Shown: positions 1-64,000 of the stretch, in pieces
Layout of the letters: every line of letters begins with the position of its first letter
Position numbering within the stretch: the first letter of the stretch is position 1
Origin: Longimicrobiales bacterium
Lineage (GTDB): Bacteria > Gemmatimonadota > Gemmatimonadetes > Longimicrobiales > Gaopeijiaceae
Direction of reading: 5' to 3'
Assembly: GCA_965202985.1 (NCBI GenBank)
Contig: CBDBCF010000001.1
Location: forward strand, 2,560,001-2,624,000
Length of the DNA stretch: 64,000 bases
Translations under genes and position numbers: made by a program
The notes under the pieces: generated by a model
Told to the model about the DNA's origin: nothing
Database searches by the model: none
What the model saw: the letters and a program-made list of their open reading frames with translations, nothing else

Positions 1-38
1 CAGGTGCCGCTTGCCGGCGAGCGGCGAAGCGCTCGTGG

Positions 39-1172
39 TTGGCGGCTCCGCTGGTCGCCGCCCTGGTGGCGACATGCACGCAAGACGTTGTGGGGCCCGA
101 CTCGGGCTTCGTCTCCGTGGACGTTGCGGACGCCGAGGAGTGGACGCTCGAAGGCAGCCCGCTATTCGTGCTGGGCGACGACGAGGCCGACCCGCTGAGC
201 GGCGTGGTCGGCGGACTGCTGATGGACTCGGAACGAATCGTCGTGGCGGACCGAGGCAACTACCGGGTACTGGTGGTGGACGCCAAGGGCCGGACGGAGA
301 GAGTCGTCGGAGGGCAGGGCGAGGGTCCGCTGGAATTCACGACGATGACCATGTTCGCGCGGTGGCCCGGCGACTCGGTGTTCGTCTACGATTCCCGGGC
401 GAACCGGTATACCGTGTTCTCCGCCGCGACGGGCGAGGGTCGCAACACCACATTGCGCGGAACGGAAGTGGTGCCGGGCAACGCCCTGCCTGCTGGCGAC
501 GGCGAGCTGTGGCTGATCGGAGGTTTGCGGATCATACCCGGAGATTTTCGCCCAGGTCGACAGCGGGTTCCGATCGAACTCTTTCGCTACGTCGACTCCG
601 ACAGCATCCCGAAGGTCGCGGAGCTGGCTGGGCCGGAGGTGGTCTTCGGATCGGGCAGTGTCGGGTTCACGATGCCGCCGGTGCCCGTAGCGGCGGGAAC
701 CTCGCTGTCCGCCAGCGACGACAGGCTGTTCGTCTCGGACGGCGAGCGTCCGGTGGTTACCGTCCTGGATCGGACAGGCGCGACCGTGGGAGAGATCGAA
801 GTAGCCGGTTTGGATGTCGAAGTGACGGACGACCTGCGGGAGATGATCACGGACTCGCTGTACGCGAACGTCGCGCAAAACGAGGCGAGAATGCGGAGCC
901 GCCTCGAGAAGGCGCCGATTCCGGCGCAGCTCGACGGATTCGGCTTGATCCGCTTGGCCGGAGACGGCACCCTGTGGGTCGCCGGCCGCGGTGCGTCCGG
1001 GCTGGAGAGGCGGACATGGGTGAACATAGCCCTCGACGGGCGGCGGCTCCGCCGGTTCGATCTGCCGCGCTCGGTCAGCGTTCTGGATGCTTCCGCCGAC
1101 CGACTCCTACTGCGCAGAACCGACGCCGTGGGCGTGGAACGGGTCGAACTGCACGCGATCTCGCGCCGCTGA
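39..1172 (+). CDS. 6-bladed beta-propeller (NHL/TolB-like) lipoprotein; true start may lie upstream of the window
   Basis: Lipobox-like LVAT-C after a hydrophobic stretch; blade motifs IVVADRGNYRVLVVD, GGQGEGPLEF, VFVYDSRANRYTVFS. The frame is open back to position 3. Confidence 0.75.
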   Translation: MAAPLVAALVATCTQDVVGPDSGFVSVDVADAEEWTLEGSPLFVLGDDEADPLSGVVGGLLMDSERIVVADRGNYRVLVVDAKGRTERVVGGQGEGPLEFTTMTMFARWPGDSVFVYDSRANRYTVFSAATGEGRNTTLRGTEVVPGNALPAGDGELWLIGGLRIIPGDFRPGRQRVPIELFRYVDSDSIPKVAELAGPEVVFGSGSVGFTMPPVPVAAGTSLSASDDRLFVSDGERPVVTVLDRTGATVGEIEVAGLDVEVTDDLREMITDSLYANVAQNEARMRSRLEKAPIPAQLDGFGLIRLAGDGTLWVAGRGASGLERRTWVNIALDGRRLRRFDLPRSVSVLDASADRLLLRRTDAVGVERVELHAISRR

Positions 1173-1197
1173 CCGCTTGCCGATAGTCGATCTCCCC

Positions 1198-2244
1198 ATG
1201 ACACCTTCGCCCACGCTCCCATCCGCCCTGCTGGCAGCGGCAATCGCCCTGTCTTGGTGGGCACCCCCCGCGTCCAGTCAGGAAGTCCAGCGGATCCAGC
1301 GCGCCGAAGGAGCGGACACTTGGTCGCTGCGACTCGAAGAAGTCCTCGCGGTCGGGTCGATGGAGGAGGGCGACGCGTTGTTCGGCCGCATCATGGACGT
1401 CGCCTGGGACGGCCGAGACCGGATTCTTGTCGCGGACGACTTGGGGCCGCACGTCAAGGTGTTCGAGTCGGACGGAACGTACGTCCGCACGATCGGGCGC
1501 GAAGGAGACGGCCCAGGGGAGTTTTCCTTGCCGTGGCAGATGGCCGTGGACGCGAGCGACTCGCTTTACGTGTGGGACGCCGCGCAGTCGCGCATCTCGG
1601 TCTTCTCGCCCGATCACGACTTCATCCGGAGCATTTTGGTCTCGCCGGCGTGGGTCGTCACCTCCATGGAGGTTCCGGCGCCCGATCGGATCGTCGTGGC
1701 CGCGTTCGCTCCCGGCGAGACGCTGCCCGTCAAGGTCCTGGACAAGGAAGGGGCCGTCCTACGCCAAGCGGGCAGAGCCATCGAACCGGCCGACTTGGCG
1801 GGACACGCCGGAAGCCTGCTCGGCGGGTCGCTGGCGCGAGTCGAAGGCGGCTACGCGTACACGAACAAGAGTCCGTGGGCCGTCACTTGGTTCGACCGCG
1901 ATCTGCGGATTGTGCGCACCTGCGTCGGCCCTTCGGAGTGGACGACCCCCCCGGGCGACGCGGTTCAGCGGACCGATCGAGGCGTGGGGCTCGCATGGAA
2001 CAGGTACGTCCACTCCGCGTCCATCGTGGGACTGCCGGGGGGCGTGGTGCTCAATACGATACTGGACCCGGCGGCCGACGTTCGCGTCCTGCACCTGGTG
2101 ACGCCGGATTGCGTGATCAAGTCGGAGATCAGGCTGGAACTTCCGGTCACGCCGACCCTGGCCAAGGGTGATCTGGTTGCGGCCGTGCGCAGCCTGGACT
2201 ACCACGAGGTGGTTCTGTACCGCGCCGCCACGGCCAGCCGCTAG
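1198..2244 (+). CDS. Secreted 6-bladed beta-propeller (NHL-like) protein
   Basis: ATG at 1198 gives a signal peptide (MTPSPTLPSALLAAAIALSWWAPPASS). Motifs ILVADDLGPHVKVF, IGREGDGPGEF, LYVWDAAQSRISVFS. Confidence 0.8.
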   Translation: MTPSPTLPSALLAAAIALSWWAPPASSQEVQRIQRAEGADTWSLRLEEVLAVGSMEEGDALFGRIMDVAWDGRDRILVADDLGPHVKVFESDGTYVRTIGREGDGPGEFSLPWQMAVDASDSLYVWDAAQSRISVFSPDHDFIRSILVSPAWVVTSMEVPAPDRIVVAAFAPGETLPVKVLDKEGAVLRQAGRAIEPADLAGHAGSLLGGSLARVEGGYAYTNKSPWAVTWFDRDLRIVRTCVGPSEWTTPPGDAVQRTDRGVGLAWNRYVHSASIVGLPGGVVLNTILDPAADVRVLHLVTPDCVIKSEIRLELPVTPTLAKGDLVAAVRSLDYHEVVLYRAATASR

Positions 2245-2292
2245 GCCGACCTCCGCCGGCGACCCCCGTCGCGCGCCCCCGCAGGGCGGACA

Positions 2293-2322
2293 TTGACGGA
2301 CGCCCCCTCGCGGTGCGATACT
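2293..2322 (+). promoter_or_regulatory. sigma70-type promoter of the infC operon
   Basis: TTGACG (2293-2298), 18-bp spacer, extended -10 TG-c-GATACT (2314-2322). Confidence 0.6.
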
Positions 2323-2380
2323 CCTTGACTGTACTTCTTCACCTTCCCCCCAACAGCGGCAGCCGCCGCGACACATCCCC

Positions 2381-2486
2381 GCAAGCAGAGGGCTGACCAC
2401 CTCTCACCCTGGTCGCCGAGCCGGCCGCCGGGTTCCGTTCAGCAGGTCCGGCGCCGGACAGCAGGCGCGCCGGGTCCGGTGGTCGC
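2381..2486 (+). ncRNA. L20-leader-like ribosomal protein leader RNA
   Basis: AAGCAGAGG...CCTCTCACC at 2383-2408 resembles the 5' hairpin of the Firmicutes L20 leader, and it lies in the infC-rpmI-rplT 5' UTR. Boundaries are approximate. Confidence 0.55.
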
Positions 2487-2487
2487 G

Positions 2488-2521
2488 AAGCCCGGCTTTC
2501 CCGTCCGGGCTTTCTTGCTTT
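2488..2521 (+). terminator. Intrinsic terminator/attenuator in the infC leader
   Basis: Stem AAGCCCGG (2488-2495) / CCGGGCTT (2505-2512), followed by TCTTGCTTT. Confidence 0.55.
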
Positions 2522-2570
2522 GCGGAGCGTTCGCGCCGGCGCACCCCAGCCGTGCAAGGAGAGAGCCAAG

Positions 2571-3089
2571 ATCGCAGAAAAACGTGTCCGGGTGAACGAA
2601 CAGATCAGGATCAGCCCCATCCGCCTCATCGCCGAGGGGGGCGGCCAGATCGGCATCGTCTCCCTGGACGACGCTCGTTCGCGGGCCTCGGAGCTGGGGC
2701 TGGACCTGGTCGAGGTCGCCCCCGATTCCCGGCCCCCCGTGGTCCGCATGATGGACTACGGCAAGTTCAAGTACAAGGCGGCTCGGGCCGCCCGGGAGGC
2801 GCGAAAGAAGCAGCACACGGTCCAGATCAAGGAGGTCAAGTTCCGGCCCGGAATCGAGGACCACGACTACGAGTTCAAGCTTCGCCACGCCCGCCGCTTC
2901 CTGGAAGAGGGGAACAAGGTCAAGCTCACGATGATGTTCCGCGGCCGGCAGGTCACGCACCCCGAACTGGGGCGGGAGGTCCTCCTGCGCGTGACCGGCG
3001 ACCTGAGCGACCACGCCAAGGTGGAGCAGTACCCCAACTTCGAGGGACGCCAGATGTCCATGATCCTGACGCCCATCAAGACCCAGTGA
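2571..3089 (+). CDS. infC: Translation initiation factor IF-3 (non-canonical ATC start)
   Basis: [14 protein letters not shown]...[29 protein letters not shown] (2556-2561) precedes the in-frame ATC at 2571. Confidence 0.95.
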
Positions 3090-3111
3090 CCGCAACGCCA
3101 AGGAGGAACCG

Positions 3112-3309
3112 ATGCCCAAGATGAAGACGAACCGGGGCGCCGCGAAGCGCTTCCGCAAGACGGGTTCCGGGAAGCTGGCCCGAAGGCGGGCCTACAAGTC
3201 CCACATCCTGACCAAGAAGAACAGGAAGCGGAAGCGACGTCTGGGCTCGGGCACGCTGGCCTCCAAGGCCGACGCCCGCCGCGTCCGCCGCATGCTTCCC
3301 GGCACGTAG
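3112..3309 (+). CDS. rpmI: 50S ribosomal protein L35
   Basis: [21 protein letters not shown]...SHILTKK; SD AAGGAGG. Confidence 0.98.
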
Positions 3310-3344
3310 ACTTCCCCCTGGAACGCTAGGAAGGAGATGAGTTC

Positions 3345-3734
3345 ATGCCGCGCTCCACACGCGCGCCCGCTCGCAACAAGCGCAAGAAGAAGATACTCCG
3401 CGCCGCCAAGGGGTACTTCGGCGGCCGCAAGAACCTGTACCGCACCGCCAAGGACGCCGTCGAAAAGGGCTGGGAGCACGCCTATCGGGACCGCAAGAAG
3501 AAGAAGCGAAACTTCCGGCGGCTCTGGATTACCCGAATCAACGCCGCCGCCCGGCAGCACGAGCTGTCCTACTCCCGCTTCATGAACGGGCTTCGCGTGG
3601 CCGGCGTGGAGCTGGACCGCAAGGCTCTGGCGGACTTGGCCGTGCGCAGTCCCGACGCCTTCGCGTCGCTGGCCGAGCAGGCCAAGGCGGCGCTGCGGAA
3701 CGGGGCCGCGTCCCGGGAGTCCAACGGCTCGTAG
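3345..3734 (+). CDS. rplT: 50S ribosomal protein L20
   Basis: [43 protein letters not shown]. Confidence 0.98.
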
Positions 3735-3764
3735 CGCGCCCACAGGGCCCATGACGGGCGCGAC

Positions 3765-4772
3765 ATGCCCATGACGGGCGAATCCGTCCTCGAAGCGCTG
3801 CGCGCGCTGGAGGCGGAGGCCCTGGCCGCCGTGGCGGAGGCCGCCGACCCCCAAGCCGCGGAGCATGTCCGCATCGCGTACTTGGGCCGCAAGGACGGGC
3901 GCATCTCGGCGCTCCTGCGGGGCCTGGGCAAGCTGGACCCCAAGGAGCGCCCCGCGGCCGGCGCCGAAGCCAACCGGGTCAAGGCCGCCGTCGGCCAGGC
4001 CCTGGAGGGTCGGCTGGAGGAGCTGGCGCGCCGGGAAGATGCCGCTTCCCGCCCGCTCGTGGACCTGACGCTGCCGGCCCGGAGCCGATGGCGCGGCGCG
4101 GTCCATCCGGTCAGCCAAGTGGTCGCGGACATCTGGGCGATCTTCCGGGACCTGGGCTTCACCCGCGCCCGCGGCCCCGAGGTGGACGACGAGTGGCACA
4201 ACTTCGTCGCCCTCAACACGCCCCTGGACCACCCCGCCGCCGACGAGCAGGACACGCTGTACTTGGCGCCCGGCTTGCTGCTCCGCAGCCACACGTCGCC
4301 CGTGCAGGTGCGCACCATGAAGGCGCACCGGCCCCCGATCCGCATCGTCGCGCCGGGCATGGTCTACCGTCGGGACACCTACGACGCCACGCACACGCCC
4401 GCCTTCGCACAGATCGAGGGGCTGGTCGTGGACGAAGGCGTCACCTTCATGGACTTCAAGGCCACGCTGGCCGAGTTCGCCCGGCGCTTCTGGGGGCCGG
4501 GAACCCAAGTGCGCTTCCGCCCGTCGTTCTTTCCGTTCACGGAGCCGTCGGCGGAGGTGGACGTGAAGCGCCCCGGCGCCGACTGGCTCGAGATCATGGG
4601 CGCGGGCATGGTGGACCCCGCCGTGCTGGAGAACGTGGGCTGCGACCCCGAGCGCTACACCGGCTGGGCGTTCGGCATGGGACCGGCGCGGATCGCCATG
4701 CTGCGCTACGGCGTCAAGGACCTGCGCCTCTTCTACGAGAACGACATGCGCTTCCTGGAGCAGTTTGCTTGA
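3765..4772 (+). CDS. pheS: Phenylalanine--tRNA ligase alpha subunit (start 3765 or 3771)
   Basis: LLRSHTSPVQVR, DATHTPAFAQIEGL, RFRPSFFPFTEPSAEVD, GWAFGMG, ENDMRFLEQF. Confidence 0.97.
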   Translation: MPMTGESVLEALRALEAEALAAVAEAADPQAAEHVRIAYLGRKDGRISALLRGLGKLDPKERPAAGAEANRVKAAVGQALEGRLEELARREDAASRPLVDLTLPARSRWRGAVHPVSQVVADIWAIFRDLGFTRARGPEVDDEWHNFVALNTPLDHPAADEQDTLYLAPGLLLRSHTSPVQVRTMKAHRPPIRIVAPGMVYRRDTYDATHTPAFAQIEGLVVDEGVTFMDFKATLAEFARRFWGPGTQVRFRPSFFPFTEPSAEVDVKRPGADWLEIMGAGMVDPAVLENVGCDPERYTGWAFGMGPARIAMLRYGVKDLRLFYENDMRFLEQFA

Positions 4773-4812
4773 GGCGGCGCGCGACAGGCGCCGGTTGCGC
4801 AGGGGCCGTCCC

Positions 4813-7293
4813 GTGAAGGTCTCCTGGCGCTGGTTGCAGGAGGTGGCGCCCGGGCTCGCCCCGACTCCGGAAGCGGCGGCGGAGCGGTTGGCGCTGCGCG
4901 GGGCGCCGGTCGAATCGCTGGACGACTTGGCGCAGGGCCTCGGGGACGTGGTGGTGGGGCGCGTTCTGGAGGTAGGGCCCCATCCCGACGCCGACCGCCT
5001 GTCGTTGTGCACGGTGGCCGGGCCGGCGGGCGAAGTCCCCGTGGTGTGCGGCGCGCCCGACGTGCGGGCCGGGGCGTGCTATCCCTTCGCGCCGGTGGGG
5101 GCCGTGCTGCCGGGCGGCTTCAAGATCGGGCGGCGCAAGATACGCGGCCGCACCAGCGCAGGGATGCTGTGCTCGGAGCGAGAGCTGGGCCTGGGTCCCG
5201 ACCACGAGGGGATCATGCTGCTGGAGGGGGACCACGAGCCGGGTGCGCCGTTCGCCGCCGCCGTGGGGCTGGACGACGCGCGCCTGGACGTGGAGGTCAC
5301 GCCCAACCGGGGCGACCTGCTGTGCCATGTGGGCGTTGCTCGGGAGCTGCATCCGAAGGGGTGCGCCGGGATCGTGCTGCCCTCGTTTCCGGGCCGGTCG
5401 GCGGGTGAGACCGCGTCGCAGGTGGCGGGAACGCCGTTCGCGCGGGGCGGGGCCGAGATCGCATCCGAGGCGGTCCGCGTCCGCATCGAAGAGCCCGAGT
5501 TGTGCTCGCGCTACTTGGCGGCGGCGATCCGGGGTGTCGTCGTGGGGCCGTCGCCTCCGTGGCTGGCGAACCGCCTCCGGGCGGCGGGCGCGCGTCCCGT
5601 CAACAACGTCGTGGACGCCACGAACTACGTCATGCTCGAGCTGGGACAGCCGCTGCACGCTTTCGACTTGGCCAAGCTGGCCGACGCGACCGTTGTGGTC
5701 GGTAGCGCCCGCCCCGGCGAGACGCTGGTGACGCTGGACGGCGAGCGCCGGCCGCTCGCGCCGGAGATGCTGACGATCCGAGACGCCGAGCAGCCCGTGG
5801 CCGTGGCGGGCGTCATGGGCGGCGCCAACTCGGAGGTGTCCGCCGACACGACCGACGTGTTGCTGGAGTGCGCGCTCTTCGAACCGCGACAGGTGCGGGC
5901 CGCGCGCCGGGCCTTGGGGATGTCCACCGAAGCTAGCTACCGCTTCGAGCGCGGCGTGGACCCCGAGACGATGGAGACGGCGGTGCTGCGGGCGGCGTCG
6001 CTGGTGCTGGCGGTGGCGGGAGGCGCCGTGGACGGCCCGGTGGTCGATGCGTGTCCGGCGCCGTGGACGCCCCCCGTCGTGACCGTGCGGCCTTCGCGGG
6101 TGGCGCGCGTGCTGGGCGTGTCGTTCTCGCCGGACGAGATCGCGGGGCTGCTGGAGCCGCTGGGGTATGCGGCGGCGGACCAGGACTGGACGGCAGGGGA
6201 GCCCGCGACGGCGGTCGAAGGCGCGGAGGCTGCGCTGGCGTTTCGCGTTCCCGGCCATCGCAGCTGCGACACGCTGCGGGAAGTGGACCTGATCGAGGAG
6301 GTGGCTCGCGTCCACGGCTACGACGCCTTCCCCGACGCGCTGGGATCCTATCGCCCCGGCTCGGTGCCCGACCACCCCTTGTTCCGCCTGGAGGACGACC
6401 TGCGGGCCGACCTGACGGCGGCCGGAATCAGCGAAGCCCAGACGCCGGCCCTGGGACCCGAGAGCGACGGCGACGTGCCCGTGCTGAACCCCGTCTCCGC
6501 GCAGGAAGGTTGGCTCCGGCGGGACCGCCTGTCCGGCCTGCTGCCCCATGTCGAGCGCAACATGTCCAGGGGCGTGGGCGACGTGCGGCTCTTCGAGTTC
6601 GGAACCGCGTTCGCGCCGGCGCCCGAGTCCGCGCCGCCGGTGGAGACTCCCCGCGTGGCCGTCGTGCTCACTGGACTTCGGGCGCCGACTCACTGGTCCG
6701 GGGCCGGCGAGACCTTCGACGTCTTCGACGCGGCGTGGGTCCTCGAGCGCATCGTCGCGCGGGCGCACCCCGGTGCTCGCGTGACGCCGGCCGACGCCGG
6801 AGACGATGCGGAGGCGGACCATCCCCACTTCGCGCCGGGCCGCTGGCATCGGGTGACCGACGACGAAGGCCGGGTCGTTGGCGCCGGCGGGGAAGTGCGC
6901 CGCGAGAGGTTGGACCTGCCGCCGTGGGCGGGCGTGGTCGTCGGCGCGGAAGTGGTCCTGCCCGAACTGCCCGATCCTCCCAGTCCGGCGGCGGCGGTGG
7001 AGCTGCCCGACCAGCCTTCCTCCAGCCGCGACGTGGCCATGCTGTTGCCGCAGGGTGTAGCGGCGGGCAAGGTGCTGGATGCCTTCCGGGCGGGCGGCGT
7101 CGCGGTCCTGGAAGACGTGGCGATCTTTGATCTGTACGAGGGGGCGGGCCTGCCCTCCGGGGCGCGTTCGGTCGGGTTCCGCTTGCGCTTTCGGGCTCGG
7201 GACCGAACCCTGACGGAGGCGGAAGTGGAACGTTCGTTCGGGCGATTGCTTCGCAAGGTGAAGGAGAAGACCGGTGTCGAACCGAGGGGCTGA
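4813..7293 (+). CDS. pheT: Phenylalanine--tRNA ligase beta subunit
   Basis: GTG start gives MKVSWRWL. HPDADRL, VVCGAP, SAGMLCSERELG, TPNRGDLL, NNVVDATNYVMLELGQPLHAFD, EASYRFERGVD, C-terminal FDX-ACB-type domain. Confidence 0.96.
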   Translation: MKVSWRWLQEVAPGLAPTPEAAAERLALRGAPVESLDDLAQGLGDVVVGRVLEVGPHPDADRLSLCTVAGPAGEVPVVCGAPDVRAGACYPFAPVGAVLPGGFKIGRRKIRGRTSAGMLCSERELGLGPDHEGIMLLEGDHEPGAPFAAAVGLDDARLDVEVTPNRGDLLCHVGVARELHPKGCAGIVLPSFPGRSAGETASQVAGTPFARGGAEIASEAVRVRIEEPELCSRYLAAAIRGVVVGPSPPWLANRLRAAGARPVNNVVDATNYVMLELGQPLHAFDLAKLADATVVVGSARPGETLVTLDGERRPLAPEMLTIRDAEQPVAVAGVMGGANSEVSADTTDVLLECALFEPRQVRAARRALGMSTEASYRFERGVDPETMETAVLRAASLVLAVAGGAVDGPVVDACPAPWTPPVVTVRPSRVARVLGVSFSPDEIAGLLEPLGYAAADQDWTAGEPATAVEGAEAALAFRVPGHRSCDTLREVDLIEEVARVHGYDAFPDALGSYRPGSVPDHPLFRLEDDLRADLTAAGISEAQTPALGPESDGDVPVLNPVSAQEGWLRRDRLSGLLPHVERNMSRGVGDVRLFEFGTAFAPAPESAPPVETPRVAVVLTGLRAPTHWSGAGETFDVFDAAWVLERIVARAHPGARVTPADAGDDAEADHPHFAPGRWHRVTDDEGRVVGAGGEVRRERLDLPPWAGVVVGAEVVLPELPDPPSPAAAVELPDQPSSSRDVAMLLPQGVAAGKVLDAFRAGGVAVLEDVAIFDLYEGAGLPSGARSVGFRLRFRARDRTLTEAEVERSFGRLLRKVKEKTGVEPRG

Positions 7294-7588
7294 CGACCCG
7301 GCCCCCGCCAGCGGGCCGGAGATGGAGACGCTGGAGGCGGCCGTGGACCGGGCTGTCGCCGAGCTGCGGACCGCGCGCAAGCGGGCCAGCGAGGCGGAGG
7401 AACGCGCCGACCGCGGCGACGAGCTGCTCCGCGAGTTCGTGGACGGCAAGCAGGACCCGGCCGCGCTGTCGCGGAAGGTGGCCGAGCTTGAAGCCGAGAA
7501 CGAGGCGTTGCGGTCCCGCATCCGTCAGGGGCGGCAAGGGGTCGACCAGATTCTGGCGCGCATCCGCTTCTTGGAGGACCGACGATGA
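7274..7588 (+). CDS. ZapB-like coiled-coil cell division protein
   Basis: 104-aa heptad-rich helix, SD AAGGAG at 7261, located between pheT and zapA. Confidence 0.65.
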   Translation: MSNRGADDPAPASGPEMETLEAAVDRAVAELRTARKRASEAEERADRGDELLREFVDGKQDPAALSRKVAELEAENEALRSRIRQGRQGVDQILARIRFLEDRR

Positions 7589-8172
7589 CCGCTTCGGACG
7601 GCGACGCCCGCAATACCGTGCGCGTGACGATCGCCGGCGAGGACTACACGATCCGTACCGAAGCCGACGAGGACTACACGCGGCGATGCGCAACCCTGGT
7701 CGATCAGCGGATGAAGGCGATCGCCGGCGAAGGCACCGCCGGGGCCGCCCAGACGCGGGCCGCGATCATGGCCGCCCTGTCTATCGCCGACGACCTGTTC
7801 CAGCAAAAGGCCCGCACTCGCCAGCGGGCGCAGGAGCTGGCCAAGCGCGTGGAGGAGGCGTTGCAAGAGGACGGTGCGACGGGAGGCTCGGGGGGAGCGA
7901 ACGACTCGAAGGGAGGCCTGGGAGCGAAGGGCGACGCGACGGGAGCTCCGAGCGTGCGGGGCGACTCGCCAGGAGCCCACGGCGCAAGGGACGACATGGC
8001 GACTGCCCCGTCGGCCGCCGAGTCGAACGACTTTGTCGCAGGCGACCTTTCCCCGTCGAACGCCGCCGAGTCCGGCTTTGCCGCAGGCGACTTTGTCCCC
8101 GCGGACGCTGCCGAGTCGGACGACTTCGCCCAAAGCGACTTCGTCCCGCCGGACGCCCCGCCCGAGGACTGA
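7585..8172 (+). CDS. zapA: Cell division protein ZapA with ~100-aa repetitive acidic C-terminal extension
   Basis: VRVTIAGEDYTIR...VDQRMKAI...AAIMAALSIADDLF matches the ZapA core; ATGA overlap with the upstream gene. Confidence 0.85.
   Translation: MTASDGDARNTVRVTIAGEDYTIRTEADEDYTRRCATLVDQRMKAIAGEGTAGAAQTRAAIMAALSIADDLFQQKARTRQRAQELAKRVEEALQEDGATGGSGGANDSKGGLGAKGDATGAPSVRGDSPGAHGARDDMATAPSAAESNDFVAGDLSPSNAAESGFAAGDFVPADAAESDDFAQSDFVPPDAPPED
7876..8155 (+). repeat. Two degenerate coding tandem repeats in the zapA tail (~30-bp x4 and ~45-48-bp x3)
   Basis: DSKGGLGAKG/DATGAPSVRG/DSPGAHGARD, then AAESNDFVAGDLSP/AAESGFAAGDFVP/AAESDDFAQSDFVP. Confidence 0.7.
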
Positions 8173-8181
8173 CTCCCCACC

Positions 8182-9450
8182 ATGCCGCCCGCCAAGGACG
8201 CATCCCGCTTCAGTCGCCGTCGCTGGCTAGCATCGGCCTCCGGAGCGACGGCTGCCGCCTGGGCCATGACCCGCGCCGACGCCTTCGCCGCGGCCCCGTT
8301 CCGGCAGCAGCCCTTGTCCCCCGACCCGACCAAGGTCCCCGGGCGCTTCGTCTCCGAGGTGGGCCGTCGGGCGCCGGGCGAACAGCCGCGTCGCCTGATC
8401 CGCGCCCAGGCGCTGTCGAGCTCGTCGCGGACGCCCCTTCACGAGTTGCAGGGCACGATCACTCCCGCGGACCTGCACTTCGAGCGCCATCACGCCGGGG
8501 TCCCCGAGATCGCGTCCCAGGACCACGAACTGCTCGTCCACGGGATGGTCGAGCGTCCAATGGTCTTTCGCATGGCGGACCTGAAGCGGTACCCGCAGGC
8601 GTCGCGCATCTGCTTCGTCGAGTGCTCGGGCAACGGCGGCGGAGCCTACAGCCGCGACCGGATGCCCACCGAGATCACCGCCCAGCAGCTGGACGGGCTG
8701 ATCAGCACCAGCGAGTGGACCGGCGTCATGCTCTCCACGATCCTTCGCGAGGTGGGCGTTCGTCCGGGCGCGAGCTGGCTCTTGGCCGAGGGCGGAGACG
8801 CCGCCGTGATGGGCCGCAGCGTCCCGCTGGAGAAGGCGAACGACGACGCAATGCTCGCCTACGGCCAGAACGGCGAGGCGATCCGCCCCGAGCAGGGCTA
8901 CCCCGTGCGGCTCCTGCTGCCCGGCTGGGAGGGCAACGCCCAGGTGAAGTGGCTGCGGCGCATCGAGGTCACCGACCGCCCGACGATGACCCGCGACGAG
9001 ACCTCGCGCTACACCGACCCCCTGAAGGACGGGACCGCCCGCCAGTTCAGCTTCGTGATGGACGCCAAGTCGGTGATCACCTTCCCGTCGTACCCCTACG
9101 TCCTGCCGGAGCGGGGCTGGTGGGAGCTCTCGGGACTGGCCTGGACCGGACGGGGCCGCGTGACACGGGTCGACGTGAGCACCGACGGCGGGCGTTCCTG
9201 GACTCCCGCGCAGATGCAGGGGCCGGTGCTGCCCAAGTCCACCGTCCGCTTCCGCCACCTCTGGCGCTGGGACGGCCGCGAGACCGTGATCATGAGCCGC
9301 GCCACCGACGAGACCGGCTACGTGCAGCCCACCGTCCAGCAGCTCTGGCAGGCCCGGGGCGAAGGAACCACGTACCACCACAACCACCAGCGCGCCTGGA
9401 AGATCGCCGCCGACGGAGCCGTCACCTTCGGCCTGGGGGAGTTGGTGTGA
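8182..9450 (+). CDS. soxC: SoxC-like molybdopterin sulfite/sulfane dehydrogenase, Tat-exported
   Basis: Tat motif SRRRWL; ITPADLHFERHHAG; Mo-ligand context VECSGNG; EWTGV; YGQNGEAIRPEQGYPVRL; SRATDETGYVQP. Confidence 0.88.
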   Translation: MPPAKDASRFSRRRWLASASGATAAAWAMTRADAFAAAPFRQQPLSPDPTKVPGRFVSEVGRRAPGEQPRRLIRAQALSSSSRTPLHELQGTITPADLHFERHHAGVPEIASQDHELLVHGMVERPMVFRMADLKRYPQASRICFVECSGNGGGAYSRDRMPTEITAQQLDGLISTSEWTGVMLSTILREVGVRPGASWLLAEGGDAAVMGRSVPLEKANDDAMLAYGQNGEAIRPEQGYPVRLLLPGWEGNAQVKWLRRIEVTDRPTMTRDETSRYTDPLKDGTARQFSFVMDAKSVITFPSYPYVLPERGWWELSGLAWTGRGRVTRVDVSTDGGRSWTPAQMQGPVLPKSTVRFRHLWRWDGRETVIMSRATDETGYVQPTVQQLWQARGEGTTYHHNHQRAWKIAADGAVTFGLGELV

Positions 9451-9539
9451 GGGGCGGCGCGCCGTCGCGCCGGCGGAGCCTGTCGCCCTGTTCCCGCCCT
9501 GTCGCCGCGGCCGCTTCCGAAAGCGCTCGAACGGCCTCC

Positions 9540-10154
9540 ATGCGAGCGGCGCTTGCACTGGCGGCAATGGTCGTCCTTGGTGGATGCGGCAGCCCGCCCG
9601 ACGAAATCCCCGGCAACCCGTCCGTTTCGCCCGTTCTGTCCAGCGTCCCCGTTGCGCCCCCGAGCCTCCCCGATCACGCACCCGACCGGTTCGGCTTCGG
9701 TTCGGCCGCCTCCGAAGCGCGCGTCGCCCTCTGGGACATTGACGTGAAGCCCGACGGCGAGGGGTTGCCGCCCGGAAGCGGCTCGGTGGAGGAAGGCCGC
9801 CGCCTCTACGAGGTCCAGTGCATGGCGTGCCACGGCCCGACCGGAACCGAGGGTCCCAACGAGCGGCTCGTGCCAGACGGTGATTGGGAGCAGTGGCCGC
9901 AAGGGCGCACGGTCGGCGGCTACTGGCCCTACGCCACGACACTGTTCGACTACGTGCGCCGGGCCATGCCCCAAGCGACTCCGGGCTCCCTGTCGGACGA
10001 CCAGGTCTACGCCGTCTCCGCCTACGTCCTCCATCTGAACGGCCTGCTGCCCGCCGACGCCGCGCTGGACTCGGCTTCCCTGGCGGCAGTGGAGATGCCC
10101 GCCCGCAACCGCTTCGTCCCCGACGACCGGCAAGGCGGCCCGGAGGTGCGGTGA
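9540..10154 (+). CDS. soxD: SoxD-like monoheme cytochrome c lipoprotein (alternative start GTG 9447)
   Basis: Lipobox LGG-C; WDIDVKPDGEGLPPGSGSV; heme motif CMACH; TVGGYWPYATTLFDYVRRAMP; MPARNRF. Confidence 0.8.
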   Translation: MRAALALAAMVVLGGCGSPPDEIPGNPSVSPVLSSVPVAPPSLPDHAPDRFGFGSAASEARVALWDIDVKPDGEGLPPGSGSVEEGRRLYEVQCMACHGPTGTEGPNERLVPDGDWEQWPQGRTVGGYWPYATTLFDYVRRAMPQATPGSLSDDQVYAVSAYVLHLNGLLPADAALDSASLAAVEMPARNRFVPDDRQGGPEVR

Positions 10155-10191
10155 CAGGCGAAGCCCACGCTTGAAGATGACTTCCAGAGTT

Positions 10192-10207
10192 TGGCACGTA
10201 AATTGCT
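10192..10207 (+). promoter_or_regulatory. sigma54 (-24/-12) promoter
   Basis: TGGCACG-TAAA-TTGCT matches TGGCACG-N4-TTGCW exactly, 60 bp upstream of the peptide ATG. Confidence 0.85.
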
Positions 10208-10220
10208 GTGTACTGGCGCG

Positions 10221-10239
10221 TCGCGACACGGTGTCGCGA
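10221..10239. repeat. Perfect inverted repeat just downstream of the predicted sigma54 start site
   Basis: TCGCGACAC-G-GTGTCGCGA. Confidence 0.8.
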
Positions 10240-10267
10240 AAAACACGTCCCAGCAAGGGAGGCAAAG

Positions 10268-10519
10268 ATGGAGAAGCACCGGCAGATGAGGCTGTTCGCC
10301 ATGATCGCGTCGTTCCTGGCGCTTCTGGCGGCAGGTGCCTGGGTCCAACACCTGGGCGCGGAAGACGACGGAGGCTGCGACCACGGGGAGTGCGAGCACA
10401 GCCACCGTCGCTTCTGGTTCGACAGCCACAAGTGCGTTCCGAACGAGAACGACGTGGCCTGTGGGACCGACCAGTCGGAGCAGCACGGCTGCGAAACGAC
10501 CAGCTGCGGCGCTGCCTAG
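10268..10519 (+). CDS. Secreted cysteine-rich peptide (83 aa; ~31-aa signal, ~52-aa mature part with 6 Cys)
   Basis: SD GGGAGG before the ATG at 10268; hydrophobic core FAMIASFLALLAAGAW; predicted cleavage LGA|EDD; Cys spacing C-x4-C-x13-C-x8-C-x9-C-x4-C. Confidence 0.8.
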   Translation: MEKHRQMRLFAMIASFLALLAAGAWVQHLGAEDDGGCDHGECEHSHRRFWFDSHKCVPNENDVACGTDQSEQHGCETTSCGAA

Positions 10520-10521
10520 CT

Positions 10522-11700
10522 GTGGAACAACGGTCGAAGACGAGAAGCCGCCTCGGTGGGCTCATCGTGACGGCGGGCTTGGCCCTGGCGTGCGGCCAAG
10601 AAGGACTGCGCGAAGGCGAGGTCCTTCATCCCACGGCCCAGAACGCTTTGCCGGACGACGCAGCGGTGATCACCAGCGATACGCTTCCCGCGGGACTCTC
10701 CCCGACGGCGCTGGCGGCATGGCGGGAGACGCGAAACGCCCTTCTCGGGTCTGTCACGCAACTCCAACTCGGGGCGGACGATTCGTCAGGCCCTGATGCC
10801 TTTGGTCGAGTTTGGGACGCGGCCGTGGCGGGTCCCTCCGGGCGGCTGTTCGTGCTCGACGAAATCGACCAGGAGATCCGCGTCTTCGATCGCGATGGAC
10901 GCTTCGTAGGCCGTACAGGCGGAATCGGAGACGGACCGACCGAATTCCGATACGCCAACGGAATCGAGATGCTTGGCGACGGGCGACTGGTTGTGTCCTC
11001 CCGGGGTTCCGTTCAGCTGAAGGTGCTGGCGGAATCAGGGTCCGGCTGGGAGCTGGACGCGACGATTCAGCTCCCGGCCGGTCCCGACGATCTTTGTTCC
11101 ACTCCCGACGGGCGGGTCTTCCTTTCCGGCTACAAGCGCGAAGGCAATACTCTGGTGCACGAGGTTGCCGTGACGGAGGGCTCGTCAACCCAAGACTTCG
11201 GGGAAGGCTACCTTGCCGACCACTGGCTGGTCGAACACCAGCTGGCGCCGGGAAGGCTCGCATGCACGGAAGAACAGGGTCCGGTGATGTTCGCTCACGA
11301 GTTGCTCCCGTGGGTGCGCGCGTTCGATCGGGATACCGGTCGTCTGCTGTGGACCGCCGAAATCGAGGACTTTCTGTTGCCGATGGTCGTGTCGAGAGTT
11401 CGGTCCGACGGACGCCACGCAGTGCGACGCGGCCGAACAGAGGTCGAAGACATAGTGGCAGCCCTGCACGCAGTGTCGTCCAACCATCTGCTGTTGCAGG
11501 TCTCGCGATTCCGTGCTAGCGGAAGACAGGTGAGCGTGCGCAGCTACCTTCTTGACGCCGCGACCGGGCTTGGGGCGAGCCTCGGGGACGATGCACTGCC
11601 TCCCGTCGTGTCTACCTTTCCCGGTGGTTATGTCGCCGTCTTCGAGGATCCCTACCCTCGCCTCGAAACGAGGGTCTTCGGCGACGGTGGAGGTCTGTGA
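10522..11700 (+). CDS. 6-bladed beta-propeller lipoprotein
   Basis: GTG 2 nt after the peptide stop; basic N-terminus then lipobox LALA-C; LFVLDEIDQEIRVFDRDG, GGIGDGPTEFRY. Confidence 0.8.
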   Translation: MEQRSKTRSRLGGLIVTAGLALACGQEGLREGEVLHPTAQNALPDDAAVITSDTLPAGLSPTALAAWRETRNALLGSVTQLQLGADDSSGPDAFGRVWDAAVAGPSGRLFVLDEIDQEIRVFDRDGRFVGRTGGIGDGPTEFRYANGIEMLGDGRLVVSSRGSVQLKVLAESGSGWELDATIQLPAGPDDLCSTPDGRVFLSGYKREGNTLVHEVAVTEGSSTQDFGEGYLADHWLVEHQLAPGRLACTEEQGPVMFAHELLPWVRAFDRDTGRLLWTAEIEDFLLPMVVSRVRSDGRHAVRRGRTEVEDIVAALHAVSSNHLLLQVSRFRASGRQVSVRSYLLDAATGLGASLGDDALPPVVSTFPGGYVAVFEDPYPRLETRVFGDGGGL

Positions 11701-12329
11701 CGGTGTTGCGCGGGAATCGAAGGCAGTGGGGTTGGATTGCGATTTTCGCGTGCATGGGAGCTCCGGTCGGATATGGACTAGCGTGGGCAGGACTGATTCC
11801 AGACGTGCGCGTCGACTGGCCCGTCGGCCTGCGCGGGAGGGAGTCGTACACGCCCTCCGGCACCCTGTCTTCTGGCACGGAGGTTGTCCTGGTCTACGTC
11901 GGGTCCTCAACCTGCGCCTGGTCGAACGTGCCGAGATTGCCCAAGTTGGTCGAAGAGCTCAAGCTCACGCTTCAGGCGAGGGCGAAGTCCGAAGGCAAGA
12001 CCTTCTTCACGGTTGGCGTTGCCCGCGATCTCGAATCGGACCGAGGCCTTCGTCACCTGGAGGACTTCGGGACGTTCGACGAAGTGATGTCGGGCGGCAG
12101 TTGGATCAATACTGGTATTCTCAAGTACATCTTTGACGACCTGCCGGGTCCCGCGGCTACCCCGCAACTGGTCCTCTTGGAGCGCTTGGTCGAGGTCCGC
12201 GAGGGGAACTATTCCATCGCGGACGAACGAATTCTGGCCCGGGCTGTCGGACTTGAGGAAATCGACGAATGGGGCGCCTCGTGGGCGAGAAGCGGCACCG
12301 CGCCCGACCGCGGGACACGAGGTCGGTAG
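11697..12329 (+). CDS. Membrane-anchored thioredoxin-like protein with CxxS motif
   Basis: GTGA overlap with the propeller gene; N-terminal hydrophobic segment; strand VVLVYVG followed by STCAWS; TVGVARD strand; ATPQLVLL cis-Pro-like loop. Fold assignment is inferred. Confidence 0.65.
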   Translation: MTVLRGNRRQWGWIAIFACMGAPVGYGLAWAGLIPDVRVDWPVGLRGRESYTPSGTLSSGTEVVLVYVGSSTCAWSNVPRLPKLVEELKLTLQARAKSEGKTFFTVGVARDLESDRGLRHLEDFGTFDEVMSGGSWINTGILKYIFDDLPGPAATPQLVLLERLVEVREGNYSIADERILARAVGLEEIDEWGASWARSGTAPDRGTRGR

Positions 12330-12428
12330 TTCGGGTCCCAGGTCGTCCCTTCCGGCCGGTCGGCCGGGCGCTGGTGGCTGGCTAGCGACCTGCCGACGGC
12401 GCGATCTCCCCGCTCCGCTCGTTGCCGC

Positions 12429-12458
12429 TTGCGCCTTCGTCGGCCCCCGCCGTATGGT
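12429..12458 (+). promoter_or_regulatory. Putative sigma70 promoter of the rny operon
   Basis: TTGCGC, 18-bp spacer, TATGGT; ~90 bp upstream of rny. Confidence 0.4.
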
Positions 12459-12550
12459 GTAGCCAAATCCAGGGAGCCCGTGGGCAGGCGCGCGGACTTC
12501 CGTTGTCGATTCCTGGGGTCGGTCGGGCAAGACCGGCTTGGAGAAAATAC

Positions 12551-14119
12551 ATGGACCCGCTGGGTTGGGCCCTGGCGGTGGGGGCGGTCGTCGCCGGGGT
12601 TGTGGGGTACCTCCTGGGCAGGAGCCAGGAGCGCCGCCGACAGAGCGAACAGCAGGCCGCGGCCAAGGACGAGGCCTCGCGCATCCGCCGACGGGCCGAG
12701 GAAGAGGCCGGGAGCCTGCGTCGCGCCGCCGAGCTGGAGGCCCGGGAGGAGGCGCTTCGGGTCAAGGAGGCGTGGGAGGCCGAGGAGCGCCGTCGGCGGG
12801 ATGAGGTGGAACGGGGCGAGCGCCGGTTGGCCGAGCGGGCCGGGGCCGCCGACCGCAAGTCCGAGCAGCTGGATCGGCGGGAGACCGGGTTGGACGAGCG
12901 GATTCGGGTTCTCGAGGCCCGGGAGCGCGAAGCCGAGGGCCGTCGCCGCGAGTCCGATCGGCTCCTGGCGAAGTTGCGCGAGCGCTTGGAGGCGGCGTCG
13001 GGCCTGTCGGTGGAGGACGCCAAGGCCGAGTTGATCGCCGGGCTGGAGGACGAGGCGCGGGCGGGGGCCGCCAACTCCATCCGGGCGATCAAGGAAGAGG
13101 CGCAGCGCACCGCCGACCGCGAGGCCAAGCGCTTGGTGGCGATGGCGATCCAACGAATGGCCGCGGTCGAGACCGCCCAGCTCGCCGTGTCGCTGGTGCA
13201 GCTTCCGTCGGACGAGATGAAGGGGCGGATCATCGGCCGGGAGGGACGCAACATACGGGCGTTCGAACAGGCCACGGGGATCGACGTGGTCGTGGACGAC
13301 ACGCCCGAGGCCGTGGTGCTGTCGGGGTACGAACCGGTGCGGCGGGAGATCGCTCGGCTGGCGCTGGCCAAGCTGGTCGAGGACGGGCGCATCCACCCCG
13401 CGCGGATCGAAGAGGTCGTGGAGGCGAGTCGGACGGAAGTGGAGGCCGAGATGCAGGCGGCGGCGGAAGAGGTCCTTTACGAGCTGGGCATCCACAACGT
13501 GCACCCGGAGATCGTCAAGGTGCTGGGCCGCCTCAAGTTCCGCACGTCGTTCGGCCAGAACCAGCTGGCCCACTCGCGCGAGGTCGCCCTGCTGGCGGGC
13601 ACGATGGCCGCCGAAATGGGGCTCGACGCGAAGATGGCCCGGCGCGCCGGCGTGCTTCACGACGTGGGCAAGGCCCTGACCCACGACCAGGAGCTGACGC
13701 ACGTGGAGCTGGGACGACGGCTGTGCAAGCGCCACGACGAGCCCGACGTGGTGCTGAACGCCATTGCCGCTCACCACGGGGACGAGCCCCACGAGTACGC
13801 CGAGGCGTGGCTGGTCACGGCGGCGGACGCCATCAGCGGCTCCCGGCCCGGCGCCCGAAGGGAGATGTTCGACGGGTACGTCCGGCGACTGGAGCGGTTG
13901 GAGGAGCTGGCGATGGAGCAGCCCGGCGTGGAACGTTGCTTCGCCATCCAAGCCGGCCGGGAACTTCGGGTCATGGTGCAGCCCGACAAGGTGTCGGACG
14001 ACGGGATGGCGCAGATTTCGGAAGCAGTGGCCCGGGCGATCGAGAACGAGCTTCAGTACCCCGGCCAGATCAAGGTCGTCGTCATTCGGGAGACCCGAGC
14101 CGTCGACTTCGCCCGCTAA
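12551..14119 (+). CDS. rny: Ribonuclease Y
   Basis: N-terminal TM and coiled coil; KH motif [15 protein letters not shown] domain LHDVGKA...[27 protein letters not shown]. Confidence 0.97.
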
Positions 14120-14156
14120 GGGGGCGATCCTCACCTCAACAACGGAAACCTGTTCA

Positions 14157-15065
14157 ATGGCAGCGAAGATCATTTCGGGAACGCGGATCGCCCGCGCCAT
14201 CCGCGAGGAACTCCACGCGCGGGTTGCGCGGATGGCCCAAGACGACCTGGTGCCGGGGTTGGCCACGGTCCTGGTGGGCGAGAACCCCGCAAGCCGCCTC
14301 TACGTGGGCATGAAGAACAAGGCGGCGTCCGAGGCGGGCATCCGCTCCCGCCAAGCGACCCTGCCCGAATCGACCAGCGAGGCCGAGCTGCTGGCCCTCG
14401 TGGCCGAACTCAACGCCGACCCCGCCGTTCACGGCATCCTGGTGCAGCTGCCCCTGCCCGAGCAGATCGACGAGGCCAAGGTCCTCACGGCCGTCGATCC
14501 GGCCAAGGACGTGGACGGCTTTCATCCCGTGAACGTGGGCCGGCTGGCCACGGGCGATCCGCGCGTCCTGCCGCCGTGCACGCCCCGGGGAGTGCTGGAG
14601 CTGCTGCTGCGCAGCGGCGCCGACCCGGCGGGCAAGCACGTGGTCGTGGTGGGGCGGTCGAACATCGTCGGCAAGCCGATGGCCTACCTGCTGCTGCGCC
14701 GGGCGCCCGGAGGCAACGCCACCGTGACCGTGGCCCACAGCCGCACGGCGGACCTGGGCGCCCTGACCCGCCAAGCGGACATCCTCGTGGTGGCCGTGGG
14801 CCGCCCCGGCATCGTGTCGGGCGACATGGTCAAGCCCGGCGCGGTCGTCGTCGACGTAGGCACCAACCGGGTGGACGACCCGGATCGCGAAAAGGGCTAC
14901 CGCGTGGTGGGCGACGTGGACTTCGAGAGCGCGAAGGACGTGGCGTCGGCGATCACCCCGGTGCCGGGCGGCGTCGGCCCCATGACCATAGCCATGCTCC
15001 TGGCCAACACGGTGGAAGCTGCGGCCGCGCAGGCGGGACTCGACGAGGCGCAACCCGGCCGATGA
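14157..15065 (+). CDS. folD: Bifunctional methylenetetrahydrofolate dehydrogenase/cyclohydrolase
   Basis: [48 protein letters not shown]. Confidence 0.97.
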
Positions 15066-16300
15066 GCCCGCAGCCCGACCTGTTTTCCGGCGACGGGACG
15101 GCCGGTTCGGGCATCCCCGCCCCCAAGGTCTGGACCGTGACCCAGGTCAACCGGTCGGTCCGCCTCTTGCTGGACGAGAGCCTGCCCCGGCTTTGGGTCG
15201 GCGGAGAGGTGGCCAACTTCACCCGCCACCGGTCGGGGCACCGCTACTTCTCGCTCAAGGACGGGACGGCGCAGCTGCGCTGCGTCATGTTCCGCCGAGA
15301 AGCGGTTCGCCTTGCCGCGGATCCGTCCGACGGCATGATCGTGCGGGCCTTCGGGGGCGTCACCCTGTACGAGGCGCGGGGCGCGTACCAGTTCGTGATC
15401 TCCAAGCTCGAGGCCGAGCGCGAAGGGGGCATGTGGCGGCTGGCCTTCGACCGGCTTCGGAAGCGACTGGAGGCCGAGGGCCTGACCGACCCCGCCCGCA
15501 AGCGGCCGCTGCCGCCCTTTCCCCGGTCGGTCGGAGTCGTGACCTCGCCGGGAGGCGCGGCCCTGCGCGACGTGACGGCGGTGGTGGCGCGGCGCTCGCC
15601 CTGGGTGCGGCTCGTCGTGCGGGCCACCCGGGTCCAAGGCGAAGGTGCGGCCCGGGAGATCGCCGCCGCCGTGTCGCTGGTGGCCGCCAGCGGCGTGGAC
15701 GCCGTTCTCGTGGCCCGAGGCGGCGGGTCCGCAGAGGACCTGTGGGCGTTCAACGAAGAGCCGGTGGCGCGGGCGGTGGCGGCCAGCCCGGTGCCCGTCG
15801 TGTCCGGCGTGGGGCACGAGACCGACGTGACCCTTTGCGACCTGGTGGCCGACCTGCGCGCCGCCACGCCCTCCGCCGCTGCCGAAGCCGTGGCCCCCGC
15901 CCGCGACGCTGTCGACATCCGGCTGAACGCTTCCACCGCGCGCTTGGCCAAGGGACTTGCGGCGCTGGCCCGCTCGCGCAGAAGCAGGTTGGAGTGGGCG
16001 CGCGACGCCCTCGACAGTCGCATCCGGGCAAGGACGGCCGTCCGTCGGACCCGCCTGGAGCGCGACAAGGAGCGGCTGGCCGCCGCCGCCCACGGGCGCA
16101 TCGGCCGCGACGCCGCCCGGCTGGCGCAGGGCGCAGCCGCCCTGGAGGCCCTATCGCCCCTGTCCACGCTGGCCCGCGGCTATGCAGTGCCGCTGGACGG
16201 CGACGGACGTCTCCTTCGCGCCGCCGCCGACTTCGCACCCGGCGCGCTCTTTCGCCTCCGCGTCGTGGACGGGAACGTGCCCTGCGCGGTTCGGTCGTGA
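15062..16300 (+). CDS. xseA: Exodeoxyribonuclease VII large subunit
   Basis: [60 protein letters not shown]. Confidence 0.95.
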
Positions 16301-16575
16301 CCCCCGACTCGCGCGAGCCTGGCGCGGAAGGCGAGCCGGGCCTGGAAGACCGCCTGCGGCGCATCGACGAGATCGTGGCGGCCCTGGATTCCGACGCCCT
16401 GGGACTGGACCAAGCGCTGGCGCTCTTCGAGGAGGGCGTCGTGCACGTGGGACGGGCCCGGGCGATCTTGGCCGCCGCCGAGCTCAAGGTCGAGGAGCTG
16501 GTCGGGCCCGACGGCGAGGAGCGGCGGGACCGAACGCCGTCGGAGCGCGACCCTGGGCCTGGGGAAGATGCCTGA
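16297..16575 (+). CDS. xseB: Exodeoxyribonuclease VII small subunit
   Basis: LEDRLRRIDEIVAALD...LDQALALFEEG...AELKVEEL; GTGA overlap with xseA. Confidence 0.9.
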   Translation: MTPDSREPGAEGEPGLEDRLRRIDEIVAALDSDALGLDQALALFEEGVVHVGRARAILAAAELKVEELVGPDGEERRDRTPSERDPGPGEDA

Positions 16576-17467
16576 CGGCTTCCGCGCCTTCCTGGAGGAC
16601 CGGCGCGACAATGTCGGCGAAGCTCTGCGCCGCGCTCTGGACGCCCTGGCCGAGCGGATTCCCCCGAGGCTGGCGGCGGCCGCCGAAGACGGCGTGATGA
16701 GCAGTGGCAAGCGGCTGCGCCCGCTCCTCCTCGTCGCTGCCTACGAAGAGACCGGGGGCGGGGCCACGCAGGACGTGTACGACCTGGCGGCGTCCGTCGA
16801 GCTCGTCCACGCATACTCGCTCATGCACGACGACCTTCCCTGCATGGACGACGCGCCCTTGCGGCGGGGCCGTCCCACGCCCCATGCGGTTCACGGAACT
16901 GGCGTTGCCGCGGTGGCCGGCGCCGTGCTTGTGCCGTGGGCGGCCGCATGGGCCCACGACGCCGCGGTCCGCGTGGGCAGGACGCCGGCCCAAGCGCGGG
17001 CCATCGCGGTACGGCTCCTGGAAGCGGCCGGGGCCGGCGGCATGGTAGGGGGGCAGGCGCTGGACCTGCTTGCCGAAGGGCGGCGCGTGGACGAAGCGGA
17101 GCTGGCGGCGCTTCACGGCCTCAAGACCGGCGCCCTGCTGGCCGCGTCGCTGGAGGCCGGCGTCATGGCGGCGGGCGGGAACGGCCGCGTCCTGGAAGCG
17201 GCTGGAACCTTCGGCCGGAGCGTGGGGCTGGCGTTCCAGCTCGTGGACGACGTGCTGGATGCCACGGCCTCCGCCGTCCAGCTGGGCAAGCGCCCCTCCG
17301 ACGCGGATCGGGAGAAGTCCACCTACGTGGCCCTCTTGGGAGTCGAAGGCGCCCGAGCCCGGGCCCGGCAGCTGGTGGTGCGCGGGACGGCCGCCCTGGA
17401 CGCGGCGGGACTGGCGGCGCCGCGCCTCCGCGAGCTCGGCCGCTTCGTCCTGGACCGTCGCCGATGA
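16568..17467 (+). CDS. ispA: Polyprenyl (farnesyl) diphosphate synthase
   Basis: GKRLRP, HAYSLMHDDLPCMD, RRGRPT, GQALDL, KTGAL, FQLVDDVLD. Confidence 0.9.
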   Translation: MPDGFRAFLEDRRDNVGEALRRALDALAERIPPRLAAAAEDGVMSSGKRLRPLLLVAAYEETGGGATQDVYDLAASVELVHAYSLMHDDLPCMDDAPLRRGRPTPHAVHGTGVAAVAGAVLVPWAAAWAHDAAVRVGRTPAQARAIAVRLLEAAGAGGMVGGQALDLLAEGRRVDEAELAALHGLKTGALLAASLEAGVMAAGGNGRVLEAAGTFGRSVGLAFQLVDDVLDATASAVQLGKRPSDADREKSTYVALLGVEGARARARQLVVRGTAALDAAGLAAPRLRELGRFVLDRRR

Positions 17468-18384
17468 CCGCCCCGTCGTTCCGCCGCATCTCGGTCGTCG
17501 GCATGGACCCGCAAGCCGGGCCCGACCCGATGGCGGACGCTTTCCGACGCGTGTCTTCGGTGGCCGCCGAGTTCGGCGCCGACGTATCGGCGGCCGTGGC
17601 CGACGCTTCCACCACCGGGGCGGAGGGGGCGCCGCCGCCGGGCGTTCACGCGGAGGCCGACTTGGTCGTCTCGCTGGGTGGCGACGGCACCCTGCTGCGG
17701 GCCGCCCGCTTGGTACTGGGCCTGGGCGTCCCGGTTCTGGGCGTCAACCTGGGGAACCTGGGGTTCCTCACGTCGGTGTCGGGCGCCGAGGTCGAGACCG
17801 GGCTGCGCCAAGTCCTTTCGGGCGATTACGAGGTCGAGGAGCGAACCACCCTGGTGGCGGAGGTCCGCGCGCCGGAATCCGCGCCGAGTGCGTTGCCCCG
17901 TGCGTCGTTCGCCGCGCTCAACGACGTGGTGGTCCACCGACCCGTGGCCTCGCGCGTCAGCCGCCTGGGCCTGTGGGTCGGCGACCCCGGCGAGTCCCGA
18001 GAAGAGATCGGCAGCTTCGCGGGAGACGGCCTGATCCTGTCGACCCCGACCGGCTCCACGGCCTACTCACTGTCGGCGGGTGGCCCGGTCATCGTGCCCG
18101 GCATGAACTGCCTGCTGGCGACGCCGATCCTGCCCCACACCCTGGCCGTCCGCCCGCTGGTGGCGCCCGGCGACAGAGAGATCACCGTCGGAGCGCTGGA
18201 CCCGGGCGATCCCCTCGTGGTGACGGTGGACGGACAAGAGGGAGGACTGCTGCCGGACGACGCCTGCCTCGTCGTGCGCATGGGAACCGCCCGAGCGTCC
18301 CTGATCCGCCTCCCGGGCCATTCGTTCTTCGCAACGCTTCGGCAGAAGCTGAGCTGGGCTGCCCGCGCCCCCGGCGGCAGCTGA
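17464..18384 (+). CDS. nadK: NAD kinase
   Basis: LGGDGTLL, GVNLGNLGFL, ALNDVV, GDGLILSTPTGSTAYSLSAGGP. Confidence 0.95.
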   Translation: MTAPSFRRISVVGMDPQAGPDPMADAFRRVSSVAAEFGADVSAAVADASTTGAEGAPPPGVHAEADLVVSLGGDGTLLRAARLVLGLGVPVLGVNLGNLGFLTSVSGAEVETGLRQVLSGDYEVEERTTLVAEVRAPESAPSALPRASFAALNDVVVHRPVASRVSRLGLWVGDPGESREEIGSFAGDGLILSTPTGSTAYSLSAGGPVIVPGMNCLLATPILPHTLAVRPLVAPGDREITVGALDPGDPLVVTVDGQEGGLLPDDACLVVRMGTARASLIRLPGHSFFATLRQKLSWAARAPGGS

Positions 18385-18454
18385 CCGATACGGCCACATC
18401 GAGTCGGCCCAGCCGGCCATGGCGGGTTGCGTCTTGGCACCATTATGCTATGTC

Positions 18455-20164
18455 ATGCTGACCGAACTGCAGATCAGAGACCTCGCCGTCGTCGAGGACG
18501 TGACGGTGCCCTTGGAACCCGGGCTGAACGCGGTTACGGGGGAGACCGGGGCCGGCAAGTCCATCGTCGTCGGCGCGCTGCATCTGCTGTTGGGTGGACG
18601 GGCTTCGGCCGGAGTGGTCCGCAGCGGCCGCCCGCGCGCCGTGGTGGAGGGCGTCGCCGAAGTCGGAGACCGAAAGGACGTAGCCGCCGCCCTTGACGAG
18701 CTGGGGCTGGAACCCGACAACGGGCGCTTGGTCTTTCGACGGGAGATCCGCGCCGGGGGGCGCAGCCGGGGCTGGGTCAACGGATCGCCGGCAGCTGCGA
18801 GCGTGCTCCGGAGCCTGGGCGCCTTCTTGGTGGACATTCACGGCCAACACGAGCACGCGCGCCTTCTGTCCCCGGACTTCCAGCGGCGGATCCTGGACGC
18901 CTTCGGCAACTGTCGAGCGCCGTCCGAAAGGGTCGCAGCCGCGTTCCACCGAGCCGCCGGCCTCCGCGAACGCTTGGCCGAACTGGAGGCGCGCAGCCGC
19001 GACATGGAGGAACGGGCCGGGCTGGCGCGCTTTCAGGCGGACGAGATCCGCGCCGCGGAACTTCGCACGGGCGAAGAGGAAGAGTTGTGCGACGAGGCCA
19101 AGCGCTTGTCCAACGCCGGGCTTCTGGCCCGAGAGACCGGCACCCTCCACCAGTCGCTCTTCGCGGGCGAGGGAGCGGTCACGGACCGGCTGGCCGACGC
19201 GGTGCGGAGGTTGCGCCGCTTGGGCGAAGTCGACCCGGCGCTGTTGCCGGTCGCGTCGGCGCTGGACGACGCCTACCACGGCGTGGCCGAGGCTGCGGCG
19301 GAGCTGGGACGCTATTCCCAGGACGTGGAGCAAGACCCGTCCCGGCTCGAGGCCGTGCAGGAGCGCCAAGCCCTCCTTCACGAGATCGGCCGGAAGCACG
19401 GCGGCAGCGTCGAGGCTGCCATCGAGAAGGGCGAGGCGCTGGCGCGGGAGCTGGCGGCGCTGGACTCGGCCGCCGTCGATGCCGGGGCGCTCGGGGCCGA
19501 GCTGGAGGCGGCCGAAGCGACTTGGCGAACCGAGGCCGAAGCCTTGTCGGCCCGGCGTCGGGCGGCAGCCGACCGGTTGCGCGACGAGGCCAAAGCCCTG
19601 TTCCCGGGACTGGGGCTGGAAGGCGGACGGTTCGACGTGGTCCTGGAACCGCTGCCGGAGCCCTCCCGGCGCGGCCTGGAGGCCGTGCGCCTCATGGCGT
19701 CGATGAACCCCGGCTTTCCCCTGGCAGCCCTGGCCGAGATCGCGTCGGGCGGCGAGCTGTCGCGGGTCATGCTGGCCCTCAAGTCGGTCCTGACGGGCAT
19801 CGACGACCTTCCCACACTGGTCTTCGACGAAGTGGACGCGGGCATCGGGGGCGCGGTCGCGGCCAAGGTGGGCGACTGCCTTGACGCCCTGGCGCGTGGT
19901 CGCCAAGTGATCGTCGTGACCCACTTGGCCCGCGTCGCCAGCCGGGCGTCCAGCCATCTCCTGGTCGAAAAGCGCGTGGCCGGGGACGCAACCACCGTGT
20001 CGCTGGGTCGGCTGGACTTCCCCCAACGGGTCCGCGAGATTGCGCGGATGCTAGGCGGCGACCCCGACTCGGCTTCGTCGGTCCGCCACGCCCGCGAGCT
20101 GCTGGAACGCCCAGACATGGAATGCCCGCTTGGCACGGAATCCCGTACTCGCAGTCCAAGATGA
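18455..20164 (+). CDS. recN: DNA repair protein RecN
   Basis: TGETGAGKS, DIHGQHE, ASGGELSRVML, FDEVDAGIGG, QVIVVTHL, RVREIARMLGG. Confidence 0.96.
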   Translation: MLTELQIRDLAVVEDVTVPLEPGLNAVTGETGAGKSIVVGALHLLLGGRASAGVVRSGRPRAVVEGVAEVGDRKDVAAALDELGLEPDNGRLVFRREIRAGGRSRGWVNGSPAAASVLRSLGAFLVDIHGQHEHARLLSPDFQRRILDAFGNCRAPSERVAAAFHRAAGLRERLAELEARSRDMEERAGLARFQADEIRAAELRTGEEEELCDEAKRLSNAGLLARETGTLHQSLFAGEGAVTDRLADAVRRLRRLGEVDPALLPVASALDDAYHGVAEAAAELGRYSQDVEQDPSRLEAVQERQALLHEIGRKHGGSVEAAIEKGEALARELAALDSAAVDAGALGAELEAAEATWRTEAEALSARRRAAADRLRDEAKALFPGLGLEGGRFDVVLEPLPEPSRRGLEAVRLMASMNPGFPLAALAEIASGGELSRVMLALKSVLTGIDDLPTLVFDEVDAGIGGAVAAKVGDCLDALARGRQVIVVTHLARVASRASSHLLVEKRVAGDATTVSLGRLDFPQRVREIARMLGGDPDSASSVRHARELLERPDMECPLGTESRTRSPR

Positions 20165-23100
20165 TGAAGCACATGCCGTCCGTCTCCGCCGCCGTCGGTC
20201 TCTTGTGGCTGCTTGCGTCGCCGTGGGGCTTGGAAGCGCGCGGGGCGTCGGGGGAAGACCGGGGCGGCCCCGCAGAGGAGGCGGGCGGGGCCCAGCAGGG
20301 GAACGCGCCGGTAGTCAGCGACGTGTACTTCACGACGACCCCGACGCACGACTCGACGTACGAGCGGGGCGAGCCGATCACCGTTCGGGTCGTGTTCGAC
20401 AGGGCGATCGTGGTAACGGGCAGCCCGCAGCTGGCGATGACGATGGGATCCACGACGCGACCGTTCTACCACTTGGCGGTGGGAAGCAACTACATCGACT
20501 TCAACGACTATACCGAATCGACCGACCACGACTTGGACGGGATCAGCATCGGGGCGAGCGCGCTGACGCTCAACGGGGGGACGATCACGTCGAGCGACGG
20601 GACGAATGCGGCGCTGGGGCTGGGAACGCACGCAATCACCAACGATCCGGCGCGCAAGGTGCAAGGAGGTCGGCGGTCGGCGCCGCGCGTGGCAAGCGTA
20701 ACGTTCATTACCGATGCGGGCAGCGACTCGACGTACACGTTCGGCGACGAGATCGAGGTCGTGGTTCGGTTCGACCGCGCAGTCGTGGTGAACCGGCACG
20801 TCACGGTGAGCGGGAGGCCGCAGTTGGCGTTGACGGTGGGGTCGCAGACCCGGCAGGCGCGCTATGAAGTCCAACCAGGACCGACGTCGAACATCCTCTG
20901 GTTCAGCTACTTCGTGCAGGCGTCGGACAGCGACGCGAACGGGATCAGCATCGGGGCGAACGCACTGACGCTGAACGGGGGGACGCTGACGCTGCTGGGC
21001 TATTCTCCGGTGAGCGCGATCCTGGGGCTGGGCACGCACGCCGTCACCAACGCCGCAGCGCACAAGGTGGACGGCAGCAGGGGGACGAAGGTGACGGGGG
21101 TGTCGATCTCGTCGCCGTCGTCGAGCGATTCGACGTTCAAGGGGGCCGACCGGATCAAGGCGACGGTGACGTTCAGCGCGGCGGTCGACGTGGCGAGCAC
21201 ACGGCCCGTCCTGAGCCTGGGGATCGGATCGGCGACGCGGCAGGCGAGCTACGCGCGGGGCGGGGGCACGTCGTCGCTGGAGTTCGAGTACACGGTGTCG
21301 TCGTCGGACTCGGACGCGAACGGGATCAGCATCGCGGCGGACGCGCTCTGCTGCGACGGCCGGGTTCTCGTGGTGGGGCAGGGCACGACCAGAGCGGCGC
21401 TGGGCCTGGGCAGCCATGCGATCTCGAACAGCGCGGCGCACAAGGTGGACGGCAGCGTGGCGGGCGCGCCGGTGGTGACCGACGTGCAGTTCACAACGAC
21501 GCCGGCGAGCGATTCGACGTACGAGGTGGGCGAGCTGATCGGGGTTCGGGTCTTCTTCGACCGGAGCTTCGCGCTGACGGGCCGGCCGCAGTTGGCGTTG
21601 ACCTTCGGGTCCGGGACCGGGCAGATGTCGCCCACGGGGTGGGGCGGCAGCGCCATCTCGTTCGACTACTACCTGCGGGCGACCGACGTGGACACGGACG
21701 GGATCAGCATCGGGGCGAACGCGTTGACGTTGAACGGGGGGACGATCACGTCGAGCGACCGGACGACGAACGCGGAGCTGGGGCTGGGAACGCACGCGAT
21801 CGCCAACGATCCGGCGCAAAAGGCGGATGGACGTCGGGCGACGGCGCCGACCATTACGGACGCCTACATCCATACTTCTGCCGGCAGCGACTCGACGTAT
21901 GCGGTGTCCGAGGAGATCACGATGTGGGTCGTATTCGACCGCGGCGTCGTGATGACGGGAGAGCCCCAGCTGGCGTTGACGATCGGGTCGCAGACGCGCT
22001 ACGCGAGCTACTCCGGGCCCACGCCCACGGCGGCAAGGCGCGACTTCTACTTCCGGTACTTCGTGCAGGCGTCGGACAGGGACGCCGACGGGTTGAGCGT
22101 AGGGCCGGCGCTGGTGCTGAACGGGGGGACGATCAAGGTGGCGGGCGACACGGTGAACGCGAATCTGGCGCTCGGCGCCCACGCGATCGCGAACGCCGCG
22201 GCGCACAAGGTGGACGGCAGCATGGGGACGGGGGTGACGGGGGTGTCGATCTCGTCGCCGTCGTCGAGCGACTCGACGTTCAAGGCAGGCGACTGGATCG
22301 AGGTGACGGTGACGTGGAACCGTGCGGTCGACGTGAATTTGAGCTCGCCGCCCCGCATGGTTCTGGGGATCGGGTTGTTGGACCGCGCGGCAAGGTACGC
22401 GCGGGGGCACGGCACGTCGTCGCTGGTGTTCCGGCACCCGGTGCAGCGGTCGGACTTGGACTTGGACGGGATCAGCATCGCGGCGGGCGCGCTGACCAAC
22501 TGGGGGCGCGGCCGGATCTTCGCAGCGGGGACGAGGACGCAGGCGGGGCTGGGTCTGGGCGCCCACGCGATCTCCAACAGCGCGGCGCACAAAGTGGACG
22601 GTCGCAGGGTGGGCGCGCCGGTGGTGAGCAACGTCCGGTTCACGAGCACGCCGGCGAGCAGCGACTCGACGTATCACCTGGGCGAGCGGATCCATGTCGA
22701 GGTGCTGTTCGACAGGTCCATCAGCTACACCGGCACTCCGCAGCTGGCGCTGTGGGTCGGAGCGGCCACGCGATACGCCGCGCTCAGCAGCGCGTCCCTG
22801 CGCGGATCGCTGGTGTTCACTTACGACGTGCAGGCGTCCGACTCCGACCCCGACGGCGTCAGCATCGGGGTGAACGCGCTGAGGCTGAACGGAGGGACGA
22901 TCACGGCCCGGACGGACACGACGGCCGCGAACCTTGGGCTCGGGTCCCAGATTACGAACGATGGCCGCCACCAGGTGGACGGGAGCCAAGTGACGGCGCC
23001 GTCGGTCGCCGACGTGCGAATTACGAGCAGCCCAGCCAGCGGCAGCACCTACGGGCTGGGCGAGCAAATCGAGGTGGCTGTCGACTTCGACCGTCCTGTC

Positions 23101-26100
23101 GTGGTTACCGGCGAGCCGATAGTGACACTGCTAATCGGGGCCGAGTTTCCGGCGGCGCGCTACCATTGCCCGGGGTGCACAGGAGGCGCCACGACGTTGA
23201 ACTTCCGCCACACGGTTCGAGCGGTGGACCGGGACAGCGACGGGTTGAGCCTCCACAACAACAGCTTGGCACGGTCCATCGGTACGATCAACTTGGCGGC
23301 GAACGGCACGACGGCAGCGAACAGGAGCTTCGGCGCGCACGCGGTCTCGAACGTTGCGGCGCACAAGGTGGACGGCAGCCGAGCGCCCGTGCCGGCGGCG
23401 ACCGCGGTGCAGATCTTGAGCAGCCCGCCGGCCGACCAAACGTACGAGCTGGGAGAGGAAATCGCGTTCAGGGTGTCCTGGAATCGCGCGGTTGCAGTTA
23501 CGGGCACGCCCCAACTGGCGGTGACGATCGGGTCGCGGACGCGGCAGGCGGATTACTACGAGAGCGCTTCGGGCACCCGCACCCACTTCCGCTACAAGGT
23601 GCAGGCGTCGGATGTGGACGCGGACGGGATCAGCGTCGCGACCAACGCGCTGACGCTGAACAGCGGGACGATCAACGACGCCGTCAACGATTCGGCGGCC
23701 GCCTTGACGCTCCCCCGGGCTATCCCGAACACGCTGTCCCACAAGGTGAACGGCGGTCGAACGACCCGGCCGTCGGTGAGCGCACTGTCGCTGAACAGCA
23801 CGCCGGACTTCACGTTCACCTTGGGCGACCGGATCGTCGTCACGGTGAGGTGGGATCGTACGGTCGCGGTTACGGGCACGCCTCGGCTGGCGCTGACGAT
23901 CGGCACGCAGACGCGGCAGGCGGAGTACGCGAGCGGGACGGGCACGAACGCGCTGGCGTTCCACTACACTGTGGCGGCCACGGATGTGGACACGACGGGG
24001 ATCAGCATCGGGGCGAGCGCGCTGACGCTGAACGGCGGGACGATAAAGCATGTCGGATCCAGTGCGGTGGACGCGAACCTGGGTCTCGGGACGCACGCTA
24101 TTACCAACAGCGCCCGCCACAAGGTGGATGGAAGTCAAGTCAGCATCATCATGCGTGGCGTGGGCGTGTCTGGCCTGAGCTGTCCCGAGACCGGCGATAC
24201 TTGCGAACTCGGAGACAGGATCCTGGTCTTTGGCCTCTGGACCGACTCCAACCGACGGCGGATCGTTGGCATAGACGTCACGGGCACGCCCCAGATCGCG
24301 ATTGCCGTCGGGGCGCAGACCCGCTACGCGAACTACGACGCGGTGAAGACGGTCGAGCTGGGCACGTCGGGGCCGGGCGTCGTCTACTTCTCGTACTTTG
24401 TCCAGCCGGCGGACAGGGACACGGACGGGATCCACATCCCGCCCAACGGACTGCGGCTGAACGGCGGCACGATCAAGGTTGCCGGCTCGCAACGCGACGC
24501 GCCGCTCAAGCACGCGGGGTCGCCCGTTGCAACCGACACCAAGGTGAACGGCGGCAGCTTGACGGCGCCCTCGGCGAGGAGCGTGAGGATCGTCAGCTCG
24601 CCGGCCAGCGGGGACACCTACGGGTTCTTTGAGAACATTCGGGTGCGGGTGGAGTTCAGCAGGGCCGTGGCCGTGACGGGCACGCCGCGGCTGGCCCTGG
24701 CGATCGGGTCGCAGACGCGACAGGCGAGCTACGCTTCGGGTACGGGGACGGAGTTCCTCGAGTTCGGCTACCGGGTGCAGGTGTCCGATGCGGACGCCGA
24801 CGGGATCGGCGTTGGGGCGAACGCGCTGACGTTGAACGGAGGGAAGATCGCGTTGCAGGGCGACACGGCCACGAACGCGAGCTTGGCGCTGGGGCACCAT
24901 GCAATCGCGAACGCCGCCGCCCACAAGGTGGACGCCAGCCAGGGTGCGCCTGGGGTCGGCGGCTTGGTGTTGGGCTCGCCGCCGGTGGGCGACACCTTCG
25001 AGCGGGGCGACACGATTGCCGCGACGTTGACGTTCAACAGGGCGGTGGACGTGACGGGGACGCCGCAGCTGGCGCTGACGATCGGCGCGACCACGCGCCA
25101 GGCCGCCTACGTCTCGGGCACGGGCACGGCGTCGCTGGTCTTCCGCTATGTGGTGGTGCAGGCGGACGCGGACGCCGACGGGTTGAGCATCGGCGCAAGC
25201 GCGCTGGCGCTGAACGGCGGCACGATCGACGCGGCGGGCGGGACGACGGACGCGCGGCTGGGGCTGGGCAGTCACGCGGTAGCGAACAGCTCGGGCCACA
25301 AGGTGGCGGGCGGGACGTTCACGGCGGCGGCGGTCAGCGGCGTGTCGATCACGAGCAGCCCGGCCAGCGACAGCACCTACGGCTTTGACGAGGTGATCGA
25401 GGTGCAGGCGACGTTCAACCGCCGCGTGACTGTGACGGGGACGCCGCAGCTGGCCCTGACGATCGGGACACAGACGCGCCAGGCGAACTACACCTCCGGC
25501 ACGGGCACGGCGTCGCTGACGTTCCGCTACACGGTGATGGCGGCGGACGCGGACTCGACCGGCGTCGGCATCGGCGCAAGCGCGCTGGCGTTGAACGGCG
25601 GTGGGATCGCCGACGCCCGGGACGGGAGCACGGCGGCGAGCTTGGGGCTGGGCGCGAACGCGATCGCCGCCGCGGCGGCGCACAAGGTGGACGGCGCCCG
25701 TGGTCCGCCGAGGGTGGCGGGCGTGGCCGTCGGGTCGCCGGCGGTGGGCGACACCTTCGAGCGCGGCGAGCGGATCGAGGTCACGGTCACGTTCACCAAG
25801 GCGGTGGACGTTACGGGGACGCCGCAGCTGGCGCTGACGATCGGCGCGGCGACGAAGCAGGCGGCGTATGCGAGCGGCACGGGCACGGCGTCGCTGGTGT
25901 TCCGCTACCTGGTGGTGCAGGCGGACGCGGACGCCGACGGGCTCAGCATCGGGGCGAGCGCGCTGGCGCTGAACGGCGGGACGATCGACGAGGCGGGCGG
26001 TACGACGGACGCGCTGCTGGGGCTGGGCTCGCGCGCGATCGCGAACAGTTCGGGCCACAAGGTCGCGGGCGGGACGTTTACGACGCCGGCGGTGAGCGGA

Positions 26101-29100
26101 GTGACGATCTCGAGCAGTCCCGGCGTCGGCGACACCTACGCCTTGGCCGAGCGGATCGAGGTCGAGGTCGCATTCAGCAGGCCGGTGAGCGTCTCGGGCG
26201 CGCCGCAGCTGGCGCTGACGATCGGGACGCAGACGCGCCAGGCGGCCTACGCATCGGGCACGGGCACGACCACGCTGACGTTCGGCTACGCGGTGGTGGC
26301 CGCCGACTCCGACACCACCGGCATCAGCATCGGCGCGAGCGCGCTGACGCTGAACGGGGGAACGATCAACGACGTCCGGAGCAGCGCCACGGCGGCGAGC
26401 CTGGGCCTGGGCGCGAACGCGATCGCCAACGCCTCCGGCCACAAGGTGATCGGGACCCCGGCGGTCCCGACGGTGACCGGAGCCTCGGTCGCGAGCAGCC
26501 CGGCGAGCGGAGACGCCTACGGCGCAGGCGAGACGATCACCGTGCACATCGTGTTCCAGGTTCCGGTCGTGGTGACGGGCGCGCCCCAGCTGGCGCTGAC
26601 GGTGGGGCCCGAGACGCGGCAGGCCGCCCTCGCCGGCGGAAGCGGGACGGACACGCTGGCGTTCAGCTACACGACGGTGGCGACGGACACGGACACGGAC
26701 GGGATCGGGGTCGCCGCGAGCGCGCTGGCGCTGAACGGCGGGACGATCCGAAGCGGCAGGGGGACGGACGCGTTGCTGGGGCTGGGCGCGCACGCGATCG
26801 CGAACGCCGCGGGCCACAAGGTGGACGGCAGGGCGACCGCGCCGACGGTGACGGCCGTGAGGGTCGCGAGCACGCCGCTGTTTCAAGTGCGGAACGTCGG
26901 CTTGTACGGACGAGGCGAGACGATCGAGGTGCAGGTCGGCTTCAGCCTGCCTGTAAGGGTGACGGGCGCGCCCCGGCTGGCGTTGACGATCGGCGCGGCG
27001 ACGAGACAGGCGGCCTACGCGGGCGGATCGGGCACGGCGACGCTGGCGTTCCGCTACACGGTTGGCCAGTCGGACGTGGACGGGGACGGGATCGGGGTCG
27101 GCGCGAGCGCGCTGACGCTGAACGGCGGTGCGATCCGGAGCAGGGCGGGCGCCAGCGCGGCCTTGGGACTCGGCAGCCACGCGATCACGGCGGCCTCGGG
27201 CCACACGGTGGACGGTCAGCAAGGAGGCGGCGAGCCGGAAGTGACGGGAGGCTCGATCGTGAGCCGTCCAGGGGTTGGAGACTCGTACGGGGTCGGCGAG
27301 ACGATCAGGTTGCGGGTGGTCTTCAACGAGCTGGTGGCGGTGACGGGGACGCCGCAGCTGGGGCTTGAGATCGGGACGGCGACGCGGCTGGCGTCGTACG
27401 CTTCGGGCACGGGCACGACGGAGCTGGAGTTCCGCTACACGGTCCAAGCGGGGGACAAAGACGACAACGGCGTTGCCGTCCCGGGCACGTTCACCGACCT
27501 CGCTGGATCGATCAGCAGCGTCGCGTCGGGCAACAGCCTGGACACGAGCAAAGAGTATGAACGCGTGAAGACCGCGGACCTCGTCGACCACAAGGTCGAT
27601 GCAGCGAGCGACAACCGGGCGTCGATTCCGATGCCGAACGCGGTGACGATCAGCAGCAGCGCCGGGAACGACAGCACCTACGCGGCGGACGACACGATCT
27701 CGGTGCAGGTGGGCTTCACCGTTGCGGCGACGGTGACGGGGACGCCGCAGTTGGCGCTCTCGATCGGCAGCGCGACGCGCCAGGCGGCCTACGCCAGCGG
27801 AAGCGGGACGGCGACGCTGACGTTCCGCTACGCGGTGACGGACGCGGACGCGGACGCCGACGGCATCAGCATCGGCGACCTCGCGCTTGCGCTGAACGGC
27901 GGGACGATCCGGAGCGGGAGCGGCGCCTATGCCACGCTGACCTTGGGAACGCATGCGATCTCGAACGCGGCGGCTCACAAAGTGGCGGGAACGACGACGG
28001 CGCCCACGGTGAACGCGGCGTCGGTCACGAGCACGCCTGCGACGGGCGACACCTACGGCGCCGCCGAGAAGATCGCGGTGCAGATCGGCTTCCGGATCCC
28101 GGTCGTGGTGACCGGGGCGCCGCAGCTGGCGCTGACGATCGGGACGCGGACCCGGCAGGCCGGCTACGCGGGCGGCAGCGGGACCCGCGTCCTGACGTTC
28201 GACTACGCGACGGTGGCGACGGACGCGGACGCGAACGGGATCGGCGTCGCCGCCGCTGCCCTGACGCTGAACGGCGGCACGGTCCGGAACTGGGCGGGGA
28301 CGAACGCGGTGCTGGGCCTGGGCGCGAACGCAATCGCGAACGCGAGCGGCCACAAGGTGAACGGCGCGGCGACGGTTCCGGCGGTGAACACGCTGACGAT
28401 CGCGAGCACGCCTGCGAGTGGGGACACGTACGGCGCGGGCGAGACGATCTCGGTGGAGGTGGGCTTCCGGATACCGGCGACGGTGACGGGGGCGCCGCAG
28501 CTGGCGCTGACGGTGGGGGCGCAGACGCGGCAGGCGGGATACGCGAGCGGGAGCGGGACGAAGACGCTGACGTTCAGCTACGAGGTGGCGGCGACGGACG
28601 CGGACTCGGACGGGATCGGCGTCGGCGCGAGCGCTTTGGCGCTGAACGGCGGCACGATCCAAAGCGGAGCGGGGACGAACGCGGCGCTGGGCCTGGGCGC
28701 GCACGCGATCGCGAACGCGGGCGGCCACAAGGTGAACGGTGTGGCGACGGTTCCGACGGTGAACGCGGTGACGATCGCGAGCACGCCTGCGAGCGGGGAC
28801 ACGTACGGCGCGGGCGAGACGATCACGGTGGAGGTGGGCTTCCGGATACCGGCGACGGTGACGGGGACGCCGCGGCTGGCGCTGACGGTGGGGGCGCAGA
28901 CGCGGCAGGCGGAGTACGCGAGCGGGAGCGGGACGAAGACGCTGACGTTCAGCTACGAGGTAGTGGCGACGGACGCGGACTCGGACGGGATCGGCGTGGG
29001 CGCGAGCGCTTTGGCGCTGAACGGCGGCACGATCCAAAGCGGAGCGGGGACGAACGCGGCGCTGGGCCTGGGCACGAACGCGATCGCCAACGCGGGCAGC

Positions 29101-32100
29101 CACAAGGTGGACGGGGCGGCGACGGCGCCGACGGTGAACGCGGTGACGATCGCGAGCACGCCTGCGAGCGGGGACACGTACGGCGCGGGCGAGACGATCA
29201 CGGTGGAGGTGGGCTTCCAGATACCGGCGACGGTGACGGGGACGCCGCAGCTGGCGCTGACGGTGGGTTCGCAGACGCGGCAGGCGGGGTACGCGAGCGG
29301 GAGCGGGACGAAGACGTTGACGTTCAGCTACACGGTTCTGGCGACGGACGCGGATTCGGACGGGATCGGCGTCGGCGCGAGCGCTTTGGCGTTGAACGGC
29401 GGGACGATCCAGAGCGGAGCGGGGACGAACGCGGCGCTGGGTTTGGGCACGAACGCGATCGCGAACGCGAGCAGCCACAAGGTGGACGGGGCGGCGACGG
29501 TTCCGGCGGTGAACGCGGCGACGATCGCGAGCACGCCTGCGAGCGGGGACACGTACGGCGCGGGCGAGACGATCTCGGTGGAGGTGGGCTTCCAGATTCC
29601 GGCGACGGTGACGGGGACGCCGCTGCTGGCGCTGACGGTCGGCGCCTCGACCGTCCAGGCCCAGTACGTTCGGGGAAGCGGCTCCGGGACGCTCGTCTTC
29701 GAGCACGTCGTGCAGGCCGCGAACGTGGACGCGGACGGGATCAGCATCGGCGCGAGCGCGTTGACCTTGAACGCCGGCACGATCCGGAGCGGAGCGGGGA
29801 CCAACGCGGTGCTGGGCCTGGGCACGAACGCGATTGCCAACGCGAGCGGTCACAAGGTGAACGGCGCCACGGCCACTCCGCCGACGGTGAGCGCGGTCGC
29901 CGTCGCCAGTTCGCCGGCGAGCGGGGACACCTACGGCGCCGGCGAGCGGATCGATGTGACAGTCGGCTTCGACATCGCAGTGGACGTGACGGGCGCGCCG
30001 CAGCTGGCGCTGACGATCGGCGCCCAGACGCGCCAAGCGGCGTACCGAAGCGGCGGCGGGACGCGAACCCTCGCCTTCGAGTACGTGGTGCAGTCGGCGG
30101 ACGCGGACAACGACGGCATCGGCATCGGCGCGAGCGCGCTGGCGCTGAACGGCGGCACGATCGGCAGCAGCTTCGGCGCGTCGGCGGTGCTGGGTCTGGG
30201 CACGAACGCGATAGCCAACGCGAGCGGCCACAAGGTGAACGGCGCCACGGCAACGGTTCCGACCGTGAGCCGGGCGGCGATCGCCAGCGCTCCCGCAACC
30301 GGAGACACGTACGGCGCCGCCGAAGCGATCACGGTCGAGATCACGTTCACGACGCCTGTGACGGTGACGGGCGCGCCGCAGCTGGCGTTGACGATCGGCG
30401 CCCAGACACGGCAGGCGTCCTACGCCGCCGGAAGCGGCGACAAGACGCTCTCGTTCGCCTACGCGACCACGGTGGCGGATGCCGACAGCGACGGGATCGG
30501 CGTGGGCGCGAGCGCGCTGGCGCTGAACGGCGGGACGATCCGGAGCCAAACGGGGACCAACGCGGCGCTGGGGTTGGGCGCGCACACGATCGCCGACGCG
30601 AGCGGCCACAAGGTGGACGGGACGACGACGGTGCCGGTGGTGAACGCCGTCGCGATCGCCAGCTCTCCGGCGAGCGGCGACACCTACGAGATCGGCGAGA
30701 CGATCACGGTCCAGGTGGGCTTCCAGATCGCCGTCACGGTGACCGGGACGCCCCAGCTGGCGCTGACGATCGGGACCCGGACGCGGCAGGCGTCCTACGC
30801 CGCGGGAAGCGGTGCGGACTCGCTGACGTTCAGCTACACGGTGGAAGCCGGCGACTCGGACTCGGACGGGATCGGCGTGGGCGCGAGCGCTCTGTCGCTG
30901 AACGGCGGCACGATCCGGAGCGGGACGTCGACCAACGCGGCCCTGGGGCTGGGCGCGCACGCAATCGCGAACGCCGCCGCCCACAAGGTGGACGCCAGCC
31001 AGGGTCCGCCGGGCGTCGCCGGCTTGGTCTTGGGCTCGCCGCCGGTGGGCGACACCTTCGAGCGGGGCGACACGATCGTTGCGATGGTGACGTTCAACAA
31101 GGCCGTGGACGTGACGGGCGCGCCGCAGCTGGCGCTGACGATCGGCGCGGTCGTGCGCCAGGCTGCGTACGCCGGCGGCACGGGCACGGCGTCGCTGGTC
31201 TTCCGCTACGTGGTGGCGTCGTCGGACACGGACGCCGACGGGTTGAGCGTCGGCGCGAGCGCGCTGGCGCTGAACGGCGGCACGATCCGGCTCGCAGGCG
31301 GCACGACCAACGCGCTGCTGGGCCTGGGCAGCCGAGCGGTGACCAACAGCGCGGGCCACAAGGTGGCGGGCGGCGCGTTGAGGGCGCCTGCGGTGACGGG
31401 CGTCGTGCTTGTCGGTAGCCCCGACAGCGCATCGACCTACGGCCTCGGCGAGGAGATCACGGTCCAGGTGACGTTCGGCCGCCCGGTGAACGTGAGGAGG
31501 ACGCCGCGGCTGGCGCTGACGATCGGAGCCCAGTCCCGCCAGGCGAACTTCGTCTTGGGCTCGGGCACGGCGACGTTGACGTTCCGCTATGTCGTGGCGT
31601 CGTCGGACGCGGACGCCGACGGGCTGAGCATCGGGGCGACCGCGCTGACGCTGAACGGCGGCACGATCGTGGACTTGCGCGACGGAGCCACGGCCGCCGC
31701 GCTCGGCTTGGGCGCGAACGCGATTGCCGACGCCGCGGGCCACAAGGTGGACGGCAGCATGGAGAAGGCCCCGGCGGTGGTCGGCGTGCAGATCGGGAGC
31801 ACGCCGGCGGACGGCACCACCTACAAGCGGTCGGAGAAGATCAGAGTTGAGATCGCCTTCGACCGGGTGGTGGCGGTGACCAACTCGCACCGTCTGGGGC
31901 TGGCGCTGACGCTGGGGACGCAGACGCGGCAGGCGAGCTACCTGAGGGGCACCAGAACGAAGACGCTGACGTTCGAGTACACGGTGCAGCCGTCGGACGC
32001 GGACTCCGACGGGCTGAGCATCGGCGCGAGCGCGCTGACGCTGAACGGCGGCAGGGCGAACAGCGGCGCGATCCGGATCGCGGGCGGCACGGCGAACGCG

Positions 32101-35100
32101 CTGCTGGGACTGGGCGCGCACGCGATCTCGAACAGCGCGAGCCACAAGGTGGACGGCAGCCGAATCGTTTCGCCGTCGGTGGACGAAGTGGCGATCGGCG
32201 GGCGGCGAGTCGGGGACACGTACGAGCTGGGCCAGTTCATCATCATCTTCCTGATCTTCGACCGGGAGGTCGTCGTCACGGGGGCGCCGCAGGTGGCGCT
32301 GAGGGTGGGGACGCAGACGCGGCAGGCGGAGTACTTCACCGGTTCGACGGACCAGCTGACCTTCACTTATGTGGTGCAGGCGTCGGACGTGGACGCGGAC
32401 GGCATCTCGATGGACGCGAACGCGCTGACGCTGAACGGCGGCACGATCGCGTCGGCGGTCGACAGCACGACGGCGGCGAACTTGGCGACGCAGGCGTTCG
32501 CTCCGGGCGCGAACTACAAGGTGAACGGCGCCCAGACGACGCAGCCGTCGGTGACGACCGTGGCGTTCGGCGACTTGCCGACGGGGCAGACCTACGAGCT
32601 GGGCGACGAAGTCGTCGTCAGCGTAGGCTTCGACAGGGTGATCGAGGTGACGGGCGCGCCGCAGCTGGCGCTGACGATCGGCGCGGAGACGCGCCAGGCG
32701 AGCTTCGACGAACTCGCCCGGCTGGGCGACATACTGCGCTTCAGCTACGTGGTGCGGCCGCCGGACGCGGATTCGAACGGGATCAGCATCGGGGCGAACG
32801 CGCTGACGTTGAACGGAGGGACGATCCGCCTGGGCGGAAGCGCGACGGTGAACGCGAACCTGGGGTTGGGCGCGCACGCGATCGTCGACGACCCCAACCG
32901 CAAGGTCGACAGCAACCGGGGACCGCCGGGGGTGAGCGGCCTCGCGTTGAACTCGCCGGTGGCGGACGACACGTACGGCTTGGGCGACGTGATCGAGGCG
33001 ACGGTGACGTTCAACAAGTCGGTGGACGTGACGGGGACGCCGCAGCTGGCGCTGGGGATCGGTTCGCAGACGCGGCAGGCGTCGTACGCGAGCGGGACGG
33101 GCACGGCGTCGCTGGTGTTCCGCTACACCGTGGCGGCGGCCGACGCGGACAGCGTCGGGCTGAGCATCGGCGCGAGCGCGCTGTCGCTGAACGGCGGGAC
33201 GATCGACGTGGCGGGCGGCACGACGGACGCGTTCCTCGACCTGGGCGGCCATGCGGTGTCGAACAGCGCGAGCCACAAGGTGGACGGAACCTTGGACCGG
33301 CCGACGGTGGCGGACTTGGTCGTGGGGTCGCCGCCGACGGGCGACACCTTCGAGCGCAACGACTCGATTGCGGTGACGGTGACGTTCAACAAGTCGGTGG
33401 ACGTGACGGGGACGCCGCAGCTGGCGCTGGGGATCGGGACGCAGACGCGGCAGGCGGCGTACGCTTCAGGCACGGGCACGGCGTCGCTGGTGTTCCGCTA
33501 CTTGGTGGTGCCGGGGGATGTGGACGCCGACGGGCTGAGCATCGGCGCGAGCGCGCTGTCGCTGAACGGCGGGACGATCGACATCGCGGGCGGCACGACG
33601 GACGCGCTGCTGGGCCTGGGCACCCATGCGGTGTCGAACAGCTCGGGCCACAAGGTGGCGGGCGGGACGTTCACGGCGACAGCGGTCAGCGGCGTGTCGA
33701 TCACGAGCAGCCCGGCCGCCGACAGCACGTACGGCCTGGGCGAGCAGATCGAAGTGGAGGTGACGTTCGTGCGGCCGGTGGTTGTGACGGGGATGCCACA
33801 GGTGGCGCTGGGCATCGGGACCGACACGGTGCATGCGGACTACGCCTCCGGGACGGGCACGACGACGCTAACGTTCCGGCATGCCGTGGCGGTGGGCGAC
33901 GCGGACTCCGACGGGATCGGCGTCGGCGCAAGCGCGCTGACCTTGAACGGCGGGACGATCGCCGACGCCCGGGACGGGGCCACGGCGGCTGGGCTGGGGC
34001 TGAGCGCGCACGCGATCGCGAACGCTGCGGCGCACAAGGTGGACGCGAGCCGGGGCGCGGCGGGGGTGACGGGCGTGTCGATCGGCGCCCCGGTGGTGGG
34101 CGACACGTTCGAGCGCGCCGACACGATTGCTGCGACGGTGACGTTCAACAAGGCGGTGGACGTGGGGGGCGCGCCGCAGTTGGCGCTGACGATCGGCGCG
34201 GTCGCGCGGCAGGCGTCGTACGCATCGGGGACGGGCACGGCGTCGCTGGTGTTCCGGTACGTGGTGGTGCAGGCGGACGCGGACGCGGACGGTTTGAGCA
34301 TCGGGTCGAGCGCTTTGGGGTTGAACGGCGGCACGATCCGGGTTGCGGGCGAGACGACGGACGCTTTGCTGGGCTTGGGCAGTCACGCGGTGAGCAACAG
34401 CGCGGGCCACAAGGTTGCGGGCGGGACGTTGACGGGGCCGTCGCCGAGCGGCGTGGCGATCGCGAGCACGCCGTCGAGCGACGGCACGTACGGTCGGACG
34501 GAGCGGATCGAGGTGGAGGTGACGTTCGCGCGGCCGGTGGTGGTGACGGGGACGCCGCAGCTGGCGCTGGGGATCGGTTCGCAGACGCGGCAGGCGTCGT
34601 ACGCGAGCGGGAGTGGCACGAAGGCGCTGGCGTTCCGGTACACGGTGCAGGGGACGGACCGCGACTCGACTGGGCTGAGCGTCGGCGCGAGCGCTTTGTC
34701 GCTGAACGGCGGTACGATTGCGGACGCGCGCGACGGCGCGACGGCGGCGGCGCTGGGGCTGGGCGCTCACGCGGTGTCGAACGCGGCGGCGCACAAGGTG
34801 GACGGCAGCCTGGGCACGCCGGGGGTGATCGGCGTGTCGTTCGCGGACGATCCGTACAACTCGGAGTACGAGCGGGGCGACGCGATCGATGTCCGTGTGT
34901 TGTTCAGCAGGGCGGTGGACGTGACGGGCGCGCCCGAGCTGGCGTTGGGGATCGGTTCGCAGACGCGGCGGGCTGCGTATGCGTCGGGCACGGGCACGGA
35001 CACGCTGTTGTTCCGCTACGTGGTGGTGCAGTCGGACCGGGACGTGGACGGGATCAGCATCGGTGCGGGCGCGCTGACGCTGAACGGCGGTACGATCCGT

Positions 35101-38100
35101 GCGTCGGGCACGACGCTGGACGCTGTTCTGGGGCTGGGTTCGCACGCGATTGCGAACAGTTCGAATCACCAGGTGAACGGCTCGCTGTTCACGGGTCTGG
35201 CGGTGGAGGACGTTGTTGTTCGGAGCGCGCCGGCGAGCGACAGCACGTACAAGCTGGGCGAGCGGATCGAGTTGGATGTGTTGTTCCAGCGGACAGTGGT
35301 GGTGACGGGCACGCCCGAGCTGGCGCTGGGGATCGGGAGCGCGACGCGGCAGGCGTCCTACGCGAGCGGGAGCGGCACGAAGCAGTTGCGGTTCCGCTAC
35401 GCGGTGCAGGCTGCGGACGTGGACGCGGACGGGATCAGCTTGGGCGCGAGCGCTTTGGCGCTGAACGGCGGCACGATCGTCGACGCGCGCGCGGGCGGGT
35501 CGGCTGCGGGGCTGGGCACGTCGGCGAGCGTGTTCAGCGACGCCGCGGCGCACAAGGTGAACGGCGGCGTGGGCGCGCCGAGCGTAAGCGCGCTGTCGAT
35601 CGGCGCGCCGGTGGTGGGCGACGTGTTCGAGCGGGGCGACACGATAGTTGCGACGGTGGCGTTCAACGCGGCGGTGGACGTGACGGGCACGCCGCAGCTG
35701 GCGCTTGCGATCGGGAGCGCGACGCGGCAGGCGGGCTACGCGTCGGGGACGGGCACGGCGTCGCTGGTGTTCCGGTACGTGGTGGTGCAGACGGACGCGG
35801 ACGCGGACGGGTTGAGCGTCGGGGCGAGCGCGCTGGCGTTGAACGGCGGTACGGTCCGTCGGACGGGCACGGCGACGGACGCGGTTCTGGGGCTGGGCGG
35901 GCACGCGGTGGCGAACAGCGCGGGCCACAAGGTTGCGGGCGGTACGTTCACGGCGTCGTCGGTCGGCGGCGTGGCGATAGCGAGCGTGCCTGGGAGCGAC
36001 AGCACGTACGTCCGCACGGAGCGGATCGAGGTCGAGGTGACGTTCGCGCGGCCGGTGACGGTGACGGGCACGCCGCGGCTGGCGCTTGCGATCGGTTCGC
36101 AGACGCGGCAGGCGGCGTACGCGAGCGGCAGCGGCACGAAGACGCTGACGTTCCGTTACGCGGTGCAGGCTGCGGACTCCGATTCGGACGGCATCGGCGT
36201 CGGCGCGAGCGCTTTGGCGCTGAACGGCGGCGCGATCGCCGACGCGCGCGACGGCGCGACGGCGGCGGCGCTGGGGTTGGGGAGCCATGCGATCGCGAAC
36301 GCTGCGGCGCACAAGGTGAACGGCGCTCGCGGACCGCCGGGCGTGAGCGGGTTGTCGATCGGCTCGCCGGTGGTGGGCGACACATTCGAGCGCGGCGACA
36401 CGATAGCGGCGACGGTGACGTTCGACGTCTCGGTGGACGTGACGGGCACGCCGCGGCTGGCGCTGGCGATCGGGACGCAGACGCGGCAGGCGTCGTACGC
36501 TTCGGGCACGGGCACGGCGTCGCTCGTGTTCCGCTACGTGGTGGCGCAGGCGGACGCGGACGCGGACGGGCTCAGCATCGCGGCGAGCGCTTTGGGGTTG
36601 AACGGCGGGACGATCGACGTGGCGGGCGGCACGACGGACGCGCTGCTGGGGCTGGGCAGTCACGCGGTGAGCAACAGCGCGGGCCACAAGGTTGCGGGCG
36701 GGACGTTCACGGCGGCGTCGGTGAGCGGCGTGACGATAGCGAGCGAGCCGGCGAGCGACAGCACGTACGCGGAGACGGAGGAGATCGCGGTCGAGGTCTC
36801 GTTCAGCCGTCGTGTGACGGTGACGGGCACGCCGCAGCTGGCGTTGGCGATCGACACGCTGACGCGGCAGGCGGAGTACGCCGGCGGCACGGGCACGGCG
36901 ACGCTGACGTTCGCGTACCAGGTGGCGGCTGCGGACGTCGACTCGACGGGGCTCAGCATCGCAGCGAGCGCGCTGGGGTTGAACGGCGGCACGATTGCGG
37001 ACGCTCGCGACGGCACGACGGCGGCCAGCCTGGGCTTGGGGTCGAACGCGGTGTCGGACGCGGCGGCGCACAAGGTGGACGGCAGCCTGCCGCCGCCGGT
37101 GACGCGCGCGACGGGCGCGCCGGAGGCGACGGGCCTGGCGATCGGAGCGCCGGCGGTGGGCGACGTGTTCGAGCGTGGCGAGACGATCGAGGTCGAGCTG
37201 GCGTTCCACCGAGCGGTCGAAGTGACGGGCACGCCGCGGCTGGCGCTGACGATCGGCGCTGCGACCAGGCAGGCGAGCTACGCGGCGGGGACGGGGACGG
37301 ACACGCTCGTGTTCCGCTACGTGGTGGCGGCGGGCGACGCGGACGCGGACGGCATCGGCATCGCGGCGAGCGCATTGGCGCTGAACGGCGGGACGATCAG
37401 GGCGGCGGGCGAGGCGCTGGACGCTTTGCTGGACCTGGGCGCGTTCGCGGTCGCGAACAGCGCGGGCCACAAGGTGGCGGGCGGCACGTTCACGACGCCG
37501 GCGGTGAGCGGTGTGACGATATCGAGCGCGCCGGCGAGCGACAGCACGTACCAGCTGGGCGAGCGGATCGAGGTGAAGGTGGCGTTCGGGCGGCCGGTCG
37601 CGGTGACGGGCGCGCCCGAGCTGGCGCTCGCGATCGGCGCGCAGACGCGGCAGGCGAGCTGGGCGTCGGCGTCGAGCACGGCGGACACGCTGGTGTTCGG
37701 CTACGCGGTCCGTCCGGCGGACGCGGACGCGGACGGCATCGGCATCGCGGCGAGCGCGCTGGCGCTGAACGGCGGTACGATTGCCGACGTGCGTGCGGGC
37801 GCGACGGCGGCGAGCCTGGGACTGGGGTCGAACGCGATCGTCAACGCGGCGGCGCACAAGGTGGACGGCAGCCTGGGGCCGCCGGGCGCGACGCACTTGT
37901 CGGTCACGGCGCCGCTGTCGGCGCAGACCTTCGAGCGGGGCGACACGATCTTCGCGAGCGTGCGGTTCAACAAGGCGGTGGACGTGACGGGCACGCCCGA
38001 GCTGGCGCTTGCGATCGGGAGCGCGACGCGGCAGGCGTCGTACGCGAGCGGCACGGGCGCGACGGAGCTGGAGTTCCGCTACGTGGTGGTGCAGTCGGAC

Positions 38101-41100
38101 GCGGACGCGGACGGGCTCAGCATCGCAGCGAACGCGCTGACGCTGAACGGCGGCACGATCGACGTGGCGGGCGGCACGACGGACGCGTTGCTGAGCCTCG
38201 AGCACGTAGCGATCAGCAACGCTGCCGGCTTCCGCGTCGCGGGCGGCACGTTCACGGCGCCGGCGGTGACGTGGGCGGGGATCTCGAGCAGCCCGTCGGA
38301 CGGGAGCACGTACGAGCTGGGCGAGCAGATCGGCGTGACGGTGACGTTCAACCGCAACGTGACGGTGACGGGCGCGCCCGAGCTGGCGCTCGCGATCGGC
38401 GCGCAGACGCGGCAGGCGGCGTACGTCGCGGCGGCGTCGGGCAACCGCGAGCTCGAGTTCCGCTACGCGGTGGCGGCGGGCGACGCCGACGCCGACGGCA
38501 TCAGCGTCGGCGCGAGCGCGCTGACGCTGAACGGCGGCACGATCGTGGACCCCCGCGACGGCACGACGGCGGCGAACCTCGGGCTGGGCGCGAGCGCGAT
38601 CGCGAACAGCGCGGGCCATGCGGTGGACGGCAGTCGCGGACCGCCGGGCGCGAGCGGGGTGTCGATTGCGGCGCCGCCGACGGGCGACACCTTCGAGCGC
38701 GGCGACACGATTGCGGCGACGGTCGTGTTCAACAAGGCGGTGGACGCGACGGGCACGCCCGAGCTGGCGCTGACGATCGGCGCGCAGACGCGGCAGGCGT
38801 CGTACGCGAGCGGCACGGGCACGACGTCGCTGGTGTTCCGCTACGTCGTGGCGACTGCGGACGCGGACGCCGACGGCATCAGCATCGCGGCGGGCGCGCT
38901 GGCGCTGAACGGCGGCACGATCGACGTGGCGGGCGGCACGACCGACGCGGTGCTGGGGCTGGGCCGCCACGCGATCGCGAACAGCGCGGGCCACAAGGTG
39001 TCGGGCTCGACGTTCACGGCGTCGGCCGTGAGCGGCGTGACGATATCGAGCAGTCCGTCGAGCGGCGACACCTACGGCCTGGGCGAGCGGATCGAGGTCG
39101 AGGTGGCGTTCGTTCGCGCGGTCGGCGCGACGGGCACGCCGCGGCTGGCGCTCGGCGTCGGGGCCGACACGGTGCACGCGGACTACGCCTCCGGCACGGG
39201 CACGAAGACGCTGACGTTCCGCTACGCCGTCGCAGCGTCCGACGCCGACAGCGACGGCATCAGCATCGGCGCGAGCGCGCTGGCGCTGAACGGCGGCACG
39301 ATCGTCGACGCGCGCGACGGCGCGACCGCGGCGAGCCTGGGCCTGGGCTCCAACGCGATCGCGAACGCTGCGGCGCACAAGGTGGACGGCGCGCAGGGAC
39401 CGGCGGGGGTGATCGCGCTGACGATCGCTTCGCCCGTGGTGGGCGACACGTTCGAGCGCGGCGACACGGTGGTCGCGACGGTGACGTTCAACAAGGCGGT
39501 GGACGCGACGGGCGCGCCGCAGCTCGCGCTGACGATCGGGACGCAGACGCGGCAGGCGGCGTATGCGCGCGGCACGGGCACGGCGTCGCTGGTGTTCCAG
39601 TACGTCGTGGCGACTGCGGACGCGGACGCCGACGGCATCAGCATCGCGGCGGGCGCGCTGTCGCTGAACGGCGGCACGATCGACGTGGCGGGCGGCACGA
39701 CCGACGCGCTGCTGGGGCTGGGCGCGCACGCCGTGACGAACAGCGCGGGCCACAAGGTCGCGGGCGGCACGTTCACGGCGGCGGCGGCGAGCGGGGTCGC
39801 GATTGCGAGCGCGCCGGCCAGCGACAGCACCTACGGGCGGACGGAGCGGATCGAGGTCGAAGTGACGTTCGACCGCAACGTCACGGTGACGGGCGCGCCG
39901 CAGCTGGCGCTGACGGTCGGGACGCAGACGCGGCAGGCGGCGTACGCGAGCGGCACGGGCACGAAGACGCTGGCGTTCCGCTACACGGTGCAGGCTGCGG
40001 ACAGCGACTCGACGGGCATCGGCATCGCGGCGAGCGCGCTGGCGCTGAACGGCGGCGCGATCGCCGACGCGCGCGACGGCGCCACCGCGGCGACGCTGGG
40101 GCTGGGTTCGAACGCGATATCGAACGCTGCGGCGCACAAGGTGGACGGCAGCCGCGGACCGCCGGGCGTGACGGCGCTGTCGATCGGCTCTCCGACGGTG
40201 GGCGACACCTTCGAGCGCGGCGAGACGATCGAGGTCGCGCTGGCGTTCAACCGCGCGGTGGACGTGACGGGCGCGCCGCGGCTGGCGCTGGGAATCGGGA
40301 GCGCGACCAGGCAGGCGAGCTACGCCGCGGGGACGGGCACGGACACGCTGACGTTCCGCTACGTGGTGGCGGCGGGCGACGCCGACGCCGACGGCATCAG
40401 CATCGGCGCCGGCGCATTGGCGCTGAGCGGCGGCACGATCAAGGTCGCGGGCGGCACGCTGGACGCGACTTTGGGGTTGGGCGCGGGCGTGGCGGTGAGC
40501 AACAGCGGCAGCCACAAGGTCGCGGGCGGCACGTTCACGACGCCGGCCGTGAGCGCGGTGACGATATCGAGCACGCCGGCGAGTGGTCAGACGTACCAGC
40601 TGGGCGAGCAGATCGAGGTGAAGGTCGCGTTCGGCCGTCCTGTGGCGGTGACGGGTTCGCCGCGCTTGGCGCTGACGATCGGCACGACGACTAGGCAGGC
40701 GGGCTACGTGGCCGCTTCGAGCAAGGCGGACACGCTGGCGTTCGGCTACGCGGTCCGTCCTGCGGACGCGGACGCGGACGGGCTCAGCATCGCAGCGAGC
40801 GCGCTCGCGCTGAACGGCGGCTCGATCGCCGACGCGCGGCCGGGCGCGGTTGCGGCTGCGCTGGGCCTGGGTTCGAGCGCGGTGTCGAACGACGCGTCGC
40901 ACAAGGTGAACGGCAGCCTGGGACCGCCGGGCGTCGTGGGGTTGACCGTGGCTGCGCCCGTGGTGGGCACGACGTTCGAGCGCGGCGACACGATCGTGGC
41001 GACGGTGACGTTCAACAAGGCGGTGGACGCGACGGGCACGCCGCAGCTGGCGCTCGCCATCGGGAACGCGACGCGGCAGGCGAACTACGCGAGCGGCACG

Positions 41101-44100
41101 GGCACGACGGCGCTGGTGTTCCGGTACGTGGTGGCGGCTGCGGACGCCGACGCCGACGGGTTGAGCATCGGCGCGAGCGCGCTGGCGCTGAACGGCGGGA
41201 CGATCGACGTTGCGGGCGGCACGACGGACGCGCTGCTGAGCCTGGAACACCACGCGCTCGGCAACGACGGCGCGCGCCGTGTCGCGGGCGGGACGTTCAC
41301 GGCGGCGTCGGCGAGCGGCGTGGCGATATCGAGCAGCCCGGCGAGCGACAGCACGTACGGCCGGACGGAGCGGATCGAGGTCGAGGTGACGTTCGACCGC
41401 AACGTGGCGGTGACGGGCGCGCCGCAGCTGGCGCTGGGGATCGGCACGCAGACGCGGCAGGCTGCGTACGCGAGCGGGACGGGCACGACGACGCTGACGT
41501 TCGGCTACACGGTCGCGGCTGCGGACGCGGACGCGAACGGGATCGGCATCGGCGCGAGCGCGTTGGCGCTGAACGGCGGGACGATTGCGGACGCTCGCGA
41601 CGCGAGCGAGGCGGCGGGCCTGGGCCTGGGGAGCTACGCGATCGCGAACGCTGCGGCGCACAAGGTGGACGGCAACCAGGGGCCGCCGGGTGCGACGGGC
41701 TTGACGGTCGCGTCGCCGCCGACGGGCGACACGTTCGAGCGTGGCGACGTGATTGCGGCGGCGCTGACGTTCAACCGTGCGGTGGCGGTGACGGGCACGC
41801 CGCAGCTGGCGCTGGGGATCGGTACGCAGACGCGGCAGGCGAGCTACGCGAGCGGCAGCGGCACGATGTCGCTGGTGTTCGAGTACACGGTGGTGCAGGC
41901 GGACGCGGACGCGGACGGGTTGAGCATCGGGACGAGCGCGCTGGCGTTGAACGGCGGCACGATCCGGCTGTCGGGCGGCACGCTGGACGCGACTTTGGGG
42001 CTGAGCACGCACGCGATATCGAACAGCACGGGGCACAAGGTGGCGGGCGGCACGTTCACGGCGTCGTCGGTGAGCGGCGTGACGATCACGAGCACTCCGT
42101 CGAGCGGGGACACGTACGGGCTGGGCGAGGAGATCGAGGTCGAGGCGACGTTCGTGCGGCCGGTGAACGTGACGGGCGCGCCGCAGCTGGCGCTGACGGT
42201 GGGTGCTGCGACGCGGCAGGCGGCGTACGCGAGCGGGACAGGCACGAAGACGCTGACGTTCGGGTACGAGGTGGTGGCGGGGGACGCGGACGCGAACGGG
42301 ATCGGCGTCGGCGCGAGCGCGTTGGCGCTGAACGGCGGCACGATCGCCGACGCGCGCGACGGTTCGACGGCGGCCAGCCTGGGCTTGGGATCGAGCGCGG
42401 TCGCGAACGCTGCTGCGCACAAGGTCGACGGCAGCCTGGGACCGCCGGGCGTGACGGGGTTGGCGATCGGCTCGCCGCAGGTGGGCGACACGTTCGAGCG
42501 CGGCGAGACGATCGAGGTCGAGGTCGCGTTCAACAAGGCGGTGGCGGTGACGGGCACGCCGCAGCTGGCGCTGACGATCGGCACGACGACGAAGCAGGCG
42601 AGCTACGCTGCGGGCACGGACACGGACACGCTGGTGTTCCGGTACGTGGTGGCGGCTGCGGACGCGGACGCGGACGGGATCAGCATCGGCGCGAGCGCGT
42701 TGGCGCTGAACGGCGGCACGATCGACGTGTCGGGCGGGACGACCGACGCGGTGCTGCGGCTGGGCGCGAGCGCGGTCGCGAACAGCACGGGCCACAAGGT
42801 CGCGGGCGGCACGTTCACGGCGGCGGCGGCGAACGGCGCGGCGATAACGAGCGCGCCGTCGAGCGACAGCACGTACGGCCGGACCGAGCGGATCGAGGTC
42901 GAGGTGTCGTTCACGCGGCCGGTGACGGTGACGGGCCCGCCGCAGCTGGCGCTGACGATCGGCACGCGGACGCGGCAGGCGGCGTACGCGAGCGGGAGCG
43001 GCACGACGACGCTGGCGTTCGGCTACACGGTGCAGGCTGCGGACGCGGACAGCGACGGGTTGAGCGTCGGCGCGAGCGCGCTGGCGCTGAACGGCGGGAC
43101 GATCGCCGACGCGCGCGACGGCGCGACCGCGGCGACGCTGGGGCTGGGGACGAACGCGATCGCCAACGCTGCGGCGCACAAGGTGGACGGCAGCCGCGGA
43201 CCGCCGGGCGTGACGGCGCTGTCGATCAGTGCGCCGACGGTCGGCGACACCTTCGAGCGCGGCGAGACGATCGAGGTCGCGCTGGTGTTCAACCGGTCGG
43301 TGGACGTGACGGGCACGCCGCGGCTGGCGCTCACGATCGGTTCGGCGACGCGGCAGGCGAGCTGGGCCGCGGGGACGGGAACCGACACGCTGACGTTCCG
43401 CTACGTCGTGGCGGCGGGCGACGCCGACGGCGACGGCGTCAGCATCGGCGTCGGCGCATTGACGCTGAACGGCGGCACGATCCGGGTCGCGGGCGGCACG
43501 CTGGACGCGACGCTGGGGCTGGGTTCGAGCGCGGTGACGAACAGCGGGGGCCACAAGGTTGCGGGCGGCACGTTCACGACGCCGGCGCCGAGCGGCGTGA
43601 CGGTGTCGAGCACGCCGGCGAGCGCGAGCACGTACCAGCTGGGCGAGTCGATCGAGGTGAAGGTGGCGTTTGGGCGACCGGTGACGGTGACGGGCTCGCC
43701 GCGTCTGGCGCTGACGATCGGCACGCAGACGCGGCAGGCGAGCTACGACGCGTCGTCGAGCAAGGCGGACACGCTGGTGTTCGGCTACGCGGTCCGTCCC
43801 GCGGACGCGGACGCGGACGGGCTCAGCATCGCAGCGAGCGCGCTGACGCTGAACGGCGGCGCGATCGCCGACGTGCGGCCGGGCGCTGCGGCTGCTGCGC
43901 TGGACCTGGGGTCGAACGCGGTGACGAACGCGGCGTCCCACAAGGTGAACGGCAGCTTGGGGCCGCCGGGCGTCGTGGGGTTGACCGTGGCTGCACCGCC
44001 GGTGGGCGCCACGTTCGAGCGCGGCGACACGGTGGCGGCGACGGTGACGTTCAACAAGGCGGTGGACGTGACGGGCACGCCGCAGCTGGCGCTGGGGATC

Positions 44101-47100
44101 GGTTCGACGACGAGGCAGGCGGCGTACGCTTCGGGCACGGGCACGACGGCGCTGGTGTTCCGGTACGTGGTGGTGCAGGCGGACGCGGACGCCGACGGGT
44201 TGAGCGTCGGCGCGAACGCGCTGGCGCTGAACGGCGGCACGATCGACGTGGCGGGCGGCACGACGGACGCCTTGCTGAGCCTGGCGCACCACGCGATCGG
44301 CAACGACGGCGCGCGCCGAGTCGCGGGCGGGACGTTCACGGCGTCGTCGGTTGCGGGCGTGACGATCTCGAGCAGTCCGGCGAGCGACAGCACGTACGGT
44401 CGGACGGAGGCGATCGAGGTGGAGGTGACGTTCGACCGCAACGTGGCGGTGACGGGGACGCCGCAGGTCGCGCTGACGATCGGTTCGCAGACGCGCCAGG
44501 CTGCGTACGCGAGCGGGACGGGTACGAAGACGCTGACGTTCCAGTACACGGTGGCGGCTGCGGACGCGGACGCGAACGGCATCAGCATCGGCGCGAGCGC
44601 ATTGGCGCTGAACGGCGGCACGATCTCCGACGCTCGCGACGCGAGCGAGGCGGCGGGGCTGGGCTTGGGCTCGAACGCGATATCGAACGCTGCGGCGCAC
44701 AAGGTGGACGGCAACCAGGGACCGCCGGGCGTGACGGGCTTGGTCGTGGCGTCCCCGCCCGTGGGCGACACGTTCGAGCGGGGCGACGTGATTGCGGCAA
44801 CGGCGACGTTCAACCGCGCGGTGGACGTGACGGGGACGCCGCAGCTGGCTTTGGGGATCGGTACGCAGACGCGGCAGGCGAGCTACGCGAGCGGCAGCGG
44901 CACGACGGCGCTGGTGTTCCGGTACACGGTGGTGCAGGCGGACGCGGACGCGGACGGCATCAGCATCGGGACGAGCGCTTTGGCGTTGAACAGCGGCACG
45001 ATCCGGCTGTCGGGCGGCACGCTGGACGCGACTTTGGGGCTGGGCACGCACGCGATATCGAACAGCACGGGCCACAAGGTGGCGGGCGGCACGTTCACGG
45101 CGGCGTCGGTGAGCGGCGTGACGATCACGAGCACTCCGTCGAGCGGGGACACGTACGGGCTGGGCGAGGAGATCGAGGTCGAGGCGACGTTCGTGCGGCC
45201 GGTGAACGTGACGGGCGCGCCGCAGCTGGCGCTGACGGTGGGGGCTGCGACGCGGCAGGCTGACTACGCGAGCGGTACGGGCACGAAGACGCTGACGTTC
45301 GGGTACGAGGTGGTGGCGGGGGACGCGGACGCGAACGGCATCGGCATTGGCGCGAGCGCGTTGGCGTTGAACAGCGGCACGATCGCCGACGCTCGTGACG
45401 GTTCGACGGCTGCGAGCCTGGGCTTGGGATCGAACACGGTGTCGAACGCGGCTGCGCACAAGGTGGACGGCAGTCTGGGACCGCCGGGCGTGACGGGGTT
45501 GTCGATCGGTGCGCCTCAGGTGGGCGACACGTTCGAGCGCGGCGAGACGATCGAGGTCGAGGTGGTGTTCAACAAGTCGGTGGCGGTGACGGGGACGCCG
45601 CAGCTGCAGCTGCGGTTCTCGAGCGGCTCGAAGCAGGCGGACTACGCGAGCGGGACGGGGACGGACACGCTGGTGTTCCGGTACGTGGTGGCGGCTGCGG
45701 ACGCGGATGCGGACGGGTTGGGCATCGGCGCGTCCGATTTGCGGCTGAACGGTGGTACGATCCGTCGGTCGGGCGCGGCGACGGACGCGGTGCTGGGGCT
45801 GGGCAGCCACGCGGTGATCCGCAGCACGGGCCACAAGGTGGCGGGCGGCACGTTCACGGCTGCTGCGGCGAGCGGCGTGGCGATCACGAGCGCGCCGTCG
45901 AGCGACAGCACGTACGGACGTACGGAGGTGATCGAGGTCGAGGTTGGGTTCACGCGTCCGGTGACGGTGACGGGCGTGCCGCAGTTGGCGCTGACGATCG
46001 GGTCGCAGACGCGGCAGGCGTCGTACGCGAGCGGGAGCGGCACGACGGCGCTGACGTTCCAGTACACGGTGCAGGCGTCGGACGCGGACTCGACGGGGAT
46101 CGGCATCGCGGCGAGCGCGTTGGCGCTGAACGGCGGAACGATCGCCGACGCTCGGGGCGGCACGACGGCGGCGGGCCTGGGTCTGGGGTCGAACGCGATA
46201 TCGAACGCGGCTGCGCACAAGGTGGACGGCAGCCGCGGACCGCCGGGCGTGACGTCGCTGACGATCGGCTCTCCGACGGTTGGCGACGTGTTCGAGCGTG
46301 GCGAGACGATCGAGGTCGAGCTGGTGTTCAACCGCGCGGTGGACGTGACGGGCGCGCCGCGGCTGGCGCTGACGATCGGGAGCGCGACCAGGCAGGCGAT
46401 CTACGCGAGCGGGAGCGGCACGGACACGCTGGTGTTCCGTTACGTGGTGGCGGCGGGCGACGCGGACTCCGACGGCATCGGCATCGCGGCGAGCGCGTTG
46501 GCGCTGAGCGGCGGCACGATCAAGGTCGCGGGCGGGACGCTGGACGCGACGCTGGGGCTGGGTACGAGCGCGGTGACGAACAGCGCGGGCCACAAGGTTG
46601 CGGGCGGCACGTTCACGACGCCGGCTGTGAGCGCGGTGACGATATCGAGCGCTCCGGCGAGCGCGAGCACGTACCAGCTGGGCGAGTCGATCGAGGTGAA
46701 GGTGGCGTTCAACCGTCCGGTGGCGGTGACGGGCGCGCCGCGCTTGGCGCTGACGATCGGGACCACGACGCGACAGGCCGGCTACGATGCCGCTTCGAGC
46801 AAGGCGGACACGCTGGTGTTCGGGTACGCGATCCGTCCTGCGGACGCGGACGCGGACGGCATCGGCATCGGCGCGAGCGCGCTCGCGCTGAACAGCGGGA
46901 CGATCGCCGACGTGCGTCCGGGCGCTGCTGCTGCTGCGCTGGACTTGAGCGCGAACGCGGTGACGAACGCGGCGTCGCACAAGGTGAACGGCAGCCTGGG
47001 TCCGCCGGGCGTGGTGGGGTTGACGGTGGCTGCGCCGCTGGTGGGCGACACGTTCGAGCGGGGCGACACGGTGGTTGCGACGGTGACGTTCAACAAGGCG

Positions 47101-50100
47101 GTGGACGTGACGGGCACGCCGCAGCTGGCGCTGGCGATCGGTTCAACGACGAGGCAGGCGGCGTACGCATCGGGCACGGGCACGACGGCGCTGGTGTTCC
47201 GGTACGTGGTGGTGCAGGCGGACGCGGACGCCGACGGGTTGAGCGTCGGCGCGAGCGCTTTGGCGTTGAACGGCGGGACGATCGATGTGGCGGGCGGAAC
47301 GACCGACGCGCTGCTGAGCCTGGAGCACTATGCGATCAGCAACGACGGCGCGCGCCGAGTGGCGGGCGGGACGTTCACGGCGTCGTCGGTGAGCGCGGTG
47401 TCGATCACGAGCAGCCCGGCGGGCGGGAGCACGTACGGGTTGAGCGAGGAGATCGGTGTCGATGTGACGTTCAACCGGAACGTGGCGGTGACGGGCGCGC
47501 CCGAGCTGGCGCTGACGATCGGTTCGCAGACGCGGCAGGCGTCGTACGTCTCGACGACGGGCGGCCGCGTGCTGTCGTTCTCCTACACGGTTGTGGCTGG
47601 CGACGCGGACGGGAACGGGTTGAGCATCGGCGCGAGCGCTTTGGGGCTGAACGGCGGCACGATCGCGGACGCGCGCGACGCGAACGAGGCTGCGAGCCTC
47701 GGACTGGGCTCTCACGCGATATCGAACGCGGGCAGCCATCGGGTGGACGGCACTCAGGGACCGCCGGGCGTGAGCGGCGTGTCGATCGCGTCGCCCGTGG
47801 TGGGCGACACGTTCGAGCGAGGCGACACGGTGGTTGCGACGATCGTGTTCAACAAGGCGGTGGACGTGACGGGCACGCCGCAGCTGGCGTTGACGATCGG
47901 CAGCACGACGAAGCAGGCGAGCTACGCGAGCGGCACGGGCACGGCGTCGTTGGTGTTCAGGTACGTGGTGGTGACTGCGGACGCGGACGCGGACGGCATC
48001 AGCATCGGCGCGACCGCGTTGGCGCTGAACGGCGGGACGATCGACGTGGCGGGCGGCACGGTGGACGCGGTTCTGGGGCTGGGGACGCACGCGGTGACGA
48101 ACAGCGCGGGCCACAAGGTCGCGGGCGGCACGTTCACGGCGGCGTCGGTGTCTGGCGTGGCGCTGACGAGTTCGCCTGCGGTGGCGACGACGTACGGCCG
48201 CGACGAGTCGATCGAGGTTCAGGTGACGTTCAACCGTCGCGTGGCGGTGACGGGCATGCCGCAGGTGGCGCTGACGGTGGGCGCGCAGACGCGGCAGGCG
48301 GACTACGCGAGCGGGACGGGCACGCGGGCGCTGACGTTCCGCTACGTGGTGGTGGCTGCGGACGCGGACGCCGACGGGATCGAGGTGGGCGCGAGCGCAC
48401 TGGCGCTGAACAGCGGAACGATCGCCGATGCCCGCGACGGCTCGACTGCGGCGAGCCTGGGGCTGGGCAGCCATGCGTTGAGCGCTGCTGCGGGCCACAA
48501 GGTGGACGGTACGCTGGCGGGTGCGTCGGTGAGCGGCGTAGCGGTGTCGAGCGCGCCGGAGAGCGGCGACACGTACGGCCTGGGCGAGCGGATCGAGGTC
48601 GAGGTGACGTTCGACCGTGCGGTGACGGTGACGGGCGCGCCGCAACTGGCGCTGACGGTGGGCGCGGTGGCGCGTCAAGCGAGCTACGCGGGCGGCAGCG
48701 GCACGGCGACGCTGTCGTTCGCGTACCGGGTGCGTGGCGCGGGCAGTGGCGGCAGCGGCGCGGGCGGCGTGGACGCGGACGCGGACGGCGTGGGCGTTGC
48801 GGCGGCTGCGCTGACGCTGAACGGCGGTACGATCGTGAACACGGCGGACGGCGTTCGTCCGGCGACGCTGGGGCTGGGCGGCCATGCGGTTGCGGCTGCG
48901 GCGAACGACAAGGTGGACGGTACGGTCGAGGTCGCGCCGGTGGTGGTGGGCGTGGCGGTGACGAGCGAGCCTGTGGCGACGGGACTGTACGGCGCGGGCG
49001 GCGTCATCCGGGTCGAGGTGACGTTCAGCCGGCCGGTCGATGTGGCGGGCGCGTCGTCGTCGCCGGCGCTGGCGGCGTCGATGTCGGCCGCGACGGCCGC
49101 GAACACGGCTGCGGCGCGGCTGGCGATCGACGTGGGCGGGACGACGCGCCATGCAGTCTACGTGTCGGGTTCGGGCACGACGGTGCTCGTGTTCGAGTAC
49201 GTGGTCCGTCCGGCGGACCGGGACCCGGACGGCATCAGCATCCCGGCGGACGCGCTGGCCGAGTCGGCGGGCGCGCTGCGGATCGCGGGCGGCCAGGCGG
49301 CGGCGGTTCTGGACCTGGGCGCGCACGCGGTGACGGACTTGACGGGCCACGCGGTGAACGGCGCGGGCAGCCTGGACCCGGTGTTCGGTCGGTTGGAGTA
49401 CGAGTTCGAGTTGGCGGAGAACGTTGCGGGCCCGCTGCCGCTGGGCGAGGTGGTCGCGACGAGTCCGTTGGGCGCCGAGATGCGCTACGGGTTGGAGAGC
49501 GGAGGCGAGGGGCTGTTCGAGGTGGACGTGTCGAGCGGCGTGGTGACTTACGTTGGCGGAGGCGAGGACGCGGAGCAGCGTTCGGAGTACGTGATGCTGG
49601 TGGTGGCGGTGACGGACGGTGTGGGCGAGGACGAGCAGCTCGAGACGGTGGCGAAGGTGACGGTGAAGGTGATGAACGAGAACGACGAGGCGCCGTCGTT
49701 CGTCGAGGAGCGTTGGGCGTTCGAGCTGGCGGAGGGCGCCGCGGGTCCCCTGGTGCTGGGCGTGTTGGAGGCGGTGGACCCGGACGAGGGCGACACGCTG
49801 ACGTACGCGCTGGTGGCGGGCGACGCCGAGCGGTTCGAGCTGGACGGGCAGACGGGCGAGTTGCGGTACGTGGGCGGTGGCGAGGACTACGAGACGAGCG
49901 TGGGCATGTGGCGTTTGGAGGCGACGGCGACGGACTTGCTGGGCCGTACGGCGCGGACGACGGCGACGGTGGTGGTTGCGGACGTGAACGAGGCGCCGGT
50001 GTTCGCGGACTCCGCATATGCGTTCGAACTGGCCGAGAACGTTGCGGGACCGCTGGTTCTGGGCATGGTGCGGGCAACGGACCCGGACCGGGACGACCCG

Positions 50101-53100
50101 CCGACGTACAGCTTGGCCGAAGGCGACCGAGAGCGGTTCGAGGTGGACGCTGCAACGGGCGAGTTGCGGTACGTGGGCGCAGGCGAGGACGCGGAGACGG
50201 GCCCGGAGAGCTGGGCGCTCGAGGTCCATGCGACGGACCGCGGCGGCATCGCGGCGTCTGCGCGGGTGGTGGTGGCGCTGCTGGACCGGAACGAGGCGCC
50301 CGTGTTCGCTGCGGAGGTCTACGAGTGGGAGTTCGAGGAGAACGTCGCCGGACCGTTGGTTCTGGGCGCGGTCGAGGCGGCGGACCCGGACCGAGCGGAC
50401 ACGCTCGTGTACAGCCTGTCGGGCGAAGGTGCGGCGCTCTTCGAGGTGGACGCTGCGACGGGCGAGGTGCGGTACGCGGGCGCGGGCGAGGACTACGAGG
50501 TGGGCCCGGCGTCCTGGGCGTTCGAGGTGGTGGCGACCGACGGCGAGGGGCTGGCGGCGCGGGTGGCTGCGGCGGTGGCGCTGCTGGACGTGAACGAGGC
50601 GCCGGCGTTCGCCGACTCCGCATACGCTTTCGAGCTGGCGGAGAACGTTGCCGGCCCGCTGATGCTGGGCGCGGTCGAAGCGACGGACCCGGACCGCGGC
50701 GACGCGCCGGCGTACAGCTTGGCCGAAGGCGACGCCGAGCGGTTCGAGGTGGACGCCGTTACGGGCGAGGTGCGGTACGTGGGGAGCGGCGAGGACTACG
50801 AGCAAGGTCCGCCGACGTTCGCGCTGACGGTGCGGGCGACGGACGCGGGCGGACTGACGGCCGAGGCGGTCGCGACGGTGACGTTGCTGGACGTGAACGA
50901 GGGTCCGGAGGCGGTGGGCGCGATGTCGCCGAAGACGCTCGAGGCGTACGGTGCCGCTGTGCAAGAGGAGTTGGGTCGGTACTTCCGGGACCCGGACGGC
51001 GACGCGCTGGCGTACGCGGTCGAGTCGTCGTCGCCGGCCGTGGCGGTTGCGACGGTGACGGGCGTGGGCGTGCTGTCGATCGCGCCGCAGGCGATCGGCG
51101 AGGCTGTGGTGACGGTACGGGCGAGCGATCCGGGCGGGCTGTCGGCTCAGCAGCAGGTGCGTGTGACGGTGGAGGCGTCGCGGTCGGAGCGTGCGCGTGC
51201 GTTGGAGCTGACGCTGGCGGCGTTCGGCCGGTCGCTGGGCACGGAGACGGTGGAGGCGATCGGCGGGCGGTTGGGGCTGGGGTCGTCGGGCGCGCTGGGC
51301 CGGTCGCATGTGCAGCTCGGCGGGCGCTCGCTGGCGTGCGGCGCGCCGGGCGCCGGGTCGGGCGGCTTCGGCGGCGTCGTCCCCGGCGTTGCGAGCGCGG
51401 CGCGTGACCAAACCGACGCCGGCGTTGCGGCCGCGGCGGACGGCCGGACAGACACGACGCCCACGTTGAGAGCGTGGCGGCCGGCCGGACCGACAAACGG
51501 CAGTGCCGCGTCCGCTGGCGGCGACAACGCCGGGGCCGGCTCGGGCAAGTGCGGTCTCGAGTCGCTGGTGCGGGGCGCGACGGGCCTGCTGGGGTTGCAG
51601 ATCGCGCACCCCGGCTCGGCCGACGCGGCCGGCGGGACCGTCGACTTGGCCGCGCTGCTGTTCGGCGACGGCCGGAGCGGTCGGTTCGGCGGTCCGGGCG
51701 CGGGCATCGCCGGCGGTATGGCTGGCACGGGCGGCGCCTACCGGGGCCAGCAGCAAGCCGACGCCGAGCGCGCCGACCGCACCGGCGGCCTGACGTTCAA
51801 CCCCGTCGACGCCCGCGGCCTGCGCTCGCAAAGCTCGTTCCAGCTGTCGTTCGGCGGCTCGGACGGTTCGGCGGACGCATCCTCGGCCGGCGCTTCCGCC
51901 TCTTCGCAGGCGGCTTTGCGGTCGGGCTGGACGGTGTGGGGCCAGGCGAACCTGGGCGAGTTCGAGGGCCGTCCCCGAGACGACTTCGCCATGGACGGCC
52001 GCACGCGCTCCGCCTACCTGGGGCTCGACTACCGGTTCGGCTCCGGGTTCCTCATGGGCCTTGCGGGCTCGCGCAGCGACATGGAGGCCGGCTTCGACAG
52101 CCGCATCAACGGCGCGGGCTCGGTCGACGCTCGCCTGACCAGCCTGTACCCCTACCTGCACTGGTCGTCCGGCGGCGGCTTCGGCGTGTGGGGCTTGGCG
52201 GGCGCAGGCCGCGGCGACGCGACGCTCGAGGAGTCGGCGGGCGGCCGTTTCGACACCGACTTGGAGATGCGCATGGGCGCGCTGGGCGTGCGTCAGGAGC
52301 TGACCGGCGGGTTGGCGCTGAAGGCGGACGCTTTCGCGGTGCGCATCTTGTCGGACGAGGTGGCGGGGCTGGCGGGCGTGACGGCGGACGCGCAGCGCGT
52401 GCGACTGGCGCCGGAGATCGGCGGCCAGTGGTCGTTGGGCGACGGGCTGGCGATGCGGACGCGGCTCGAGGTGGGCGGTCGCTTCGACGGCGGCGACGCG
52501 GAGACGGGTATGGGCGCGGAGGCGGGCGCCGAGGTGGGGTTGGCGCACCAGGCGAGCGGGTTCAGCATGACGGCGCGGGGCCGTGCGCTGCTGGTGCACC
52601 AGGAGCGCGACTTCAAGGACTGGGGCGCGGGGTTCTCGCTGAGGTTGCAGCCGGGCGGGGGCGGCGAGGGCGAGGGCGGGCTGTCGTTCTCGGTCGAGCC
52701 GACGTGGGGCGACGCTGGGGGCGGCGCGCGTGCGCTGTGGCAGGGCGGCGCGGACGTGTGGCGGACCGCGGGCGCGGACGGCTTCGGCGCGCCGGGCAGG
52801 GCCGCGCGGCCAGTCGGCGCGAGCGTCCCGGCAAGCCCGGGGCTCGGCCAGAGCCAGGGCGAAGCGTCGGCACAGGGCGCGTCGGCCGCCAATGGCGACC
52901 CGGCTGGCCCGCCCGCAAGCCCGGGCCTCCCGACAAGCGCCGGCGTGCCGGCGCCCGCAAGCACGCCGGGCTGGGCTCCCGACCGGGTGGCGATGGAGGT
53001 CGGCTACGGGGTGCTGCTGCCCGGCGGCGGCCAGGTCAAGCCGTTCGGACGTTGGAGCCGCGAGGGAGCGGCGGGGCATCGCGTGAACGTGGGGACGCGC

Positions 53101-53256
53101 TGGTCGCTGCTGGGCGGCGAGACCATGGGCACGGGCCAAGAGCCCGCGGCTCCGGGCCTCCGCCTGATGATGGACCTGTTCGGCGAGCATGTGGCCAACG
53201 GCTTCCAGCCCCCGGAACGCCGCGTCGGACTCTCCGGCAGGATCGTCTTCGACTAG
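20161..53256 (+). CDS. Giant (~11,031 aa) repetitive adhesin-like autotransporter
   Basis: Single open frame; signal peptide MMKHMPSVSAAVGLLWLLASPWGLEA; ~76 beta-rich ~125-aa repeats; 5 cadherin-like domains; C-terminal amphipathic beta-strands (WTVWGQ, YLGLDYRF, LYPYLHW, GGRFDGGDAETG, terminal LSGRIVFD). Confidence 0.85.
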   Translation: MMKHMPSVSAAVGLLWLLASPWGLEARGASGEDRGGPAEEAGGAQQGNAPVVSDVYFTTTPTHDSTYERGEPITVRVVFDRAIVVTGSPQLAMTMGSTTRPFYHLAVGSNYIDFNDYTESTDHDLDGISIGASALTLNGGTITSSDGTNAALGLGTHAITNDPARKVQGGRRSAPRVASVTFITDAGSDSTYTFGDEIEVVVRFDRAVVVNRHVTVSGRPQLALTVGSQTRQARYEVQPGPTSNILWFSYFVQASDSDANGISIGANALTLNGGTLTLLGYSPVSAILGLGTHAVTNAAAHKVDGSRGTKVTGVSISSPSSSDSTFKGADRIKATVTFSAAVDVASTRPVLSLGIGSATRQASYARGGGTSSLEFEYTVSSSDSDANGISIAADALCCDGRVLVVGQGTTRAALGLGSHAISNSAAHKVDGSVAGAPVVTDVQFTTTPASDSTYEVGELIGVRVFFDRSFALTGRPQLALTFGSGTGQMSPTGWGGSAISFDYYLRATDVDTDGISIGANALTLNGGTITSSDRTTNAELGLGTHAIANDPAQKADGRRATAPTITDAYIHTSAGSDSTYAVSEEITMWVVFDRGVVMTGEPQLALTIGSQTRYASYSGPTPTAARRDFYFRYFVQASDRDADGLSVGPALVLNGGTIKVAGDTVNANLALGAHAIANAAAHKVDGSMGTGVTGVSISSPSSSDSTFKAGDWIEVTVTWNRAVDVNLSSPPRMVLGIGLLDRAARYARGHGTSSLVFRHPVQRSDLDLDGISIAAGALTNWGRGRIFAAGTRTQAGLGLGAHAISNSAAHKVDGRRVGAPVVSNVRFTSTPASSDSTYHLGERIHVEVLFDRSISYTGTPQLALWVGAATRYAALSSASLRGSLVFTYDVQASDSDPDGVSIGVNALRLNGGTITARTDTTAANLGLGSQITNDGRHQVDGSQVTAPSVADVRITSSPASGSTYGLGEQIEVAVDFDRPVVVTGEPIVTLLIGAEFPAARYHCPGCTGGATTLNFRHTVRAVDRDSDGLSLHNNSLARSIGTINLAANGTTAANRSFGAHAVSNVAAHKVDGSRAPVPAATAVQILSSPPADQTYELGEEIAFRVSWNRAVAVTGTPQLAVTIGSRTRQADYYESASGTRTHFRYKVQASDVDADGISVATNALTLNSGTINDAVNDSAAALTLPRAIPNTLSHKVNGGRTTRPSVSALSLNSTPDFTFTLGDRIVVTVRWDRTVAVTGTPRLALTIGTQTRQAEYASGTGTNALAFHYTVAATDVDTTGISIGASALTLNGGTIKHVGSSAVDANLGLGTHAITNSARHKVDGSQVSIIMRGVGVSGLSCPETGDTCELGDRILVFGLWTDSNRRRIVGIDVTGTPQIAIAVGAQTRYANYDAVKTVELGTSGPGVVYFSYFVQPADRDTDGIHIPPNGLRLNGGTIKVAGSQRDAPLKHAGSPVATDTKVNGGSLTAPSARSVRIVSSPASGDTYGFFENIRVRVEFSRAVAVTGTPRLALAIGSQTRQASYASGTGTEFLEFGYRVQVSDADADGIGVGANALTLNGGKIALQGDTATNASLALGHHAIANAAAHKVDASQGAPGVGGLVLGSPPVGDTFERGDTIAATLTFNRAVDVTGTPQLALTIGATTRQAAYVSGTGTASLVFRYVVVQADADADGLSIGASALALNGGTIDAAGGTTDARLGLGSHAVANSSGHKVAGGTFTAAAVSGVSITSSPASDSTYGFDEVIEVQATFNRRVTVTGTPQLALTIGTQTRQANYTSGTGTASLTFRYTVMAADADSTGVGIGASALALNGGGIADARDGSTAASLGLGANAIAAAAAHKVDGARGPPRVAGVAVGSPAVGDTFERGERIEVTVTFTKAVDVTGTPQLALTIGAATKQAAYASGTGTASLVFRYLVVQADADADGLSIGASALALNGGTIDEAGGTTDALLGLGSRAIANSSGHKVAGGTFTTPAVSGVTISSSPGVGDTYALAERIEVEVAFSRPVSVSGAPQLALTIGTQTRQAAYASGTGTTTLTFGYAVVAADSDTTGISIGASALTLNGGTINDVRSSATAASLGLGANAIANASGHKVIGTPAVPTVTGASVASSPASGDAYGAGETITVHIVFQVPVVVTGAPQLALTVGPETRQAALAGGSGTDTLAFSYTTVATDTDTDGIGVAASALALNGGTIRSGRGTDALLGLGAHAIANAAGHKVDGRATAPTVTAVRVASTPLFQVRNVGLYGRGETIEVQVGFSLPVRVTGAPRLALTIGAATRQAAYAGGSGTATLAFRYTVGQSDVDGDGIGVGASALTLNGGAIRSRAGASAALGLGSHAITAASGHTVDGQQGGGEPEVTGGSIVSRPGVGDSYGVGETIRLRVVFNELVAVTGTPQLGLEIGTATRLASYASGTGTTELEFRYTVQAGDKDDNGVAVPGTFTDLAGSISSVASGNSLDTSKEYERVKTADLVDHKVDAASDNRASIPMPNAVTISSSAGNDSTYAADDTISVQVGFTVAATVTGTPQLALSIGSATRQAAYASGSGTATLTFRYAVTDADADADGISIGDLALALNGGTIRSGSGAYATLTLGTHAISNAAAHKVAGTTTAPTVNAASVTSTPATGDTYGAAEKIAVQIGFRIPVVVTGAPQLALTIGTRTRQAGYAGGSGTRVLTFDYATVATDADANGIGVAAAALTLNGGTVRNWAGTNAVLGLGANAIANASGHKVNGAATVPAVNTLTIASTPASGDTYGAGETISVEVGFRIPATVTGAPQLALTVGAQTRQAGYASGSGTKTLTFSYEVAATDADSDGIGVGASALALNGGTIQSGAGTNAALGLGAHAIANAGGHKVNGVATVPTVNAVTIASTPASGDTYGAGETITVEVGFRIPATVTGTPRLALTVGAQTRQAEYASGSGTKTLTFSYEVVATDADSDGIGVGASALALNGGTIQSGAGTNAALGLGTNAIANAGSHKVDGAATAPTVNAVTIASTPASGDTYGAGETITVEVGFQIPATVTGTPQLALTVGSQTRQAGYASGSGTKTLTFSYTVLATDADSDGIGVGASALALNGGTIQSGAGTNAALGLGTNAIANASSHKVDGAATVPAVNAATIASTPASGDTYGAGETISVEVGFQIPATVTGTPLLALTVGASTVQAQYVRGSGSGTLVFEHVVQAANVDADGISIGASALTLNAGTIRSGAGTNAVLGLGTNAIANASGHKVNGATATPPTVSAVAVASSPASGDTYGAGERIDVTVGFDIAVDVTGAPQLALTIGAQTRQAAYRSGGGTRTLAFEYVVQSADADNDGIGIGASALALNGGTIGSSFGASAVLGLGTNAIANASGHKVNGATATVPTVSRAAIASAPATGDTYGAAEAITVEITFTTPVTVTGAPQLALTIGAQTRQASYAAGSGDKTLSFAYATTVADADSDGIGVGASALALNGGTIRSQTGTNAALGLGAHTIADASGHKVDGTTTVPVVNAVAIASSPASGDTYEIGETITVQVGFQIAVTVTGTPQLALTIGTRTRQASYAAGSGADSLTFSYTVEAGDSDSDGIGVGASALSLNGGTIRSGTSTNAALGLGAHAIANAAAHKVDASQGPPGVAGLVLGSPPVGDTFERGDTIVAMVTFNKAVDVTGAPQLALTIGAVVRQAAYAGGTGTASLVFRYVVASSDTDADGLSVGASALALNGGTIRLAGGTTNALLGLGSRAVTNSAGHKVAGGALRAPAVTGVVLVGSPDSASTYGLGEEITVQVTFGRPVNVRRTPRLALTIGAQSRQANFVLGSGTATLTFRYVVASSDADADGLSIGATALTLNGGTIVDLRDGATAAALGLGANAIADAAGHKVDGSMEKAPAVVGVQIGSTPADGTTYKRSEKIRVEIAFDRVVAVTNSHRLGLALTLGTQTRQASYLRGTRTKTLTFEYTVQPSDADSDGLSIGASALTLNGGRANSGAIRIAGGTANALLGLGAHAISNSASHKVDGSRIVSPSVDEVAIGGRRVGDTYELGQFIIIFLIFDREVVVTGAPQVALRVGTQTRQAEYFTGSTDQLTFTYVVQASDVDADGISMDANALTLNGGTIASAVDSTTAANLATQAFAPGANYKVNGAQTTQPSVTTVAFGDLPTGQTYELGDEVVVSVGFDRVIEVTGAPQLALTIGAETRQASFDELARLGDILRFSYVVRPPDADSNGISIGANALTLNGGTIRLGGSATVNANLGLGAHAIVDDPNRKVDSNRGPPGVSGLALNSPVADDTYGLGDVIEATVTFNKSVDVTGTPQLALGIGSQTRQASYASGTGTASLVFRYTVAAADADSVGLSIGASALSLNGGTIDVAGGTTDAFLDLGGHAVSNSASHKVDGTLDRPTVADLVVGSPPTGDTFERNDSIAVTVTFNKSVDVTGTPQLALGIGTQTRQAAYASGTGTASLVFRYLVVPGDVDADGLSIGASALSLNGGTIDIAGGTTDALLGLGTHAVSNSSGHKVAGGTFTATAVSGVSITSSPAADSTYGLGEQIEVEVTFVRPVVVTGMPQVALGIGTDTVHADYASGTGTTTLTFRHAVAVGDADSDGIGVGASALTLNGGTIADARDGATAAGLGLSAHAIANAAAHKVDASRGAAGVTGVSIGAPVVGDTFERADTIAATVTFNKAVDVGGAPQLALTIGAVARQASYASGTGTASLVFRYVVVQADADADGLSIGSSALGLNGGTIRVAGETTDALLGLGSHAVSNSAGHKVAGGTLTGPSPSGVAIASTPSSDGTYGRTERIEVEVTFARPVVVTGTPQLALGIGSQTRQASYASGSGTKALAFRYTVQGTDRDSTGLSVGASALSLNGGTIADARDGATAAALGLGAHAVSNAAAHKVDGSLGTPGVIGVSFADDPYNSEYERGDAIDVRVLFSRAVDVTGAPELALGIGSQTRRAAYASGTGTDTLLFRYVVVQSDRDVDGISIGAGALTLNGGTIRASGTTLDAVLGLGSHAIANSSNHQVNGSLFTGLAVEDVVVRSAPASDSTYKLGERIELDVLFQRTVVVTGTPELALGIGSATRQASYASGSGTKQLRFRYAVQAADVDADGISLGASALALNGGTIVDARAGGSAAGLGTSASVFSDAAAHKVNGGVGAPSVSALSIGAPVVGDVFERGDTIVATVAFNAAVDVTGTPQLALAIGSATRQAGYASGTGTASLVFRYVVVQTDADADGLSVGASALALNGGTVRRTGTATDAVLGLGGHAVANSAGHKVAGGTFTASSVGGVAIASVPGSDSTYVRTERIEVEVTFARPVTVTGTPRLALAIGSQTRQAAYASGSGTKTLTFRYAVQAADSDSDGIGVGASALALNGGAIADARDGATAAALGLGSHAIANAAAHKVNGARGPPGVSGLSIGSPVVGDTFERGDTIAATVTFDVSVDVTGTPRLALAIGTQTRQASYASGTGTASLVFRYVVAQADADADGLSIAASALGLNGGTIDVAGGTTDALLGLGSHAVSNSAGHKVAGGTFTAASVSGVTIASEPASDSTYAETEEIAVEVSFSRRVTVTGTPQLALAIDTLTRQAEYAGGTGTATLTFAYQVAAADVDSTGLSIAASALGLNGGTIADARDGTTAASLGLGSNAVSDAAAHKVDGSLPPPVTRATGAPEATGLAIGAPAVGDVFERGETIEVELAFHRAVEVTGTPRLALTIGAATRQASYAAGTGTDTLVFRYVVAAGDADADGIGIAASALALNGGTIRAAGEALDALLDLGAFAVANSAGHKVAGGTFTTPAVSGVTISSAPASDSTYQLGERIEVKVAFGRPVAVTGAPELALAIGAQTRQASWASASSTADTLVFGYAVRPADADADGIGIAASALALNGGTIADVRAGATAASLGLGSNAIVNAAAHKVDGSLGPPGATHLSVTAPLSAQTFERGDTIFASVRFNKAVDVTGTPELALAIGSATRQASYASGTGATELEFRYVVVQSDADADGLSIAANALTLNGGTIDVAGGTTDALLSLEHVAISNAAGFRVAGGTFTAPAVTWAGISSSPSDGSTYELGEQIGVTVTFNRNVTVTGAPELALAIGAQTRQAAYVAAASGNRELEFRYAVAAGDADADGISVGASALTLNGGTIVDPRDGTTAANLGLGASAIANSAGHAVDGSRGPPGASGVSIAAPPTGDTFERGDTIAATVVFNKAVDATGTPELALTIGAQTRQASYASGTGTTSLVFRYVVATADADADGISIAAGALALNGGTIDVAGGTTDAVLGLGRHAIANSAGHKVSGSTFTASAVSGVTISSSPSSGDTYGLGERIEVEVAFVRAVGATGTPRLALGVGADTVHADYASGTGTKTLTFRYAVAASDADSDGISIGASALALNGGTIVDARDGATAASLGLGSNAIANAAAHKVDGAQGPAGVIALTIASPVVGDTFERGDTVVATVTFNKAVDATGAPQLALTIGTQTRQAAYARGTGTASLVFQYVVATADADADGISIAAGALSLNGGTIDVAGGTTDALLGLGAHAVTNSAGHKVAGGTFTAAAASGVAIASAPASDSTYGRTERIEVEVTFDRNVTVTGAPQLALTVGTQTRQAAYASGTGTKTLAFRYTVQAADSDSTGIGIAASALALNGGAIADARDGATAATLGLGSNAISNAAAHKVDGSRGPPGVTALSIGSPTVGDTFERGETIEVALAFNRAVDVTGAPRLALGIGSATRQASYAAGTGTDTLTFRYVVAAGDADADGISIGAGALALSGGTIKVAGGTLDATLGLGAGVAVSNSGSHKVAGGTFTTPAVSAVTISSTPASGQTYQLGEQIEVKVAFGRPVAVTGSPRLALTIGTTTRQAGYVAASSKADTLAFGYAVRPADADADGLSIAASALALNGGSIADARPGAVAAALGLGSSAVSNDASHKVNGSLGPPGVVGLTVAAPVVGTTFERGDTIVATVTFNKAVDATGTPQLALAIGNATRQANYASGTGTTALVFRYVVAAADADADGLSIGASALALNGGTIDVAGGTTDALLSLEHHALGNDGARRVAGGTFTAASASGVAISSSPASDSTYGRTERIEVEVTFDRNVAVTGAPQLALGIGTQTRQAAYASGTGTTTLTFGYTVAAADADANGIGIGASALALNGGTIADARDASEAAGLGLGSYAIANAAAHKVDGNQGPPGATGLTVASPPTGDTFERGDVIAAALTFNRAVAVTGTPQLALGIGTQTRQASYASGSGTMSLVFEYTVVQADADADGLSIGTSALALNGGTIRLSGGTLDATLGLSTHAISNSTGHKVAGGTFTASSVSGVTITSTPSSGDTYGLGEEIEVEATFVRPVNVTGAPQLALTVGAATRQAAYASGTGTKTLTFGYEVVAGDADANGIGVGASALALNGGTIADARDGSTAASLGLGSSAVANAAAHKVDGSLGPPGVTGLAIGSPQVGDTFERGETIEVEVAFNKAVAVTGTPQLALTIGTTTKQASYAAGTDTDTLVFRYVVAAADADADGISIGASALALNGGTIDVSGGTTDAVLRLGASAVANSTGHKVAGGTFTAAAANGAAITSAPSSDSTYGRTERIEVEVSFTRPVTVTGPPQLALTIGTRTRQAAYASGSGTTTLAFGYTVQAADADSDGLSVGASALALNGGTIADARDGATAATLGLGTNAIANAAAHKVDGSRGPPGVTALSISAPTVGDTFERGETIEVALVFNRSVDVTGTPRLALTIGSATRQASWAAGTGTDTLTFRYVVAAGDADGDGVSIGVGALTLNGGTIRVAGGTLDATLGLGSSAVTNSGGHKVAGGTFTTPAPSGVTVSSTPASASTYQLGESIEVKVAFGRPVTVTGSPRLALTIGTQTRQASYDASSSKADTLVFGYAVRPADADADGLSIAASALTLNGGAIADVRPGAAAAALDLGSNAVTNAASHKVNGSLGPPGVVGLTVAAPPVGATFERGDTVAATVTFNKAVDVTGTPQLALGIGSTTRQAAYASGTGTTALVFRYVVVQADADADGLSVGANALALNGGTIDVAGGTTDALLSLAHHAIGNDGARRVAGGTFTASSVAGVTISSSPASDSTYGRTEAIEVEVTFDRNVAVTGTPQVALTIGSQTRQAAYASGTGTKTLTFQYTVAAADADANGISIGASALALNGGTISDARDASEAAGLGLGSNAISNAAAHKVDGNQGPPGVTGLVVASPPVGDTFERGDVIAATATFNRAVDVTGTPQLALGIGTQTRQASYASGSGTTALVFRYTVVQADADADGISIGTSALALNSGTIRLSGGTLDATLGLGTHAISNSTGHKVAGGTFTAASVSGVTITSTPSSGDTYGLGEEIEVEATFVRPVNVTGAPQLALTVGAATRQADYASGTGTKTLTFGYEVVAGDADANGIGIGASALALNSGTIADARDGSTAASLGLGSNTVSNAAAHKVDGSLGPPGVTGLSIGAPQVGDTFERGETIEVEVVFNKSVAVTGTPQLQLRFSSGSKQADYASGTGTDTLVFRYVVAAADADADGLGIGASDLRLNGGTIRRSGAATDAVLGLGSHAVIRSTGHKVAGGTFTAAAASGVAITSAPSSDSTYGRTEVIEVEVGFTRPVTVTGVPQLALTIGSQTRQASYASGSGTTALTFQYTVQASDADSTGIGIAASALALNGGTIADARGGTTAAGLGLGSNAISNAAAHKVDGSRGPPGVTSLTIGSPTVGDVFERGETIEVELVFNRAVDVTGAPRLALTIGSATRQAIYASGSGTDTLVFRYVVAAGDADSDGIGIAASALALSGGTIKVAGGTLDATLGLGTSAVTNSAGHKVAGGTFTTPAVSAVTISSAPASASTYQLGESIEVKVAFNRPVAVTGAPRLALTIGTTTRQAGYDAASSKADTLVFGYAIRPADADADGIGIGASALALNSGTIADVRPGAAAAALDLSANAVTNAASHKVNGSLGPPGVVGLTVAAPLVGDTFERGDTVVATVTFNKAVDVTGTPQLALAIGSTTRQAAYASGTGTTALVFRYVVVQADADADGLSVGASALALNGGTIDVAGGTTDALLSLEHYAISNDGARRVAGGTFTASSVSAVSITSSPAGGSTYGLSEEIGVDVTFNRNVAVTGAPELALTIGSQTRQASYVSTTGGRVLSFSYTVVAGDADGNGLSIGASALGLNGGTIADARDANEAASLGLGSHAISNAGSHRVDGTQGPPGVSGVSIASPVVGDTFERGDTVVATIVFNKAVDVTGTPQLALTIGSTTKQASYASGTGTASLVFRYVVVTADADADGISIGATALALNGGTIDVAGGTVDAVLGLGTHAVTNSAGHKVAGGTFTAASVSGVALTSSPAVATTYGRDESIEVQVTFNRRVAVTGMPQVALTVGAQTRQADYASGTGTRALTFRYVVVAADADADGIEVGASALALNSGTIADARDGSTAASLGLGSHALSAAAGHKVDGTLAGASVSGVAVSSAPESGDTYGLGERIEVEVTFDRAVTVTGAPQLALTVGAVARQASYAGGSGTATLSFAYRVRGAGSGGSGAGGVDADADGVGVAAAALTLNGGTIVNTADGVRPATLGLGGHAVAAAANDKVDGTVEVAPVVVGVAVTSEPVATGLYGAGGVIRVEVTFSRPVDVAGASSSPALAASMSAATAANTAAARLAIDVGGTTRHAVYVSGSGTTVLVFEYVVRPADRDPDGISIPADALAESAGALRIAGGQAAAVLDLGAHAVTDLTGHAVNGAGSLDPVFGRLEYEFELAENVAGPLPLGEVVATSPLGAEMRYGLESGGEGLFEVDVSSGVVTYVGGGEDAEQRSEYVMLVVAVTDGVGEDEQLETVAKVTVKVMNENDEAPSFVEERWAFELAEGAAGPLVLGVLEAVDPDEGDTLTYALVAGDAERFELDGQTGELRYVGGGEDYETSVGMWRLEATATDLLGRTARTTATVVVADVNEAPVFADSAYAFELAENVAGPLVLGMVRATDPDRDDPPTYSLAEGDRERFEVDAATGELRYVGAGEDAETGPESWALEVHATDRGGIAASARVVVALLDRNEAPVFAAEVYEWEFEENVAGPLVLGAVEAADPDRADTLVYSLSGEGAALFEVDAATGEVRYAGAGEDYEVGPASWAFEVVATDGEGLAARVAAAVALLDVNEAPAFADSAYAFELAENVAGPLMLGAVEATDPDRGDAPAYSLAEGDAERFEVDAVTGEVRYVGSGEDYEQGPPTFALTVRATDAGGLTAEAVATVTLLDVNEGPEAVGAMSPKTLEAYGAAVQEELGRYFRDPDGDALAYAVESSSPAVAVATVTGVGVLSIAPQAIGEAVVTVRASDPGGLSAQQQVRVTVEASRSERARALELTLAAFGRSLGTETVEAIGGRLGLGSSGALGRSHVQLGGRSLACGAPGAGSGGFGGVVPGVASAARDQTDAGVAAAADGRTDTTPTLRAWRPAGPTNGSAASAGGDNAGAGSGKCGLESLVRGATGLLGLQIAHPGSADAAGGTVDLAALLFGDGRSGRFGGPGAGIAGGMAGTGGAYRGQQQADAERADRTGGLTFNPVDARGLRSQSSFQLSFGGSDGSADASSAGASASSQAALRSGWTVWGQANLGEFEGRPRDDFAMDGRTRSAYLGLDYRFGSGFLMGLAGSRSDMEAGFDSRINGAGSVDARLTSLYPYLHWSSGGGFGVWGLAGAGRGDATLEESAGGRFDTDLEMRMGALGVRQELTGGLALKADAFAVRILSDEVAGLAGVTADAQRVRLAPEIGGQWSLGDGLAMRTRLEVGGRFDGGDAETGMGAEAGAEVGLAHQASGFSMTARGRALLVHQERDFKDWGAGFSLRLQPGGGGEGEGGLSFSVEPTWGDAGGGARALWQGGADVWRTAGADGFGAPGRAARPVGASVPASPGLGQSQGEASAQGASAANGDPAGPPASPGLPTSAGVPAPASTPGWAPDRVAMEVGYGVLLPGGGQVKPFGRWSREGAAGHRVNVGTRWSLLGGETMGTGQEPAAPGLRLMMDLFGEHVANGFQPPERRVGLSGRIVFD
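20300..49370 (+). repeat. Coding tandem array of ~76 units of ~375-390 bp (putative Ig-like domains)
   Basis: Recurrent VTGTPQLALTIG.QTRQA.YASG.GT..L.F.Y.V...DAD.DG..IGASAL.LNGGTI...LGLG..AI.N...HKV.G. Units counted by eye from the HKVxG ends. Confidence 0.92.
49375..50900 (+). repeat. Five cadherin-like repeats (~303 bp period)
   Basis: F.LAENVAGPL.LG.V.A.DPD..D...Y.L...F.VD..TGE.RYVG.GED.E, with linkers NENDEAP/DVNEAP/DRNEAP/DVNEAP/DVNEGP (Ca2+-binding type). Confidence 0.85.
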
Positions 53257-53305
53257 GGAGAGTCCTTTCGACGCCCCTGTGCCCGGCGGCGGCCGTCCGA
53301 AGACC

Positions 53306-53335
53306 TTGACGTCTCCGGCGGCCAGCGCTTAAGGT
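53306..53335 (+). promoter_or_regulatory. sigma70-type promoter for the tRNA pair
   Basis: TTGACG, 18-bp spacer, TAAGGT; ~70 bp upstream of tRNA-Gly. Confidence 0.55.
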
Positions 53336-53407
53336 TCATCTTCAAGGCGGCCGCCGGTCGCTCGCCGCAGCGGCCGTGCCAGGTCGCTGGGAGTCGCAGG
53401 ACACAAC

Positions 53408-53480
<73 letters not shown>

Positions 53481-53526
53481 CTTCGGGAACGCGCCGGCCG
53501 GTCGCCGGGCGTCCCCAAGTTCCGTC

Positions 53527-53598
53527 GGCGCCGTAGCCAAGTGGTAAGGCGGAGGTCTGCAAAACCTCTATTCGGCGGTTCGAATCCGCCCGGCGCCT
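53527..53598 (+). tRNA. tRNA-Cys (GCA), CCA not encoded
   Basis: Acceptor GGCGCCG/CGGCGCC; anticodon arm GAGGT-CTGCAAA-ACCTC; GGTTCGAATCC. Confidence 0.97.
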
Positions 53599-53641
53599 CT
53601 GCGGTTGGCCTGTTCGCTACGCCGGACCCGAGGAAGGCTGC

Positions 53642-55203
53642 CTGGACCCGACCCCCGACAACGTCGTCCTCCGAGGCCACGGCCTGGAGCTGTCCGCCAT
53701 CGAAGATGTGGCCCTCGGCAGGGCGTCGGTCTCGATCGGCGCGTTCGCCAAGGAGAACGTCCTTCGCTCTCGGGCGTTGCTGGAGCGCCTTCTCGAAGAG
53801 GGCAAGCCCGTATACGGCGTCACGACGGGCTTCGGACGACTCGCCGGGGAATCCATCCGTCGCAACGAACAGCAGGTCCTCCAGCGGAATTTGGTGCGCA
53901 GCCATGCGGCGGGTACCGGTCGTCCCCTGCCTGCGGCCGAAGTTCGCGCCATCGTGCTGTTGCGCGCCCAGGGCTTGGCGCGGGGGCACTCGGGATGCAG
54001 GCTGGTCGTCGTGGAACGCCTCCTGGAACTCCTTGACCGGGGCGTCAACCCTGTTGTTCCCGAAATCGGCTCCGTCGGCGCCAGCGGCGACTTGGCGCCT
54101 TTGGCTCACGTGGCCTTGGTGCTCATGGGAGAAGGTCGCGCCGAGTTCCGCGGCCGCGAGGGCCCCGCCGCCCATGTGCTGGCCAAGGCCGGGATCGAGC
54201 CGATTGATCTGGCCGAAAAGGAAGGCGTCGCCCTGGTCAACGGCACCCAGGCCACGACCGCGATCGGCGCGCTGGCCCTGGTCCGCCTGGTTCGCGCAAC
54301 GGCCACGGCCGACGCAGCGGGCGCGACCAGCTTGGAAGGGCTTCGGGGCACGCCCTGCGCCTTCCGCCCCGAGATCCAGTCCGCCCGTCCCCATTCGGGA
54401 CAGGTCGAATGCGCCGAGCGCCTGCGCGCCTTGCTGGCCGGATCGGAGATTCGCGAGTCCCACAGAGAAGGGGACCCACGGTTGCAGGACGCTTACTCGC
54501 TGCGCTGCATGCCCCAGGTCCACGGCGCCGCCCGCCAAGCCCTGGACTACGCGAGCCGGATCGTCCAGCAAGAGGCCAACTCCACCACGGACAACCCCTT
54601 GGTGCTCCCGGACGCAGGCGAAGTCCTGAGCGGCGGCAACTTCCATGCCCAAATCGTCGCGCAGGCCCTGGACCTTGCTGCAATCGCGGCGGCGGACCTG
54701 GCATCGATCTGCGAGCGGCGCATCGACCGTCTCCTGAACCCCGACCTGTCCGGCCTGCCGGCCTTCCTCACGCCCCGTCCCGGCGTTCGCTCGGGCTTCA
54801 TGATCGCCCAGGTGACGGCGGCGGACGCCCTGTCGGAGATGCGCGTCTTGGCGTCGCCGGCCAGCATCGACTCCGTGACCACCAGTGCGGCACAGGAAGA
54901 CCACGTGTCCATGGGGATGGCCGCGGCGCGCAAGCTCCGCCGCACCGTGGGGCTCCTGGAGACGGTGCTGGCCGTCGAGTTGCTGTGCTCCGTGCAAGCC
55001 GTGGAGTGCCATCGTCCAATGCGGGCCGGAGCGGGAGTGGAAGCGGTCGTGGCGGCCGTGCGGTCCCGCGTCGAGCCGCTGGACGACGACCGCGCCCTCG
55101 GGACCGACATCGAAGCTGTGGCCGACTTGATTCGGCGCGGCGCCTTCAGCCGGATCGCGGACGACCTCTACGACGCCCGCAAGCGTCAAGCCTCGGAGGA
55201 AAG

Positions 55204-55207
<4 letters not shown>
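53642..55207 (+). CDS. hutH: Histidine ammonia-lyase (probable CTG start at 53642; first canonical start GTG 53708)
   Basis: [20 protein letters not shown]-forming [37 protein letters not shown]. Confidence 0.95.
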
Positions 55208-56910
<1,703 letters not shown>

Positions 56911-56919
56911 CACGCGGTT

Positions 56920-56949
56920 CCCCGCGGACCGCCACCCCGCGGACCGCCA
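56920..56949. repeat. Exact 15-bp tandem duplication in the convergent hutU/hutF gap
   Basis: CCCCGCGGACCGCCA x2, with a partial third CGCGGACC near 56956. Confidence 0.75.
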
Positions 56950-56980
56950 GTTCGTCGCGGACCACCCGTATCCCGCCGGA

Positions 56981-58519
56981 CTACATCCGCCGAGCCAAGC
57001 CCTTCATCGCGCGGACGAAAGCCCGGCCAACCTCCTCTTCGCGCGCGTGATGTCCGCCCTCCACGACGCGACGCCCCGACACCCACACGTCCTTGACCGG
57101 ACTCTCCGTCCCCGAGAACACCCACGAATCGAGCACCGCGTGTCCGCTTCGGCCCGCCAACGCTGGATGCTCGGGGTCCAGGACCACGAAGTCGGCGCGC
57201 CGTCCGACCGCTGCTTCGCCCCCATTCCACGCCAACGCCCGGCTCCCGGAACGCCATGCATGGCCCAGCAGCGCGCCGCCCGCGCCCGACGCGCCCCGCA
57301 GCACGCGCCTCGTCTTGAGCGACAGCCGCTGGCCGTACTCCAACGTCCGCAGCTCCTCCACGGGGCTTCGCGCCATGTGGCTGTCGGTCCCGATTCCGAA
57401 GCGGCCCCCGAGCGCCGCGAACGCGCGCAGCGGGAACAGACCGTCGCCCAAGTTGGCTTCGGTCGAAGGGCACAAGCCCACCACCGCGCCGCTGCGGGCC
57501 ACGGCCGCCAGCTCCTCTTGGTCGGCGTGGGTGGCGTGAACCAGGCACCAGCGATCGTCCGCCGGGGCGTGGTCCAAGAGCCACCGCACGGGCCGGCTCC
57601 CGCGGGCGGCTACGCATTCCAGCACCTCGCGCTCTTGCTCGGCCACGTGAATGTGCACGGGCGCACGCGGCCGCTCGCCCAGCAGCGGCTCGGCCTCGGC
57701 GAAGGCGCCCTCCGGCACCGCGCGCAGACTGTGAAGCCCCCATCCCAGCAGGCGGTCGTCCCGCCCTCGGAACGCCGGCTCCAGGGATTCGCGCAGGCGC
57801 GCCAACCCGTCCACGTCCATCCGAAACCGGCGCTGGCCGCCTTCCAGAGCCTCGCCGCCGAAGCCGCCGATCTGGTACGCGACGGGGACGTGAACGAGGC
57901 CGATCCCGGCGCGGTCGGCAGCCTCCAGGAGCCGCCGGCTCATCTCCGCCGGATCGTCGTAGGACCGCCCGTCGGGCGCTCGGTGCAAGTAGTGGAACTC
58001 GCCCACGCACGTAAACCCGGCCCGAAGCAGCTCCACGTAGAGCTGCGCGGCAATGGCCGCCATGTCGTCGGGCGTCAGGTGGCGCAAGAACTCGTACATG
58101 ACTTGGCGCCAGCTCCAGAACGTGCCCGGCGCCTCGGAAAGGCCCGGCCCGGCGGACACGCCCGTTCTCGCGCCCGGCCCCTTGGCCAAGTCGGACGTCG
58201 GCCGCCCGCCCGGCCCCTCCGCAAGTCCCGCCAGTCCCCGCTGAAAGGCGTGACTGTGGACGTTGGGAACGCCGGGGACGGCCCACCCCGCGATCTCCTC
58301 CACGTTGCGGGACGCCGCTTCTGCGCGGCTAGGCCCGTCCCCTCCGACGCCGCCGGCCTTTTCCACGCCGCCGGCCGCCGGCTCGGGGCCGCCCGACGTC
58401 GGGCTGGACGCCATGGCCGCGATCCGGCCCCGATCGTCCACCTCCACTTCGACGTCGCGACGCCAGTTGTCTCTCACGAGCAGTCGGTCGAAGCGCAGGG
58501 TGGGGCGGGACGGGTTCAT
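56981..58519 (-). CDS. hutF: Formimidoylglutamate deiminase
   Basis: PNVHSHAFQRGLAG, FWSWRQVMY, EFHYLH, HSLRAV, HIHVAEQ, CPSTEANLGDG, IGTDSH. Confidence 0.93.
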   Translation of the reverse strand: MNPSRPTLRFDRLLVRDNWRRDVEVEVDDRGRIAAMASSPTSGGPEPAAGGVEKAGGVGGDGPSRAEAASRNVEEIAGWAVPGVPNVHSHAFQRGLAGLAEGPGGRPTSDLAKGPGARTGVSAGPGLSEAPGTFWSWRQVMYEFLRHLTPDDMAAIAAQLYVELLRAGFTCVGEFHYLHRAPDGRSYDDPAEMSRRLLEAADRAGIGLVHVPVAYQIGGFGGEALEGGQRRFRMDVDGLARLRESLEPAFRGRDDRLLGWGLHSLRAVPEGAFAEAEPLLGERPRAPVHIHVAEQEREVLECVAARGSRPVRWLLDHAPADDRWCLVHATHADQEELAAVARSGAVVGLCPSTEANLGDGLFPLRAFAALGGRFGIGTDSHMARSPVEELRTLEYGQRLSLKTRRVLRGASGAGGALLGHAWRSGSRALAWNGGEAAVGRRADFVVLDPEHPALAGRSGHAVLDSWVFSGTESPVKDVWVSGRRVVEGGHHAREEEVGRAFVRAMKGLARRM

Positions 58520-58615
58520 GGACGGCTACGTTCCTGCAGGATTGCGCATCCGCAAGGTCCGGCCCGACAATCGTCGGCGACGGTCGCAAAGCAACCGCAG
58601 GCGGAGGAGGACCGC

Positions 58616-59848
58616 GTGTCGAAGCCGGCGTGGGACAGGCTGTGGATCGGTGCGAACCTGGCGACCATGACGGACGCGGCCATGGGGATCGTCGAGGACG
58701 GCGCCCTTGCCGCCAAGGACGGACGGATTGCATGGGTGGGCCGGGCGCGGGACCTGCCGAGGGACGCGCGGACGCGGGCCAAGCACATGGTCGAGTGCGA
58801 CGGCGCCTGGATGACGCCGGGGCTGATCGATTGTCACACGCACCTGGTGTTCGGGGGCGACAGAACGGGCGACTTCCGGCGGCGACTCGGGGGCGAATCC
58901 TACGAGGAGATCGCGCGCGCCGGGGGCGGCATATGGTCCACGGTACTGGCTACGCGTCGCGCCTCTTCGCGAGAGCTGGCCGAGAGCGCGTCGGCCCGAG
59001 CGCGAGAACTGACGGCGTGGGGCGTCACGACGATCGAGATCAAGTCGGGCTACGGCCTGGACGTGGAGACGGAGCTGAAGATGCTGGACGTGGCCGCCGG
59101 ACTCGGGCGCAGCCTTCCCGTGGACGTGTCGCCCACCCTGCTGGCGGCCCACGCGCTGCCCCCGGAGTATGCGGGAAGGCGGGCCGAGTACGTGCAGCAT
59201 GTCGTGGAGGACATGATTCCTGCCGCTGTCGAGCAAGGCCATGCGACGGCGGTGGACGTGTTCTGCGAAGGCATCGCCTTTTCGCCCGCCGAATCCAGGG
59301 CGGTTCTGGAAGCCGGTCTTGCCGCCGGCCTTCACGCCCGTGTGCATGCCGACCAGCTTTCCGACACGGGCGGCGGCGCGCTCGCGGCGTCTGTGGGGGC
59401 CCGCTCGGCCGATCACCTGGAGCACCTTTCGTCGGAGGGCGTCGCGGCCATGGCCGAGGCGGACGTCGCAGCGGTCCTCCTGCCTGGCGCGGCGTACACT
59501 CTGGGCGCGGACCGGAAGCCTCCCGTCGGTGCGCTGCGGAGGGCGGGGGCGACGCTGGCCCTGGCCACGGACGCCAACCCGGGGTCGTCCCCGATCACCA
59601 ACGTGGGAATGATCCTCAACTTGGCCTGTCTCCTGTTCGGGACGACTCCAGCCGAAGCCCTGACGGGGTTCACGCGCGCCGCCGCCAAGGTGCTCGGCCT
59701 GGAAGACGACCGGGGCGCCCTGGAGCGCGGGAAGCGAGCGGACCTAGCGATCTGGAACGTGCGTGACGTTGCGTTCCTGTGCTACTGGATGGGCCAAAGC
59801 CCGTTGGCCGGCTTGGTCAAGGACGGCGAGCCGGTCCTGTCGCGCTAA
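58616..59848 (+). CDS. hutI: Imidazolonepropionase
   Basis: SD GGAGGAGG before the GTG at 58616; PGLIDCHTHLVFGGDR, EIKSGYGL, HADQLS, SADHLE, LATDANPGSSP. Confidence 0.96.
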   Translation: MSKPAWDRLWIGANLATMTDAAMGIVEDGALAAKDGRIAWVGRARDLPRDARTRAKHMVECDGAWMTPGLIDCHTHLVFGGDRTGDFRRRLGGESYEEIARAGGGIWSTVLATRRASSRELAESASARARELTAWGVTTIEIKSGYGLDVETELKMLDVAAGLGRSLPVDVSPTLLAAHALPPEYAGRRAEYVQHVVEDMIPAAVEQGHATAVDVFCEGIAFSPAESRAVLEAGLAAGLHARVHADQLSDTGGGALAASVGARSADHLEHLSSEGVAAMAEADVAAVLLPGAAYTLGADRKPPVGALRRAGATLALATDANPGSSPITNVGMILNLACLLFGTTPAEALTGFTRAAAKVLGLEDDRGALERGKRADLAIWNVRDVAFLCYWMGQSPLAGLVKDGEPVLSR

Positions 59849-60117
59849 TGGGAGCCGGAAGCGCCGTTGGCCGCCTCCGCCAGCATGGCGTCCCCCGTCT
59901 CGCACTCCGCCACGGCATGGCCCACCTGCACCAGCTGCTCGGGACCCATCGCCCCCACCAGACCCTCCAGACGTTCCGCCGTCTCCGCTCCGAACTTCCG
60001 CGACGCCTGCCGAAGCACCATCTCCCGGTGACCTCGGGCCACGCCCTGCTTCACGCCCCTCGCCATGCCCCTGCGCTCGTGTCCCTCCACCCACTCCTCG
60101 TAGTACGTCTGCCCCAT
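59845..60117 (-). CDS. Putative internally initiated small Rpn isoform (RpnS-like, 90 aa)
   Basis: In-frame ATG at 60117 preceded by AGGAGG (60131-60126) with an 8-nt spacer. Confidence 0.55.
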   Translation of the reverse strand: MGQTYYEEWVEGHERRGMARGVKQGVARGHREMVLRQASRKFGAETAERLEGLVGAMGPEQLVQVGHAVAECETGDAMLAEAANGASGSH

Positions 60118-60987
60118 CTCCAACGCCTCCTCTGGTTGAATGATCCCCTGCACGATAACCTCCCTCCGCTCCGCCGGCACGCCCGCCGCTCGCATCCGCT
60201 CGTCCGTCCACTGTGCGAACGCCTCCCGGAACGAGCGATGCGCCTCCCCGGCCTGCTGCCCCGCCAGCGAAGCGTACACGCACGGAAAGGCCGCCCCCAG
60301 CGGCGCCCGCTCCAACGCGCCCAGCCACCCCAGCAACGAGTCCGCCGGCAGCGTGCCCTCCGCCGACGCCGACTGCAAGTCCAGCACGACGCACCGGTGC
60401 GCGGTGCCAAAGCCGGCTACGGCGCGCACCACGGCCGGCGGCGGTGCCGGAGTGCGCGTTAAGGCGGCCAAGCTCGTCTCCGCAGGCCAGCGCTTCGGAC
60501 CGGTATGGAGGACACAGGAGAGGAGCAAGGGCACGGTGCCACCGGGGTCCAGCATCTTCGGGTTGGCCCGCAGCGCCTCGACCATGCCGACGGCGTAGTC
60601 CAAGGTGCGAAGCGCCATGTCGGGATCGTGGGACGCCTGGAATTCGACTAGGAAGACGACCGAGGCCTTGCTGTCCTTGAACCAGACGCGGAGGGCGAAG
60701 TCGGCCAGCCTGCGCTTGAGGCCCTTGGAGATCGTCTCGGTGGCGACGACCGCGGCGGTGTCGAGGTCGAGGTGCTCGTGCCACTCGACGGCCAGGAAGT
60801 CGCGGATCAGCGACTCGATTGCTGCGCCGTGGGCGAAGAGGCCCTTGTAGGTCTGGTCGTGCCGACGATGCTCGCGCTCTTCGGGCTCGTCGTCCCGGGG
60901 GTCGCGGATGGCATCGGCGTCGTGGTCGGTCAGGTGGGACGAGTCGAGGGCTTCGGGCAGTCGGGTCTCGTTGGGGGATCGGTCCAT
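59845..60987 (-). CDS. Rpn-family (recombination-promoting nuclease/putative transposase, PD-(D/E)XK) protein; start uncertain
   Basis: HDQTYKGLF, RRLADFALRV, VFLVEFQASHDPDMALR, VLHTGPKRW; C-terminal G.x3 repeats (RGMARGVKQGVARG) and RQASRKFG. Confidence 0.85.
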   Translation of the reverse strand: MDRSPNETRLPEALDSSHLTDHDADAIRDPRDDEPEEREHRRHDQTYKGLFAHGAAIESLIRDFLAVEWHEHLDLDTAAVVATETISKGLKRRLADFALRVWFKDSKASVVFLVEFQASHDPDMALRTLDYAVGMVEALRANPKMLDPGGTVPLLLSCVLHTGPKRWPAETSLAALTRTPAPPPAVVRAVAGFGTAHRCVVLDLQSASAEGTLPADSLLGWLGALERAPLGAAFPCVYASLAGQQAGEAHRSFREAFAQWTDERMRAAGVPAERREVIVQGIIQPEEALEMGQTYYEEWVEGHERRGMARGVKQGVARGHREMVLRQASRKFGAETAERLEGLVGAMGPEQLVQVGHAVAECETGDAMLAEAANGASGSH

Positions 60988-61280
60988 TGGGCGAGCGGCC
61001 TTCCGGCGGGGGTTCCATGCCGCATCTCGGGAGCTCGGGAGCCGGGGGACCGGCCCGCTCCTCTGGACGGATACCCAAACGATGGGGCCGAAAGCTGGGC
61101 GTTTGGATAGCTGCTTGGGACACACTTCTCGCCGGACGTCTCGGGACTACCGCGAATCCGTGCCAAGCCCCTTGTCGTGCAACGGATTTCGCACGCTCCC
61201 GGCGGCGGAGTTTCCGCCTCGGGGGCCAATACGCGGACCCCGGCCGCGCGAGAGCGGCCGACCCCAAGCGTCCCGGGTCT

Positions 61281-62615
61281 TTACCCTCCGCGCCGACGGA
61301 CCGGGCGTTTGGCCGGAGCCCGCTTTCCCCCTGGGCGCGACGGAGCCGGTCGGGCCTTCGGCGGTGGGCGCCGGACGACTGGCCGGGCCTGGGCGCGCGG
61401 CCGCGTCGCTGGGGCCTTCCGAACCTTTGGCGCCGAACCCCGCGGTTGCGGGCGCACCGTCGCTGGCGAACGTCTGGATGGCGTTGCCGGTCGGGCTTGC
61501 GGGCGCCTCGTCGGGGTCGTCGGTCTTGTTTGCGGCAGGCGCCTCGTCGGCGTTGCCGGTCGTGTCTGCGGCGAACGTCTGGATGGCGTTGCCGGCGTTG
61601 CTTGCGGTACGCGCCTTACGGGTGGTGTCGGACGTGCCTGCGGCCTGCGCCTTGTCGGAGCTGGCCGCGCTTCCTGCGTCGGCCGGGGGCGTGCACCCGC
61701 CCGTACGTCCGGGCGCGCCGGGGCGCGAGGCGCCGCTTCGGGGTTGCTCGCCCGCGTGCGAGGCCGTGCCTTGCGGCGTTCCGGAGAAGATGGATTCGCC
61801 CGGATGTTGTCCCGGGTTGCCGGCCCTATTCTCGGAACGGCCCGGCGCAGCGGCGAAACCTTGGACACCGGTCGCTCGGGGCCGTTGTCGGTTACGTAGA
61901 CTCTGGGGTCTTCCTTGAAGCGCGGGCCGAAGAGGGGCGACCGCCGCCAGACGCGGTCCCTGCCACCGGCGTATCGCCCGGGGCGCACATGACCGGAACC
62001 CGGACGGCGCCAACCGGCGCGGCCATAGTCCCAGCGGCTCCAGCCATGATCCCAGCGGTCCCAGCCATAGGCCCACCGGTCCCAGCCGCGACCCCAACCG
62101 CCCCAACGACCCGGCCCAGCCCAGGCGTGCCCCCACCGACCCCACCGACCCCCGCGGACCCATCGCACGGGAATGGCCCAGCCCCACGGATCGTACCGCC
62201 ACCCCCAGCCGCCGCCCCTCGCGTACCAGCGCGACGGCCAGCCGACATGGACGAACGGTCCCCAAGACAGGTAGCTGCCGACATGGTGCCAGCCGCAGCC
62301 GACCAACGGGTACGGTTCGTGCTGGAGCCAATACGGATCGCCCCAGTACGGATCGCCCCAGTACGGGTCGTCCCAGAGGCCGTGCCCGCAATGTGCGCGA
62401 CCGTGGCCGAGTCCCCCGTCAAAGCCGAGCGAGACCACTGTCGCCGGCCCCGATCGATACGCCAGCCCCACGCCGAGTCCGCTCCACGGCGCAACGGACG
62501 GGGCGCCGACCGCGAGGCCGATTCCCAGCGATACGTGGCTTGCCACCTGCGCCGTGGCGGACATCGGAACCAGAATCCCGACCGCCGCCGACAAGAGCTT
62601 CATCCCGAGCTTCAT
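61281..62615 (-). CDS. Secreted protein with Trp/Gly-rich repeats and an Arg/Pro-rich disordered tail
   Basis: SD GGAGGAGG; signal MKLGMKLLSAAVGILVPMSATA|Q; W(D/G)DPY x3, GW(D/S)RW x3, PATP(S/T)RR repeats; upstream sigma54 site. Confidence 0.75.
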   Translation of the reverse strand: MKLGMKLLSAAVGILVPMSATAQVASHVSLGIGLAVGAPSVAPWSGLGVGLAYRSGPATVVSLGFDGGLGHGRAHCGHGLWDDPYWGDPYWGDPYWLQHEPYPLVGCGWHHVGSYLSWGPFVHVGWPSRWYARGGGWGWRYDPWGWAIPVRWVRGGRWGRWGHAWAGPGRWGGWGRGWDRWAYGWDRWDHGWSRWDYGRAGWRRPGSGHVRPGRYAGGRDRVWRRSPLFGPRFKEDPRVYVTDNGPERPVSKVSPLRRAVPRIGPATRDNIRANPSSPERRKARPRTRASNPEAAPRAPARPDVRAGARPRPTQEARPAPTRRRPQARPTPPVRRVPQATPATPSRRSPQTRPATPTRRLPQTRPTTPTRRPQARPATPSRRSPATVRPQPRGSAPKVRKAPATRPRAQARPVVRRPPPKARPAPSRPGGKRAPAKRPVRRRGG

Positions 62616-62660
62616 CTCGTCCTCCTCCCTAGTGGGGGTTCGACTGCTGCCCCATCATAC

Positions 62661-62676
62661 AGCAATTTGCGTGCCA
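62661..62676 (-). promoter_or_regulatory. sigma54 (-24/-12) promoter
   Basis: Minus strand TGGCACG-CAAA-TTGCT, 45 bp upstream of the ATG at 62615. Confidence 0.85.
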
Positions 62677-63124
62677 AAGTTGCAATCGACGAATCCCGTC
62701 GGAGCCGACGTGCTCCCGCGAGCAACGCGCACCTGTGCAGGCGTCCGTGATTTCGGTACGCCGGGCGAAGCGAACTGTGGACACTGGAACCCTGAACGCC
62801 CGCCAAATGCATGTGGACGCTGTCGCCCCGCCGCCGGGGGTTGCGCTTGCGAATCGCGACCGAATGGTCAATCTTGATAGACCGTCGCTGTGCCGGCCCC
62901 GCCGTTTTCTGTGCGTGGGCGCCGTCCGCGGCGCGCCTACTCGGGACCTCGATGTCCCGTTTTTCGCGGCGAAGCCCCTGTCCGAGCCCTGCGGAAGCCC
63001 CGCCTAGACCGGAAGCGCCTCGTGCTCCCGGCCCTTGTGCCCGGCTCCCGGCCCGTACCTGGGAATCGCCACCGCAGCACGCTTGGCCTCACGCCAAGCA
63101 AACATCTGGAGATCGCAGAAGATC

Positions 63125-64000
63125 GTGACCGATCAGCCTATTCCCGGGCCCCGGGAAGACACGAAAACCGACCACGCCTCCACCTCCTCCACCACCGAAG
63201 CCGCCCCCTCGATCGGCCACGCGCCGCCGCAGGACACGCAGGACGACGGCGCAGCCAGCGCGGCCCAGACGAACGCTGCCCAGGCGGACGGTGGGCCTCC
63301 CGCCGACCCCGCAACCCAGAGGCGCTCGGGAGCACCGCGCCGACGCCGACGCTCGAGAGGGCGGGGACGCCGCCGCCGGGGCCGCAGGCAGCAGCACGTC
63401 GAAGAGCAGGTCGTCCCCAACGACGACGAGCCGCGAGAACCGGGGCAGCTCCTGGGCGTGCTGGAGGTTCTTCCCCGGGGGTCGGGCTTCATCCGCCGAG
63501 CGGACGGCGGCTACATCGCCGGCCAGGACGACGTGTACGTCGGCTCGCGCCTGATCCACCGCTTCGGGTTGCGGACGGGCGACGAGCTGACCGGTACCGT
63601 CGGCCACCGGCCTCGCAACGGCAAGAGCCCGCCGCTTCGCTTCCTGGACTTCGTCAACGGAGGTCCGCCGGCCGACGCCGCGCACCGCCCCGAGTTCGAC
63701 CGCCTCAGCGCCATGCACCCCCGCGACCAGCTCCAGTTGGAGTGCGGCCGCGAGTTCGGCGGGGAACCCGACCTCACGAACCGGGTCATCGACCTGTTCT
63801 GTCCCTTGGGCAAGGGGCAGCGCGGACTGATCGTCGCCCCTGCCAAGGCCGGCAAGACGACGGTGCTCCAAGCGGTGGCCGAAGGCGTCGTCAAGAACCA
63901 CCCGGAGTGCGAGCTCATGATCCTTCTGGTGGACGAGCGGCCCGAAGAGGTCACCGAGATGGAGGCCTGCGGCTTCGGCGAGGTGATCGCGTCCACCTTC
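63125..64000 (+). CDS. rho: Transcription termination factor Rho, 3'-truncated by the window edge; start approximate
   Basis: Open frame from GTG 63125 (not listed in the ORF track because it has no stop): GVLEVLPRGSGFIR, DDVYV, RFGLRTGD, RVIDLFCPLGKGQRGLIVAPAKAGKTT, LLVDERPEEVTEM. Confidence 0.93.
   Translation, partial: MTDQPIPGPREDTKTDHASTSSTTEAAPSIGHAPPQDTQDDGAASAAQTNAAQADGGPPADPATQRRSGAPRRRRRSRGRGRRRRGRRQQHVEEQVVPNDDEPREPGQLLGVLEVLPRGSGFIRRADGGYIAGQDDVYVGSRLIHRFGLRTGDELTGTVGHRPRNGKSPPLRFLDFVNGGPPADAAHRPEFDRLSAMHPRDQLQLECGREFGGEPDLTNRVIDLFCPLGKGQRGLIVAPAKAGKTTVLQAVAEGVVKNHPECELMILLVDERPEEVTEMEACGFGEVIASTF

Follow-up and report, generated by a model that had tools for sequence, protein, structure and literature searches.

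A linked gene trio for a six-cysteine peptide, a propeller lipoprotein and a thioredoxin-like protein in Gemmatimonadota and Rhodothermia

Results

We analyzed a 64,000-nt stretch of the genome of a Longimicrobiales bacterium, here referred to as the window, which contains three consecutive genes for a peptide with six Cys residues, a propeller lipoprotein and a thioredoxin (Trx)-like protein. The features of this cassette are as follows:

10191..10207, + strand: sigma54 -24/-12 promoter-like element, TGGCACG-N4-TTGC at 10192-10206, 0 mismatches, 61 nt 5' of the peptide start codon
10258..10262, + strand: Shine-Dalgarno sequence GGAGG of the peptide gene, from the sequence
10268..10519, + strand: peptide gene (start codon ATG), 83-aa precursor with six Cys and a predicted Sec signal
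10522..11700, + strand: propeller lipoprotein gene (start codon GTG), 392 aa, PF17170, lipobox-like motif
11697..12329, + strand: thioredoxin-like gene, 210 aa, C73xxS76, predicted N-terminal membrane helix 8-30
approx. 10155..12405, no strand: inserted segment, flanked by the cytochrome c gene on one side and the rny leader on the other, from comparison with same-genus genomes

The peptide and propeller genes are separated by 2 nt, the propeller and Trx genes overlap by GTGA, and the promoter-like element matches the sigma54 consensus perfectly, all as proposed in a first-pass annotation made from the sequence. Likewise, sequence features and structural models agree with the proposal that all three products are targeted to the cell envelope. 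The suggested location between zapA and rny holds on the rny side, but zapA is not directly upstream, being separated from the cassette by two genes (8182-10154), one for a molybdopterin oxidoreductase and one for a cytochrome c. The suggested lower GC bias is evident in overall GC content (0.63-0.66 in the cassette vs 0.71-0.74 in the flanking genes) and in the GC3 of the propeller and Trx genes (0.71-0.75 vs 0.84-0.93 in the flanks), but not in that of the peptide gene, which at 0.87 is not low.

The molybdopterin oxidoreductase/cytochrome c pair is common to two of three same-genus genomes, while in the third, only rny was matched within the fetched stretch. In the same-genus genome G002, the flanks of the cassette are joined directly, leaving an empty site, and in the same-genus genome G003, a different propeller-like ORF lies on the reverse strand at this position. 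These two arrangements support that the cassette is, as judged by genome comparison, a recent lineage-specific insertion of ~2.25 kb at a variable site. A second trio, which is decayed, is present on contig 2 of the host.

The host genome contains 12 sigma54 consensus sites, whereas ~1.8 would be expected and other spacings yield 0-5. Most of these sites precede genes for proteins with export signals, and the host encodes RpoN and three full-length activator domains in addition to weaker matches. These data support that the site is credible in this genome and that it may serve as a putative promoter. Because 37 nt lie between the left boundary of the element and the insertion edge, any activator site would fall in the upstream gene. 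A sigma54 site precedes the genes in only 3 of the 114 related loci described below and in 1 of 40 held-out loci, so that sigma54 control finds no support as a feature of the system as a whole.

The precursor of the window peptide consists of a hydrophobic leader with a predicted Sec signal (about residues 1-31) and an acidic mature part of 52 residues with a net charge of about -9, an RRFWFD loop, five His and a single Trp. Its Cys residues at positions 37, 42, 56, 65, 75 and 80 are spaced 4-13-8-9-4. The precursor matched no Pfam, NCBIfam or PDB family; as neither the full precursor nor 56 aligned mature cores, from which the leaders were absent, gave a Pfam match, the earlier link to NVEALA peptides (PF14055) finds no support. 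The commonest frame among the peptides is C-x4-C-x(4-13)-C-x(7-9)-C-x(6-10)-C-x4-C, with the terminal x4 spacings present in 76/99 and 77/99 cores. C-E-x-D is the commonest core start (E in 40/77, D in 33/77), Thr is favored before the fourth and last Cys, and the loop between Cys2 and Cys3 is the most variable part, with an aromatic cluster in 23/100 and an RxWFD-like motif in 9/100 cores. Of 100 cores, 89 carry a negative net charge and three have one of at least +3; 33 have no Trp and 51 no His.

The closest relative of the window peptide (L128) has a core that is 86% identical, with a pS of 0.68, which is near-saturated, and a pN of 0.11. In all 15 close peptide pairs, pN is lower than pS. 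This pattern points to purifying selection and supports that the peptide ORF is a functional gene, arguing against the possibility, raised at the outset, of an untranslated ORF. One peptide gene accompanies one propeller gene in 42 of 76 loci, while in 8 of the 76 a single propeller is accompanied by two to three divergent peptides. The host genome encodes five strict six-Cys peptides, all of which adjoin a propeller gene, and only the one in the window is beside an intact Trx gene.

The window propeller has a lipobox-like motif (LALAC24), an H36-P37 motif, an N-terminal helix and conserved C192 and C248, and matches PF17170 above the curated cut-off (E=1.4e-6). In searches with its structural model (pLDDT 95), NHL six-bladed domains were the best fold match, and PAL, SOQ1 and NHLRC2 ranked lower. 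Based on the model, the propeller has an NHL-type six-bladed fold; it belongs to a cassette-specific subfamily. Among 71 cassette propellers, the lipobox Cys is present in 82%, the H-P motif is conserved and the two further Cys are each present in 69/71, and we found neither a conserved His triad nor an obvious catalytic or metal-binding set. In this sequence-based alignment, only H36 (59/71) and H213 (44/71) stand out among the His residues. The lack of a conserved catalytic or metal set among these proteins disfavors the earlier suggestion that the propeller modifies the peptide. Cassette propellers are net negative, with a median charge of -12. The host genome has ~90 propeller matches and five six-Cys peptides, suggesting that most propellers work without a peptide.

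The Trx-like protein had no match in Pfam or NCBIfam. Its active-site region is C73-A-W-S76 (motif STCAWS), followed by a cis-Pro-type loop, T-P156. The AlphaFold2 model (pLDDT 91) comprises a membrane helix (residues 8-30) and a thioredoxin fold; the nearest structures in Foldseek were TlpA/DsbE/Sco proteins (E 2e-4 to 1e-3, modest scores), and the Atlas neighbors were AhpC/TlpA-like. The family comprises 1,674 clusters at 50% identity. An alignment of 141 top members shows C73 in every sequence (141/141); at the resolving position, 105 have Ser, 15 Cys and 14 Ala. Sequence and model thus favor the proposed CxxS thioredoxin-like protein with a TlpA/DsbE-like fold, which shares the Trx fold, the N-terminal active Cys and the cis-Pro loop with TlpA/DsbE-like oxidoreductases but has CAWS instead of their CxxC dithiol. 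Only 2 of the 141 members touch PF13905, and the family is therefore without a model of its own. A few members within trios or fusions lack the Cys (L068, L099, L061 and L096, the last being a Trx-like domain fused to a propeller), suggesting that thiol chemistry is not always needed.

To survey the trio, we used the Pfam-less Trx-like gene as the seed. The family is present in 62/401 genomes of the host phylum, in 49/201 genomes of the class centered on Fodinibius roseus and in 2/301 genomes of the phylum centered on a Solibacteraceae genome. From the host phylum, 87 of 95 matches were taken, and eight were left out (seven whose contigs are short or end nearby and one repeat copy). Including other searches, we obtained 128 loci, of which 114 remained after removal of 14 duplicates, with some near-identical strains still among them. 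A propeller gene is on the same strand in 98 of the 114 Trx loci, and is directly adjacent in 81; by comparison, a random 5-kb strand window of the propeller-rich host genome contains one in 6% of cases. Using a strict rule for six-Cys signal-peptide ORFs, we identified one in 76/114 loci on the same strand and in three on the opposite strand. A wider scan gave 84/114 and three, respectively; of the latter three, two appear to be genuine divergent peptides. Among the 95 loci with full flanks, the strict rule identified 59 with both partners, 22 with the propeller only, 6 with the peptide only and 8 with neither, and the wider scan recovered a peptide in some of the 22 propeller-only loci.

Because the rules and the propeller profile were derived from these same 114 loci, they were applied unchanged to 40 further loci, i.e., one locus each from 39 of the 49 positive genomes of the F. 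roseus class and one from the Solibacteraceae-centered set. Of these, 31 have a propeller, 22 a peptide and 21 both, with no peptide on the opposite strand. After subtraction of two repeats, the held-out loci, which are mostly from Rhodothermia, have a propeller in 29/38, a peptide in 21/38 and both in 20/38. Ten short metagenome loci have a propeller in nine and a peptide in five cases. The neighborhood comparison called for in the first-pass annotation thus revealed that Cys-rich signal-peptide ORFs and propeller genes are common, rather than rare, next to Trx homologs. The trio is scattered over many branches of the Trx tree (a fast tree of 107 rows with several long branches), and in one clade the peptides have a C-x-C framework in 6/8 rows. 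Peptide similarity correlates with propeller and Trx similarity (rho 0.57 and 0.58, respectively; partial 0.21 and 0.24), and this equal tracking can be explained by co-inheritance alone. From the gene neighborhoods, we conclude that the three genes are a conserved unit in Gemmatimonadota and Rhodothermia (Rhodothermales, a Fodinibius genome) and, rarely, in Acidobacteriota. The cassette is a real, widespread and unannotated module; no curated family matches the unit, and we found no description of the trio in the literature searched.

Among the neighbors of the 114 and 40 loci, no modifying enzyme, RRE, leader protease or ABC exporter is conserved. Near the 114 loci, DsbA-like genes were found in 14 cases, signal peptidase S26 in 8, ECF-like genes in 14, ABC permeases in 12 and kinase/regulator pairs in 8. 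In ~12 close-kin loci, the gene order is peptide, TonB-dependent transporter, lipoprotein, propeller and Trx, and in five more loci a transporter directly follows the Trx gene. In a search anchored on the transporter, the upstream peptide is intact in 10 of 14 loci of the top clade, with one more cut by a contig end and one Cys-to-Tyr variant; this clade consists of close kin and overlaps the loci used for building the query. None of the 16 lower-scoring loci has a peptide. The window locus has no such transporter, nor do most of the 114 loci or any of the 40 held-out loci, and we identified no conserved means of crossing the outer membrane. The host genome has a separate DsbA-VKOR pair.

Discussion

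We favor, with a probability of roughly 50%, a reading in which the cassette is mobile and encodes an acidic, unmodified three-disulfide miniprotein that would be reshuffled by the Trx-like protein and held by the propeller as a bound ligand or small subunit. The peptide would be exported by Sec, cleaved by signal peptidase and oxidized via the DsbA-VKOR pathway of the cell. The inner membrane-anchored CxxS enzyme, without a resolving Cys, would then proofread the peptide or temporarily retain its thiols, and pass it to the propeller, the presumed carrier or display protein. The fixed Cys scaffold would present the Cys2-Cys3 loop, here RRFWFD, to a protein or surface target; as the machinery would read the scaffold, it could serve several peptides, with the loop setting the target. 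Thioredoxins without a resolving Cys are able to shuffle or hold disulfides but not to oxidize by themselves, and CxxS examples are AGR2 and ERp44. This monothiol chemistry, together with the DsbA-VKOR pair of the host, favors a module that folds and holds the peptide, and the earlier description of the cassette as a self-contained system is too strong.

Several observations touch on folding and holding. It is favored by the gene linkage in both locus sets, the spread of the trio over the Trx tree, the invariant first Cys combined with Ser or Ala at the resolving position in 119/141 members, and the loci in which several divergent peptides have one propeller in common. The occasional DsbA-like and S26 neighbors fit envelope maturation, and the Trx/propeller fusion in L096 and the ligand cleft of NHLRC2 (see below) point in the same direction; the propeller-only, peptide-only and neither loci, the Cys-less family members, the surplus of host propellers over peptides, the missing outer-membrane route, as well as the four of five host peptides without a Trx of this family beside them, point the other way.

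The cassette could instead be an antimicrobial system with immunity, in which a released miniprotein poisons competitors, a PedC-like Trx matures it, the propeller neutralizes it and orphan propellers form an immunity library. PMC4919988 describes dedicated thioredoxin-fold accessories for pediocin, sublancin and thermophilin, and the patchy, mobile and decaying cassette copies, the ~90 propellers for five peptides in the host and the frequent pairing of one peptide with one propeller are in agreement with this scenario. We nevertheless consider it unlikely, given the predominantly anionic cores and similarly negative propellers, the lack of a conserved ABC exporter or leader protease, the loci in which one propeller accompanies two to three divergent peptides, and the excess of pS over pN in every close pair. 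The best reading of the miniprotein is a binding ligand rather than a cationic pore-forming bacteriocin. A nutrient or metal shuttle, in which the acidic peptide would bind metal or another cargo and the propeller would capture it and feed a TonB-dependent transporter in the manner of BtuG and XusB, lids that have a propeller fold, appears quite improbable. It would account for the five-gene transporter operons, the transporters right after Trx, the intact upstream peptides of the top transporter clade, the common C-E-x-D start and the five His of the window peptide, and bioRxiv 10.1101/2023.03.17.533168 describes lids for such transporters. However, the transporter is missing from the window and from most other loci, its lower-scoring homologs have no peptide, the top clade is close kin that overlaps the query loci, and about half of the cores (51/100) have no His.

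Lineage-specific loops on a fixed scaffold would also suit a peptide pheromone with the propeller as receptor, the Trx-like protein for redox activation and nearby ECF sigma or two-component genes to read the signal. The ECF-like genes and kinase/regulator pairs near 14 and 8 of the 114 loci fit such cell-to-cell signaling, as do fold matches to eukaryotic six-bladed propellers that bind Cys-rich modules (LRP4-agrin, nidogen-laminin); but no regulator is conserved, none is in the window cassette, none recurs in the held-out set and the lipoprotein has no transmembrane signaling part, making this scenario very unlikely. We regard as least probable that the propeller is a peptide-modifying enzyme, i.e., a PAL-like lyase or one forming a quinone cofactor as in the small subunit of methylamine dehydrogenase, or that Trx and propeller are a split SOQ1-like redox enzyme. 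PAL-type lyases have a conserved Zn-binding His triad with catalytic Tyr/Arg, and the sequence alignment of the cassette propellers revealed neither a conserved His triad nor an Arg/Tyr set. In the mauA/mauB/mauD/mauE cluster, one operon encodes a small subunit rich in disulfides, a large subunit with a propeller fold and a maturation factor resembling thioredoxin, and the cassette similarly brings together a small disulfide-rich protein, a propeller and a thioredoxin-like gene. It differs from mau by its six-bladed NHL lipoprotein, its hypervariable peptide and the lack of a Tat signal. Moreover, the mature window peptide has one Trp and not the two needed for TTQ, a third of the cores have none, a MauG-like gene does not recur and no MauE was identified in the host genome, which is 92% complete.

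Among known systems, pediocin/PedC-type clusters (PMC4919988) resemble the cassette most in the way they work, but it lacks the features that define them. In pediocin PA-1/PedC, sublancin/BdbAB and thermophilin/BlpG, a small, exported peptide with disulfide bonds likewise comes with a dedicated gene for a thioredoxin-fold protein, as described there. In contrast to these CXXC proteins, the Trx-like proteins here are mostly CxxS monothiols, and a propeller lipoprotein is a near-constant partner in diderm hosts. Unlike class II bacteriocins, the peptides have a Sec-type leader instead of a double-glycine leader, no recurring ABC transporter-peptidase, and anionic six-Cys cores rather than a cationic amphipathic core.

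NHLRC2 and SOQ1, both among the fold matches, also combine Trx-like and NHL six-bladed propeller folds, and SOQ1 is membrane-anchored and extracytoplasmic (10.1101/2024.11.01.621559). Here, by contrast, the folds are encoded by separate genes, except in the Cys-less fusion L096, and the motif is STCAWS and not CC(I/V)NC/CCINC. PMC6107167 describes a conserved ligand cleft of NHLRC2 that lies between its Trx-like and NHL folds and reports that no conserved neighbors were found for bacterial NHLRC2 homologs, whereas the cassette is a conserved putative operon with a peptide. The DUF5128 (PF17170)/NVEALA (PF14055) loci of Bacteroidota share a PF17170 propeller adjoining a small signal-peptide gene, but the cassette peptides have no NVEALA match, and neither the propeller subfamily nor the Trx family is covered by a dedicated model; the terms DUF5128 and NVEALA were absent from the literature searched. 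Small acidic lanthanide-cargo proteins beside TonB transporters are described in 10.64898/2026.07.10.737718, and that system, judged by its description, appears to be different.

A more tentative extension of the favored fold-and-hold reading, which we consider possible but doubtful, is that the cassette is a bacterial counterpart of eukaryotic secretory systems for Cys-rich ligands. In such a system, an ERp44/AGR2-like monothiol Trx would proofread three-disulfide miniproteins, the propeller would display or receive the ligand, the loops would form an interchangeable repertoire and some lineages would have a dedicated TonB-dependent transporter. If so, the peptides could represent an unrecognized natural library of knottin-like binders with a portable folding catalyst. 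Bacteria are generally assumed to produce few multi-disulfide miniproteins of the venom or hormone type; in the present set, over 100 divergent examples have a common scaffold and the same pair of partner proteins, which annotation misses. The trio also suggests a testable role for a Trx family of more than 1,600 clusters that has no Pfam model, and offers a way into the numerous unexplained DUF5128-type propellers found in Gemmatimonadota and Rhodothermia. Should the Trx-like protein be a dedicated isomerase, it could help in the production of disulfide-rich peptides. The cultured Fodinibius roseus DSM 21986 carries the trio (L132), making genetics and proteomics feasible. Finally, the cassette DNA has a difference-free match in one contig from each of two runs of a single sample, which may be the one the genome came from.

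Gene arrangements at related loci

At one locus gathered around Trx-family genes (L096:2752-4545, minus strand), the family member is fused to a six-bladed propeller in a single 597-codon frame, and its Trx-family part is cysteine-less and predicted to be membrane-anchored. A longer operon, with the order peptide, TonB-dependent transporter, lipoprotein without a Pfam assignment, propeller, and Trx, is present at L023, L029, L031, L040, L041, L043, L044, L045, L049, L052, L085, and L103; the lipoprotein ends with a GYFGA motif, and we take it to be DUF4249-like. At L057, L048, L050, and L202, three or four divergent six-Cys peptides are arrayed around one Trx gene. In a same-genus genome, the insertion site used by the window cassette carries a different propeller-like ORF (L170:7110-8036, minus strand).

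Propeller-associated loci in the host genome

The host genome contains a second, decayed trio on contig C2 (C2:689700-691600, minus strand). Its cassette-type propeller is intact, its signal-peptide remnant lacks the core, and its Trx gene is frameshifted and partly deleted; a nearby sequence resembles a tRNA.

Cys-rich secreted proteins are encoded immediately 5' of propeller genes at the following host loci:
C2:247394-249115
C2:257465-259014
C2:524446-526001
C1:2870137-2872854
Three of these four share the loop of the window peptide, in the form RRFWFD, FWFD, or FWPD, set in a cysteine scaffold that differs from that of the peptide. Propeller genes also form a tandem array at window 1-2244 (plus strand) and upstream (C1:2556132-2562244), in which no signal-peptide ORF with the six-Cys core was detected under the strict criteria.

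Neighboring genes and sigma54 sites

Upstream of the cassette, ZapA (7585-8172, plus strand) has a C-terminal extension of 100 residues, within which lie three imperfect repeats of 45-48 nt (8014-8157). The following pair lies inside the pheT-zapA-rny region:
8182-10154 (+), molybdopterin oxidoreductase and cytochrome c
Presumably SoxCD/SorAB-like, it is, by region comparison, absent from two other genera and common to two same-genus genomes.

The window contains a second perfect sigma54 site:
62662-62676 (-), 5' of the secreted-protein gene 61281-62615 (-)
One part of the 444-aa product is rich in Trp and Gly, and its tail is rich in Pro and Arg. The majority of the 12 sigma54 sites in the host genome lie upstream of proteins with export signals, which include outer-membrane barrel-like proteins, two TonB-dependent transporters, propellers, and Cys-rich proteins.

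Separately, an ORF at ~59850-60990 (minus strand), which may resemble Rpn-family recombination-promoting nucleases, has a similar ORF at C2:254552-255847.
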